A stretch of 63,276 bases of DNA, counting the filler, from Globobulimina sp. (lineage: Eukaryota), in assembly GCA_003354225.1 (NCBI GenBank). It is 52 parts of 52 records of this genome, joined end to end, with 100 filler letters (N's around TTAATTAATTAA, not from the genome) between each part and the next. Parts side by side here need not be neighbours in the genome. Positions count along the whole stretch, not along the records: positions 19,517 to 20,635 come from PIVH01023014.1; 51 more parts are not named here. One strand, written 5' to 3'. A program made the position numbers and the translations under genes. Of this stretch, positions 1 through 63,276 are shown one piece after another. The notes beneath the pieces are model-generated. The model was not told where the DNA came from and did not search any database. It saw nothing but the letters and a program-made list of their open reading frames with translations. The stretch's first letter is position 1. Each line of letters begins with the position of its first letter.

Positions 1-929
1 GATAATTTTTCGGATACCTAAAGGTAAAAGTTAAATTTTTAATTAAATAATTAAAAATGATTGATCTTCTCTATAAACCCTTGAGAATATACTTCGTATA
101 TCTTCTCAAGGGGATAATTCAACTGAACAGTATGTAATACTATGTATATACCGCGGTGACTCAAATACCACGTCGGCGAAGATGACTAATATTAATAAAT
201 AAAAATATGTAAATGTTTCACGAAAGATTAATAGTGACATGGTCTAACATGTTAAGCTTCTGGATTGATTAGATTAAAAATTTTATTGAAATTACCACGT
301 GCATCGCCGACTATAATTCTGAAATTATAGTGTTTTTATTGTGTGGTGTTTTGGAATTAGATACAGATGGAAAGGAATGATTACATTTTTTGCATGTTGT
401 ATGGAGTATGATAGAGGTTCTGGTGAGGAAACAAACGAATGATAGAGATGGGAAAGTTTATTAAAGTGTTTAGCAAATGCTGTCTATATATAATCTGTCG
501 AATAAACATCACCTTCCTTGTCGCCATTCTGTCGTTGAAGTTGCGATGAATGGTTCAATATGGTTCGTAAATGTCCAACAGATTTTATTCCCGTATCTGT
601 GACAGTTTCTGTACAAAACAACAATCTCCAAATACACATTTGCAAACAGCATAAAAATACATAACTCATTGCTTAATATCTCAATGTCATTGGATTCTTC
701 AATCTTTTTTTTATTCCTATTCCTCGCATCAGTCACTTGCACAAAATCAGCCAAACTACACTACCTTTCAAATGCTGCTTTATTTTTTCTATTTTCTTTT
801 TAGTAGTCACTTCTAGGAAGGAAAATAGGCTAATAATAAAATGTTAATGGTTCCCGATGAAACACAACCTTTAAGAATTTTTGTGATGAAAACAAATTAA
901 ATACAGAAAATAATAAAATTACACATTTT

Positions 930-1120
930 ATGGCTGGAAAAATTGGTGAAAACAGTAAATATAATAAATATAAAGATAGATTTGAATCGGACTTATTGAA
1001 TGGATATAAATTCATACCTTTGGCATTTGACAGCTTTGGAGGAATCAGCACAAGAGTTAAGACGACATGTAATGCAGCAATTAATTATAGAGCTAGCCGA
1101 TTAAAACAAGATGTTATGAT
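930..1120 (+). mobile_element. Fragment resembling the restriction-like endonuclease region of a CRE/R2-type non-LTR retrotransposon
   Basis: AGKIGENSKYNKY...FIPLAFDSFGG matches the 'E..K..KY...F.P.A.E/D..G' pattern; truncated by contig end. Confidence 0.45.
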
Positions 1121-1220
1121 NNNNNNNNNNNNNNNNNNNNNNNNNNNNNNNNNNNNNNNNNNNNTTAATTAATTAANNNNNNNNNNNNNNNNNNNNNNNN
1201 NNNNNNNNNNNNNNNNNNNN
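1121..1220. other. Artificial contig linker (N44-TTAATTAATTAA-N44); 51 copies separate 52 contigs
   Basis: Identical 100-nt block recurs every ~1219 bp; the core has stops in all six frames; contig lengths fall steadily from 1120 to 1118. Confidence 0.98.
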
Positions 1221-2033
1221 ATAGGCATTGCTAATATACGCAAAAGCTTGCACATTGCGCGTGACACCACTACGATGCTCATCCTGCACCCAATAAAAGT
1301 CCAAATCCGAGGTGTAAACACCATAACCATCATACTGTCGGTCAGCGTTCTCATAACACTCAGCCCCCCGCAGACCCAAGATACTGACAAATAAAATGGA
1401 TAACGCATAAAGGTACCAATACAGACGAGAAGCATCTGCCCAAATACGCGGAAACGACAGCCATCTGCGCTTACATTCCTGCTCACTCTCCGACAAAATC
1501 AATCCATAATACACCTTAAACGTCAGAATATATTCAACAATCTGCAGAACTATGTTGGAGGTGATGGGAAGCGTATCACTGCCTTTACCCGGATTGCGCT
1601 TCTTGACATATTTGATAATGGTCGCAATGGTGGGATTGGAAGACCACGACTGCCGTACACCACATAACTGCGCCACAAAATCGAGAGACCGCATTTTGTT
1701 ACGGATCGTGCCATATACATTCTGCTTATCACGGATAAAGCAGCAATTAATAATATAAATCTGAATGATGGTGTCTACCAAAGGGAATTGCCATACAAAC
1801 TCATCGGGTATGTTTAACCGGCGCATGGTCCGCCAAAATTCAAGGAAGTTTTTCAAGTAAGTGGTTTCCGAGGATATTTTGACTCCACCATTCAAGGTTG
1901 CCAATAAAATCTCACGATAAATTGGTGAGACATATTCCCATAACGGGCTATTAAACTTCTCGGCACGAACTATATAAAAAGAACGTTTCCAAAATGAAAA
2001 AGAGACAAACCAGTGAAGCACACTCAAAAACAC
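1221..2033 (-). CDS. Tyrosine recombinase of DIRS-type element (3' truncated)
   Basis: SSETTYLKNF, YGTIRNKMRSL, LPITSNIV and box I LGLRGAE with catalytic Arg. Confidence 0.8.
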
Positions 2034-2122
2034 AGCCTGAAGTCAGATGTAGTGGCACCCTCAACACTGCAGAAACAGTCAACAAAAACAGGAAAGTGTG
2101 TGCACAAAGAAAGACAACCCAA

Positions 2123-2340
2123 TCACCATTGATGAATATCCGGGAGCAACAACTGAGCCGACTGCGGCTGCATAATCCAACCCTCACGATTACAGACACG
2201 GATCCCTCTCGTTACAAGCTCACGTAAACTGAAACGCGACGCCAGATCTGGCAACTTATTCATCTTCGTATGGACATAATCAATGTACAGTTGCATCTGC
2301 TTCTCAACTGCGTACATACACAACCAACGTAATCCAGATT
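2123..2340 (-). CDS. RNase H domain C-terminus (DIRS-type pol, partial)
   Basis: YIDYVHTKMNKLPDLASR fits the 'hI.g..N..aD.lSR' motif. Confidence 0.75.
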
Positions 2341-2444
2341 NNNNNNNNNNNNNNNNNNNNNNNNNNNNNNNNNNNNNNNNNNNNTTAATTAATTAANNNN
2401 NNNNNNNNNNNNNNNNNNNNNNNNNNNNNNNNNNNNNNNNTTAA

Positions 2445-3398
2445 TTAACTTGTGATTTGCGATGACCGTTGATTATGAATTGCAGCTGCAATTCTATCAC
2501 ACCCAAAGCCAAATAATGATTTCCAGGGGTTTCTGAGCGTTACCGCTCCCATAGGTTTAGATACATTAATAAATAAATCATCCTCTTCTTCCTCATCATC
2601 ATCATCAGCGAACGCAAAAACAGCAGTGCCCGCAAATGGTGATATTCTGGCCAAAGCATTGTGTCCTTGAATAGTATGAAGACCAGCACCACAAATATGA
2701 AGACCCACCAATATCTCAAACAAACGGCCAAGTTTTCTGTGCAATTTGTACGACGTTTTTGCTACATTCTTGTTGCTTGGCGTTGGTTCCGGTACTCCTG
2801 GGACTTTGGTAAAAAAAAATGGTATTCCTTTACCTCCAAAATAACCTAATTACAAACAGCAGACAAACAAAACATTTATAAAAAACATAGGGCACAAAAA
2901 ACAAATTATTTTGTACCCATTAATATTCCCGTTGTGGGAAAGAATATCATTGCACCATCTGTATTATAGGAAATATTTATTATTTGTACTATGTGCAATT
3001 ATGTATACATAGACAAACATACACAATGTAAAATGTGACACGTGAGACGCAGCCTGAATCCATCTCGGCCCTTCCAATGCTTTGGGAATTCGCGTGGAAA
3101 AACGCAAACCAATGCGAGTGAGTATCAATGGAGCCATTAATAAACCGATGGACTTGTGATAGTGCATTAATGTTGCAATTATTGGCGCGCCTTTTGGCTG
3201 TCGTTTCTTATATTCAACCAAGGCAAAGCAAGATAATACTCCCACTGCCATTGATGTATGAACAATATTCAATGATCTGGCATAATGTATTGGTTCCGAT
3301 GTGAATGAACGATGGTTACAACGCATCAATTGACGGCGCGGAAATGTCGAGATGTTGTTTAAACGACGGCATAGGTTTAAATGTTTTGCAGTTTGCAT
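2445..3398 (-). CDS. Bacterial-type di-heme cytochrome b561 (CybB-like), two introns, N-terminal presequence-like extension
   Basis: His motifs IVHTSM, HYHKSIGLL, KLHRKLG, GLHICGAGLH; GT-AG introns 2959-3022 and 2846-2916 restore the frame (TLYGAMIFFPTTGILMGYFGGKGIPFF). Confidence 0.8.
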
Positions 3399-3660
3399 GC
3401 TGTCCCGAATGTATTTGCAGTTTCCACTCAAACTTAGATTTTTCACAGAAGTAGAATGAGAACTATTTTTCACAGAAGTAGAATGTAACTGCTTCTGGAG
3501 CTTTCTGTTGTTTGTGATATGGCGGAGTGTGTTCTTGAACAACATGTACAAGATTTATTTNNNNNNNNNNNNNNNNNNNNNNNNNNNNNNNNNNNNNNNN
3601 NNNNTTAATTAATTAANNNNNNNNNNNNNNNNNNNNNNNNNNNNNNNNNNNNNNNNNNNN

Positions 3661-4780
3661 CAGATAGATTGAAAGCGATATCTGTGCCATTAACTGCTGC
3701 CGATCCAATCTCTCCTTTATCAAATCATAATAGATCAGAATTGTTGAATAAAATTATACCACAATCAATACCAATTAATGTTATTGGAATGGAAGCGAGC
3801 GATATTTTATCTGTACCGTTAAGTGCTGCACTCCCAACCTCCACATTATCCCGACATAATGTACCTAAACTATGGTATAATATTGCCTCCTGCATACCTG
3901 TTACATCGATAATTGAGGCCACCGACCATTTATTAGCTCATCCATCACAATATATCCACACTCCAACTAACATGGATAAATTCAAACGGGACTTAAAAGA
4001 ATTGAGAGGATTCGATGAAAAAGAATCAGAAACAGAGCCAATAACTGCTTCATTTGAACAAACAGAAGCAAAAGAAGAGGTAACCGAGGAAATAGAGTTG
4101 GGATCAAATATAAATGCAAATGATTTAGATGCATTATTTCAATGTACAACAAATAAAGATTTATTATTTGACGATATCAGCCATATTGAGACTATATTCT
4201 GTGGCTTGAATCAAGAATTACAAAAATGTTTGATTGAATGTAGAGATTATAAATCAATGATAAATCCTTTACCATCCATATTTCAGTCAAATATTTGCGA
4301 TTTTAATGTCGAAAATAATGATATATTTACCGGTGATGTTATTTGTTGTTTGCAATGGAAGTTTGACAATGATGAATATGATAATTTGTGTAATAATATT
4401 CTACCAAACTTGATTGACAAATGTAATATAGAAATAGATCAAAATCGAGCCTTGATGGAACAATATAAGATTGCAATGAAAGATGATAGTAAACGAAGTA
4501 CATCAAATCGGAATAAATTACGCAGAAAGAAGCAAGAAAAAATGAATATATTTGATATTAATAATAAACATAAAAATAAAAAGGGTCTTGAATTTAAAAA
4601 TAATTTAAATGCTGAATTATTAGCATTGCAATATGTAAATAGTGAATGGTTATTATTGCAAAGCATATTAAATGAATGGAATACTTATATTTTAAGCTTG
4701 AGAGATATTGATAGTGCAGCTTTTAATGCATCAGATTCATTATATTTGAGGTCATTTTGTATAATACCCTCACAAACACA
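3661..4780 (+). CDS. Hypothetical protein (partial) with N-terminal internal repeat
   Basis: Contig-long ORF; SVPL(T/S)AA.P.S.LS.HN occurs twice. Confidence 0.55.
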
Positions 4781-4880
4781 NNNNNNNNNNNNNNNNNNNN
4801 NNNNNNNNNNNNNNNNNNNNNNNNTTAATTAATTAANNNNNNNNNNNNNNNNNNNNNNNNNNNNNNNNNNNNNNNNNNNN

Positions 4881-6000
4881 GCCATGCAAAGCGCGACACT
4901 CAATCCCAGCCCACCCGTAGCTGCCCAGGCAACCACGCCCGTCATAGCATCCATCGATACCACACGGTTTGAAGCACCTAAAAATACGCTACCAACCAAC
5001 AATATGAACTATGTCTGCATTGTATGCAATCTACGCGGCCATAAATACAAAGATTATCCCAAAGTGGCGGAAAAACGAAGCATGCAGCAATCCGACGAAA
5101 ATAACGCGGAAACTACAAATACTGACAATAAGTCTGATAAACCGGACCATGTAAACTCAAATACAATGCAAAGTTTAAAAGATGACGGATTAGATCGTAT
5201 ACCTAAAAAAACAGCGAGTGATATGGCACAACAACAAGCCGCACAGTCCAATACGCAGCAAACTGTAAACATTCCAGTCAGTAAAACGAATGCAAGCATA
5301 AGCAATGCACCACAAAATGTGATAAATACCAATTTAATGACATTGAATCAGCAACGCATTGCGCCGCAAGTGCAGTTAATTAATAATTCCGCCGCCTCTG
5401 CGTTGAGTACCTTATCCGCGATAAACAGTGTAAATATGATGAATATGAGGAACAGAATGAACATGAATAATATTTTGATGAATGCCGCATTGCATAATGC
5501 TCAAAGAAGAACCGGTGGCATTGCGCCCAGACTCATTAATTCGACCAATCCGTTGTTGAATCCTGCACTGGCTCTCAACAGTTGAGTATATCCCGTTGTT
5601 TGTATCTGAACCCTTAGGCCTCCCCACCCTTTTTCTTTTAGCCAAATCCCGACTAAGTTCCTATCCTCACATCCGTCAGTCCCACCGTCCTCATATAACA
5701 TCCTCTGTACCCAAATACTTACAACACAAAGGAATGTCCAATGCCAGGAATGGCACATTAGCTTTATTGCAACAACAGTCCTTATTGAGCCAACAGGCGG
5801 CCTTGAACAGATTGCGTACTCTGAACAATTTCAACCAGTTAAATACAGCACAAACGCAAGCGCATCAGAGCCAAATCTCAAACCCAAATCGAAATGCTTT
5901 TAGTTTGGCCAATATCCCACACGAATTACTACAATCCACCACCAACGAATTAAAACTCGTAATGACCCCATCCGATCCGTCTGCGGTCACCAATGCCATT
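4881..6000 (+). CDS. Q/N-rich protein with degenerate zinc knuckle (partial, spliced)
   Basis: YVCIVCNLRGHKYKDYP (CCHC with last Cys as Tyr); intron 5581-5731 joins the two ORFs in frame. Confidence 0.6.
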
Positions 6001-6264
6001 NNNNNNNNNNNNNNNNNNNNNNNNNNNNNNNNNNNNNNNNNNNNTTAATTAATTAANNNNNNNNNNNNNNNNNNNNNNNNNNNNNNNNNNNNNNNNNNNN
6101 TTATTACACCAGATATAACTCAAGCTTTTTTACTAAAGAAAGATATCTATCCTCCAAATGTTAGTGTTAGTTATCCAGGAACTAGTGAAGTGATAAACAT
6201 GACTGAAGTAAATATTCAATGGAATGTATCGTTAAATACAAGTTACAGTAAAAAAGTGAGATAT

Positions 6265-6864
6265 TTAATACAAAGAAGGGTCATATTTGTGAATTAATCT
6301 TTTTTGTACTGTTAATGGAGGTTCTTTGAAATCATCCAAATCTGATGTTTTCCCAAATAATGCATATCGATTCTTTGCCACTATACTATAGCAACAGTTG
6401 CGAATAGAAATAGGAACAAAGATAAAAATATATAATAAATTTACAGGAAATGACAAATATTTCATAATGTTGAGAGATGCTGAGGATGCTCTATGGACAG
6501 CGATAGTTTTTTGTTGTTTGTTATATTCTATGAATGCAAATTTTTCCATTATTGATAATTGAGAAATATTAAACATTGATAATAGTGGATGAACTTTATC
6601 CTTATTTTGAAGGCATCCGATATAAATCATATTTTTATCATCGTATTTATCTACAAATTCAATAAATAAATTGCATAAACTGCAAATTCCGTCAAATATA
6701 ACAATCCCTAAAATTCCGTTGGAATGTTCATTATTTTTATAGATATCATCATACAAAGAATCCATGTATTTAATTTTTTCATTGTCAACAGTCCATTTAT
6801 GTTCAGAATCGAAGAATAGAATACGAAATAAGTCAAATAACCAGGAAAGCGGCCACATACTCAT
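6265..6864 (-). CDS. DCC-family thiol-disulfide oxidoreductase (DUF393)
   Basis: IFDGICSLC (DxxCxxC) and C-terminal YSIVAKNRYALFGK. Confidence 0.88.
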   Translation of the reverse strand: MSMWPLSWLFDLFRILFFDSEHKWTVDNEKIKYMDSLYDDIYKNNEHSNGILGIVIFDGICSLCNLFIEFVDKYDDKNMIYIGCLQNKDKVHPLLSMFNISQLSIMEKFAFIEYNKQQKTIAVHRASSASLNIMKYLSFPVNLLYIFIFVPISIRNCCYSIVAKNRYALFGKTSDLDDFKEPPLTVQKRLIHKYDPSLY

Positions 6865-7320
6865 AGAGCAGCAGTCAGACTCAGAATAGAGTTTTTGTTT
6901 TTAGGTACATATCTACAGTACAATATTTACAGACTGTTTCTGGACAAACAAATTTGCAATGATTTATTATTCGCCTCCAGAAGGACATTATGTATGCAAT
7001 TTGAATAAATAATATTTAATATTTAGGTTTTATTTTCAAACATCGTCTTTGTACGCACACTTTTTTTTGATTCCGGATTGACGGACCCAATCCATATCAG
7101 CTAAAGATATATTCCATGATTGAGCATATCCATTAACAATATCACCATTTAAAAGATCAAAACTATTTTCCATCCATGAAATTAATAAACTACTTGAATT
7201 CTGCAATATATTCATACAAANNNNNNNNNNNNNNNNNNNNNNNNNNNNNNNNNNNNNNNNNNNNTTAATTAATTAANNNNNNNNNNNNNNNNNNNNNNNN
7301 NNNNNNNNNNNNNNNNNNNN

Positions 7321-8393
7321 TCCTGGAAAGATTAAGAAACAAACATAACTGGATCAGTGAATTCATGCAGCTGAAGCATGCTATTCCAAAACCGTGGAAA
7401 CAGATGCTTCAAAATCTGACTGCCGAACTACCACAACAAACAAACCTAATTCCCTATCACAAACATCTAAAATATAAAAACTGTACACTTTACATTGACA
7501 GTAATGAAATTACAGACATAACAAAACACAGTAAAGATATTTACTACCATATATTATATCCTGCCAAACCCCCACCATGTACACAGAAGTGGGAAGACAA
7601 ACTACAAACAACATTTGACTGGAAAAATATCTTCAACACCATCCAGTCATTAACAAAACATAATAAAATAAAAGAATTCCAATGGAAAGTAATCCATAGG
7701 GCTATATTTACAGAAACAAAACTACAAAAAATGAATAGATCCAATGGATACTGTAAACTCTGTATCATAGATAAGGAGGACATTGAACATCTCCTTTATA
7801 GTTGCCCTAAAATTAAGGAGATATGGTCAATTGTCTCACAATTTATTCTGAACATAACAGGCTCAGTAGTTCAAATTGGTCTCAAAAATGTTCTATTTGG
7901 ACTACCAATATCAATAAATACTGACATTAATATATTTGGTATATTTTTAATAACCACTTCAAACTGGATTATCTGGAAACACAGAAATGAAGTTAAATAT
8001 GGCCAGAAACCAACAAAAACATTAAATGAACTGCTCACTTATATAACATCAACATGGAAAGCAGAAATCAAAATCATACAAAATACAACAAAACGAAAAT
8101 CATATTTTTCTAACATAACTCTAGACTATTTAAGAAAGATTACAGAAATCTGAAAACAAACATATATATTTATATACAACAGTGTGAATAAATGTGAAGT
8201 GTGTGTATGGGCGTGTGTCTCTGTGAGTGTCTGTGTATGAAAGAACTTAGGGGACAACAGACAGACTGATGACTTGACTTGATTGGAAAGGGGGAACCCC
8301 TAGAAATCTGAATTTATAAAAATGTAAACTAAATTTGTTTGATTATTGTAAATAAAGCTCTGTAAATATTTAAAAAAAATAAATAAAAAAAAA
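7321..8393 (+). mobile_element. 3' end of L1/Tx1-like non-LTR retrotransposon: ORF2 zinc-finger region (to 8153), 3' UTR and A-rich tail
   Basis: KIKEFQWKVIHRAI, CKLC...EDIEHLLYSC, WIIWKHRN; AATAAA at 8351 and A-rich tract 8372-8393. Confidence 0.85.
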
Positions 8394-8540
8394 GGGTACA
8401 CAACTTATGTTTTGTAAAACAGTATATATTACCTATTTTTNNNNNNNNNNNNNNNNNNNNNNNNNNNNNNNNNNNNNNNNNNNNTTAATTAATTAANNNN
8501 NNNNNNNNNNNNNNNNNNNNNNNNNNNNNNNNNNNNNNNN

Positions 8541-9142
8541 CACTACTAGACATCTGTAAAGCATACGATATATTGTGGCGAGAATGACTATGGAAGAAAT
8601 TACGAGATTACGGTTTTCCAGATAAACTAATAAGAGCAATAGAGAGTAGTTACCACAATCCAGGTGCAATATTACAATTTCAAGATCAAAAAACAGAACG
8701 ATTATCAATGAATGTAGGATTACGACAAGGATGTACGATGTCTCCGATATTATGGAATCTATATATAGCAGATTTAGGAAAGGAAATCGAAAATTCAAAT
8801 TTAGGAATATCGATAGGAATTAACAATAATAAGAAAAATATATCAGGAATCTTCTTTGCAGACGACATGTTATTATTTGGCTCTTCCGATTACAATATGA
8901 CTAAATTACTAAAGATTGTTGGTAACTATGCACAGAAATGGAAAATCGAATTTTCCGGTCCAAAAAGTCTTGTTATCCCTATAAGAAGAGAAATCGATAA
9001 CGACAGGAAATGGAAATTAGGAACAATGTTTATCACCGAAAATGAAGAATCAACGATATATATCAAAGAAGAAAAGGAAGCGAAATACTTAGGAATTACG
9101 ATTAGCAAACACAGAACAGATATCCTATCAAAACACAAAATA
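8541..9142 (+). pseudogene. Non-LTR reverse transcriptase fragment with premature stop
   Basis: LDICKAYDILWRE*LWKKL (TGA at 8585 where Gly is usual), GLRQGCTMSPILWN, FADD, KYLGI. Confidence 0.85.
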
Positions 9143-9652
9143 AGTCTAACCGATATCCAAAAAGCGTTTGATCCGGTGAAATACGGACAGTTTTCCAGCG
9201 TACCTTATCTTGATATCCAGATACCTACATTGAGTGATCATTCTCTGGCACCGGTGAACAAACACCTGATGTCCGTTACTGTTAAATATATGCCTTATCG
9301 TTTGCGCAAGGGCAATTGGGACGACTTATCCGATTCACTCGCCGATTTGGTGATGAATACGATAACAGGTTATGCACCTGATTTTTCCGAATGTGTGAAA
9401 GATACGCATGTCATCACACCATTGGACATGGAAACGGATTACAATTTACCCGAAGGCAGTCTAACTCATGGTGATATCACTTTGGATCAATCCCTTTGGA
9501 TGCGCCCCATTCCCGGATACGCAAAATATAACAGTCCGATTCCGGGCCTTTACCTATGCAGTGCTGCCACACACCCCGGTGCCGGTGTAACCGGAATTAA
9601 CGGGTCTAACGCTGCAAAAAGAATTTTAAAGGAAAGGAGCTGGAGCGGATGA
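9143..9652 (+). CDS. C-terminal part of a bacterial-type phytoene-dehydrogenase-like FAD oxidoreductase
   Basis: IPTLSDHSLAP, ITPLDME, RPIPGYAKYNSPIPGLYLCSAATHPGAGVTG; higher GC; ATGA stop/start overlap at 9649-9652 with AAGGAG at 9634-9639. Confidence 0.85.
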   Translation, partial: SLTDIQKAFDPVKYGQFSSVPYLDIQIPTLSDHSLAPVNKHLMSVTVKYMPYRLRKGNWDDLSDSLADLVMNTITGYAPDFSECVKDTHVITPLDMETDYNLPEGSLTHGDITLDQSLWMRPIPGYAKYNSPIPGLYLCSAATHPGAGVTGINGSNAAKRILKERSWSG

Positions 9653-9760
9653 AATATTTCNNNNNNNNNNNNNNNNNNNNNNNNNNNNNNNNNNNNNNNN
9701 NNNNTTAATTAATTAANNNNNNNNNNNNNNNNNNNNNNNNNNNNNNNNNNNNNNNNNNNN

Positions 9761-10880
9761 ATATATTTTGCTTTTATATTTGGAATAGTTTCTGCATTCA
9801 ATGTCCCTCCAACGGCACACGGCGATACAATATCGACATTCTCTTTTAACAATGCTGAGTTATCACCAAATGGAACAATCTCAACATCCAAATCAATATC
9901 CACTTGCGGGAATTCTTGGGTTATTCTTTTCATTGCATCCATTACATTTGCATCAATATCCGTTGCATAAATACTTTTGACTTGATATGTATTATGATAT
10001 TCAAATAAGTGTCGAACCATTGCTTGAGAAACATTGCCAAAGCCTTGCACTGATATCCTTTTACCATGCAATGACTCATTATGATAAGACAATGCTCCTT
10101 CCATTGCTGATACAATTCCATGACCTGTTTTAATCGATGGGTTCCCAGAACCGCCGACATCCTCTGGTATACAGGTCGTATATCGTGTTTTGCTAAATAT
10201 CTATAAACAGAATTACAATGGTCAGATAGTTGCAATATAGATATCGACACAGAACTTGTCTCATATCATTGACAGTAACACCTAGATCTTCGGCAGTAAT
10301 ATAACATCCTTGTAATGAGGTCATAAATTCACCGTATTCTCGAAATAAAACATCTCGGAACTGTCTATCTGTGTAATTGTGTTCATTCTCGCGCCATATA
10401 ACACCTTTTCCGCCACCCCACCATAGCCCGGCGAGTGCATTCTTACGGCCCATACTGTGTAAGCAGTGTAGTTAGGCATTTATGCAGTATATGGTGTGTA
10501 ATGTTAGCATGCATACCCTCGGGAAAGACGCAGACCATCACATAAATATTGTGATACATTATCATATGTCCAGTATCGAACGCCACCGGCGCCTGGTCCT
10601 CGTTTTGTTTTATGTAAAAAAGCACCATGTATCGCATTGGTTTCTCTCCCAATTTCAATGAAAAATCCTTCATGACCATCGAAATCGCGTGCCAATGCTT
10701 GGTCACTTTCTGTTGCTTCTATTTTATCATTGTTTATGTTGAATGCTTCAATCAATCCTAAAAACTCTGAATGACTGGCGGTGAATTTATTGGTTTCCTC
10801 ATTCCAAATAATGTATCCTCTTTTGTTTTTACCTATGATGTCCCGCAATTCCGACGCCCCAACTGAAGGTAATGTGGTTT
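9761..10880 (-). CDS. Glu/Leu/Phe/Val dehydrogenase (partial, two introns)
   Basis: RGPGAGGVR, GGGKGVI, YITAEDLG, GGSGNPS, VQGFGNV, PCAVGG; introns 10455-10516 and 10201-10255. Confidence 0.92.
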
Positions 10881-10980
10881 NNNNNNNNNNNNNNNNNNNN
10901 NNNNNNNNNNNNNNNNNNNNNNNNTTAATTAATTAANNNNNNNNNNNNNNNNNNNNNNNNNNNNNNNNNNNNNNNNNNNN

Positions 10981-11466
10981 TTTTATGCCATACAATTATT
11001 TGTAGTTGGCATCATTGTAAGTAATAAGTGGTATTCGTGTGAGATTGACGTGGCTGTGGTGGCTGTGTGGGATTTATGCTTTGTATTATTGGTGGCTTTG
11101 ACGGCATTGTTTGATGCATTGCAAATTCGATTATCATTTAAAATATTGTTTTCTGTGTTGTTTGCAATGTATTGGACCTTTTGGGTCATTAAGAACAATA
11201 TACATTTGTATTTGAAGGGTGACGCTGCGATGATAACCATCGAATCCATCGGTTGGTCCATTTCGCCATTATCTATTTATATCAATGCACAACAGATTTT
11301 GGCGATTTTCATGTGGAAACATGCTGTGTCCTCCATTATGAACAAAAAAAGGTGTATATTGGTGAAATACTCACCGTATTTAAGATGGTGTGAGTGTGAC
11401 AATGTAAATATTTCAAATATTAAGGATGAATATCAACTCCTGCAAGCAGATGATGATAACCTATAA
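10981..11466 (+). CDS. Hypothetical multi-pass membrane protein (C-terminal part)
   Basis: Hydrophobic ORF open from contig start. Confidence 0.5.
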   Translation, partial: FYAIQLFVVGIIVSNKWYSCEIDVAVVAVWDLCFVLLVALTALFDALQIRLSFKILFSVLFAMYWTFWVIKNNIHLYLKGDAAMITIESIGWSISPLSIYINAQQILAIFMWKHAVSSIMNKKRCILVKYSPYLRWCECDNVNISNIKDEYQLLQADDDNL

Positions 11467-12742
11467 TCAGAAAATATTTGTTGATGAGTGGGAGTGGGAC
11501 TGTTTTTGAAAAGTGTTTGCAAGGCAGGCTGCAGCATTTTCAAATTGTCGATTTGAAAAAGTATTTTCTGACTTTGTAGTGGTTGTCTTGCGTACGCCCA
11601 CTTGTGAAGTTTTAAGTGTTTCGATATGTCATACACAGATCTCAAACCAACGCTATAATCCAGTCTGCTTATCACCTATACATTGATATAATTAAAAACA
11701 GATGCAGTAAATAAATACATATATAATGAAAAATATATTTCAAAACGCATTACAAAATCATTGATCCTGCAGCAATATCATTAGTATTTACCATAGCAAT
11801 TAAAGAGATTGGATGTTTGTTATACAATAAATTCATGCTCGACATTGGGCATTTATTAAATGTCGGGAATTTAATGTTACCACTTACCATAATACTTTAA
11901 TGTATTATTTTGTGGGTAAAATGGTATTTTGGTAAAATGAGTAAAAATTGAATTATTACATTTTCAGTTTTTATAACAACAAGTTGTTTTTTTTTTGTAT
12001 ATGAAATTTCAAATATAACTTTTTTTTTTATTTTTTTTGTCATCCATAAAAATCATCAACGCCTTCATTTTTGCATTCATCACTGCCTTTTATGGATGAC
12101 NNNNNNNNNNNNNNNNNNNNNNNNNNNNNNNNNNNNNNNNNNNNTTAATTAATTAANNNNNNNNNNNNNNNNNNNNNNNNNNNNNNNNNNNNNNNNNNNN
12201 TATGTGGAACTGCTACCATTGGTGACTTATTTGCTATAGTTTGTAATTCCATTTGGGTGTAGATGCATTACTGATGAAACACATTTACGTGGCAAAACCT
12301 AAAAGGCACCAGACATAATCTCAACCGCACTGTATAAATCAGATTTCCGTGCAATGTGGGACCTTGGGACCGCGGGAGATCTAGGTCAAAGGTCACCAAA
12401 AACGCGATTTTTCGTTGTTTTTTGAAAAAATTATCTGTTTTTTGAGCAAATTTTGTCAGTAATCGGTGTTTTTCGGTGTTTTTCTGCAATTTTCAGAGAT
12501 TTTAAATCTCTGCATGACCTACTGACCTAGTTTCGTGTATAATCTCGTAAAATAAGCAATTTTATTGAAAAAAGAGAGATTTTAAATCTCTGACACAAAA
12601 TTCAGTGATTACTGCTCGCGCGCAGTAATCGGTACTTATTAAGATTAGACATTTGTAAAGCATAAATCAGACATTTGTAAAGCAACACAGTAATTGGGCA
12701 GCAATCAGAGTAATTGTACGTGGAGATTTGTATTTCGGCATT

Positions 12743-13140
12743 TCAGAGATTTTAAATCTCTATTTCCGGTCAAATCACACTAATTCGGGCAAATCAGAGA
12801 TTTTAAATCTCTATTTCCGGTCAAATCAGAGCTTTAAAATCTATATTTCCGCTCAAATCAGAGATTTTAAATCTCTATTTCCGGTCAAATCAGAGATTTT
12901 AAATTTTTTAAATCTCTATTTCCGGTCAAATCAGAGATTTTAAATCTCTATTTCCGGTCAAATCAGAGATTTTAAATCTCTATTTCCGGTCAAATCAGAG
13001 ATTTTAAATCTACATTTCCGGGCAAATCAGTGATTTTAAATCTCTATTTCCGGTCAAATCAGAGATTTTAAATCACTAATTCCGGGCAAATCAGAGATTT
13101 TAAATCTCTATTTCCGGATAAATCAGAGATTTTAAATCTG
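12743..13140. repeat. Minisatellite, ~12 copies of a 32-bp unit with palindromic core
   Basis: Unit TCAGAGATTTTAAATCTCTATTTCCGGTCAAA; core AGAGATTT-T-AAATCTCT; isolated cores near 12495 and 12575. Confidence 0.95.
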
Positions 13141-13699
13141 GCTTTGTCCACTGGACCGACCAGTTGAGTTTCCTTGACTTTCTCTATCATAATTTTATGT
13201 ATTGCTTATCTTATATTTATCAATTATCAACCAACTTCAACTAAACTGTGTTGTTATACGAAATTTTTGGCATATTTTTTATGAAGGTATGTATTAAATA
13301 CACTTATTTATAGAAGTTGTNNNNNNNNNNNNNNNNNNNNNNNNNNNNNNNNNNNNNNNNNNNNTTAATTAATTAANNNNNNNNNNNNNNNNNNNNNNNN
13401 NNNNNNNNNNNNNNNNNNNNTGCAAAGAGTATAAATTAATGTTTCATGTTTATAACAACTAAAATCTAGAACGACTGCAGTTATTTAACAATTATGCAAG
13501 GGAGGTTTTTCAAAACATTGATCCCTTTTAGATTAGATTTAATTTAACATAAACATGTGTAAAAAACACAATGTTTAGCAATGGTGTGTACACAACACAA
13601 AAAAGAAAAAAACCACAAAGGAAATAAATATATGTAACAAGATAACAAAAATAAAAGAATCAACTTTGGACACTCAGTCCTCAACACTCACTTAGATAT

Positions 13700-14540
13700 T
13701 TAATACCTTTTATTCAATTTAATATATAAACCATTTGCCATATTCAAAATAACTCCAATTTTTATTTCAAGTTTATCCTTTTGATTAACCATTTTAAATG
13801 TAAAATTTTTAAGAAAATAATATGCAAATTCTTTTGCTTCGATGATTGCAAATTGTTTTCCTAAACACATTCTAGGATTAATATTAAAAAATGGATATTT
13901 AAATTGATCAAATTGTTTTACTCCTTTTTCAATAAACCGCAATGGATCAAATTGTAATGGATTTCCCCAAATCAATGGATTACGACCATACGAATATGTA
14001 TGCACAAGCACACCATCTCCTTTTCGAAATATATGTTGTTTTCCATTATTACTACAAATATTTAATGGTATTTTAACATCTTTTATTGCCGTTCTCGCCA
14101 AATACGGTACACTCGGATTTACTGCACACAACATACAGTATACAATTGATACATTTATGATTATGATTATCTAAACAAATGAAAACATAAACTAAACATC
14201 TCAATGTTTCACACAATGCAGCTTCCAAATATTTAAATTTTGTAACAAAATCATTATAATTTGGTTCTTGACCATCAGCAAAACTGTCAATTTCTTGATA
14301 GATTTTATTTTTAATTTGCTCATTATGCTCTTTTGTCAATTCGTGAATAAACCAACTTAGTAACATCCGCGTGGTATCACGCCCAGCAATGATAAAATTC
14401 ATCGCAACATCTTTCAATTCGTTTGTAGTTAAACTTGGATCAAACTTTAAGAATAATGATAATATGTCGTACGAACCTGCGCCAGTCTCATCTGTTATTT
14501 TATGGGTTTTATTGTGTTTCTGTTGTTTAACTATATCATC
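13700..14540 (-). CDS. Cytochrome P450 (CYP86/704-like), C-terminal part, one intron
   Basis: AGRDTT, ETLR/LNPSVP across intron 14122-14197, FDPLRF, heme motif FNINPRMCLG. Confidence 0.93.
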
Positions 14541-14663
14541 NNNNNNNNNNNNNNNNNNNNNNNNNNNNNNNNNNNNNNNNNNNNTTAATTAATTAANNNN
14601 NNNNNNNNNNNNNNNNNNNNNNNNNNNNNNNNNNNNNNNNTTAAAAAACAAAAGAATGATGAA

Positions 14664-15275
14664 ATGAATCCCATAATTCCCATTGATGATAGATATAAAT
14701 CATCATTACATCATGTAACATATAAACAAATCCTATCAAAACAGAAACCTGTACAGCTGGAACATGATGAGAGTGAGAGTGAGAGTGAGAGTTCACGACT
14801 AGTACTGTCATTATTTGATGACAGTGATTCTGACTCAGAAAAGACAGAAACAAATGTCAATGTTTCTGAAGTCAATATTTTATTCAAACAGCCTTATAAA
14901 TATTGTGGGAGATCTAATATTCATTTGGCTGATGCTGTGGAAAGGAATAGGAGATGGTGGGGAAATGTTAAATATATACAGGGGAAAAGGAAAAGAAAAT
15001 ATAAATTAAATGATAGAGTATCGGTGAAAATGTGGGGAAATCATTGGGTGAAAGCTACAATTATTGCAATGGTATTCGGTGAAGTTAAAGTAAAATATGA
15101 TCATTATAGTGCTTATCCAGAGGAATGGATTAAAAAATGTGACTATAAATCAAAACTGCGATTGTGTGATGTTTCTACACCAATTGGCAATAAGTCACAA
15201 CATCGTGATGTTTATTCAAGAAAAAGAAAAGCATATTCTAAAACAATAAGTTATTTCAAACCAAATAGCAGGTGA
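14664..15275 (+). CDS. Tudor/Agenet-like domain protein
   Basis: YKLNDRVSV...WVKATII...VKVKYDHYSAYPEEWI. Confidence 0.6.
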   Translation: MNPIIPIDDRYKSSLHHVTYKQILSKQKPVQLEHDESESESESSRLVLSLFDDSDSDSEKTETNVNVSEVNILFKQPYKYCGRSNIHLADAVERNRRWWGNVKYIQGKRKRKYKLNDRVSVKMWGNHWVKATIIAMVFGEVKVKYDHYSAYPEEWIKKCDYKSKLRLCDVSTPIGNKSQHRDVYSRKRKAYSKTISYFKPNSR

Positions 15276-15441
15276 ATTGATCGTAAAATCGACGTAAATT
15301 AGTATAATTATTACGTTTTGAAATAATTATGCTATGTTAATGTTGCTGTCGTTTTCAATGAATAGAGTGGCTCTAATTTAGCATTCAACTGCTTTTTAAA
15401 TATAAGATGGTTATAACCATCTTTTCAAAACAAAAAATAGG

Positions 15442-15759
15442 TCAATAATTTTTAAGCATGTCTGTTAATGTGCTCTTAAATGTTTGTAAGTCATATTTTT
15501 GATCAGTTTTGACAGTTTCAACAATCCCCATTGCCATTAATGAATCATTTATCTTTTTTCCGATGACAATGCCTTGATCAATCACAGGATTCTCTAACAT
15601 TTTAAACATTGTTTCCAACTCATCACCGTTTAATAATGGTTTTGATTCTAAATTTTTTTCATTTCTTATTTGTTCAACAATAAATCTTTTAACGTTAACA
15701 GGTTGGTGTAATAACAACAAAACTAGTATACGCTTGAATAATTTGTTAATGTTATGATC
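15442..15759 (-). CDS. EFCAB10-like protein (docking-type N-terminus plus degenerate EF-hand), partial
   Basis: HNINKLFKRILVLLLLHQPVNVKRFIVEQI...DELETMFKML. Confidence 0.5.
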   Translation of the reverse strand, partial: DHNINKLFKRILVLLLLHQPVNVKRFIVEQIRNEKNLESKPLLNGDELETMFKMLENPVIDQGIVIGKKINDSLMAMGIVETVKTDQKYDLQTFKSTLTDMLKNY

Positions 15760-15859
15760 NNNNNNNNNNNNNNNNNNNNNNNNNNNNNNNNNNNNNNNNN
15801 NNNTTAATTAATTAANNNNNNNNNNNNNNNNNNNNNNNNNNNNNNNNNNNNNNNNNNNN

Positions 15860-16443
15860 GGGAGGTCTATGCATTCCAACAGAGTCAACCGATCCATTTT
15901 TAATATCCAATGGTAGCTTATTATATGTTTCATAACAATTCATAAACAATGTGTGGCCTATTTCGTCCTTTCCTCATCACTGTTGCTCATATTATTTAAT
16001 TCAACCGCATGCAAAACAGCTATAGTTCCAATATGCTCATCTTCCAAATAACTTAAGTCAGCATGCCATGGAATATAATCACAGCCCAAATGATTTCCAA
16101 ATTTATCCACATTTGAGATAAAAAATATTTCGGGAGACTCTGGATTATACACTGAATTCTTCCGGGTGTGAGGTTTTGGCGCACCAAATATTTTTGTAAA
16201 TTCAACCTGAGCGCGGTCAGTTAATATCTCACTCTCAGTGTTTCGGAATATTAACATTTGATGTTGCAATAAAAGTTGATTTAAATCGTTTTTTGTCTGT
16301 GAATTGACAGGTTCTGCAAAATCAAAATCATATATGTATGCACCCAATGCAGAGCCAGTTGGAACACATGATAAAGATCTGCTTAATGAGCCAAGTATGT
16401 TGATGCAATGTCTGTACTTATTTAAACGTTTCACCATTGCCAT
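15860..16443 (-). CDS. TauD/TfdA 2-oxoglutarate dioxygenase (partial; frame break near 15960-15980)
   Basis: ALGAYI, LIFRN, WHADLSY (HxD), LHAVE; continues as GHTLFMNCYETYNKLP in another frame. Confidence 0.88.
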
Positions 16444-16555
16444 CTTGTAAATATAAGGAAAAAAAAACATGTAAGTACAAAACCCCAAACAAATCCACTT
16501 ATTTTTAACCATTGTCGTTCATTTCAAGCTAGATACCTTACATTTAACCCATATA

Positions 16556-16978
16556 ATGGCTAAAGATATTGAATATTCTGAAAAATATTGTGATGACTGC
16601 TTTGAATACAGGTTTGTTTTAATGTTCTTCATTATTTTCATCGAGCGGAAAAATACCTTCTTATACAAAAAAAAGACATGTAATTTTACCAAAATCACTT
16701 AAATCGGAAGTATCACGAACTCGCCTAATGTCTGAACAAGAATGGAGAGCAATTGGAGTGACACAATCTCGCGGATGGATGCATTATATGATACATAGTC
16801 CAGGTTCGAAATTGTTCAGATCCGTTGCACAAATTTGGCGAATATCATTGTTTGCAAACTAAAAATAACAATATATCTATACACAGAACCACACATTTTA
16901 TTGTTCCGTCGCCCAGTTCGGACGGACCCGCGAACAGGAAAAGCACCCTCAAATTGGGACGCACCGACAGATCTAACT
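16556..16978 (+). CDS. CKS1: Cyclin-dependent kinase regulatory subunit; three exons, mostly missed by the ORF track
   Basis: Spliced [25 protein letters not shown]...[36 protein letters not shown]; introns 16612-16675 and 16804-16886. Confidence 0.96.
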
Positions 16979-17078
16979 NNNNNNNNNNNNNNNNNNNNNN
17001 NNNNNNNNNNNNNNNNNNNNNNTTAATTAATTAANNNNNNNNNNNNNNNNNNNNNNNNNNNNNNNNNNNNNNNNNNNN

Positions 17079-18197
17079 CAAACGTCCAAACTCGCCGATA
17101 TTTGCGCCATTTATGATCAACGTAGTATGCAACTTATTAAATAATTCAGCTCTGATCCAATACCAAGACTCGCTCGACGTAGAAGCATACATAGCGAATT
17201 GGGGCGGTGGTTTAAAAAAATTACAAGAATGTTACCCGTTATGGGATAAACGAGTGAGTGATGCCTGTAAAATTGCACCATGTGGCCATATAATATGGAA
17301 AAAATTTGTAGACGCACATAAGATACCAAACAGAGAGTCTTTGAATCCAGTTAAAGTGTTACAGGCTCTATTAACACATTGGTGTGATACCGCCAACGAG
17401 CAACATACCTATGGACCTTATCCAACACCGTTTGAACAACAAGAATTCCAAAACCTTGTTGTATTGCCAATGGGTTATATTGCCGAAGCTATCACGGAGC
17501 TAACATTCGAACCTTGTTTCAGTGCCAACCAACTGGACATACGCACATTTATTGGACAACAACAACAGCAACAAAAGCAAGAAAGAAGTTTTGTACATGT
17601 TCTCTGTTTTTCTTATCCTTGCACTTTGTCATCAAATATTTATATTAATTATATACAGTGGAAGAAGATGGAAAGGACGAATATAAAGCAAATAAAATGG
17701 TAAATGATGATCCATTTAATTATAATGCAAATAGAGAGTGGAATTACAATGCAAATCAAAAGCAAATCAAATGGCAGAATTTTGATGGACACAAAGAAGA
17801 AAAAAAACAAAGTATGCTGGATACAACAAATAATGGCATATTATATTATCAATCTGCATATTATACCGATGAACAATGTATTAACATTTCTCATCATTTT
17901 ATGTATAACAAACAAAATGCTCCAAAATTGTTATTTGGAGATAATAATGTCGATAAAAATAGACGTTTGAGTGAAAATAGATTATATTTTGGCGGCCAAG
18001 CCCAGGATTTGGGCAGATTTGATCGGTGGTTTGGATATGGGATTACAACCACATGGAAAGAGAAAATGAATGAAAACAGTTCCTATTTCCAAGGCTCTGG
18101 CTCTCCGAATAGAAATCTTAACGACGGAAAAAAGCCTGATTTTAACGGGTTTCAACAACTCATGAATCAACAGTTTAAGGTATCTCACTCTGTCACT
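17079..18197 (+). CDS. Hypothetical spliced protein (partial)
   Basis: Two long overlapping ORFs separated by an AT-rich stretch ending ATACAG near 17658. Confidence 0.5.
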
Positions 18198-18477
18198 NNN
18201 NNNNNNNNNNNNNNNNNNNNNNNNNNNNNNNNNNNNNNNNNTTAATTAATTAANNNNNNNNNNNNNNNNNNNNNNNNNNNNNNNNNNNNNNNNNNNNGAG
18301 CAGTATGCAAATTTATGATACAATAATTTAGAATTTAACAAAACTATTTTTTCATCGTACATACATATTATAACAGTTAGTTAGTCATCAAAGAAAAGAT
18401 TTTTTTTAATCGAAACAATATACTGTACGTAATTCAATAAAACCATTACAAACTATCGACAAGAACGTTAAAAAGCG

Positions 18478-18654
18478 ACAACATTGTATGTAGCTTTCTT
18501 TAGTCAATACAAAATTCCAAAAAATGGAATAATCATTTTGTAATGACTATTTTTACACCATAGAAAGCTACAACATTGTATGTAGCTTTCTTTAGTCAAT
18601 ACAAAATTCCAAAAAATGGAATAATCATTTTGTAATAACTTTTTTTACACCATA
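18478..18654. repeat. ~85-bp near-tandem duplication
   Basis: ACAACATTGTATGTAGCTTTC...TACACCATA at 18478-18562 and 18570-18654. Confidence 0.92.
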
Positions 18655-18769
18655 CTTGTTGACGAAAAAAACAAAAACAAAACATAAACATAAACATAAT
18701 AAACGTTAAACCATACTTAGATAGGTACTTAAAATCACAATATAATAACACATTTATTTATCGAACTTT

Positions 18770-19416
18770 TTATTTCTTTGTTGGTGGACCCATACTCTCT
18801 GGTCCTAAACTACACAATGGATTGCCATCTATCGATGACCACCATGTTTGTTCAGTAAATATTTTGGCCGAATTTTCTCGATCGTATTCAACTTCATCCG
18901 ACCACAATTCCTTTTCATACCACATGTCTGGTTCTGGATCAAAACTGACTTTTTTGACTGATCGACTACTGTAGACACGTTCATTTGGTAACAGCTCCCA
19001 TCTTAGATTACCCTCTACAATCATTTTCTGTCTCTGCGCTCGTAATTGTTTCTCAGACATTAATTTAGGCACAACAACTGAAAATATGAATTGCATATAA
19101 ATATCATGTTTATTAATGAAATCGAAATTCATTACAGAAAAACTCACTATCAGAAATTTCGGTCTCCTGAATCTCCAAACTAGTATTCTCATTGACCCAT
19201 AATTGCGATTTTGCCAAACCATCCACTTCATCAGAATTACTTTTACTCATTATAATAAAATTCACTTCGTCTTCATCACTTGGCAAAGACAATGTACTGG
19301 CTATACTGTTGTCATCATCATCATCCATCAAATCCTTTTTCCCTTCTTCTGATATTTGCTTAATAATTTCCTTCGTGTACTGACTGAAATAGCGATTTTT
19401 ATCACAACAAATTCCT
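18770..19416 (-). CDS. Hypothetical acidic protein, C-terminal exons
   Basis: ORFs 19113-19331 and 18770-19231 can be joined by a GTGAG...TTTCAG intron (~19079-19147). Confidence 0.45.
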
Positions 19417-19516
19417 NNNNNNNNNNNNNNNNNNNNNNNNNNNNNNNNNNNNNNNNNNNNTTAATTAATTAANNNNNNNNNNNNNNNNNNNNNNNNNNNN
19501 NNNNNNNNNNNNNNNN

Positions 19517-20635
19517 GATGTAGCCACAATTATTAATCACGTAATAAATTCGGACAAAATGAATCGTCCATCATGCTCTAATTGGTGTGTAAAATATAAC
19601 TATGAATATGATGAAAACAGTGATAATTTTGATATTAAATCTAAATCATTGGATTATGATTTATTTTGGAGCTGCAGTTTATATTTTTGTTTGTTCAAAA
19701 CATGTGGGATTCTTAACTATGATGATGATTTTAAACAAATTCTGAATCCAAATACCAATATATTTAAAAATCTGAGTAATAAATCTGAGAATTGTGAGAT
19801 GAAAAACCAATCGTTTTATCACAATGAGAATGATGTATTTGTACCTAAAGTAGGAAAAGATGGTTGCAGACATCATATTTGTACACGTTGGTGTCAACAA
19901 GATAAAGTTTTGTGTTTATATAATGACTGACTGACTGACACAGACTCAAATCATGGAATGGATGCACACAATGCTAAGTCACGGTGTCAAGCCATGGGAT
20001 TTTGATGAAGCAGATGCGTTATGGGATGGATTACATCCTGATCCTGATGAAATGGATACAGATGAATTAAAGAATTATGATCCAGACAGTTACTTTGATA
20101 CTCACGAAATTCCGAAATTACGAGCAAAGCCATTCAACATAAACGACGATTTTGATCAAATATTATCACAAAGAAGAAATGCATTAATTAATATGGGAGT
20201 TATTACATTAAAATTATCAAACTTGATAAGTGCAAATGCATCAACTAATAAATCACAAAATGATGACGCAATTTCTATTTTAAATTCCGATGAGATAAAA
20301 AAATCAATTGAAAAACACAAATTAAAGGAACCAAAGGAACAGTCTCCGAAATTTAAATCAAAACCCAAAGATAATTCCGATGATGCGGCAAATGACTCAT
20401 TTACATGGATTGATGAAAGGCAGTATCCACACCTTCATTTTTGTGATTCTTATCCATTAAAATGTAAATGGATTGATATTAATAATAATATTCATTTTGA
20501 ATATTTTCAATTGTATGATGTAGCCACAATTATTAATCACGTAATAAATTCGGACAAAATGAATCGTCCATCATGCTCTAATTGGTGTGTAAAATATAAC
20601 TATGAATATGATGAAAACAGTGATAATTTTGATAT
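19517..20635. repeat. Self-closing contig: 1000-bp unit with 119-nt terminal direct repeat
   Basis: 19517-19635 identical to 20517-20635. Confidence 0.96.
19953..20635 (+). CDS. Hypothetical protein wrapping across the circular junction (325 aa unspliced, stop at 19928-19930)
   Basis: Frame continues in phase from 20516 into 19517-19930. Confidence 0.7.
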
Positions 20636-20735
20636 NNNNNNNNNNNNNNNNNNNNNNNNNNNNNNNNNNNNNNNNNNNNTTAATTAATTAANNNNNNNNN
20701 NNNNNNNNNNNNNNNNNNNNNNNNNNNNNNNNNNN

Positions 20736-21396
20736 TTTTCTCCTCTCTTGAATATGCTGGACATAATATAAATTTATCATTGCTATATTTTTTATGATTC
20801 GATGCTTTAATATGAACCTTTATATGAATAATATGAGTCTCATTTTCAATGAGTTTGGCATTGGTAGTATAAATTGGTAATTGTTGTCTAACATATTTCA
20901 TCCAGTCAAGACATTTCCGCGTGTCACCATTCATACATACAAAATGTCGCTTTGATCTCTGCGATACATTTACAATATAAAAGCCACAAATACCTTGTGT
21001 CAGTTGTGTGTAGATCAATTTATAAAATGACTTTAAATCGATGACTTCAGTTGGTTCATTTGAATGTCTGTCTGCAAAAGTTTTAAATGAATACAAACAA
21101 TGTTCTTTCACCACAATCCATCGTTTTCTAAGTTTTTTCAAATGCAATGATTCCTTTCGTAAATATCCTTGATGTACAATTCCATTCTCATCGTTATATG
21201 CTTGTTCGTACTCAGTTTCTGAGATTATTTCGATGCAACCGACATATTTTAAACATATTTCAACCACTTCTGGCGGATTCAAAAAATCTTTCATGAAGCC
21301 ATAAACCAAATGGCGTTTTCTTTGAGATGTGTCTAATGGATGTACCAAATCATTTTTTTCATGATCGTAATCACCACTGCTGAGACTATTGCCCAT
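20736..21396 (-). CDS. PH-domain protein with possible N-myristoylation signal (partial)
   Basis: HQGYLRKES...KRWIVVKEHCLYSFK...LDWMKYV; starts MGNSLS. Confidence 0.85.
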
Positions 21397-21620
21397 TATA
21401 TCCTCTATTCAAAAAAACAATTTTGGGTCGACTGCAGTTATATGACTTGTGAACAATGGCATTTCCGTTTATTAGGCATCAACGTTGTAGGTACAGACAA
21501 ATGTAACAAATTATTTGTCTTTCCTGAAACACAAAAAATCTGATTTCATTCAATGATAAATTATATAAATTGATAATACAAATATTTGTAAATATAAAAA
21601 AACATATTATTCGGTACCTA

Positions 21621-21854
21621 TTATTCATGTATAATCTCAATTGCCATTTCATACCATTTGTCTTTACCATGATCTAAATCCGATTCACCGATTAATTTAA
21701 ATCCGCAATCACCATAAAAAGATATTAAATGTTTTTTACAACACAACCGGATCGACAGCAATGATGAATTATAATTAGAACCAATCTCTTCTTTTACATA
21801 TAATTTCATCATCTTTGTTCCAAATCCATTTCTTCGATATTTATCATCAACGAC
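21621..21854 (-). CDS. GNAT acetyltransferase (AANAT/PAA1-like), C-terminus
   Basis: VDDKYRRNGFG (RxxGxG), LISFYGDCGF, HGKDKWYEM. Confidence 0.8.
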   Translation of the reverse strand, partial: VVDDKYRRNGFGTKMMKLYVKEEIGSNYNSSLLSIRLCCKKHLISFYGDCGFKLIGESDLDHGKDKWYEMAIEIIHE

Positions 21855-22832
21855 NNNNNNNNNNNNNNNNNNNNNNNNNNNNNNNNNNNNNNNNNNNNTT
21901 AATTAATTAANNNNNNNNNNNNNNNNNNNNNNNNNNNNNNNNNNNNNNNNNNNNATATGTCATATAAAGAGATTATTGGTGGCAGGAATTTATTGAAGAG
22001 TAGTTTGATAAATTTATTTCCAAATTTGGATCATATTGTTATTCAATGTACAAATAATAGGGGAGATTATTCATATCAATTTTCATTATGTGGTTTATTG
22101 GATATTTTAAGTGAAACAAGAAAAAGAAATAAAATAAAATGTTCATTATATGGCGTATGGAAGGATTGGAAAGAAGGGTGGGGAGATAGACGAAGTTGGT
22201 TATTTTTTGTATAAATATCCAAAAATTAAAATATCAATGCAACAAACAAGTGATTATTCTGGTGATAAGCAAGATTTATTAATTTTTGAGTGTGTGTGAT
22301 TGTTTGCATTTTAATTTTTGAATCCGAAAATAAAAAAAGCTCTGTCACCATGATCGATGGTGATGAATTACATGCAAATTTATGGCAAAAATATTAAAAT
22401 AACAAAACACAAAAATAAATGTTTTTTGGGAGAGGCCGAGGATTAGATTGAATAGAAACTAATTGTTTTCTGTTGTCGGTTAAAAATATATGTAATCCCA
22501 ACTTGTATATAAACTGTATAATGTTTAGCAGTAATACACTTGTGGGTTATCTTTTGGAATATATCGTTTAATTAAACACTTATATTCATACAATGCATGG
22601 AATCAAGTCAATTTAAGCTAAAACAATAACAAAGCAATCACAGAAATTGGTTGCAAGAACGCAAAAGTAATAAATAAATATAAACAAACTCTAGAAAACG
22701 AAACTCCTAAAATGTGAAAAACGAATAAAAAACAACCGTCCTGTTCTAGTCACAAAGGATACGATAGATTGCAATATTAATTTGCGGTGTTTCCATCTAA
22801 TACTACTTTGTGGAGAGCAATGTCTTCGATTC

Positions 22833-22985
22833 AATCTGAAAACAATTTGAGCCTCAGATCATTATATTGTGGGCAATGCATTGTTAAATGATCAACGTCT
22901 TCAATACCTCCGCAATGTCGACAACGTCCGCTACAAATTGCTGAACAGCATTTGAGATCACAATGAAAATATTGTATATGTAATA
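22833..22985 (-). pseudogene. Decayed non-LTR retrotransposon C-terminal zinc knuckle
   Basis: CRHCGGIEDVDHLTMHCPQYNDLR flanked by stops. Confidence 0.6.
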
Positions 22986-23173
22986 TGTCCTTTGTTTAGG
23001 TATCTATTGCGATTATAATGGCGCGGTTATTTACAAATTCGATCTCATTCTTCCTCATTAATATTCAAATAATNNNNNNNNNNNNNNNNNNNNNNNNNNN
23101 NNNNNNNNNNNNNNNNNTTAATTAATTAANNNNNNNNNNNNNNNNNNNNNNNNNNNNNNNNNNNNNNNNNNNN

Positions 23174-23984
23174 CAACGCAATGGCAAAATGGTCGTGTTC
23201 ATGCTATATTGGCTCAGCATTGGGTCCATTACTAATTTCATTAATTACTGATAAAGAATCTGTAAATATGCTTTGCGTCATATCACTTTGTTTATTTTTA
23301 ATTGCTTTCATTATAACATGTTTCTGCATTGACGATAACAACAAACATTTCAAATTAAAAGCAAAAAAGCTTTCTTTTAACATATTTCACATAAAATTCC
23401 CAAACCAGCAAATCAGGAATTTAATATTTTATCATTTTATTGCTTATTTTGCATTGAATTTGTATCGATCTGCTTTTATGTTGATATTAAGTCATAGGTT
23501 TAAATTGGAAATGAGTTCATTAGCAAAAGTATTATCTTATAAAGGAATGATTGGATTTGGAATGCAATTATATTTGAGTCAATATAATAAGAATAAAACA
23601 GCTAGAAACCGTAATGATGAGTACGATTTGTTATGGAAAAGTACTTTGTGTTTAGCAGTTTCAATGATATCATATGGATTTATCTATGAAATGTATTATT
23701 TATATGTAATGTTAATATTTCAGGAATGCGGCGAATCGATGTTTCGGACATCATTTCAAACTGTGTTTGCATGCAATATATCAAAATTAAGCAGCAATTC
23801 TACTCAAACCTATATTGGTTTAGTTGATTCATTATCTTCTTTTAATAGAAGCGTGACGCCAATAATATTTGGTCTCATTCCTCAGCAATTTCGTTATTTC
23901 ATTACACCGATTCTTGCCGGATGTTTGGATTTGTTCTTGTTTATCACTCAAAGACCAAAACATTACAAATACGCAAGTTTGTGA
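23174..23984 (+). CDS. MFS transporter (C-terminal part)
   Basis: Multiple TM helices; IGSALGPLL; GLVDSLSSFNRSVTPIIFG. Confidence 0.82.
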
Positions 23985-24392
23985 GGAATGATGACAGATC
24001 GAGCGACTTGTTTTGCATTATTTTCCTGTTCAAGTTGTTTACATTAATTCGAGTATGTTAACAAAATATGCGTACTTTATAATAGGACGTGTTTAGAATA
24101 CGTATATACCGCGTGTTTAATACTGCGTTCGAAAATGGTAATACAAAAAATGACGCAACCTCACTAGTTTTATGGTGATTAGACAAAAACAGTCTTTATT
24201 GACTTTATCAAAAAAAACGCCAATAAAACTGTTTTATTTTTTACCAACCTAAGCCTCCAAACTTTAAGTGTTACAAAAAATAGAAACGAAAANNNNNNNN
24301 NNNNNNNNNNNNNNNNNNNNNNNNNNNNNNNNNNNNTTAATTAATTAANNNNNNNNNNNNNNNNNNNNNNNNNNNNNNNNNNNNNNNNNNNN

Positions 24393-24505
24393 GTTAGATA
24401 GAGTGGTTTTCAACTTCGAATACTAGGTTGAAAACCACTCTATCTAACCCAAAAACCTTGCCAATCACAAAAGAAGTGTTTAGAAGTGTGAACCTAAAAA
24501 GTCAA
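24393..24505. repeat. Dispersed repeat copy A: 22-bp perfect inverted repeat, 12-nt loop, conserved tail
   Basis: GTTAGATAGAGTGGTTTTCAAC-TTCGAATACTAG-GTTGAAAACCACTCTATCTAAC; tail shared with 52496-52552. Confidence 0.93.
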
Positions 24506-24577
24506 TTGTTTCCATAACTTTCTGTTTTAGTTTTTGTTCTGTCGCTTCTGTGCTTCGTTGAGATACTCTAAATTAAA

Positions 24578-25275
24578 TTAACGCATATAAAACTCAGAGA
24601 TGCCACTGTTTTCAACAAGATGTTGCTCAGAATTTGGCAGGTTAGATTTGATGAATCGCATGGCAGCCATTGCGAGCTCATCAACATGTATCACCGGCAT
24701 AAGCCAGGAATATATTTCCCAATGGTTTCTAAAGGAATAGCCTTTGTTTCAGAAATATATCGTTTCCCTGTAACCATTCCAGGCCGAAAGCAAACTCCGT
24801 TATCACCAAAGTGCACATCAACAGACTCTTCAGCCCTTTGTTTACCGTTGAAGTATCCGGGAATTGTAATAAATCTGAGCGGATTCCATTTGGTTAACAA
24901 ATGAGAGGGTCGCCACGCGGATATAAAGACAAAACGATGAATATTATTTTCTTTCGCCAAATTGCAAGCATTTATATTGGTGTCACCGCATATTTTGTTC
25001 ATGACAGAATTTTTCCAATGAAAACAACCAACGCACGATATAACTGCCCGAATATTTTTATCCTTATTGTTAAAATATGGTCTCATTGAATCAATTTTGA
25101 GTGCATCTCCTTTGCTCCATTGCACTTGTTCTGCCCAAACAGATGAAGATAACCAAGACGGCCTCACTCCTGATCTAGATATTGAGATAACTTCAAATCC
25201 ACTTAATATGGCTTGTTCACACATTCTAGAACCAATATATCCATTACCACCAATAACAACAACAATCTCTGACAT
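24578..25275 (-). CDS. NAD(P)-binding atypical SDR (epimerase/Coq11-like), frameshift near 24700-24720
   Basis: GGNGYIG, ISRSG, YFNGKQRAE, RPG; C-terminus MPVIHVDELAMAA lies in a shifted frame ending TAA at 24578. Confidence 0.85.
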
Positions 25276-25981
25276 TGTTTAATTAGACCGGAAATTTTCC
25301 GAAAGTTCTGTCGTGGCAAGATTTCAGAGTCAGTTTCAAAAACATTAGGACAAAAACTACATATATCCGTACATAGAAATTTTGATCATATATATCTATA
25401 TATGATTATTAAGTAAAAGACTGTGTAGTTTATAGTGTGAATTAGTTGTAACTATATTTTATTAATTTCACTGAGCTTTCGGCTGTCTTAAAGAAGCCAT
25501 TGTCAAAGTGTNNNNNNNNNNNNNNNNNNNNNNNNNNNNNNNNNNNNNNNNNNNNTTAATTAATTAANNNNNNNNNNNNNNNNNNNNNNNNNNNNNNNNN
25601 NNNNNNNNNNNTGACAGCAAAAGACAACGAATAGAAAAAAGCATATCGTGGACTAAAAATGAAATAAAAGAAGCATAGCGAATTTTAATATGGTTCGCAT
25701 TCTATTGATTCCATTCAGTAATACACAATTTTGAAATGTAATATAATAACCACAGTGGTACCAGTTTGCATACATAATTTTTGATGTTTTTTAAAAATTT
25801 TCTAAAAGTTTTCAGCTTAGTACTAAACAAGTCATCCATACGCAGATCCAAACAGGTTAACTCGTGTCTTATTACAAAGCTAGATTTTATTGCGAATTTG
25901 CTAAGGTTGTGTTGTCAAAAAAATAAAAGATTTCTCTTGAAATCCGACATGATTCATTTGGCGAATAGTAATCAGATTTCA

Positions 25982-26730
25982 ATGCAATCGCCATACCAAA
26001 CTTTAGCGGCACAACCTCCAGCTCAAATTCCTAATCCTTATCCAAACTACACACCCACTCCAAATAGCAACCAACCAAATCCAAATCCCAACGCCAACCA
26101 AACCAATCGACGCAATAATGGCAAACGCTTAAAACGCGACGACGATTGGGACATTTGTTGGGACTATCTATCCCCCAAAGGTTGCACCCGCGATACCTGT
26201 CGATGGCGGCACGGCAATCCCAAAATAGACCAACGCCAAATCGCCAAGAGGCGGAAGCGATATATGGAACAAAATAGGCGCGGCGACAGGAACAATAATC
26301 ACCGCAATAACAACAAACGAAGGAAGCGCAACAACAACAGCAACATTTGGGGCCATCACCATCCACAAATAATGCATGGCCCTCCACCGCCGCCGCCGTA
26401 CTTTGCGGCACCACCCGGTCAGGGCCATGGACAGCAACCGCCGCCTCAAATGCCTCCACCACAGCAAGGGCAGTCAGCGCAGGATTATTATGCGCAATAT
26501 TATGCTGCCTATGGTTATATGCAACCGCCTGTCCCACCGCAGCAACAGCAGCAGGGCACAGTGGCAGTGGCAGTCGATCCGCAACAGAGTTTGTAATTGT
26601 TTTTATTGTGACATCCTTGCACTGAGTGTGTGATTTTGTATATAGAGAGTGATGAGAAAAAAGATGGGGCACTGGCAAGTGTGTCGGGTGTGGCTTATGC
26701 GCAGTATCCAGGCTATGGATATTATGGCGG
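25982..26730 (+). CDS. CCCH zinc-finger, P/Q/Y-rich protein (partial)
   Basis: ICWDYLSPKGCTRDTCRWRH; intron 26589-26645 continues the frame (KSDEKKDG...AYAQYPGYGYYG). Confidence 0.75.
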
Positions 26731-28049
26731 NNNNNNNNNNNNNNNNNNNNNNNNNNNNNNNNNNNNNNNNNNNNTTAATTAATTAANNNNNNNNNNNNNN
26801 NNNNNNNNNNNNNNNNNNNNNNNNNNNNNNTACCGTAGTCGTAATCAAGTTGTTCCGATATTTGTCCTGCTTATCTTGTCATGCGGATCTTTATTTAATT
26901 GTTTAGCAGGGACGCGTCGACAATACACGGAGCGGTTTTGTTGATCGCCAAAATGTAATTTAAACCATTTGATATTACATGCCTTCCTGCTCCTCCTTTT
27001 GCTTTTCGGTTGTTGCCATACCTCTAGCTGATTGAATAGTGCTCATGAACTGAAAATAGAATCGATTTAATCAAATTCCTGACTGAAATAAAAATAAACT
27101 TGACCTCCATATATGTTACCAGTCGACTGTTTTTAATGATGTCCTAAAGGGATCATTTAAATTTATTAAAGCCAAAGAATGATAAGTTGGTAGCTTTTGA
27201 TACTAATGTTACCGAGTGATGGATTGGTAGATCTTCGTTGACGTCGATCCGAATGCTCTTGGTTGCCTTGTGTCATTACTTACCTTTAAGCTGACCACTT
27301 ATTTTAAGCTCTAAATCATGCAAGAATTCTAAACAACATGCAACAAAACATGCAACACAACACAAAACATAAAAGCACCTTTGTTTATTACTTGTAATTA
27401 ATACTACAAAAACTGGAATTACCAATGACAGTTCCCTCCCCCTTATAAAAAATAGGGTACCGGGCAATGTTTGCTTTATGAGCTTACGTTTTATAACTAC
27501 AAGTAATCACTGAAGTCTCGTCGCCACCAGTTTTCAGTGCTGAAGTGCTCCATCTGTCCACTTGTCCATCTTCCATTATTGTAGCTCCCTCTTGTACTTG
27601 GTCTTGTTCGTCCAATCTTTATTCTAAAATTCTTTCGACTGCACTCCAATCCATATTCTAACTCTTGTAAATAACCAATTTTGTGGGGACCTGAGTTAAT
27701 ATGATAGCAATACGACGCCTCGCTACTACTACCTTTTCGGCATCAGCAGGGGGTAGAACATTAATGATTGACCTCGGGTCAGGCGTCTAGTGCACGTTGA
27801 TGCCCTTGTTGGACCAGCAAGGTTGCGAATGTGGTTCCTCTCCAAATGCCTGCTTTGCAATTATGCCCTTTTGTTAATTTTGTCCTCCACCAACCCAAAA
27901 TGGGGTATCAATGCTGCAGTCATATCCAATTTCGGTCATGCTGTCCTCTNNNNNNNNNNNNNNNNNNNNNNNNNNNNNNNNNNNNNNNNNNNNTTAATTA
28001 ATTAANNNNNNNNNNNNNNNNNNNNNNNNNNNNNNNNNNNNNNNNNNNN

Positions 28050-28593
28050 TGCCATTATTTGGGATAAGGCGGTGTGTTGCAATGATGCGCGTTTTAGGAT
28101 TTTAGGGACTTTAGGGACTGGACCGGAGCTATCATCGTCTTCCAAGGGATTGAACTTGGATAATATTAATGGAGTTATTTTCTTTGGACCCGGTGGCCGC
28201 GGAGGGCCTTTTGGTTTGGTCTGAGTGCGCAATATGTCGTTGCCGGAGGAATCTTCATTGGCAGAGGACGTGGTGGATTGCGAGGGAGCGGCTGTTGGTT
28301 TTTTAGGTGGCCATACAGGCGGATTTGCTTTTTTTTTGAAGGATGCTTTCATGGGTTTTTTAGGCGGCCATTGCGGCGGGTTTCGCACTGCTCGGTTGGA
28401 GCCAGTTTGTTTGGGCGGCGGTTTAGTGGTTGTGGTGTGACTACGCTTTTTCCCTTTCTTTGTATATATGTGATTTGGCAGATGTGTTGTATGTGATAGT
28501 GTTTTTTTTGTGCGAGGATAAATATTATGAATATACCCATGGCGGCGGTGCTGGTTTCGAATATCCACTCGATGATGGCTGTATTTTTTGCAT
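28050..28593 (-). CDS. Proline/lysine-rich protein N-terminus (spliced, partial)
   Basis: MQKIQPSSSGYSKPAPPPW, probable intron, then repeated NPPxWPPKKP. Confidence 0.5.
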
Positions 28594-28730
28594 TTGTGTG
28601 TTGTGAGAGATTGTGAGTTTGAAGTAATATGCAAGTTTAACTCTATTTGAATCAGCCATTTTCAATGTTTCTGTAGAGGATGGTTTTCTAGTAACGATTT
28701 TCGAAAACAGTTGAAAAGATAATCTTTTGC

Positions 28731-29168
28731 ATGGCTTGCTCCTCTGTTTTTATAACAGTATCAATACTGCACACATTTATTTGCAGTCTCTTGACGATCA
28801 CGACAATATATATATTTTATGAATATCTCAAAAAAATAAAAGAGTTGGAAATAAAATTATCTTCTCAAATATTAGGAATTATTTTTCTAACTTTTTCAAC
28901 ATTGGCGATACCATTACAAGCCACGTACAGATCAAAGGAATGTTATGCATTCGGCCAAACCTCAACCATATATTTTTTGGACCATGTAATCTTTCCATTA
29001 TATATCACTTGTTATACGCTCCAATCATATATATTATTAATAATATTATTCCAGCGCTTAGTAGATGTATTTCAAAAGTCTAAATTTCGAATTTCAACCA
29101 CAACCAAACGAATATATTTAATATTTTGGATATTATTTCCTCTTAGGACTGTTATGATATTTGTTTTC
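28731..29168 (+). CDS. Multi-pass membrane protein, possibly GPCR-like (partial)
   Basis: Four hydrophobic helices; LFQRLVDVF after the third. Confidence 0.5.
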
Positions 29169-29268
29169 NNNNNNNNNNNNNNNNNNNNNNNNNNNNNNNN
29201 NNNNNNNNNNNNTTAATTAATTAANNNNNNNNNNNNNNNNNNNNNNNNNNNNNNNNNNNNNNNNNNNN

Positions 29269-30387
29269 TGTAGGGTGATGACGGTGATTCTGTGGATGAT
29301 GATTTGGACTGCCAAGTTAAGGCTTACAAAATGGCCGATGTCCCCGGGTTAAAAGCTATAAAGTACGCTCAACATACTTCTGTTTGACGCAATTCAATTA
29401 GAATTCATATTGCAGGAAACGAATTCCCAGAGCACTTTTGGAACAAGTCCTGATGGCCGCCGATAACAAAAAACCCACGCCTGTCCAACATGAAAGTCGT
29501 CTAGTTGGAAAGGCTAAATACGCTTTTCGGTATTTCCTGCGAGATATTGTGGGTCCGAAGGAGATGTACGGCTACACCGGTTACGACGAAAGTAAATTTA
29601 TTTATTATTTAGAACTTGACACATTTACTAACTTGACGCATGTATTTCAGTTATTGCCAAGGCCAAGTCGATGACAATTGTTCGCACAAAACGTTCGAAA
29701 GACTTCCTCGTTAGTCAAGAAATTTTGAAGGAATATGAAGAAATCTGGTGGGCCATGATATGGTTGTTGGCAATCCATTTGGAGCTCAGAATTGTTGACC
29801 GATTTGGTTTGACCGTTGTAAGTCATCCTTCTTGTTACGATACTACACACTGGTGGCCAAACTTTCATGTATCAGGAGCCGCTGTTGCCATGCACAACGC
29901 GCCGATCGAATAATTTAGGTGCACTTAGGCTGTCGGAGTCTCCGTCAAAATTTAACATAATTAGAAAGTTTCCTTCAAAATCAGATTTAATTTGCATTAC
30001 TTTTGTACCTAAACTATACTTTCTACTGTTCTTTGTATCACCATTTGCGCAATTTGCAAAAAGTACTGTTATTTTATGGATTTCGAAACTTAGCTGCAGC
30101 CGCACAAAAACGTCCCCGGAGCCGAACGTTGCCGACAACTGATTCAACACGTTTATTTCAGAAGTGTCTGCAGCATTGCAACCGCCACATCAAACAAGAG
30201 AAGGATCGCTTGAGCGCTCGACAACAACTGCAACAAAGGAAAAGATCCAAAGTGCTGTCGGAAAGTGACGACGACGACGAACCCTCCCAAAACGGTAGTC
30301 CAGCCAGAGAGCACGAAGAGATTGCGACGAGCCATGTATAACGGACAGACGGCGTCGACGGCGACGATGGTGAGGATGACGAAGGGG
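29269..30387 (+). CDS. Hypothetical multi-exon gene (partial)
   Basis: Intron 29592-29650 (GTAAAT...TTTCAG) joins two ORFs in frame; further exons downstream. Confidence 0.45.
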
Positions 30388-30487
30388 NNNNNNNNNNNNN
30401 NNNNNNNNNNNNNNNNNNNNNNNNNNNNNNNTTAATTAATTAANNNNNNNNNNNNNNNNNNNNNNNNNNNNNNNNNNNNNNNNNNNN

Positions 30488-31075
30488 GTTTGGTCGTGGG
30501 GCTATGGTTATTGTGGTATTTTAGGTCACGGAGATGATAACAATAGATATTTACCAACAAGAATACAATATTTTATTCAAAACAATATTAAAATTGGTAA
30601 AATATGTTGTGGTTTTGCACATAATCTATTATTATCATTGAATAATAAAGTTTTGATCTTTTTATATTGTTTTGTCATTTACAAATATATTTTAATAAAT
30701 AAATAAATAAATAAGATATATTGTTTTGGAATTAATGAGTCGTATCAATGTGGAAATGGTTCAAATAAAAATGTATATTTACCACAACCAAATGAAACAT
30801 TAAAAAAGGAAACAATTGTTGATATTAAATGTGGTACAAATCATAATATTGTTAAAACAGTGGCTAATAAATATTATTTATGGGGGAATAATGAATATAA
30901 TCAATGTTTATATGTATCAACATCAAGTTGGTCTGAAGCAAAGGCACCAAAACGTATTAAGAAACCATTATTATTTGATTTAAATTATTTTGATAAAGAT
31001 AAAGAAATACTTGATATGTATGCTGGATATCATGAAACACGAATAATAATTGGTAATTGGAAAGATAATTTATGA
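30488..31075 (+). CDS. RCC1-repeat protein C-terminus, one intron
   Basis: VWSWGYGYCGILGHG, ICCGFAHN, IYCFGINESYQCG, IKCGTNHN, LWGNNEYNQC; intron 30650-30715. Confidence 0.9.
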
Positions 31076-31706
31076 TTTGTTTTACTCAATATCTAATTTA
31101 AAATGACTTAACCGATATATTATTCATATGCTATATATACTGTTTCGTTGCGATTTGGGTTTCATTTTGCTTTACCATAATAAGAAAGAGATCATTTGCC
31201 GTACCCAGTTGAATTATTTAACATACTTTTCCCTACTAACCGCAGTATATGTTAAATAATTCAAGCAAGCACGGAATTTCTAGTCTTCATATTCGAATCC
31301 CGCATGTCTTCACTTTTTACATTACACAACGTATCTGACGAATTTTAAGAAAATTTCGGCAATAATATTAAAATGGAATCCCATCAAAGTGATCAAACAC
31401 TTCTTCAAAACTTTATTTCACTCAAACGTACAAAAAAAAGGAACCAAAAATACTGTCACTATTCAACGTATCCATGAGCATGTTCACTATGTTGCCGTCG
31501 AATATTATCGTCTTTCATATCATATTCAACTTTCCGATCCCGTTCACTTTTAAACCGTGAATAAGCATCCATTAACAATAAATGGCACTGTTCCAACATC
31601 CTCTGANNNNNNNNNNNNNNNNNNNNNNNNNNNNNNNNNNNNNNNNNNNNTTAATTAATTAANNNNNNNNNNNNNNNNNNNNNNNNNNNNNNNNNNNNNN
31701 NNNNNN

Positions 31707-32763
31707 ATGCACCGGACTCTGCTTTGGCGTGGCGGGATATTTGGGCGGTGCTACCTGTCGCATATCAGCCCACTCCCTGACAGTCAATAAAACATATCCT
31801 TGCACACAAACGCACCGACAAAACATACCATGACTGCACAGACGCAAAGAACTGATGTTGCTTTATCTGTTGATAGCCATTCATGCCTAACCTCTGCGGC
31901 ACCGCTGGCGTCAAAAACGCATCAATGATGGTCTTGGCGGCCTGGGGTACGGTGTCTGGTATTTGATAGTTGTGCAGCTCGATCTTTTTAAAAGTCAAAT
32001 ATTCATTGGCGGCATGGAACGGCGTCGTGTTTAATAGACATTGATAGATTAAGATGCCGAGCGCCCAGAAATCCATTCCATTCCATTGTATCTCAGTGTT
32101 TCCCTCGGTGTTCAATAATTCTGGCGGCACATATTGCGCAGTGCCGACAAAGGAGCCTTCTTTGTCATAGGCCGCCGAGTTTGGGTTCTCCTTTTTTTCT
32201 AGATCGATGTCGGCGATTTTAGCAGTCCCAAAGTCCGTTAATCGAATATGTTTATCGTTGTGAATCAAGATGTTCTCAGGCTTGATATCGCGATGATAGA
32301 TGCCTTTGGAATGCATGTATTCCAAACACGAGACCACTTCGGAGAGATAAAAGCAGGTCAATTCCGGGGTTAAGCCCATATATTTCCAGATTTCATAGCT
32401 TAATTCGGCGTCGTTGCAGAGGTCTAAAACCATGAAAAGAGAGTAGGAGTCTTGAAATGTGAAATGAAGATGGCATATGAATGGATGTGGGGCAGTGGCG
32501 AGGAATACTTTTTTCTCAATGGTTACGTATTTAATTTTGTTATTTTTCATGATATGGCGTTTATCCATCACCTTGATGGCGTATTTGGTACCATATTGAG
32601 GCGATTTTTCATTGCTTATTATGCCTTCCACTACTTTGGCAAAGGCACCACCGCCTAATAACTCACCTAATTCGAAATCTTCTTTGCGATGTTTTATATC
32701 TTTCTTTGGTGGTTTTTTATGTTCTTCATTTGTTGAAGGTTTGATGGCTTTTATAGACGCCAT
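31707..32763 (-). CDS. PDPK1: PDK1/Pkh-like AGC kinase (partial)
   Basis: DFELGELLGGGAF, YAIKVMDKRHI, HRDIKPEN, DFGTAK, SFVGTAQYVPPELL, ANEYLTFKKI. Confidence 0.9.
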
Positions 32764-33124
32764 GCTTAAAAAAAAAAAAACTGCGACTATGAAATGCAAG
32801 ATAAAACATGCAAAGAAAAGTGTTTNNNNNNNNNNNNNNNNNNNNNNNNNNNNNNNNNNNNNNNNNNNNTTAATTAATTAANNNNNNNNNNNNNNNNNNN
32901 NNNNNNNNNNNNNNNNNNNNNNNNNTCATCCAGTTGTATTTCGTCACAAATATCATTTAAAAAATCATTCAATTTCGAACTTACTATGTATTATAAATCA
33001 TTGTAATGTGATTGATTTGCAATGTAAAAACAGCTGTGATTACCAGGTCTGTTTGTATATGATATAAATACGAAACTTTCCACACAGAAAAACGTTTGAT
33101 TTTTGTTGGTGTTTCTTATTTATA

Positions 33125-33817
33125 TCATATACAAACATGCAATGAAATAGATAACATACTTTGAACTGGCTGTTTTTCATCACTTTCATCAACAGCAATA
33201 TCATCATTTAATGTTTTTCCCTGAGCCATATTTGGTACACAATCTCCATTATTATCATTTATATGTTTTTCAAATTCATGTGTTTCTGGTTCAGGTTTGT
33301 CATTGTGATTAATACCTCCATTTGCTTCAAAATGAACTGGTTGGTCCACTGGGTTATATTCAAAATTTGGATGATTTATTTTATAATTCATCGTATCATC
33401 TCCTTTCATATTTTTATCATATTCGGGCTCAATCCATTGTCTTTTAATCTGTTGTTGCTGTTTCCGATCTTTTTTTTTAACGCCGCCGCCTCCTTTCCAT
33501 CGTGCGCCTGCTTGGCCGCCAAATGTTTGTTGCAGCGATCTATCAAATTGCTCAGTGATAATAACGTATGCTTTGAAAAATAATGTTTCTATTTCTTGTC
33601 TGGACCACTTATAGCGCATAAACCAAAACATTGGAGTTTGTAATAATATATCTCCACTTAAATAATCGCCACTGTCTTCTTTCCATCGCACTGTAAAGCA
33701 TTGTGATCCCTTCCCGAGTTCTGATAATGTTTTCATTATGATATCATGTCGTTGTTGTGGCGAAAACTCTGACAATATATGATGAGATAAGGTAAACATG
33801 TAATAGGACACTAGCAA
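33125..33817 (-). CDS. Hypothetical protein exon
   Basis: 230-aa ORF with no recognised motif. Confidence 0.45.
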   Translation of the reverse strand: MLVSYYMFTLSHHILSEFSPQQRHDIIMKTLSELGKGSQCFTVRWKEDSGDYLSGDILLQTPMFWFMRYKWSRQEIETLFFKAYVIITEQFDRSLQQTFGGQAGARWKGGGGVKKKDRKQQQQIKRQWIEPEYDKNMKGDDTMNYKINHPNFEYNPVDQPVHFEANGGINHNDKPEPETHEFEKHINDNNGDCVPNMAQGKTLNDDIAVDESDEKQPVQSMLSISLHVCI

Positions 33818-34144
33818 AGTAGCAATATACCTGAATTTTCATTAATAGGTTCATTTGACATTGTTAGTCTAGATATATTAAGAGTTTTTTAACAGGAAGA
33901 TTTTGAAACTAGAAATCGCGATCTTGTTTGTTTTAGCTTTTAATGTTGAAGGAAGGACCAAACCCAAAGTAATATATAGCACTGATCAAGGATACAAACC
34001 ACCGGATGGTGATTGTGATGGTCAAGTGCAACTGCGATATAGTCNNNNNNNNNNNNNNNNNNNNNNNNNNNNNNNNNNNNNNNNNNNNTTAATTAATTAA
34101 NNNNNNNNNNNNNNNNNNNNNNNNNNNNNNNNNNNNNNNNNNNN

Positions 34145-34789
34145 ATTCCTATCACGATCTCTCTGCAACCGACCACGTTCGTGGTCGTGATAATAACTCA
34201 TATCATTGCAATTGCCACTTTCATTCATATTATGTTTATCATATTTGTCGTATTTATTATATTTTTCATATTTCCGATATTTATCGTTTTCATATTTATT
34301 ATATTGATTATATTTGTGAGTGTCATGTCTGTTATCAATTATTTTTTGTTTATATCGATTTGGCGATGGAAAGTTGTTTGAATATGATAGGGAATGGCTA
34401 TGGCTATGCATTTGATGATAATCAATTTGTTGAAGAGGCATACAATATGGATTATGATGGCCATTATGCACAAAATTATTGGTATGAATATTATTTAGTA
34501 TTGGTGCTGATACATACTTTCTGTGATCGTTGCTGTAATCAATAATAGCTGCTGCTCTGTTTGTATTCTGCTGAAGTATTTGCGGATATGTTGTTTGCGG
34601 ATATGATACTGTCGAAGCAGGATTATTTTGAATATATGCCGTCGGAAATGATGCGAAAGTGGGATGATGCATTCTCATTGAATGGGTTTGCGGACCTAAA
34701 CTAACGCTATTAACAGATGTTTCTGCAGTTTGTTTTTGGGTTGGAATTGCATTTGAATCATACACCAAACAATATATATGATAAAACAT
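34145..34789 (-). CDS. Low-complexity H/N/Y-rich protein exon
   Basis: Long ORF with KY(D/N/E) repeats and RD dipeptides. Confidence 0.45.
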
Positions 34790-35362
34790 ACGATTAATAT
34801 TATGATAGGATGGAGTATGCTGAATCTGACTCAGCTGCAGTTTTCTATGAAGTCATATTTTCGTTACTAAGGTATGTACAAAATGTGTTTCCAGACAATC
34901 GTACAGAAACCTGCCAAACCTATACAAAGTTCGTTTAAATCTATTATACCAAATAAAAGAAGAAAATAATGTGCTATTAACAGTAAAGTAAATAAAAAAC
35001 AACCACCACACAATAAGAATGAAAAAAGAACATTGAAAAAGAGAATATATTTTAGAATTAATATAATAATATAATCGTTTTTAACAATGGTCATCTATTA
35101 TAACAACAGAAATGTTTTAACAAAACATAACCCATAGAAATATTATTATGATCTATGGAGTCCATGCATGTCTAAACAATCACCTTTCTGACATTTGTAA
35201 ACCCATCGATGTATTTCCTCTTTAATACATATACTTTGTGGGAAAATATCAGTATATATTAGNNNNNNNNNNNNNNNNNNNNNNNNNNNNNNNNNNNNNN
35301 NNNNNNTTAATTAATTAANNNNNNNNNNNNNNNNNNNNNNNNNNNNNNNNNNNNNNNNNNNN

Positions 35363-35437
35363 AAATGCTCAAAATGTAATAAAACTTTTGCACTCAAAAA
35401 AGACATAAAAAAACATAAAAAGAAATGTAAAAAATAG
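35363..35437 (+). CDS. C-terminal C2H2/C2HC-type zinc finger of a truncated gene
   Basis: KCSKCNKTFALKKDIKKHKKKCKK*. Confidence 0.5.
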   Translation, partial: KCSKCNKTFALKKDIKKHKKKCKK

Positions 35438-36580
35438 TTAATTATCCTCGCACACAAATTTAAAACACGGATTTAGTAAACTCATTTTAGTAAACACATA
35501 TTTTGTCGGTTCTCTATTTTTTATTTATACAGAGCACTGCTGACATGCATGGAGTGGATGCGGATGAATGTGCTGCGTTTCTCTGCGATGCTGGCGATGC
35601 TGGCAACCACACAAAATAAATTCGCCGAAAATCAACGGTTAACACGTGAGATATTGATAGATGTTTGCAGCCAAAAAGAAAAAATAGAAGCAAAAAAAGA
35701 TAAAATTAAAATGGAAAAGTTGACGAAAAAGTTATCTCGTTTTAACCAAAAATTGATACATTTATTAAAAGGAAAAGTTGACATTCGGATTGGATGGCAT
35801 TTCGAATCAAAGCTATTAAATGTTCACAGCATACGTTTTGCGGACGAATACTCGCTGACTGAGGCACGGAAACAAATTGATCAAATCCGCGGAGACCCCC
35901 CAATATGTTCAGTGTTTGCGCCGTTTGTGGGTATATGTATAATGTATAATGTATAATGTCTGCTCAATGTCAGACAGACAAAGCAGATAATAACATAAGG
36001 CCGGATACATTACCTGTCGCTGCCATGATGAGTTGACGTGATATCAACAAACAACAAGCGTTAGATGAAAACCAGCTTAAATAAATCTTTCCTTCAGACA
36101 GAGGATTAAAAACTCCGAGCAACAAATAATCTAGGTGTGCATTCTTCACAAACAATCTAGGTTTGCATATTGCTTATGACTTATTATCGTGGAATCTACG
36201 ATAAAATATTACATATAAACAAATCTATTCTAACATTTTTCAACAAGTTTATAACTTTCCATTTGCCTGACATTTGCTACATTTTACTATATAACTTATG
36301 TGGCACATATAAAAAACAAAAGCAATTACTTTCCCTGTAGATTGGTTTGGAAGGATTGGTTTTGAGATTTTGTATAATGGTTTGGATTTTTTTTATTTTA
36401 AACGCGTATAATTTGGCGTTTGTATGGGTTTGTATGAGTACAGGGTTAACTCCTATAAGACGCAGAATCATATATAATATNNNNNNNNNNNNNNNNNNNN
36501 NNNNNNNNNNNNNNNNNNNNNNNNTTAATTAATTAANNNNNNNNNNNNNNNNNNNNNNNNNNNNNNNNNNNNNNNNNNNN

Positions 36581-37698
36581 CTTCAAATTCCTTTTTTTAT
36601 CAACATTGGCATGCGCAGCTTTCACTAATTTCAGCGACAAGGACGAGTTCCCCGTCGCCTTTCCGTTCCAAAATGTCAACTGATACTCGGCTTCGACCTC
36701 TTCCGCCATCCACTTATTGTCCAACAACGGGCCATCTGCGCCACTGCCAATGGCGTTGACCTTCTCCTTCAGAAACACCACCGATAGGTATTGGTCTTCG
36801 TTGCGCAGCAACTTGTTACTGATCTGCATGGCGTCGTGGCGCAACAACGCCAGCATACAATCCAAATGGTCCACGGGTACACGGGGCTCATTGTCGAAGG
36901 TACTCAGCAACTTCCAGTAGCCCAACGAAGCGGGGTATAACTTCAATTTCTTTTTCGTCCACATCGCCCAATCACACTCAAAGCTCACATCGATGCACTT
37001 AATGATGAGGTTCAGACACTGCAGACCGGGCACATTCCGTTGCTTGAACTCAAAGTAATCCATAAACGTGTACGCATTCATATTGATCTTGTGTTTGCCG
37101 TTGAAGATCTCCGAATATGTACTGGGCCGAATGTAGAAGGTCCACCGCGTTTTGTCTCCCTTTTCCACGGCGGGCACATGCTGCAGTACGGCCACGTAAT
37201 ATTGCTTCACTACGTCGTATTTCTCCACATGCAAATGCTTCAATAGCTTGTTTTTGAGCTGCAATGGTGGCACTTTCATACACCACGTGTCATCGTCGAT
37301 GAATTCCTCCGCAGCCTCGGTTTTTTTGCTGTACTTCAACGGCTCACAGAAGTGGTTGAAGAGGCCGGAGGTCAACGACTCGTTTCCCACCGATTTATGG
37401 ATGGTTTTCAAGCCCGGCGAGCCGAAATAAGGCAGGATTATGGATAAGATGTAGCGGTCCGACTCGGAGAGTATATATTTATCCAATCCTTCTTTGTTTT
37501 TGGTGGTCTTTTTCTTGGGCGCTGCGTGTTGTTTATTTTCTTGCTTTTTTAACTCTCTGTATTTAATGCGTCGTTTCACCACATCTTTGACGTAATATTT
37601 GAGCGACAATGCGATGAAATCAGCCACAGTTTGCTCAGAGATGCTGTTTCGAATAATCTTATCGTCGATTTTATCCTTGAGGCAAATCTCAAATAAGT
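36581..37698 (-). CDS. Hypothetical protein (partial)
   Basis: Near contig-long ORF, GC3-rich. Confidence 0.65.
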
Positions 37699-37979
37699 NN
37701 NNNNNNNNNNNNNNNNNNNNNNNNNNNNNNNNNNNNNNNNNNTTAATTAATTAANNNNNNNNNNNNNNNNNNNNNNNNNNNNNNNNNNNNNNNNNNNNAA
37801 ATTTGCGGAAAAAAACGTCACTCAAAATAAAATTCCCTGCCCTTTTAAAAAAGTCAACAAAGTCTACAATAATTCAAAAAAAAGAACACAGCAAATACAA
37901 CAACACAAATATGCATTCCCAGTGTCAAACAGAGAGCAATATAAACCCATGTATGACCTGTTACAAATTAAATAAAATG

Positions 37980-38735
37980 TCAAATATCGTGAATCAAATC
38001 AATTTCTATATCAAATATCATAATTTGGTGTACATGTTTCCTTAACAGATACATCCAATGCACAGAACTTAGCAATTCCAAATAACAAACCAGTGCTTTA
38101 TTTCCATCATCATTTGAATATGTATTAATTCCAAAGTCATTTGATTCTGCAGTATTATCATTATTATTATTCATCTGTGTTACATCATATTTTTTCATTG
38201 CATTAGCCAGTGCATATTGATCATTATCTGATTCATCCTCAACCTCCACCTGATTCCCATTGTACCCATCCATCTGTTTAGCTGCGCATACTTGACACAA
38301 ATCAAATCCATATCGGTGTTGTGTTGTGATGCCTTTATCACAATGGAATATACTCTCTGTTCCGCTGATTATTTCCATACATTCATCGCATATCACCTGG
38401 CTATCATTGCCATACACTCGATTTGGGGTCGTTTCTGTTAAAAAATTATTACAAATGCATATTATTCTCGGTTTCCTAATTCTGATCCTCCTCTTTCTTG
38501 ACTTTCGAAGGTTATGTGAATGCTGAATGGCTTCCTTTAATTTCCTTAATTTATCAACATTTGAAATATCAAATCTTAATCTTTTTTTGTTTCCATACAT
38601 CTCAAATCCGCTATGTGTTAATACGTCAATAACAACTTGCGGATCTTTTAGTTTTTTAGATAACCTATGAACGCTGATGTTGTGGTACTTGATATTTTCT
38701 GTATCATTCAGAATGTTATTGCTCAGGAATTTCAA
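37980..38735 (-). CDS. ZZ-like zinc-finger protein (exon)
   Basis: VICDEC...IFHC...HRYGFDLCQVC. Confidence 0.65.
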   Translation of the reverse strand: MKFLSNNILNDTENIKYHNISVHRLSKKLKDPQVVIDVLTHSGFEMYGNKKRLRFDISNVDKLRKLKEAIQHSHNLRKSRKRRIRIRKPRIICICNNFLTETTPNRVYGNDSQVICDECMEIISGTESIFHCDKGITTQHRYGFDLCQVCAAKQMDGYNGNQVEVEDESDNDQYALANAMKKYDVTQMNNNNDNTAESNDFGINTYSNDDGNKALVCYLELLSSVHWMYLLRKHVHQIMIFDIEIDLIHDI

Positions 38736-39016
38736 TAATTTCGTGTAAGATTTGTTGCTTATAATATTTGACAGTTAGTATAATGTTTTAATTTGCAAAT
38801 TACAAACATTAAAACAAAACATACCAACTTGATAGTAACGTGTGTAAAGATTGCGTGTTGAATGATTGCTTAATGTCTTGTTGTTTTTGTGACATTGTCA
38901 CATACAAAAGATATATNNNNNNNNNNNNNNNNNNNNNNNNNNNNNNNNNNNNNNNNNNNNTTAATTAATTAANNNNNNNNNNNNNNNNNNNNNNNNNNNN
39001 NNNNNNNNNNNNNNNN

Positions 39017-40134
39017 TAATGCAATCCATGCTACCTCATTCAAGACATTGTATTTCATGATATATTCAAATCCCTTTTCTAAAATGCCTTTACGTGACAT
39101 ACAGTCAATTAAAACACTCATTATATATTCACCATATTTGATATCATCATTTTTTATTTGAGACTCCCAAATATTTATTGCTTCATCAACATTCCCACTA
39201 TGACTGTATGCATTGATTAAATGAATATATGTTTTTCTATCCGGATTACCCATTCCATCAAATATTTGTTTTGCTTTAATCACATTGCCATTAACACCGT
39301 ATGCATGAATCATTGCATTCAAAATCGTATTTTCATTTTTATTGTTGCTTAAATTGAATATTTCTTCACATTCATCCAATGCTCCACATTTTCCATACAT
39401 ATTTATCAACACTGTCTCAATTTCAGCATGGTTTAATATCCAATGTTTGTTGACATCATATTTTAATGAGTTGTGAACTTCCGTACCATCGGAGTGCTCA
39501 TCAGGGCCTATCGATGAAAGTATGATTGTATAAAAAATTATGTCATGTTTAAGATGTGCAAAGTTCAAATATTTTCGAAATAATTTCATGGATTCTTCAT
39601 GCTTATTGTTTTTCGAATACATATCCATCATACAATTTATAATCACAATATTTTTATTTTCATCATCTATAGAATTGAATATATTCAATGCATTTGGAAT
39701 ATCCATAAAAGTGCCATACATATTAATCAATGAGGTAATTACGGCCATATTAGACAAGTCAATATCTGATAAATTATTTAAATGAATCATTATTCCCTTT
39801 CTCTCGTCACCCATATTTGTTACTGATTTCATTGCCAAAATATGTAATTGAATCAGATGCATTTTATTATTAATTGTATTGTTGTTGTTGTCATACAGCA
39901 ACAAGGCCTCTTCATTATAATTGTTATCAATATATGCCTTCATTAGACTCATTACGCACAAACTATCCTGTTGCCATTGATTGGTTGCAATTGAATTAAA
40001 TGTATTGACTGCAGATGAAATATCACCAAACTCTCCGTAAAATTCGATTAATCCATTTTTTACTTTTATATCGATATCTGTACAATGTTTGATTTTGTCG
40101 CAAATATCAACGCCTTTGGTAAATTGCTTTGTTT
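39017..40134 (-). CDS. Pentatricopeptide repeat protein, PLS-like (partial at both ends)
   Basis: Repeated LINMYGKCG.L..A..IF, NAMIHAYGVNG, LINAYSHSG.VDEA, VLIDCMSRKG, NEVAWIAL. Confidence 0.92.
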
Positions 40135-40234
40135 NNNNNNNNNNNNNNNNNNNNNNNNNNNNNNNNNNNNNNNNNNNNTTAATTAATTAANNNNNNNNNN
40201 NNNNNNNNNNNNNNNNNNNNNNNNNNNNNNNNNN

Positions 40235-41352
40235 TAATTTCTTTGCAAACGAGGCTTTCATAGTTGGCCATCCATTATGATGCCGGGTCACTGCCTTTTC
40301 ATTTCTAAACGCTTCTAAACCACCAGCCATCGTCCCGTAGTCACAAGACACATTGAACAGAGCGACTTCGATTGGATGTTTGACCTCCATATTGTTAATA
40401 TTCTCACATCTCACACGTATTAATTGTGAATAATTTATAAATGCCATCTGTCCCAAATATACATTATAATATCTATCAAATTTAAATATCTCCTCAAACT
40501 CCAACTTATTTCGTATTTTCGCTCTTTTGAGCAGTTCATTCACACATTCAACACGGAAAATATCCACACCTTCCACCCGTTTGTGCCGATAATATGCCAC
40601 ACAATAATCCGTTTCATATATCTCATTGGCATCCTGTTGCATGATATCATAGCCTAAATATCCGAGATCTGCATCACTTAAAAAAACCGCCTTCGCGGAG
40701 TTAAAATGAGTTAAATAATTATGTGCGATGTTTTTTTTCTTGCACTCGCCATGCATGATATAGCTATGAAATAGAAAATCAATGTTCCGTTTATTATTTG
40801 CGTCGCTATTCAGTATAAAATATAATATTGCTATGCGTTGTGGGTGCATAATATCGTCCATATCAAAGAAGCCCACATACTCTGTAATGTCATAATTTAT
40901 TTGCGACTGCCCATAATTCCTATTTTGTGCTGCATTCATACTGGTGTTGTAATGGTAAAATATGCGTAATCTGCGGCTGTTGTGCTGTAAAAATGTGTCA
41001 ATATAATATTGCAATGTGGTGGTTATGTTTAGAATTTGCGGGTAATGCTCCGGTGTTATACTCATTGATATTATCACTTCTGACGGGAAATAAATGTTGT
41101 TCACGTTGCGGTTGCTCCCATTCATGCGCTTCTTTTTGGGCTCGAAATCTATTTGAGAGAGATAAATATTATGCAAAATACGGTCCAGATATCGAAGGGT
41201 GTATCGATTGAAGTATGAGGGGATTATAATTCCTATATTTGTGTATATTATTTGTTTTCTATTGTTCAGATCGGGACTGTCAAAGGTATTGGAATATATA
41301 TTGTGGTCAAGGTGGTCATTGTCAAAGATGATATCGTTGAGGCAATGAAAGC
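40235..41352 (-). CDS. GT-A fold glycosyltransferase (GT2-like), partial
   Basis: IGIIIPSY upstream of the tracked start, NAAQNRNYG, YVGFFDMDDIMHPQRI (DxD). Confidence 0.75.
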
Positions 41353-41452
41353 NNNNNNNNNNNNNNNNNNNNNNNNNNNNNNNNNNNNNNNNNNNNTTAA
41401 TTAATTAANNNNNNNNNNNNNNNNNNNNNNNNNNNNNNNNNNNNNNNNNNNN

Positions 41453-42570
41453 AAGGCGCAGGAGAATGTGGTGGGCCATTTGGTGGAGACGAATGAGTGG
41501 TTATTTAGCGCGTTGCAGAGTACTTTGCAGACCGGAGGGCCCACGTTGGCTACGGCGAGTATATCGAGTCACAATTTGCCGGGCTTGAAATGATATATAT
41601 TGTGGTGCTGACTTGTGGTGTTTTTTTGTTGTTGTTGTATTGTGAATTTTATATTGTTTTTCTTTTTTTGTTTTGTTATAAAATTACATTCGCATAATTT
41701 ATGTTCATATTTTATATTTTTTCAGTTGAGGTTTTAACTTTTAATCGAGGTTTTTTTGGCTATTGAAAATAATGTCACTAGCAACTGTTCTTGCATTTAT
41801 AACAATAATCTGGCTTATTATCTGTATTTGTTGTAATGTTTGTTTTTCAGTTTGAAACTTTTTTGAATTCATTCAGTTTGAAACTGTATCATTTTAACAA
41901 AGGCAGAGATGGATAGCATGGGATATGGCGGCGGCGGGTACGGAGTCGACGCGTCGTTCGAGTCTAGCAACAAAATGAAAGGCAAAGACATCTCTCATTT
42001 GAAAAAGTCAGTGTTGGACAAGTTGGCGTATTTGGACGAAGAGTCGGATGACGACTTCGGTGAATTGGACGACATGTTTGTGACGGGAATGGGTGACAGT
42101 TTGGAGGCGGATTTGGAGAAAGAGTTAAATTTGGCGTTCCGCAAAGATCGCAAAGGCGGCGCGGCCAAATTGTTGCAAGACGCGGTCGGCGTGGATTACG
42201 ACGCGGAGACTGAGGAGAAATTGTACAACGACATGGATATGGACGACTTGGTGGCGCATTTGGACGATACTTTGGCGATGGCGGATATGGAGATTGATGA
42301 CATCGGGGCGCAGCAGCAGGCCATGGCGATGATGTTGGACGACCAAATCAATCTGGATTTCGAGAATATGAACACTGAGGAGGTGGTGCAACATGTGGAG
42401 GAGACGTGGACGGAGATCGAGGAGAATAAGGAGGAGCAGGAAGTGCTTAAAAAGGCGCAGGAGAATGTGGTGGGCCATTTGGTGGAGACGAATGAGTGGT
42501 TATTTAGCGCGTTGCAGAGTACTTTGCAGACCGGAGGGCCCACGTTGGCTACGGCGAGTATATCGAGTCA
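41453..42570. repeat. Self-closing contig: 999-bp unit with 119-nt terminal direct repeat
   Basis: 41453-41571 identical to 42452-42570. Confidence 0.96.
41909..42570 (+). CDS. Highly acidic hypothetical protein, 227 aa once wrapped (stop at 41591-41593)
   Basis: GC3-rich ORF continues in frame through the junction to ...SSHNLPGLK*. Confidence 0.8.
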
Positions 42571-42670
42571 NNNNNNNNNNNNNNNNNNNNNNNNNNNNNN
42601 NNNNNNNNNNNNNNTTAATTAATTAANNNNNNNNNNNNNNNNNNNNNNNNNNNNNNNNNNNNNNNNNNNN

Positions 42671-43788
42671 AGTAAATTACTTTGTTTTTATCAGTGTCGT
42701 TCTCTCCGATTTTGATTGCTTGCAAGAAATATATTTTTGCGTTTTTATTATCCTTTTGTCGAAAGTACGCATTTGCCAATTTGTTCATTGTTAATATGTC
42801 TTTTTTGTGTTGTTTTAAATGCAAAATATAATATTTTATGACAGCAACATCGTTTTCTAAATTTTCATAACAAATTGACAACATTTCATAGATACTGGAC
42901 GGCGCATTTTGATCTTCTTTATTTTGCTGATCACTCAACAACTTTTCGCCAATTTTAATGGCTTTTTTATAATAAATATTCGATTTTGATTGATCTTTAT
43001 CGTAAACCCTGAAAATCAATGTTTTTATAATTAACATTTTGAGAAAAAAAGGATGAAAATAGAAAAAATGCATTTTTTAAAATGCATTCCATTCATATTT
43101 GAATAGCACTGCGATGTTTTTCTATTTTCCTCCAAAATAACACTGATACAAACCTCAGCAACTCCGCATATTCGAAATTATATTCAAATACATTGTCATC
43201 GATATTGAACAACTTATCCAAACACAAAATGGCATTGTCATAATCCTCAATTTCTATATAACAGTCTTTCAAAATCATGACAATTCCCACATTCTCCGCT
43301 TCATAATTCGTCAAATATATCTTCAAATATTTGATCGCCATTTCAAAATCACGCAGCATGCGATAACAATCAATGATGGTCAATACAACATCTTCGTCGT
43401 CTGAGCCGCCCACTGACTTCAACGCCAAATCCAAAGCTTTCTGGTAATAAACAGCCGCATTTTCCTTTTCCTGCTCATTCTGCAAAGCATCGCATTCTTT
43501 TCGCTCCAAAGCCTCCAATCCACGTTTATGTTTTTCATAATTCCGCACAAACTCTGCATAGTTGAAATAGCTCAAATAATTCTGCGGTTTCACTGCGATG
43601 ATTTCCTGATAGCAAATCCTTGCTTGTTCGAAGTCTTTCAACTTTGTGTACAGTCCGCCCATTCGCGCATAGATCCATTCCAAAGTATTGATTTTGTTGT
43701 CGTTATCCACCGCATTCCGATAATATTCGATGGCTTTCTCATCATTCACGTCTTCATAACAAAACGCAATCTGATCCATGTACATATT
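42671..43788 (-). CDS. TPR-repeat protein (partial, one intron ~43010-43153)
   Basis: Repeated A..YY.KA, FEQARICYQ, YFNYAE helices. Confidence 0.85.
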
Positions 43789-43888
43789 NNNNNNNNNNNN
43801 NNNNNNNNNNNNNNNNNNNNNNNNNNNNNNNNTTAATTAATTAANNNNNNNNNNNNNNNNNNNNNNNNNNNNNNNNNNNNNNNNNNNN

Positions 43889-44670
43889 AAAACAAATTAA
43901 TTGAGGGAATTAATAGCTTTGAAAAAGATATCGATGGATTTCAACGGGAAATTAATGAAAGAGACAGTACGATCGGCGAAAAAAATAAAATGATTCAACA
44001 GGTCGAGAAAAAAAATCAAGAATTAGAAAAATTCAAATTTGTGTTAGATTATAAAATACATGAATTAGATCGACAAATTAAACCAAGAGAACAATGTATC
44101 AATGAAATAAATAAACAAATCTGTGAAATGAATAACGAATCAAGCAAATATTTATCAAACAATCACTATTTAAAATTAAATGTAAAAGAGTTAAAATTAA
44201 AATTAAAATGCTTACAAAATCAATTAGTGGTTGAAAATAAAAATATAAATTCGTTAATCTCTGTTATTAAAGTTATCGGTCATCAGTTATTATTGATTGA
44301 TAAGAATGCCAATGATAACCACAATCATATTAAAAAAGGTATTATCGACTTGTATAATAATAATAATACGAATAAAGATACGGACCAACACGAAGAATTT
44401 CAAAGACATAGAAATTATTTGGAGCGTAATGTGCAGGGTTTGCAGGATAAATTGGTTAAAGATTCCACACTTTTTAAGAAAAATTCTATAAGAATTAGAC
44501 AAGAAAATGTTGCTTTAATTAAAGAAATTAATCAATTACGAAAAGAAATTTCTTTCACGAAAAATAATAATAAGAATGAGAATACTTTGAAAAATCAAAT
44601 AAAAGAAAATCAAAATGAAATTGATAAACTCATTCAACTTAAAGACAAATTGCAATCAACCAATCAATAA
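43889..44670 (+). CDS. CFAP57: Cilia- and flagella-associated protein 57 (WDR65), C-terminal coiled coil
   Basis: KKNQELEKFKFVLDYKI.EL..QI.PRE; R.R.YLERNV; QENVALIKEINQLRKE. Confidence 0.85.
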
Positions 44671-45444
44671 TGAATTGTACAATGATGTTTTGTTTATTAT
44701 TTAAATATTTATTATGTAGTGGGAGAACAATTATATTTTTGAGTTCTTTTTCTTGAAACTTCCGTGGGACATCTCTCAAATCAATCTATAGAGTCTCTCG
44801 AATTACTTTGTGATAACTTGCAGAGTAACGTCTGTTTTACAAGTGTCTGTGCGTGCAATACACCCTACATTGGGTAAAATGCGTGAAGGTAAACAATCAT
44901 ACTCATTAACAAGATGGCCTAAACAGCAAAATTTCAGCAGTTTAAAAATCCCTAAATATTACAAAAAATTGGAAAAATACAAAAAAAAAATTGGCCAGGA
45001 CAAGAANNNNNNNNNNNNNNNNNNNNNNNNNNNNNNNNNNNNNNNNNNNNTTAATTAATTAANNNNNNNNNNNNNNNNNNNNNNNNNNNNNNNNNNNNNN
45101 NNNNNNTGAAATTATGGTATACACAAAATTACACGGATTAGGTAGTTTATTTATGGATAGTGCCAAATATAAAATATGTACAAGATATAAAAAGGTAACG
45201 TTTTTACGAAAAGAGCCAGTTCATAGTCTTCGTCATCTAAATCAGATTGCAAAATTTCCAAACAATATGCATCGTAATAATATAGTTGGCGTATACCACT
45301 GCGTCTGAATCATTGTCAGCATCAAATGTCCAACCGAGGGATCTGACATCCGAGAAATAATACGAGAAAAATTTAAATTTAGCCAACACAAAACAAAACA
45401 AAAATAAGTTATACAACATCAAAAAAGAAAAATAATTTATTTGT

Positions 45445-46224
45445 TTACGATTTGATTTGATTTTTAACCTTTTCTTGTGCTTTTTTAATCCTTTGCGGAT
45501 CGCCCAAAAACAGCCCAGTTAATGGTTGAACCGCTTTTTTATTTTTAATAATCCTCAAATTTTTGTCAAACTCATAAACCAAAGGTATTCCAGTCGGTAT
45601 TTCCAACGAAGGAATAATTTCATCACTGATATCATCCAAATATTTGACAATGGCCCGGATAGAATTTCCATGCGCCGCAATTAAGATACTTTTGCCGTCT
45701 TCCAATTGTGACTTAATATCGCTCTTCCAAAAAGGCAAAACTCTCTCAATCACATCCTTCAAACACTCAGTCCGTGGAATATCTTTTTTCTTCAACTTTT
45801 TATACTTTTTATCCTTGGCCGGGTTGTACTTGCTCTTCGCCTCGATTTTAGGCGGAGGAATATCGAAACTTCGCCGCCATTTCAATACCTGCTCCGCGCC
45901 ATATTTCTGAACCGTTTTCACCTTATTCAGACCCTGCAAACCTCCGTACATTCGCTCGTTTAATCGCCACGTGCAGACCACGGGAATGTATAACTGATCA
46001 ATCACTTCCAACACCATGTTGCCAGTCATGATGGCGCGCCGCAAATACGACGTATACATAATATCGAAGATATAGCCGGCTTTCAGCAGCTCCATACCGC
46101 CTTGCAACGCTTCCTCGCGACCCAAGTCCGTCAATCCCACATCGACCCAACCGGTAAACCGATTGCTCGCATTCCACTCAGATTGGCCATGCCGAATGAA
46201 TACTAACTGTGCATGCGGTGACTG
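45445..46224 (-). CDS. gpmA: 2,3-BPG-dependent phosphoglycerate mutase (5' truncated)
   Basis: IRHGQSEWN...RFTGWVDV, WRLNERMYGGLQG, WRRSFD, AAHGNSIRA, IPTGIPLVYE. Confidence 0.97.
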   Translation of the reverse strand, partial: QSPHAQLVFIRHGQSEWNASNRFTGWVDVGLTDLGREEALQGGMELLKAGYIFDIMYTSYLRRAIMTGNMVLEVIDQLYIPVVCTWRLNERMYGGLQGLNKVKTVQKYGAEQVLKWRRSFDIPPPKIEAKSKYNPAKDKKYKKLKKKDIPRTECLKDVIERVLPFWKSDIKSQLEDGKSILIAAHGNSIRAIVKYLDDISDEIIPSLEIPTGIPLVYEFDKNLRIIKNKKAVQPLTGLFLGDPQRIKKAQEKVKNQIKS

Positions 46225-46324
46225 NNNNNNNNNNNNNNNNNNNNNNNNNNNNNNNNNNNNNNNNNNNNTTAATTAATTAANNNNNNNNNNNNNNNNNNNN
46301 NNNNNNNNNNNNNNNNNNNNNNNN

Positions 46325-46621
46325 GGTCGCTTAGCTCGTTATTTGCGGAAAGGAGGTTATTCCAAAAGAGTTGGTGGTGCGGCACCAGTTTATATGGCAG
46401 CTGTTTTAGAATATATTGTGGCCGAAGTATTGGAATTGGCCGGTAATGCTGCCAAAGATAACAAGAAATTGCGAATTATCCCAAGACATATCCAGTTAGC
46501 TGTTCGTAATGACGATGAATTGAACCAGTTCTTTGGAAATGCTATTATTGCGTCAGGCGGTGTCTTACCAAATATTAATGCCGCATTATTGCCAGAAAAA
46601 AAAGGAAAAAAGAAAAACTAA
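46325..46621 (+). CDS. H2A: Histone H2A (5' truncated)
   Basis: [47 protein letters not shown]. Confidence 0.98.
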
Positions 46622-46668
46622 TTAATGCGGCATATAATATTTATTTAATATTTTTTTATTTTTTACCA

Positions 46669-46684
46669 GGTGTTTTTCAACACC
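46669..46684 (+). promoter_or_regulatory. Histone mRNA 3' stem-loop
   Basis: GGTGTT-TTTC-AACACC followed by ACCA, 47 nt after the H2A stop. Confidence 0.88.
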
Positions 46685-47330
46685 ACCAATTTCAGAATAT
46701 TATATTATTCAATTTGAGATCTGTAATTAAATGATTTGTATGCTTAGTATCTGTAATCTGTATACATTTGATGATTGATGATTGATGATTGATTTTACTG
46801 TGGCTTGCAATTTTTCACATGAAAATCAAAAACATGGCACATACCCTCCATGTACATCAGATAGCACACTTTCAAGTCAGTTTGATCGAATATAACAAAT
46901 GTCGGTGTTGGCGCTAAATTATATTTATTAAATTATGGAGTGGATAGTTTATCAATTGAAGGATGTACAATCGATGGTGTTGCATACAGTGAAACTTAAT
47001 TGATATCATATGATATGATATAGAATATGATGGTGTAGATCCACGTGGATGTTGGATGTTATTCAGAATGGATTAATTTAATATTAATTCAAATGAGACA
47101 CCAACTTACCGAGTTGTGATTGATTTATTTTTGGAAGCTAGGCGGCGAAGTGACCAATAAAATAGAAATTCGTTTCTAATTATTGATGAGCAACATATTG
47201 GGAATTCTGATATAATATGTCATGTATTTGTCGATCTAATGATTTCTTCACCAAAACAACATCAATCTCTTTCATTCATATTAATATTAATAATTCCGAT
47301 TTGCTTTAATCAATTTATTAATTATCAATA

Positions 47331-47442
47331 ATGTCCGGTCGTGGTAAAGGAGGCAAAGGTTTGGGAAAAGGCGGTGCCAAACGTTTCAGAAAAGGAGGAA
47401 AAGGAAATATTGCAGGAATTACAAAACCAGCCATCAGACGTT
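47331..47442 (+). CDS. H4: Histone H4, divergent N-terminal tail (3' truncated)
   Basis: [37 protein letters not shown]. Confidence 0.95.
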
Positions 47443-47572
47443 NNNNNNNNNNNNNNNNNNNNNNNNNNNNNNNNNNNNNNNNNNNNTTAATTAATTAANN
47501 NNNNNNNNNNNNNNNNNNNNNNNNNNNNNNNNNNNNNNNNNNGAAAAAAGGAAAATTTGTATTTGGCGAACG

Positions 47573-48550
47573 ATGTCCTTTTGTAAATTGTTACTAAGTA
47601 TTGTTAGTTTGTGGGATATTGCAACGTGTTACCCAGGAGAGGTCATCTACAGCTGTTATAATAACGTTCCTCAAATACATTTATCGTTTGACGATGCAAT
47701 TACTTTTCCACAAACGGAAAATATATTAAATGTATTAAAACAATTTAATTTAACTGCAACATTCTATGTTTTAACGTCATTGATAACACCACAAAATTAT
47801 GCTGACACACAAACAATAATAGAAAGAATGAAAAATGAAGGACATTTAATTGGCAATCACGGACATAATCATTATAATTTAATACATTTAAATGAAACAG
47901 AAATGAAGTATGAAATTGATACAAGCACAGCAATATTAACAGAATTGTTAGGATATAAACCATCAACATTTCGACCACCGTATGGTGGTATTTCTGAAAA
48001 TATTAAACATTATTTAAAAATAAATGGATATACCATCGTTTTATGGGATGTTGGAAATGTCGATTGGTATTATAATAATTCCATATTAAGCAACCAGGCG
48101 TATTGCAGTATGGTTCCATCAATGGGCGGAATATTTGTATTTCATAATGACTATCAAGGAATAGATGATGCCAATGGATTAACGCAATTAATTAAAATAT
48201 TAAATACCGATTATGCGGAGGCTAACTTTACTCCACCTTTTATTGTTCCTAATTCTCCGTATTTTCCCTATGTCTCATTGTTACAATGCATTAATAGAAC
48301 CAATATTAATCATATACCTTCTCATTATATCATAAATAATCAAAATAATGCCATTAATGTTAATATATTTATTGTTTCAATTATTATTACTGCAGTTATT
48401 GCATTTGTGTTTGGATATTATTTACGAAGTAAATACAAGTTAGTTACAAAAATTGCTTTGTTATGTTGTTCTAATACTAATTGGTGCTTCAGAAATGGTA
48501 AAAAAAATGGTAAACAATATGACGAATTAAGACCGTTGACAAAACTTTAA
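47573..48550 (+). CDS. CE4/NodB polysaccharide (chitin-type) deacetylase with signal peptide and C-terminal TM
   Basis: SFDD, HGHNH, RPPYG, LWDVGNVDW, VFHN motifs. Confidence 0.92.
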   Translation: MSFCKLLLSIVSLWDIATCYPGEVIYSCYNNVPQIHLSFDDAITFPQTENILNVLKQFNLTATFYVLTSLITPQNYADTQTIIERMKNEGHLIGNHGHNHYNLIHLNETEMKYEIDTSTAILTELLGYKPSTFRPPYGGISENIKHYLKINGYTIVLWDVGNVDWYYNNSILSNQAYCSMVPSMGGIFVFHNDYQGIDDANGLTQLIKILNTDYAEANFTPPFIVPNSPYFPYVSLLQCINRTNINHIPSHYIINNQNNAINVNIFIVSIIITAVIAFVFGYYLRSKYKLVTKIALLCCSNTNWCFRNGKKNGKQYDELRPLTKL

Positions 48551-49338
48551 GATTGACTGTTATATAACTGTTTTGTTATATTTTTTTGTATGTTTGACTG
48601 TGCTAATTTTAAATATAATGATATGGTTCAGGGAACTCAGTGAAAACGATCATGCCGCAGNNNNNNNNNNNNNNNNNNNNNNNNNNNNNNNNNNNNNNNN
48701 NNNNTTAATTAATTAANNNNNNNNNNNNNNNNNNNNNNNNNNNNNNNNNNNNNNNNNNNNGAAAAAAAAGTTGGGTCGCGTTTGTGCTTCGTTAAAACAA
48801 GCCGAAAAGTATGAACAGGTCAAGCGACACTCGAAACTAGGATATATGTTATTTGGAGCGATTTGGGATCTTATGAAAAATTTCAGCAGCATTGTAAAGC
48901 TAGGTAAATTCTTACGTTTTGCACACATGAATGGTCTGAGTGCTGCACGGGAATTAATTACAAAACAATGATTAAATTAAAATAATATGTGTTTGCAATG
49001 ATTAAATTAAAATATTTAGATAATTTATGTAATTATTTGTCTGTGTATTTTTTTGTTGCACCTCAATGACATCTCTAGTGAGTTGGTTCGCTTCATCGCT
49101 TCAATTACCCAGGAGTCAATGTCGCTAACCGACATCTAGGTTATTGGATCCTATACGTGCATCTTATCGGGAACACTACTGTATACATTTATTTTTATAC
49201 GCTATCATGCAAAAAAAAAGCAGTGATCGACACTAACTTTTTTGTTTTGAAAAGTTTTTAACTCAAAACATCTTTATTAATTTTTAGACACTGTTCATCA
49301 TCCTTTCGTCATTGAAGTGAAAAAGAATTAATATTTAA

Positions 49339-49806
49339 ATGGAACGACACGTCTCACATAGTTGTGATAATTGGGATTGCTCAAACCAGTATAAACGTTA
49401 TACTGTACAAGAAATACAATTCATTTACAATATGCATAAAAATGATTTCACAGCTATACAAATTGCAAAAAAATTAAAACGAGGAGAATGGGCAATTAAA
49501 GTACAAATTATGCACATCAAACAACGTAAAAAAAATAGAAAAGGAATTTTAAATGTAAACAACAAAGGAAATGATGGTTCAAGAGTTTATTCAAAATATA
49601 AACCAAAGCAAGCAAGGCAAAAACAATTTGGATTACATGTATCAGTGGAACAATTTGGATTACCTGCAAAACATGAACCAAACAAATCAAATTTAAATGT
49701 AAAACGTGTGGCACAGCGAAACAGAAAATTTGACGACACACCAGAGATTGTGCAAAGTAGTCAAAAAGAGACACAAAATCATATATATGAACTCATGGGT
49801 TTATAA
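49339..49806 (+). CDS. Basic protein with possible helix-turn-helix
   Basis: YTVQEIQFI...TAIQIAKKLKRGEWAIK. Confidence 0.45.
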   Translation: MERHVSHSCDNWDCSNQYKRYTVQEIQFIYNMHKNDFTAIQIAKKLKRGEWAIKVQIMHIKQRKKNRKGILNVNNKGNDGSRVYSKYKPKQARQKQFGLHVSVEQFGLPAKHEPNKSNLNVKRVAQRNRKFDDTPEIVQSSQKETQNHIYELMGL

Positions 49807-49978
49807 TTCCTAAAATAAAACATTAAACAAAAAAAGATAAATATTATTTTTGAATCATTCTATCTTTGACAAGCAGTANNNNNNNNNNNNNNNNNNNNNN
49901 NNNNNNNNNNNNNNNNNNNNNNTTAATTAATTAANNNNNNNNNNNNNNNNNNNNNNNNNNNNNNNNNNNNNNNNNNNN

Positions 49979-50260
49979 CAAACTGTTGTAATATATTTTA
50001 TTTGATAAAAACACTTTTTCAGCGTATCAACATCAATGCTGGCGATTGGTTTATTCCAGCTATAAACAGACATGGCATTAACGCCATAGCTATAAATTTT
50101 TTCTTTAACTGCAATTTGTGCACTGTTTCCGAGACCAATCATTACAATAACCGAAGATACACCAATAATTATTCCAATACTGGTTAGAGAAGATCTCATT
50201 TTATTGCGGCCCAGGGCCCGAATTGCAGTTATAAATGCGTTTTTTTGTGTAGGTATCACG
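49979..50260 (-). CDS. Bacterial ABC transporter permease (MacB/FtsX family) N-terminus
   Basis: AIRALGRNKMRSSLTSIGIIIGVSSVIVMIGLGNSA. Confidence 0.9.
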
Positions 50261-50770
50261 GAAACGCCTGGTTTATTAATCGCAGGGGATAATAATAAGA
50301 AATTTTTGTTTTCGGGTAAGGTGACGAGTGAGGATGATTTAAAAACCTTTTTCGAAGGGTATGCCAGTGGCACATTAGAGGCGCATATGAAGTCCGAGGC
50401 AGTGCCAGAGAGCAATGATGAGGCAGTGTATGTTTTGGTTGGTTCAGAGTTCGAGAATGTGATTGGTGGCGACAACGATGTGTTTGTCGAGTTTTATGCG
50501 CCGTGGTGCGGACATTGCAAGAAATTAGCTCCGGAATATGAGAAAGTTGGGGAAGCTTTTCGTGAGTTTGAGAATGTGATTGTGGCCAAAGTGGATGCGA
50601 CGGAGAATGATACTCCTGAGGATATTAAAGGGTTTCCCACATTGATATTTTATCCAAAAGGACAAACGGAAGGAGTTAAATATCAGGGCGACAGAACTAG
50701 TGAAGGGATTATTGAATATATCAAAGAAAATGCATCTGGAGATTTTTCTGGAGTAAAAACTGAATTATAA
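50253..50770 (+). CDS. PDI: Protein disulfide isomerase, C-terminal thioredoxin domain
   Basis: VEFYAPWCGHCKKLAP, AKVDATEND, GFPTL, ER-retention KTEL. Confidence 0.95.
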
Positions 50771-51262
50771 ATATAGATGATTTCATTTGACACAAATTTT
50801 ATAACTTGAATTTTTCGTTTTTTTTAATTATTTTGCCTTTATTAAATAGTATTTGGGTCTTATTCCTTCTATTTTAAATTTTAAAATTAATTCTTCTGCT
50901 ACAAATACGGATTTTAAAATAAAACAAGTTATAATTAATTTTTTTGGCTAACGAAAAAAAAAGGGGCGGATATAGCCAATGTTAATCAGAATCGCAGGCA
51001 AACGAAGCCTTGAAACATCCTAATGCTTACTGGCCAGTTTTAAATGCATATTGAATGCACGAACGAGGCTCATAACGTACGCCAGCGGGGATGAACNNNN
51101 NNNNNNNNNNNNNNNNNNNNNNNNNNNNNNNNNNNNNNNNTTAATTAATTAANNNNNNNNNNNNNNNNNNNNNNNNNNNNNNNNNNNNNNNNNNNNCATT
51201 CTTTTTGAGTGACACTGAGCTTACAAGATTTTGTATTTAATTTAGACAATGGCAAACATCTT

Positions 51263-51859
51263 TTAATTCGCTTGTGGATCTTTTACGCCATTGATTAATG
51301 AACCCAACAACGAGAGAAATTCCTCGAATTCTGCATGCGTACACTTATAATTTGCAAATCGTGCGAGTTCATACAAATCAATGTATTTGAAACATTGTTC
51401 TTTTAATTTTGGAAATTGCTTAGCAACTTCCTCTACAAATTCGCGTATAGTTCTGTAATTTTTATGTCTTAAATCTGGCCGCGTGGATCGTACCGCTTCT
51501 TCCAAAGCAAAATAAGATTTTGCAATTGATGTGTTATAATGCGTATTTTCGATGGAATATCCAGGATCGCCATGGCCCCCATCTTGTGGTTTCAATTCAT
51601 TTTGATATTGTTTTTGTTGTAAAAAATATCTCTCCAACTTATCAATATCCTTTTTAGAGAGAAAAGATTCTTTTTTTATTCTCAAACGACCCTTCATAAT
51701 CTCATCACAAAGTTCCTTTCTCGAATCTGATTTATGTCGAGATATATAGCCATATGTTATTATTAAGGCAACGAATACTACCAATAACGACAAAACATGT
51801 ATCCAGTCTACATTTCCCCAATCGGAATATTTACCCACTAACAATTGATCCTCTGCCAT
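51263..51859 (-). CDS. Single-TM protein with NICE-3/DUF4129-like C-terminus
   Basis: N-terminal TM; TIREFV...YIDLYELARF...EFEEFL. Confidence 0.5.
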   Translation of the reverse strand: MAEDQLLVGKYSDWGNVDWIHVLSLLVVFVALIITYGYISRHKSDSRKELCDEIMKGRLRIKKESFLSKKDIDKLERYFLQQKQYQNELKPQDGGHGDPGYSIENTHYNTSIAKSYFALEEAVRSTRPDLRHKNYRTIREFVEEVAKQFPKLKEQCFKYIDLYELARFANYKCTHAEFEEFLSLLGSLINGVKDPQAN

Positions 51860-52414
51860 TATGAGTCACAAGGTCGCATGGAAGTTTTTTTATTTTTTGC
51901 TGAATGAGTGTGATCTCCGTAACGGATTGACAAAATTGTAGCACACAGTAATTGAACACAGCAATTGAACACTGTAATATTATAACCAAATATTATCAAA
52001 ACAAAATTTTAAAATTTGGTCCCATAAACAAAATACCAAATTCATCTTAATTTATACATCGATTATAATTTCCAATAGATTACAACTCAAATTATATGAT
52101 TATCAATGTTCTTAGGTTCGTGAAAATTTTTTTTTACCAACACCTCAACTGCAGAACAACTATTGACCTAATTTATTGGTGATGATCAACTCCAATTAAG
52201 GTAGTACCGGAACTAAGCAATATAAGGCTAGATTCAAGAGAATTCAATGGAATTCAAAAATTCTTTCAACACATAACAGCTATGATTATCAGGTATGTTT
52301 GTACATGAAATAAANNNNNNNNNNNNNNNNNNNNNNNNNNNNNNNNNNNNNNNNNNNNTTAATTAATTAANNNNNNNNNNNNNNNNNNNNNNNNNNNNNN
52401 NNNNNNNNNNNNNN

Positions 52415-52552
52415 AGAGTGGTTTTCAACCTAGTATTCGAAGTTGTCCTAGTATTCGAATCCTAGTATTCAAAGTTGAAAACCACTCTAGCTAACCCAAA
52501 AACCTTGCCAATCACAAAAGAAGTTTTTAGAAGTTTAAGCCTAAAAAGTCAA
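52415..52552. repeat. Dispersed repeat copy B (family of 24393-24505) with inverted, triplicated loop
   Basis: AGAGTGGTTTTCAAC, three CTAGTATTC(G/A)AA units, GTTGAAAACCACTCT, then shared tail. Confidence 0.93.
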
Positions 52553-52695
52553 ATGTATACAAGGGAGATATATCGTTGAGTTGGATTTGTTTATTTTGTT
52601 ATAGGTTCGCATAAAAACTGACTGAATTGTATACAAATATGTTGAATAAAAAATTGATATCCAATCAAAAAAAATGCTGTGCTTGTTCTGTATCA

Positions 52696-53322
52696 TTAAC
52701 CAGTTACGAAATAATATATCATTCTCTGAATGCCATCAGTAATATTTATCTGATATCCAAGCTTTGTGCCTTTTATATATCCAGCTATCAATAAAAGCCT
52801 TCTCCAGTCACCATTTGTATATTGCTTAGAATCAAATATTTGTTTTATTAGCGTAAATTCACTGTTAATACAATATATTGCAATCCCACACTGTTCCTTG
52901 TATACTATGAATCGTTTATATTGTTTCTGTGTTTTGTTCCTAAATTCACAAACATTATTCGCCATATCCAACATGATACAAACAATATCGCTTTCGCTAA
53001 ATCCAAATTCTGCAGTTCCAGACATTGCAGTTCCCTCAAATCCACAAATATATCCAGATTCAGTAAAACGTACTCGAAAGCTCGGAATCATGATCCAATC
53101 CTCGTGTTTATTGCCACCTCTCCACGTCGCAAACTGTTGGCCGATGATACATAGTCCCGAAGTGTTATCCAATCGATCAAACTTTATCTCAATGGCGCAA
53201 AACCCTTTTTCCATCATTTGAGCAAACAAAATGGTGCCATATTCCTTGTTGTCTGGCGAATTGACCGTGAATCCATTGTTGGAAACAGTGAGAGAGGGAT
53301 GGCATTCTGCAAACTTGGCCAA
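52696..53322 (-). CDS. SPRY/B30.2-like beta-sandwich protein
   Basis: GFSESDIVCIMLDMANNVCEFRN; C-terminal LLIAGYIK motif. Confidence 0.5.
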   Translation of the reverse strand: MAKFAECHPSLTVSNNGFTVNSPDNKEYGTILFAQMMEKGFCAIEIKFDRLDNTSGLCIIGQQFATWRGGNKHEDWIMIPSFRVRFTESGYICGFEGTAMSGTAEFGFSESDIVCIMLDMANNVCEFRNKTQKQYKRFIVYKEQCGIAIYCINSEFTLIKQIFDSKQYTNGDWRRLLLIAGYIKGTKLGYQINITDGIQRMIYYFVTG

Positions 53323-53632
53323 AGCTATTTAGATGAATTGAAGCAGTTTAATAAATAAAACATTAATGGCTGCATTCACTGGCAAATGGCAATGCAGTAC
53401 CTGGATAACAGAATTTGTAGCAAATATCGCAAATGACAGCAGCTACGCCTTGCCGTATACAAAAAGCTGCTTCTGCACAATGTATGTATCCCTCCACAAG
53501 CAACAAATATCGATGCTTGTCTGCTTCCCGCANNNNNNNNNNNNNNNNNNNNNNNNNNNNNNNNNNNNNNNNNNNNTTAATTAATTAANNNNNNNNNNNN
53601 NNNNNNNNNNNNNNNNNNNNNNNNNNNNNNNN

Positions 53633-54750
53633 TAATACCGATAGAAAACAGCTCCGATGGCGGCAGCAAACAAAATCGCAAAGAAGACGGCAAAAATGGT
53701 CGCAAATATAGTTCCAACTTTATTTGTTTGCTCTGCTTCACTCCAATTTTGATGCGGCCATTTTAGTGGCAACGCATCTTTTACATCGTAAAAGCGGTCA
53801 ATTCCGGACTGTCGACAACCATCACAGCTCGCATTTATATGATATTTAAACGCATAGTCAATGTCCCACAATTTCATTCCTTCCGATTCCCAGAAAAGGT
53901 CATATTTTAATTGCGCGGCATAGTATGGATAATAATTAATATAATACCACGGATTCACAACGCGGAGATAAAAAAAGCCGGATAGGCGCTCAAAATACCA
54001 TTTTGAACCGACATTATCGACTCCGGTTCGATTGCACCACTCCCAATGCGGCCATTCAATTTCACCACAAACATAGTCCGAAACATTAGAATACAAAGTT
54101 TCGCCTTCTCCATATATCTCATCCATGGAACTCGCTTCTTTCACAGCGATCGAAGTGCCGATCCATGAAAACTCCGCCGTGACATTAAAGGAAGTTTGCT
54201 GCGGATATCGCATGCAAATAACCACAAAATTATTTGGCGCGATTTGGATGTTTTTAATGAACCAATACTGCGGAGCTCCATAAATGGCTCGAAAATACCA
54301 GCCCATATTGGTCGGACCCGCCACCGACGGATAATTTGGATATAAAATGCTGTAATTTCGACCAAACTGCGACACATAACCGGTGATATAATCCACCTCA
54401 GAGTCGCCCACCAAAGCAGCCACGATCGGGTTGGGATTCTCTCGGAAACCGTCGGTTAAGCCGGGAATATCTAAGCGGAAATAGCCAATTTCATGTCTGC
54501 CGTCCCACGGACAGTACCACAGAAAGGGGCCATCGTCGTTGATGGCAGAATAAGTGCAGTCATCGTTGGCGTTCCACCACTTGCTATGCGTCGATATGAT
54601 GGTCGCTTCGCCGCTGCCGGACACAGAGCCGTCGTAATCATAAATAGCGTAGATTCGACTCGCTTGCGTCTCGGGGTCGGCTGCAATGGACTCATTGTCT
54701 CCCACTCCGCAGAACGCACCGCAATGATCATAATAGATATAATGTTCCGG
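53633..54750 (-). CDS. Large type I membrane protein, C-terminal region (partial)
   Basis: Contig-long aromatic-rich ORF ending in a TM helix. Confidence 0.6.
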
Positions 54751-55113
54751 NNNNNNNNNNNNNNNNNNNNNNNNNNNNNNNNNNNNNNNNNNNNTTAATT
54801 AATTAANNNNNNNNNNNNNNNNNNNNNNNNNNNNNNNNNNNNNNNNNNNNTATATTTCACGCTTTGGATATCCGCAAAATACGAATAAAAGAGGCGATTA
54901 TTTGATAATATTAGCATTGTTTAGTAACTTTAGTTATATTCATTTAAAAATGATATGGTTTAAATTTTCTATCATATGAAAAATTGGAAATGTGCCTAAA
55001 TTATAATTAAAATAAATCAATAAATTTAATGAAAAAAAAAACTAATAATGAAAAAAAAAGTATAATGAAAAAATAACTACAAAAAAACTGATAAAGAAGA
55101 AACAAATAATTAT

Positions 55114-55968
55114 TTAAACCTTATGAGTAAACGATACTGGACCATCTTCCCTACTTTTCACAAATTTATATTTATAACACCAGAATATTAAAATATTTGC
55201 AAATATCACCATTACAACAAAAAACAATACAAACTGTATCTTTGTTGCTTCATCGAAACTAATTGCAATCGTAGCTTCATTATGATTATCATTGAATGCT
55301 CCATCTTGATTATCTGCTACAGATTCACCAGCAAACACCAACCTGTACAGTGTACACAACAATTATTAAACTCAAATGTGCGAAAATGAAAACAAGCGCA
55401 ATCACCGCAATGTTGTTGCGATCGGTTTTGTCACCGTTAAAAAAAAACACTTAACTCAGAATCTGAAGAATCAGAATCTGAAGAATCAATTGGTACTACT
55501 ACTGGCGGTACAAATGCATTACAAAAAAAATACTGACTTCCTAGACCACCAGATATTCCATCGCAAGGCCTCTATATATGGAAAATTTTATGTTAATGTA
55601 TATTTGCATTACTGTTTATATTTTACTTAACATCATTCCACGATCCATCCGGTTGAAACTGGAAATCTTTCTGAAGTGATACACATTCTTCACGATCAAA
55701 CATGTTATCAGGTTGCGGATCAGTTACCGGTTCACTGCCTGTTCCCCAATTAGTATACTTATATTTCGTGACACCATCTGCCCACTGCCACGGTCCATTT
55801 TCATCAGAGCGGGTCCCAGTTTCTCGAAATAAGCCAATCCAACATCCACAATTGAATGCGTTGGGCAAGCGACCTTGAGCTCGGTCAGATGGACAACTCA
55901 CACCATCATTTGGGTCCTTTGGAGGGTCGCAAACAGGGGTAAGCAATTTGACATCTTTTTTGCTATCA
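55114..55968 (-). CDS. C-type lectin domain membrane protein (multi-exon, partial)
   Basis: CWIGL, WQWADG, YTNW, QPD, EECV, WND; C-terminal TM exon. Confidence 0.85.
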
Positions 55969-56084
55969 NNNNNNNNNNNNNNNNNNNNNNNNNNNNNNNN
56001 NNNNNNNNNNNNTTAATTAATTAANNNNNNNNNNNNNNNNNNNNNNNNNNNNNNNNNNNNNNNNNNNNACCACAAAATAGGAAA

Positions 56085-57092
56085 TTAATATGAAACCATT
56101 GATGATATTATATAAACGCATTCATAATCTGTCAATTCCATCGATTCTGCATATAACTCATCCAATGTCTTCAAATATGATATCTTATCATTAAGGGATA
56201 GTTTGATGAATTTATACTGTTGAATCCAATTATAATTATCTGAATGATTTAGTTTCTGATATGTTATTTCCGTTAACCTACCCATCGCACCGTAATATTT
56301 ATTCATTATTTCTCTGTTATTTCTACTATCTATAATCACAAATTTATAATAAGCATCAACATAATTCCTCATCAACAACACATCATAACAAGGAACACCT
56401 GGAAATATAAAATTAAACACAAAGAGTGTCATGAAATATCGCTCACACCGGTTATAAATAAATAGTTCATCACAAACACTGATCAACATTATGTACAATA
56501 TAATCAAACTATGCACAATAACGCATAACTTTGTTGATTTGATATTATTATCATCCCATTGTTTTGCTGCAAATGTGAGAAACAAAACTGCTGTAATTAC
56601 CTTGATTGTGTATTCATTGCCATATAATGACAACTTATCAATGTCAATGACACAAGTTATAATATTGAGGATGATAAAAAATAATTGATGCACAATTGCG
56701 TATTGTGATAATTTATGCTTTTTTGAATACAACAATAAAATTGATAATAAAGGAGCGAGTATTGCAACAATCACAAAATATCCAGCCGTTAATATTCCAA
56801 TGCAACATTGCTCCCATCGAGTTCGGAATGGTTTGGAGCGAGCCGATGAATTTACTACATCATCATCCTGATGTTGGATGATTTGTATAATTAATGCAAA
56901 TGGTTGATATGGATTTAATTCCCAATAATACCTCATTACTACACCGTATATGATAATAAATTGCAATAATGTTGCATGTGATATTAGTGAATGAGTTATT
57001 CCATTCCAATACAAATAAACTCCAATAAAGCCCACATGAATTGAACTAGTTATTGCTCCAATGAATGACCAAAATGTCGAAGAAGCCATCAA
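56085..57092 (-). CDS. Hypothetical multi-pass membrane protein
   Basis: 335-aa ORF with about seven hydrophobic segments. Confidence 0.55.
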   Translation of the reverse strand: MMASSTFWSFIGAITSSIHVGFIGVYLYWNGITHSLISHATLLQFIIIYGVVMRYYWELNPYQPFALIIQIIQHQDDDVVNSSARSKPFRTRWEQCCIGILTAGYFVIVAILAPLLSILLLYSKKHKLSQYAIVHQLFFIILNIITCVIDIDKLSLYGNEYTIKVITAVLFLTFAAKQWDDNNIKSTKLCVIVHSLIILYIMLISVCDELFIYNRCERYFMTLFVFNFIFPGVPCYDVLLMRNYVDAYYKFVIIDSRNNREIMNKYYGAMGRLTEITYQKLNHSDNYNWIQQYKFIKLSLNDKISYLKTLDELYAESMELTDYECVYIISSMVSY

Positions 57093-57286
57093 AGACTTGC
57101 CTATTTGATAATTATTATGTGATCTAGGAAAAAATGTTAAGATTACAGTGAGCTATAATTGCAATTTACAGCGTTTTGGCTATCTANNNNNNNNNNNNNN
57201 NNNNNNNNNNNNNNNNNNNNNNNNNNNNNNTTAATTAATTAANNNNNNNNNNNNNNNNNNNNNNNNNNNNNNNNNNNNNNNNNNNN

Positions 57287-58364
57287 GCACGACACAATTA
57301 TCAATTTCGCCACGGGCACATTGTGTTAACACTGTATGTATCGTACCTTGAGAAGCTTTCCATAATCGATCCGTTAACATTTCGACGGTTACGGGTTGTT
57401 GAGCGGATATGGCATCGGAAAGAAATTTGAATATGGTTCTACTATCGTCGGTTTGCGATTTTTCCGATGATTGGACGTTTGTCGAAGTACTTTGGCCGGC
57501 GGATGTATGACATCGAGTTTGTGCCGTTCGGGTCGGTTCGATGGTACGCAAAAAGAACGAATGTTGACGAATACGATGGGCCAATTGTTCCCATGTCGGT
57601 TGGTCGATTGTACTAATAATCTTTTTGACGACTTGTCGATCGGTTTCGTTAAGTTTGTCCATAAATTCGGCTAATATACGAGCGTCTTGCAACAAAACAC
57701 GATTAATCAATGCTTTTGCGCCATAAACTTGAACGTATACAATTTCGAATTCGAGCAAAAAATCGGTCAAACTTTGACACCCTTGTACCAATTCGTTGAG
57801 TCTTACGGTATAGGCTCCGATGACGGCGTCCTCGTTTGCGTATAAATCGGCCAAATGATCAAAAATAATTTGTGACGTTAACGCACTTCCATATAATCTT
57901 CGTAAATGATGGTAAATTTCGTGCGCCCTTCCTTCCAAAAATGACGATATGTTCGCAAAAAATAAATCGACATTGCCTTGCGTCGCACAATGATCTTGAC
58001 AATTTACGGCCCAATTTTCGAAATTTTCGGCTTCCGTACCATGAAAAATACATTTTGGCGGAATTTCGGACGGTCGGAAACGAAAGAAACCATTGAGGTT
58101 GACGTTGACGGACGATTGGCTTTGATTAGGGTTTATTGACGGTACAACGGCTGAATTTTGCGGTTGAATACGGCTACAGTTTTCGACGGCCGGTAAATTT
58201 GACGTAACTGGATATGAACGAACGACGGACGGGGGCACGGCGGATTTTTCACGCAAACCAAAATCAGTTGGATTTTTATCCGTTCCGTCTGACTGTGATT
58301 TGTATGTTATTTGCCCTCTTGAATTGTTGTCGATGCCGCGAGGGTCGGCGTGGGTAGATTTCAA
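57287..58364 (-). mobile_element. Retrotransposon Gag-like protein (partial)
   Basis: FHGTEAENFENW, FLEGRAHEIY, LNELVQGCQSLTDFLLEFE (capsid/MHR-like). Confidence 0.75.
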
Positions 58365-58931
58365 TTGTAGGGTACTGTAGGGGCATTTTACCGCTGTATT
58401 TTGCNNNNNNNNNNNNNNNNNNNNNNNNNNNNNNNNNNNNNNNNNNNNTTAATTAATTAANNNNNNNNNNNNNNNNNNNNNNNNNNNNNNNNNNNNNNNN
58501 NNNNGTGTTTAAAAAAAAATTGAAATCAATGCTTGGTTTGACTGTGTTGGTACTTTTATCATCATTTGTTTGCTGATTCTCCATTACGAATTAATTCGTG
58601 GTCGAACGAAATGATACAAAGTATGGTAATGTGGGAAAAATGTGAAGTTCGAGAAATAAACAAAAACAATTGACTAATACTAACTAAGTTCGGAGGTTAA
58701 ACATTCGAAAGCATGTCACTTTTTAAGTCACTTCTAGCCGAGATTGGATTTTTAAACTACGATAGCGGTTTATACACGAAACATCTATGCAACATAAGCA
58801 TACGCTATCTTGGTTTAAAAGCAATCTCAAAAACAACAGGCGATTTTAGACAAAAAAGCAAAAAAAAAGCAAACAGAAATCACAGATATAGCCATTGGAC
58901 GTCGTGTGGACCATATTGGGATTGATTAAAA

Positions 58932-59591
58932 TTGGATTTAAAATTAAAAAAATCAACATTCACCTCAAAACCATTGCAAATTGCAATCACCATTAATAAT
59001 CCTAACAATAAAATCAAAACGTATATTCATTATTATACTCCAAAATCAATAAATTGGAGGATTCAACAATTGTACATAGAATTACATCGGGTTAGATTCA
59101 ACCCGATATACGTATTTTGCCAGGCATTGCCATTCAAGACATTAATTATTGCATTTCAAGAAGAAAAAGCAGAATTCATTCGAGACAATTTATTAATTCA
59201 AGATCAAAGGCTATTAACATTCCGTGAAACATTTACATATTTTTATTTGTTGATATTAGTCCTCTTCGCCGACGTGGTATTTGACTCACCGCTGTATATA
59301 CACACTGTTCAATTAACATATTTTGATTACATTACTCAATTTTATCCATATTTTATCGGACCACAACGAGGGTCAGAAAAAGAGACGTATACAGTAAATA
59401 CGTACAACATCATTGAACAATTTACAAGAGGGGTAATACCATCAGATATTATTAGTTTCATACATACATTTTTATTCCCAGAAATCCATAGTCTCAGACA
59501 ATTGGATTATATTTATAACGCTCTCATATCCGAGGCGAAAACCTATTTCAATCGCAACAGAAATATCATATTATCAATAGTCAGGAGGTAA
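58932..59591 (+). CDS. Hypothetical protein
   Basis: 219-aa ORF; IPSDIISFI motif. Confidence 0.4.
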   Translation: MDLKLKKSTFTSKPLQIAITINNPNNKIKTYIHYYTPKSINWRIQQLYIELHRVRFNPIYVFCQALPFKTLIIAFQEEKAEFIRDNLLIQDQRLLTFRETFTYFYLLILVLFADVVFDSPLYIHTVQLTYFDYITQFYPYFIGPQRGSEKETYTVNTYNIIEQFTRGVIPSDIISFIHTFLFPEIHSLRQLDYIYNALISEAKTYFNRNRNIILSIVRR

Positions 59592-59722
59592 TCTGGCAAA
59601 ATAATGAATTCAAACAAGAAACNNNNNNNNNNNNNNNNNNNNNNNNNNNNNNNNNNNNNNNNNNNNTTAATTAATTAANNNNNNNNNNNNNNNNNNNNNN
59701 NNNNNNNNNNNNNNNNNNNNNN

Positions 59723-60708
59723 GGAAAATGTTGCATTTCCTAAAACTTATTCCAGAGCAGGGCATCCACCGCAAAATATCCTGTGCAAATTTATATAATT
59801 AAGCATAAAAAATAAAGGATATTATACATTAAAACACCTTCAATAAAGCGTGTGATAGGATGCTGAACAAAAGTAAAACCACATTTTGATTGCATTCGAG
59901 TATTTGGCGGTGCATTGATTGTCTGTAACAAACTCATTGATTTTAATAATGTATTTTGCATCATATCAGCAGCATTATTATCGATTTTTACATAAATTGC
60001 GTTTGTGGAATTATCAAAGGTATCAGATGTTAATATATTTGAATGTGAATTGAATTTCTTATTTTGTAAGGCAGAACCAATGGATTCGCGACTCCAAAAC
60101 CATGGCACAAAGTTGTTAGAATGATAAGAGAGTGCTGATAATACATTAAGTTCATGATCAGCGGTTAATGCATTTGCACATTTTGCAATTAATAATGGAT
60201 TGCCTTGAATTACTCCATTATCTCTCTCATAAATTACATTATTATTATTTATATCTTTTTTCATGATTGAATTTGGTGCTTTTGGCGTATCTGATATTCC
60301 AATATTTGATATTGTGATTTGTGGATAAATTATATCACTTTCTGGTATTAATGCAAGTGCTGGTTTTTCCGGTTTATGTGATTTGAAATTGATTGCATTT
60401 TTATCATTGATTTGTGGTTTTATGTGTTGTTGATTTGCATTGTTTTTGATCTGTTCTTGTAGTCTTTGCAGAGTATCTTTTAAAGTGGATATTTGTGTTT
60501 GGTGATGCGCGTCCATGGTTTTTAAATCCTCAATTTCTGTTAGAAGTTGCGCAAATTCATGACGTGATTCAACAACTATTCCTAATCCAGGCGCTGCTAT
60601 TCCTGGCAGTTCTGTTGGTGGTGATGTTGATAATATATTCAACACGATTACTATTACAACCACGATAATACCGCAAAAAAGAAACTTTCGAGTGAATCTA
60701 GACTGCAT
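59723..60708 (-). CDS. Type II membrane protein, possible carbohydrate sulfotransferase-like (partial)
   Basis: N-terminal TM, coiled-coil stem, FTFVQHPITRFIEG resembling the FxFVRxPxxR motif. Confidence 0.45.
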
Positions 60709-61243
60709 TCTTAATTAATACAAGTAGGTTTTTATAATCTGGTCAAAGTTTTTTTGTTGACATAATGCGCGCAGTGGCAAGTGACGAAGACTTCAAACCA
60801 TATGGTTGTGTAATAAGCTGTGCTTTGACCAATATAATCGNNNNNNNNNNNNNNNNNNNNNNNNNNNNNNNNNNNNNNNNNNNNTTAATTAATTAANNNN
60901 NNNNNNNNNNNNNNNNNNNNNNNNNNNNNNNNNNNNNNNNTTTATCGATTGGTTCGTATCGGGAGGAAGCGCCAATATTTTATAACACAGTTTGTGTTGT
61001 TTAGAAGAGGTAGTTAAAAAGTAAAGTAAGTTTTGTAATTTAAATTAATAAATACTGAGTATATAGACGTCACACAACACTCAAATAAGATTACAATACA
61101 CACTAATTAGTGTTTCCACTAAATACCCCTAAATCCCCCTGAAACCGGTTATGACCCTTATCCTACCATATCCTAAACTATCCTACCATATCCTAGATTC
61201 TTGCCTCTGGGTCTATCGACCCGCAATGCTACTGTGTTGCCCT

Positions 61244-61492
61244 CTATATGTTAACATTATCAGGAAACCGATAATATTTCTTTAATCTCTGCAATAATAT
61301 ATCATATGGAATGCTTGGGAAACACTGCTCAATATCGGAATATACCGAAAAAACCGGATTTTTTATTTCCCACCGTGAATAAATAAAATCAACAATATAA
61401 TTATAAGCATCACTGGTGGATTTGCCAGGTAGTGATGCACAATTATTTGGATGTATGATATCTGCTTTAACCACATGGTCAATTATCTTCAA
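61244..61492 (-). pseudogene. Isolated non-LTR reverse transcriptase fragment
   Basis: NNCASLPGKSTSDA...VYSDIEQCFPSIPYDILLQRL; no flanking RT sequence. Confidence 0.65.
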
Positions 61493-62158
61493 ATTCTAAC
61501 AAATTTCATATAATTTCTTCGTAAATCACATTAATGTCAATTCACGTGCATTGTTCACGTCATGTGGATCGCGACTCTTTTTTAATATCGGTTTTACATA
61601 ACCCAATTTATGCAGCACAGGAAAGTATTCTTTGCGGAAACATAAATTGAAATAATCCTTCAAAAATGAAAATTTTACCTGCTAGCGAACCTAGCTAACT
61701 CGAGCGAAGCGAGCTGAATTTGAGTAACGAAGTCGCGAGGGAACCAATAGGAAACAATAGGGGCAAAGGAAACAATACAATTTTACTCATAATCTCCTCT
61801 AACATCAGAGATAGCATTTTTTGATTATGATTGACGTAAGGGAACAATTGTTCCCTATTTTTTGTAATTTCATCCCCTAATTTCTGAAACGCAGCATCTT
61901 CCTTTGCCTCTTTCTCTTTACGTGAATTCATTTGTAATCAGAATATTTCTTACGTCTTATAGAAAAAAAATACGTCAATTTAATATTTTTTTTTTTTGAT
62001 ATTTTGTTTTTTGGAACAACCTATGAGTCCATTATTCAGTTTGTTATATATTGATCCGNNNNNNNNNNNNNNNNNNNNNNNNNNNNNNNNNNNNNNNNNN
62101 NNTTAATTAATTAANNNNNNNNNNNNNNNNNNNNNNNNNNNNNNNNNNNNNNNNNNNN

Positions 62159-62439
62159 CCGGGGCTTATTATCCAATGTATAAGTACTGAACTATTACAA
62201 TATGGACACTTTGCACCGTGAACATGATGAATATTACAATTCTGTTGTGCAGTTCGTTTATTTTTACCAAATCTGCATCCACATTGAAATAAAAACCCAC
62301 AAAATGGATAATAAAAATAATATCCAAATATACAAAGAATAATACAAGTCAACAATACATCGAGTATTTTAACAAACGGATATTGAATATTAAAACATTC
62401 CTTCCAACAGTTGACCTCTGAACTCCTGGTCCATCTCAT
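62159..62439 (-). CDS. Cys-rich membrane protein (partial)
   Basis: TM followed by CGFLFQCGC...CNIH...CPYC. Confidence 0.55.
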
Positions 62440-62487
62440 AATGAATAAAAAACTTTAACTGAACCCAGTAATACTAAAACACACACC

Positions 62488-62898
62488 ATGGCTTGGAATG
62501 ATGACGAAGACGTGATGGCATCCAAAGATTGGGAGAGTGAATTGTTTGGCTGCGCGGATGAAATATCAACATTCTGTTATGCATGTTGGTGCCCATGTTT
62601 TGCTGCAGGAGAAATTTATACAAATGCAGACTTTGGGCATTGTATGGTCGGATGCTTATTATGGTGTTGCCTCAGAGGAATGTGTCATTCATGCATTGTT
62701 ACCTCGAAAATCAGGGCAAGTAAAGGTATTCGTGGTTCATTTGGAGGCGATTGTTTAGCGGTATATTGTTGCTCGCCATGCCAAGTTTAGTTGTATATGT
62801 TATTGACACATTGACATTGATGATTACTATCAAACCAATCAAAGTTGACTCGCGAATTAAGAGAAGTTCGAGAAATAAGAGATGACAGAGGCTATTAA
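62488..62898 (+). CDS. PLAC8-family protein, one intron
   Basis: DWESELFGC, CYACWCPC, IRASKGIRGS..GDCL...CCSPCQ/LTREL; intron 62785-62844. Confidence 0.92.
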
Positions 62899-63276
62899 CT
62901 CAAACATTTTATGTATATGTTGCTTGTTTTGGATCACTAATTTAGATTTTACAATTTTCATTGTTTTATCCTTGCACAAATTGTATACAATGAATTCATT
63001 CAACAATGCCAACTAAATCAAGATCTTGATCGTCTAAAACAATTTGAAGCGAGTCCCATTGTGTTTTGTCTTTGTTGCGAGGTTTGCAGTTTATCACAAC
63101 ATCGGTTTGTTGTTGCAACTGTTTTGATGATATTAATATATCATTGGTCTTTCTATCATATTCAAACCGATTATGATATCATCGTGAAATCATTAAAATG
63201 ATATCATTGATGATTTATGGCAATATTGGCAATTTACAGCAATGATTTTTTCAGTGATTTTCTCAAAATTTGTAAA

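Follow-up and report, generated by a model that had tools for sequence, protein, structure and literature searches.

A 1000-bp assembly cycle that probably holds the first exon of a linear foraminiferal gene joined head to tail

Does a contig that closes on itself, with one reading frame running nearly all the way round, hold a self-contained circular gene? The question is raised by positions 19517-20635 of a stretch of 63,276 nucleotides from Globobulimina sp. (the window), described in an earlier note as a 1000-bp self-closing unit whose reading frame becomes endless and stop-free after one small splice. Three readings were offered there: (a) a polyprotein gene of near-identical ~321-aa repeats, (b) an extrachromosomal circle capable of rolling transcription and translation, or (c) a fragment of a gene that was circularised and only happens to be in frame. 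Our analysis supports the last. The stretch is a short contig representing a closed cycle, which probably holds exon 1 of a linear foraminiferal gene joined head to tail. The parts of this contig described below are on the plus strand; the artificial linkers have no strand.

The window consists of 52 contigs sorted by length, from 1120 to 1118 bp, with 51 identical artificial linkers of 100 nt between them; features that cross a linker are not real. Positions 19517-20635 are one entire contig of 1119 bp, with 19517 and 20635 as its two ends, and are bordered by non-biological linkers at 19417-19516 (an N run, TTAATTAATTAA and a second N run) and 20636-20735. As the earlier note had stated, the first and last 119 nt (19517-19635 and 20517-20635) were identical at 100%, giving a period of 1000. 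A terminal overlap of exactly 119 nt was present in two of the 52 contigs, this one and the contig at 41453-42570; the other 50 were without a terminal overlap of 15-200 nt. Since a second contig has the 119-nt overlap too, the overlap in 19517-20635 is the signature of an assembler cycle, that is, a closed path in the k-mer graph. The length of 119 nt is thus a property of the assembly, and the point at which the contig breaks is arbitrary and not a real junction. We take the overlap to correspond to k = 119 of a common metagenome assembler. The period is 1119 minus 119, a round figure without meaning; at this point in the length-sorted list, any cycle contig must have a period of 999-1001.

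Public sequencing runs were compared with the stretch as assembled contigs, not as raw reads. The window assembly may derive from one of these runs, X1, in which 99% of the sampled words were present. The Logan assembly of X1 (k=31) contained the same closed de Bruijn cycle in a contig of 1030 nt (1000 + 30), in which the joint from 20516 to 19517 goes back 1000. The X1 reads are probably the same as those of the window assembly, so this reproduction of the cycle is not independent biology.

The assembly is a highly fragmented one of a eukaryote, most likely a foraminiferan or a sample in which one dominates. GC content ranged from 0.27 to 0.47 across the 52 contigs, which suggests a mixed or very heterogeneous source. 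The second cycle, at 41453-42570, repeats every 999 bp, is richer in GC (0.445), and has one acidic ORF of ~236 codons from stop to stop, with ~290 nt left non-coding; a Pfam match at E ≤ 1e-5 was not found for this contig, which may come from a different organism in the sample. Other contigs in the window encode eukaryotic domains (reverse transcriptase, PH, protein kinase, PPR, MFS, and polysaccharide deacetylase). The non-LTR-type reverse transcriptase gene fragments (zf-RVT, RVT_1), at 7365-8153 and 8708-9652 on two contigs, are remnants of retroelements of the source genome. We also observed a 32-nt unit in tandem at 12786-13139 (10.8 copies, 87% matches) and, in the contig next to 19517-20635, two tandem copies of a 92-nt unit at 18469-18652 (96% identical). 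Two contig pairs, 1-1120 with 58505-59622 and 24393-25511 with 52415-53532, have stretches of 83-92 nt in common at 91-93% identity, which are probably dispersed short repeats.

When the contig is read as a circle, one ORF starts at the ATG at 19953, crosses 20516/19517, and ends at the TGA at 19928-19930, giving 325 codons plus the stop. It occupies 978 of the 1000 nt and leaves 22 nt between stop and ATG, exactly as the earlier note had counted. Apart from the size of the unit and its single large ORF, nothing in it would suit a small viral, satellite, or plasmid replicon, for instance a ~1-kb circle resembling those of nanoviruses or alphasatellites.

To find relatives of the ORF, we used HMMER in a profile-free search of 1.84 billion representative proteins. 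Six matches were returned, and four were judged to be true relatives: P0003 (E = 5e-33), P0005 (1e-18), P0004 (8e-17), and P0006 (6e-13). We discounted the remaining two, P0007 and P0008, which are long and repetitive and matched on short stretches only. The match to P0003 at E = 5e-33 shows that the ORF is genuine coding sequence. P0003-P0006 are EukProt proteins of Foraminifera, from Nonionella stella, Bolivina argentea (two), and Elphidium margaritaceum. They are 34-42% identical to the window ORF and colinear with it from the same start Met, and motifs common to the family and the ORF include the KCKWID..HFEYF and KSKSLDYDLFWSC blocks. The start Met of the window ORF is also that of P0003, whose N terminus matches the one encoded by the first part of the coding exon, 19953-20516. 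The second part, 19517-19906 (codons 189-318), contains the most conserved block of the family and ends in ..CQQDK. Since all four relatives are colinear across 20516/19517, this position is not a junction.

The relatives also revealed where the gene continues. P0004 (536 aa) and P0005 (530 aa) each run ~235 aa past the C-x3-C motif at which the unit closes, indicating that the unit holds only the first half of the gene. Residues 291-423 of P0004 weakly match the same region of the window (E = 0.005); the second half of P0004 and P0005 is a diverged repeat of the first, and the proteins have a two-repeat architecture. Unlike these relatives, the window copy ends after the first of the two internal repeats. 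When the relatives were compared to the window with tblastn, only the contig at 19517-20635 matched: the second repeat and C-terminal half were absent from the window, and residues from ~290 on had no match in it except the weak self-repeat echo. From the alignment, we take the ORF to represent the opening ~318 codons of a gene so far known from Foraminifera alone. The earlier note had set a linear homolog with an in-gene junction against its own proposal of an endless unit, and P0004 and P0005 are linear, longer than the unit, and colinear with it on both sides of the contig break, which places the head-to-tail junction inside a gene.

The profile and structure search of the 321-aa unit that had been proposed was productive in part. 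Relatives were found with HMMER, but neither a known family nor a usable fold emerged. Pfam, PHROGs, and Rfam searches of the unit gave no family; one Pfam match at E = 0.26 was discounted. In Pfam, the four relatives matched nothing but DUF4617, at E = 0.009 and below its cut-off, and an ESM Atlas search with P0005 gave no usable match. An AlphaFold2 model of P0004, built from a 6-row alignment, had a mean pLDDT of 38.4, too poor for a fold search. Scans of JGI metagenome contigs and of IMG/VR yielded 262 and 29 pattern matches, respectively, none of which was confirmed. A word-based homolog search with 19517-19906 returned nothing and missed the known relatives too, making it uninformative.

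These searches count heavily against a small replicon. With no Pfam or PHROGs family, there is no Rep-like domain in the unit; none of the 21 matches in the window to the origin nonanucleotide ANTATTAC lies inside 19517-20635; no IMG/VR relative was confirmed; and the sole relatives of the ORF are cellular proteins from foraminiferal transcriptomes. The first three of these results contradict a nanovirus-type single-stranded DNA circle. We consider a replicon of any of these types next to impossible.

Where the exon ends was suggested by a run from another study that carries the same organism label, X3. A 1074-nt contig of X3 matches 19620-19907 with 14 differences in 288 nt (95% identical), leaves the unit exactly at the GT of 19907, and is then unlike the unit. 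In the next 30 letters, the frame stays open and encodes AMDPQAWFAD, which, read by eye, matches MDEQQWF at the homologous place in P0004 at 5 of 7 residues. That X3 is RNA is a guess, and none of the runs listed as containing the stretch is labelled RNA. We propose that 19906|19907 is probably the end of exon 1 and that the 22 nt from the GT, 19907-19928, are probably the start of intron 1. On the simplest reading, the TGA at 19928-19930 is merely the first intron stop met on read-through. If X3 is DNA, the break at 19907 would be a paralog difference and not a splice site.

This result divides the GT-AG intron that had been proposed at 19907-19943. The donor gains support, in that X3 diverges there, with the reading of X3 as RNA being a guess. 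The acceptor does not, as X3 goes not to 19944 but to a downstream coding segment outside the unit; with one contig, this is a weak test.

At least two further variants of the gene occur under the same organism label in the region 19620-19907, one in X3 and one in X2. X2 contains only a 182-nt piece, with two differences from the window that are both common to X3; at 19759, X2 keeps the window's base. These variants could be either paralogs or strain variation. The 12 differences listed for X3 fall in 11 codons (4 synonymous, 7 non-synonymous), too few to judge decay of the window copy.

The opposite flank was identified in X1. In an 88-nt contig of this run, the first 58 letters are unlike the unit and the last 30 are identical to 19929-19958, so that a linear upstream context joins the unit at 19929. 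We interpret 19929-19952, the 24 nt between this point and the ATG, as a remnant of the 5′ flank, since they are common to the unit and to a contig that arrives from unrelated upstream sequence. Both 30-letter loose ends, the X3 exit and the X1 entry, were absent from the window at up to 3 mismatches. A contig leaving the unit on its 3′ side was not seen among the assembled contigs of X1. Mean word depth in X1 was 13.4 for the cycle and 4.8 for the entering contig, a ratio of ~2.8 that is not a copy number. X4, a run from the same sample as X1, did not cover the stretch, which is not proof of absence.

The flanks would thus meet at 19928|19929. This head-to-tail junction lies within a (GACT)3GAC microrepeat at 19925-19939, the sole such run in the window (its two matches overlap, and both are here), which puts a TGA in all three frames. 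If this placement is correct, the cycle would consist of a 318-codon first coding exon together with 24 nt of 5′ flank and 22 nt that most likely belong to intron 1, with the flanks joined head to tail within the short (GACT)n repeat. The 325-aa ORF that appears to fill the circle would be exon 1 read on into the intron to the first stop. The argument that 22 nt between stop and ATG are too little for a terminator plus promoter then dissolves, because the stop is in a probable intron and the 24 nt are what is left of the 5′ flank. An alternative placement must be considered. As 19907-19928 and the upstream letters of the entering X1 contig have the 8-mer TTGTGTTT in common and in register, the junction could instead be at 19906|19907; the entering contig would then derive from an allele or a paralog.

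We next consider the endless frame. Removal of the 37 nt at 19907-19943 (GT..AG) gives 963 nt with no stops in that frame, and use of the donor at 19850 instead gives 906 nt that are likewise stop-free; on recomputation, both figures in the earlier note held. The property is not special to 19907-19943, since 12 of the 135 GT..AG pairs around the stop (15 GT and 9 AG sites) likewise close the frame without a stop. Any cycle that consists mostly of one ORF is nearly certain to have it. Without splicing, the circle is not endless, because 1000 cannot be divided by 3.

An endless frame could nonetheless be used if the unit were one of a tandem array in which splicing leads from the donor at 19907 of one unit to the acceptor-like site at 19943 of the following one, yielding in-frame modules of 321 codons. 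Runs of CTGAC followed by AG may resemble a branch site and acceptor, and such runs precede the AG (CTGAC..ACAG) at 19943. The removal of 19907-19943 does leave a multiple of 3 without a stop, the donor is supported by the X3 contig, and the ~2.8-fold depth of the cycle is a weak hint. Against an array, the chance of being in frame is one in three, and the 12 of 135 GT..AG pairs do as well. A 37-nt intron would be far below the average of 87 bp given in Table 1 of PMC13746701 for the only annotated foraminiferal genome. Moreover, the sole continuation seen past 19906 is into a different downstream coding segment, and full-length P0004 and P0005 are two diverged halves rather than iterated identical modules. 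A polyprotein of ~321-aa repeats is likewise left without support. We regard a spliced array as very unlikely. That a junction formed in the cell, whether in an array or in an amplified exon-1 circle, is accompanied by splicing of 19907 to 19943 of the next unit, giving a chain of identical 321-residue modules, is very unlikely too. If true, it would represent the birth of a repeat protein, or else a rolling-circle template that occurs naturally in a lineage with unusual nuclear DNA dynamics.

Closure of the cycle in two assemblies of what are probably the same reads, and an ORF that fills 978 of 1000 nt, would also be accounted for by an autonomous circle of extrachromosomal DNA or of RNA that encodes a 325-aa protein of its own or is translated over and over. 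This ORF, however, is the truncated half of a longer gene, and linear contexts both enter and leave the unit. The length of the unit is not a multiple of 3, a TGA lies in each frame at 19925-19939, and there is no room for a promoter or origin. Rfam gave 0 matches at E up to 1 and therefore no ribozyme, and the predicted RNA fold was unexceptional (z = +0.71; 14 of 20 shuffles fold at least as well), results that also rule against a viroid-like or obelisk-like RNA. We judge an autonomous circle to be extremely unlikely, and the proposed rolling transcription and translation are left without support, as is endless translation in any form.

Returning to exon 1 of a linear gene joined head to tail, how might the junction have arisen? 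Where short direct repeats lie 1 kb apart, three processes are expected to join them head to tail: unequal recombination or slippage in replication, which leaves a tandem duplication; excision of a circle; and template switching during amplification. Here, we infer, the short GACT runs that flank the exon could have been brought together by slippage, recombination, or template switching. This would have happened either in the cell, leaving ~2-3 tandem copies or an excised circle of DNA, or in vitro when the whole genome was amplified. A tandem duplication is a real possibility, if short of probable. An amplification or library chimera is possible. A DNA circle seems rather doubtful. The absence of a 3′-leaving contig in X1 counts somewhat against a simple tandem array, or the linear gene, in that run. 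We also compared the 52 contigs with themselves and with one another by BLAST to look for inverted chimeras, the artefact that amplification most often produces; nothing of note was found except small palindromes, a result that neither shows nor excludes amplification. Whichever the origin, the unit is a gene fragment and not a self-contained circular gene.

These results carry a caution for windows concatenated from short contigs. Where the ends of a contig overlap by the assembler's k, any local head-to-tail junction turns into a "circle", and a cycle unit the size of an exon then looks like a gene filling its own genome. There are also two minor by-products: a small protein family that is so far restricted to Foraminifera, has two internal repeats, and lacks a known domain, and a probable exon-intron boundary of a gene of this family at 19906/19907. 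If the junction is real in vivo, microrepeats on either side of an exon would have mediated its duplication or excision, which is an ordinary way for exons to be duplicated.

How does the unit compare with known systems? Circular RNAs with stop-free, "endless" ORFs include zeta-like viroid-like elements and small circular satellite RNAs. The unit resembles them only in the idea of repeated translation of a closed unit. Unlike them, it is 1000 nt long and not divisible by 3, has a stop at 19928-19930, is without ribozymes or a rod-like fold, and has as its ORF a fragment of a cellular gene. Extrachromosomal circular DNA and local tandem duplications can form between short direct repeats. The unit is like these in being a head-to-tail junction of a 1-kb genic segment inside (GACT)n, here known from contigs alone, one of which enters the unit at 19929.

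Among the chimeras made by multiple displacement amplification, more than 70% of junctions were primed at 2-21 complementary nucleotides and more than 85% were inverted, according to Lasken and Stockwell (2007; PMC1855051). The unit is similar in that its junction is intramolecular, between sites 1 kb apart, and at a short repeat; it differs in that the junction is direct rather than inverted, and amplification of the sample is conjecture. The closest comparison is with the cycle contigs of de Bruijn-graph assemblers, in which the overlap equals k and which arise from circular molecules or collapsed tandem duplications. The fixed overlap of 119 nt in two of 52 contigs and the recurrence of the 19517-20635 cycle with a 30-nt overlap at k=31 are both as in these contigs, and we found no difference. 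They are a direct description of 19517-20635.
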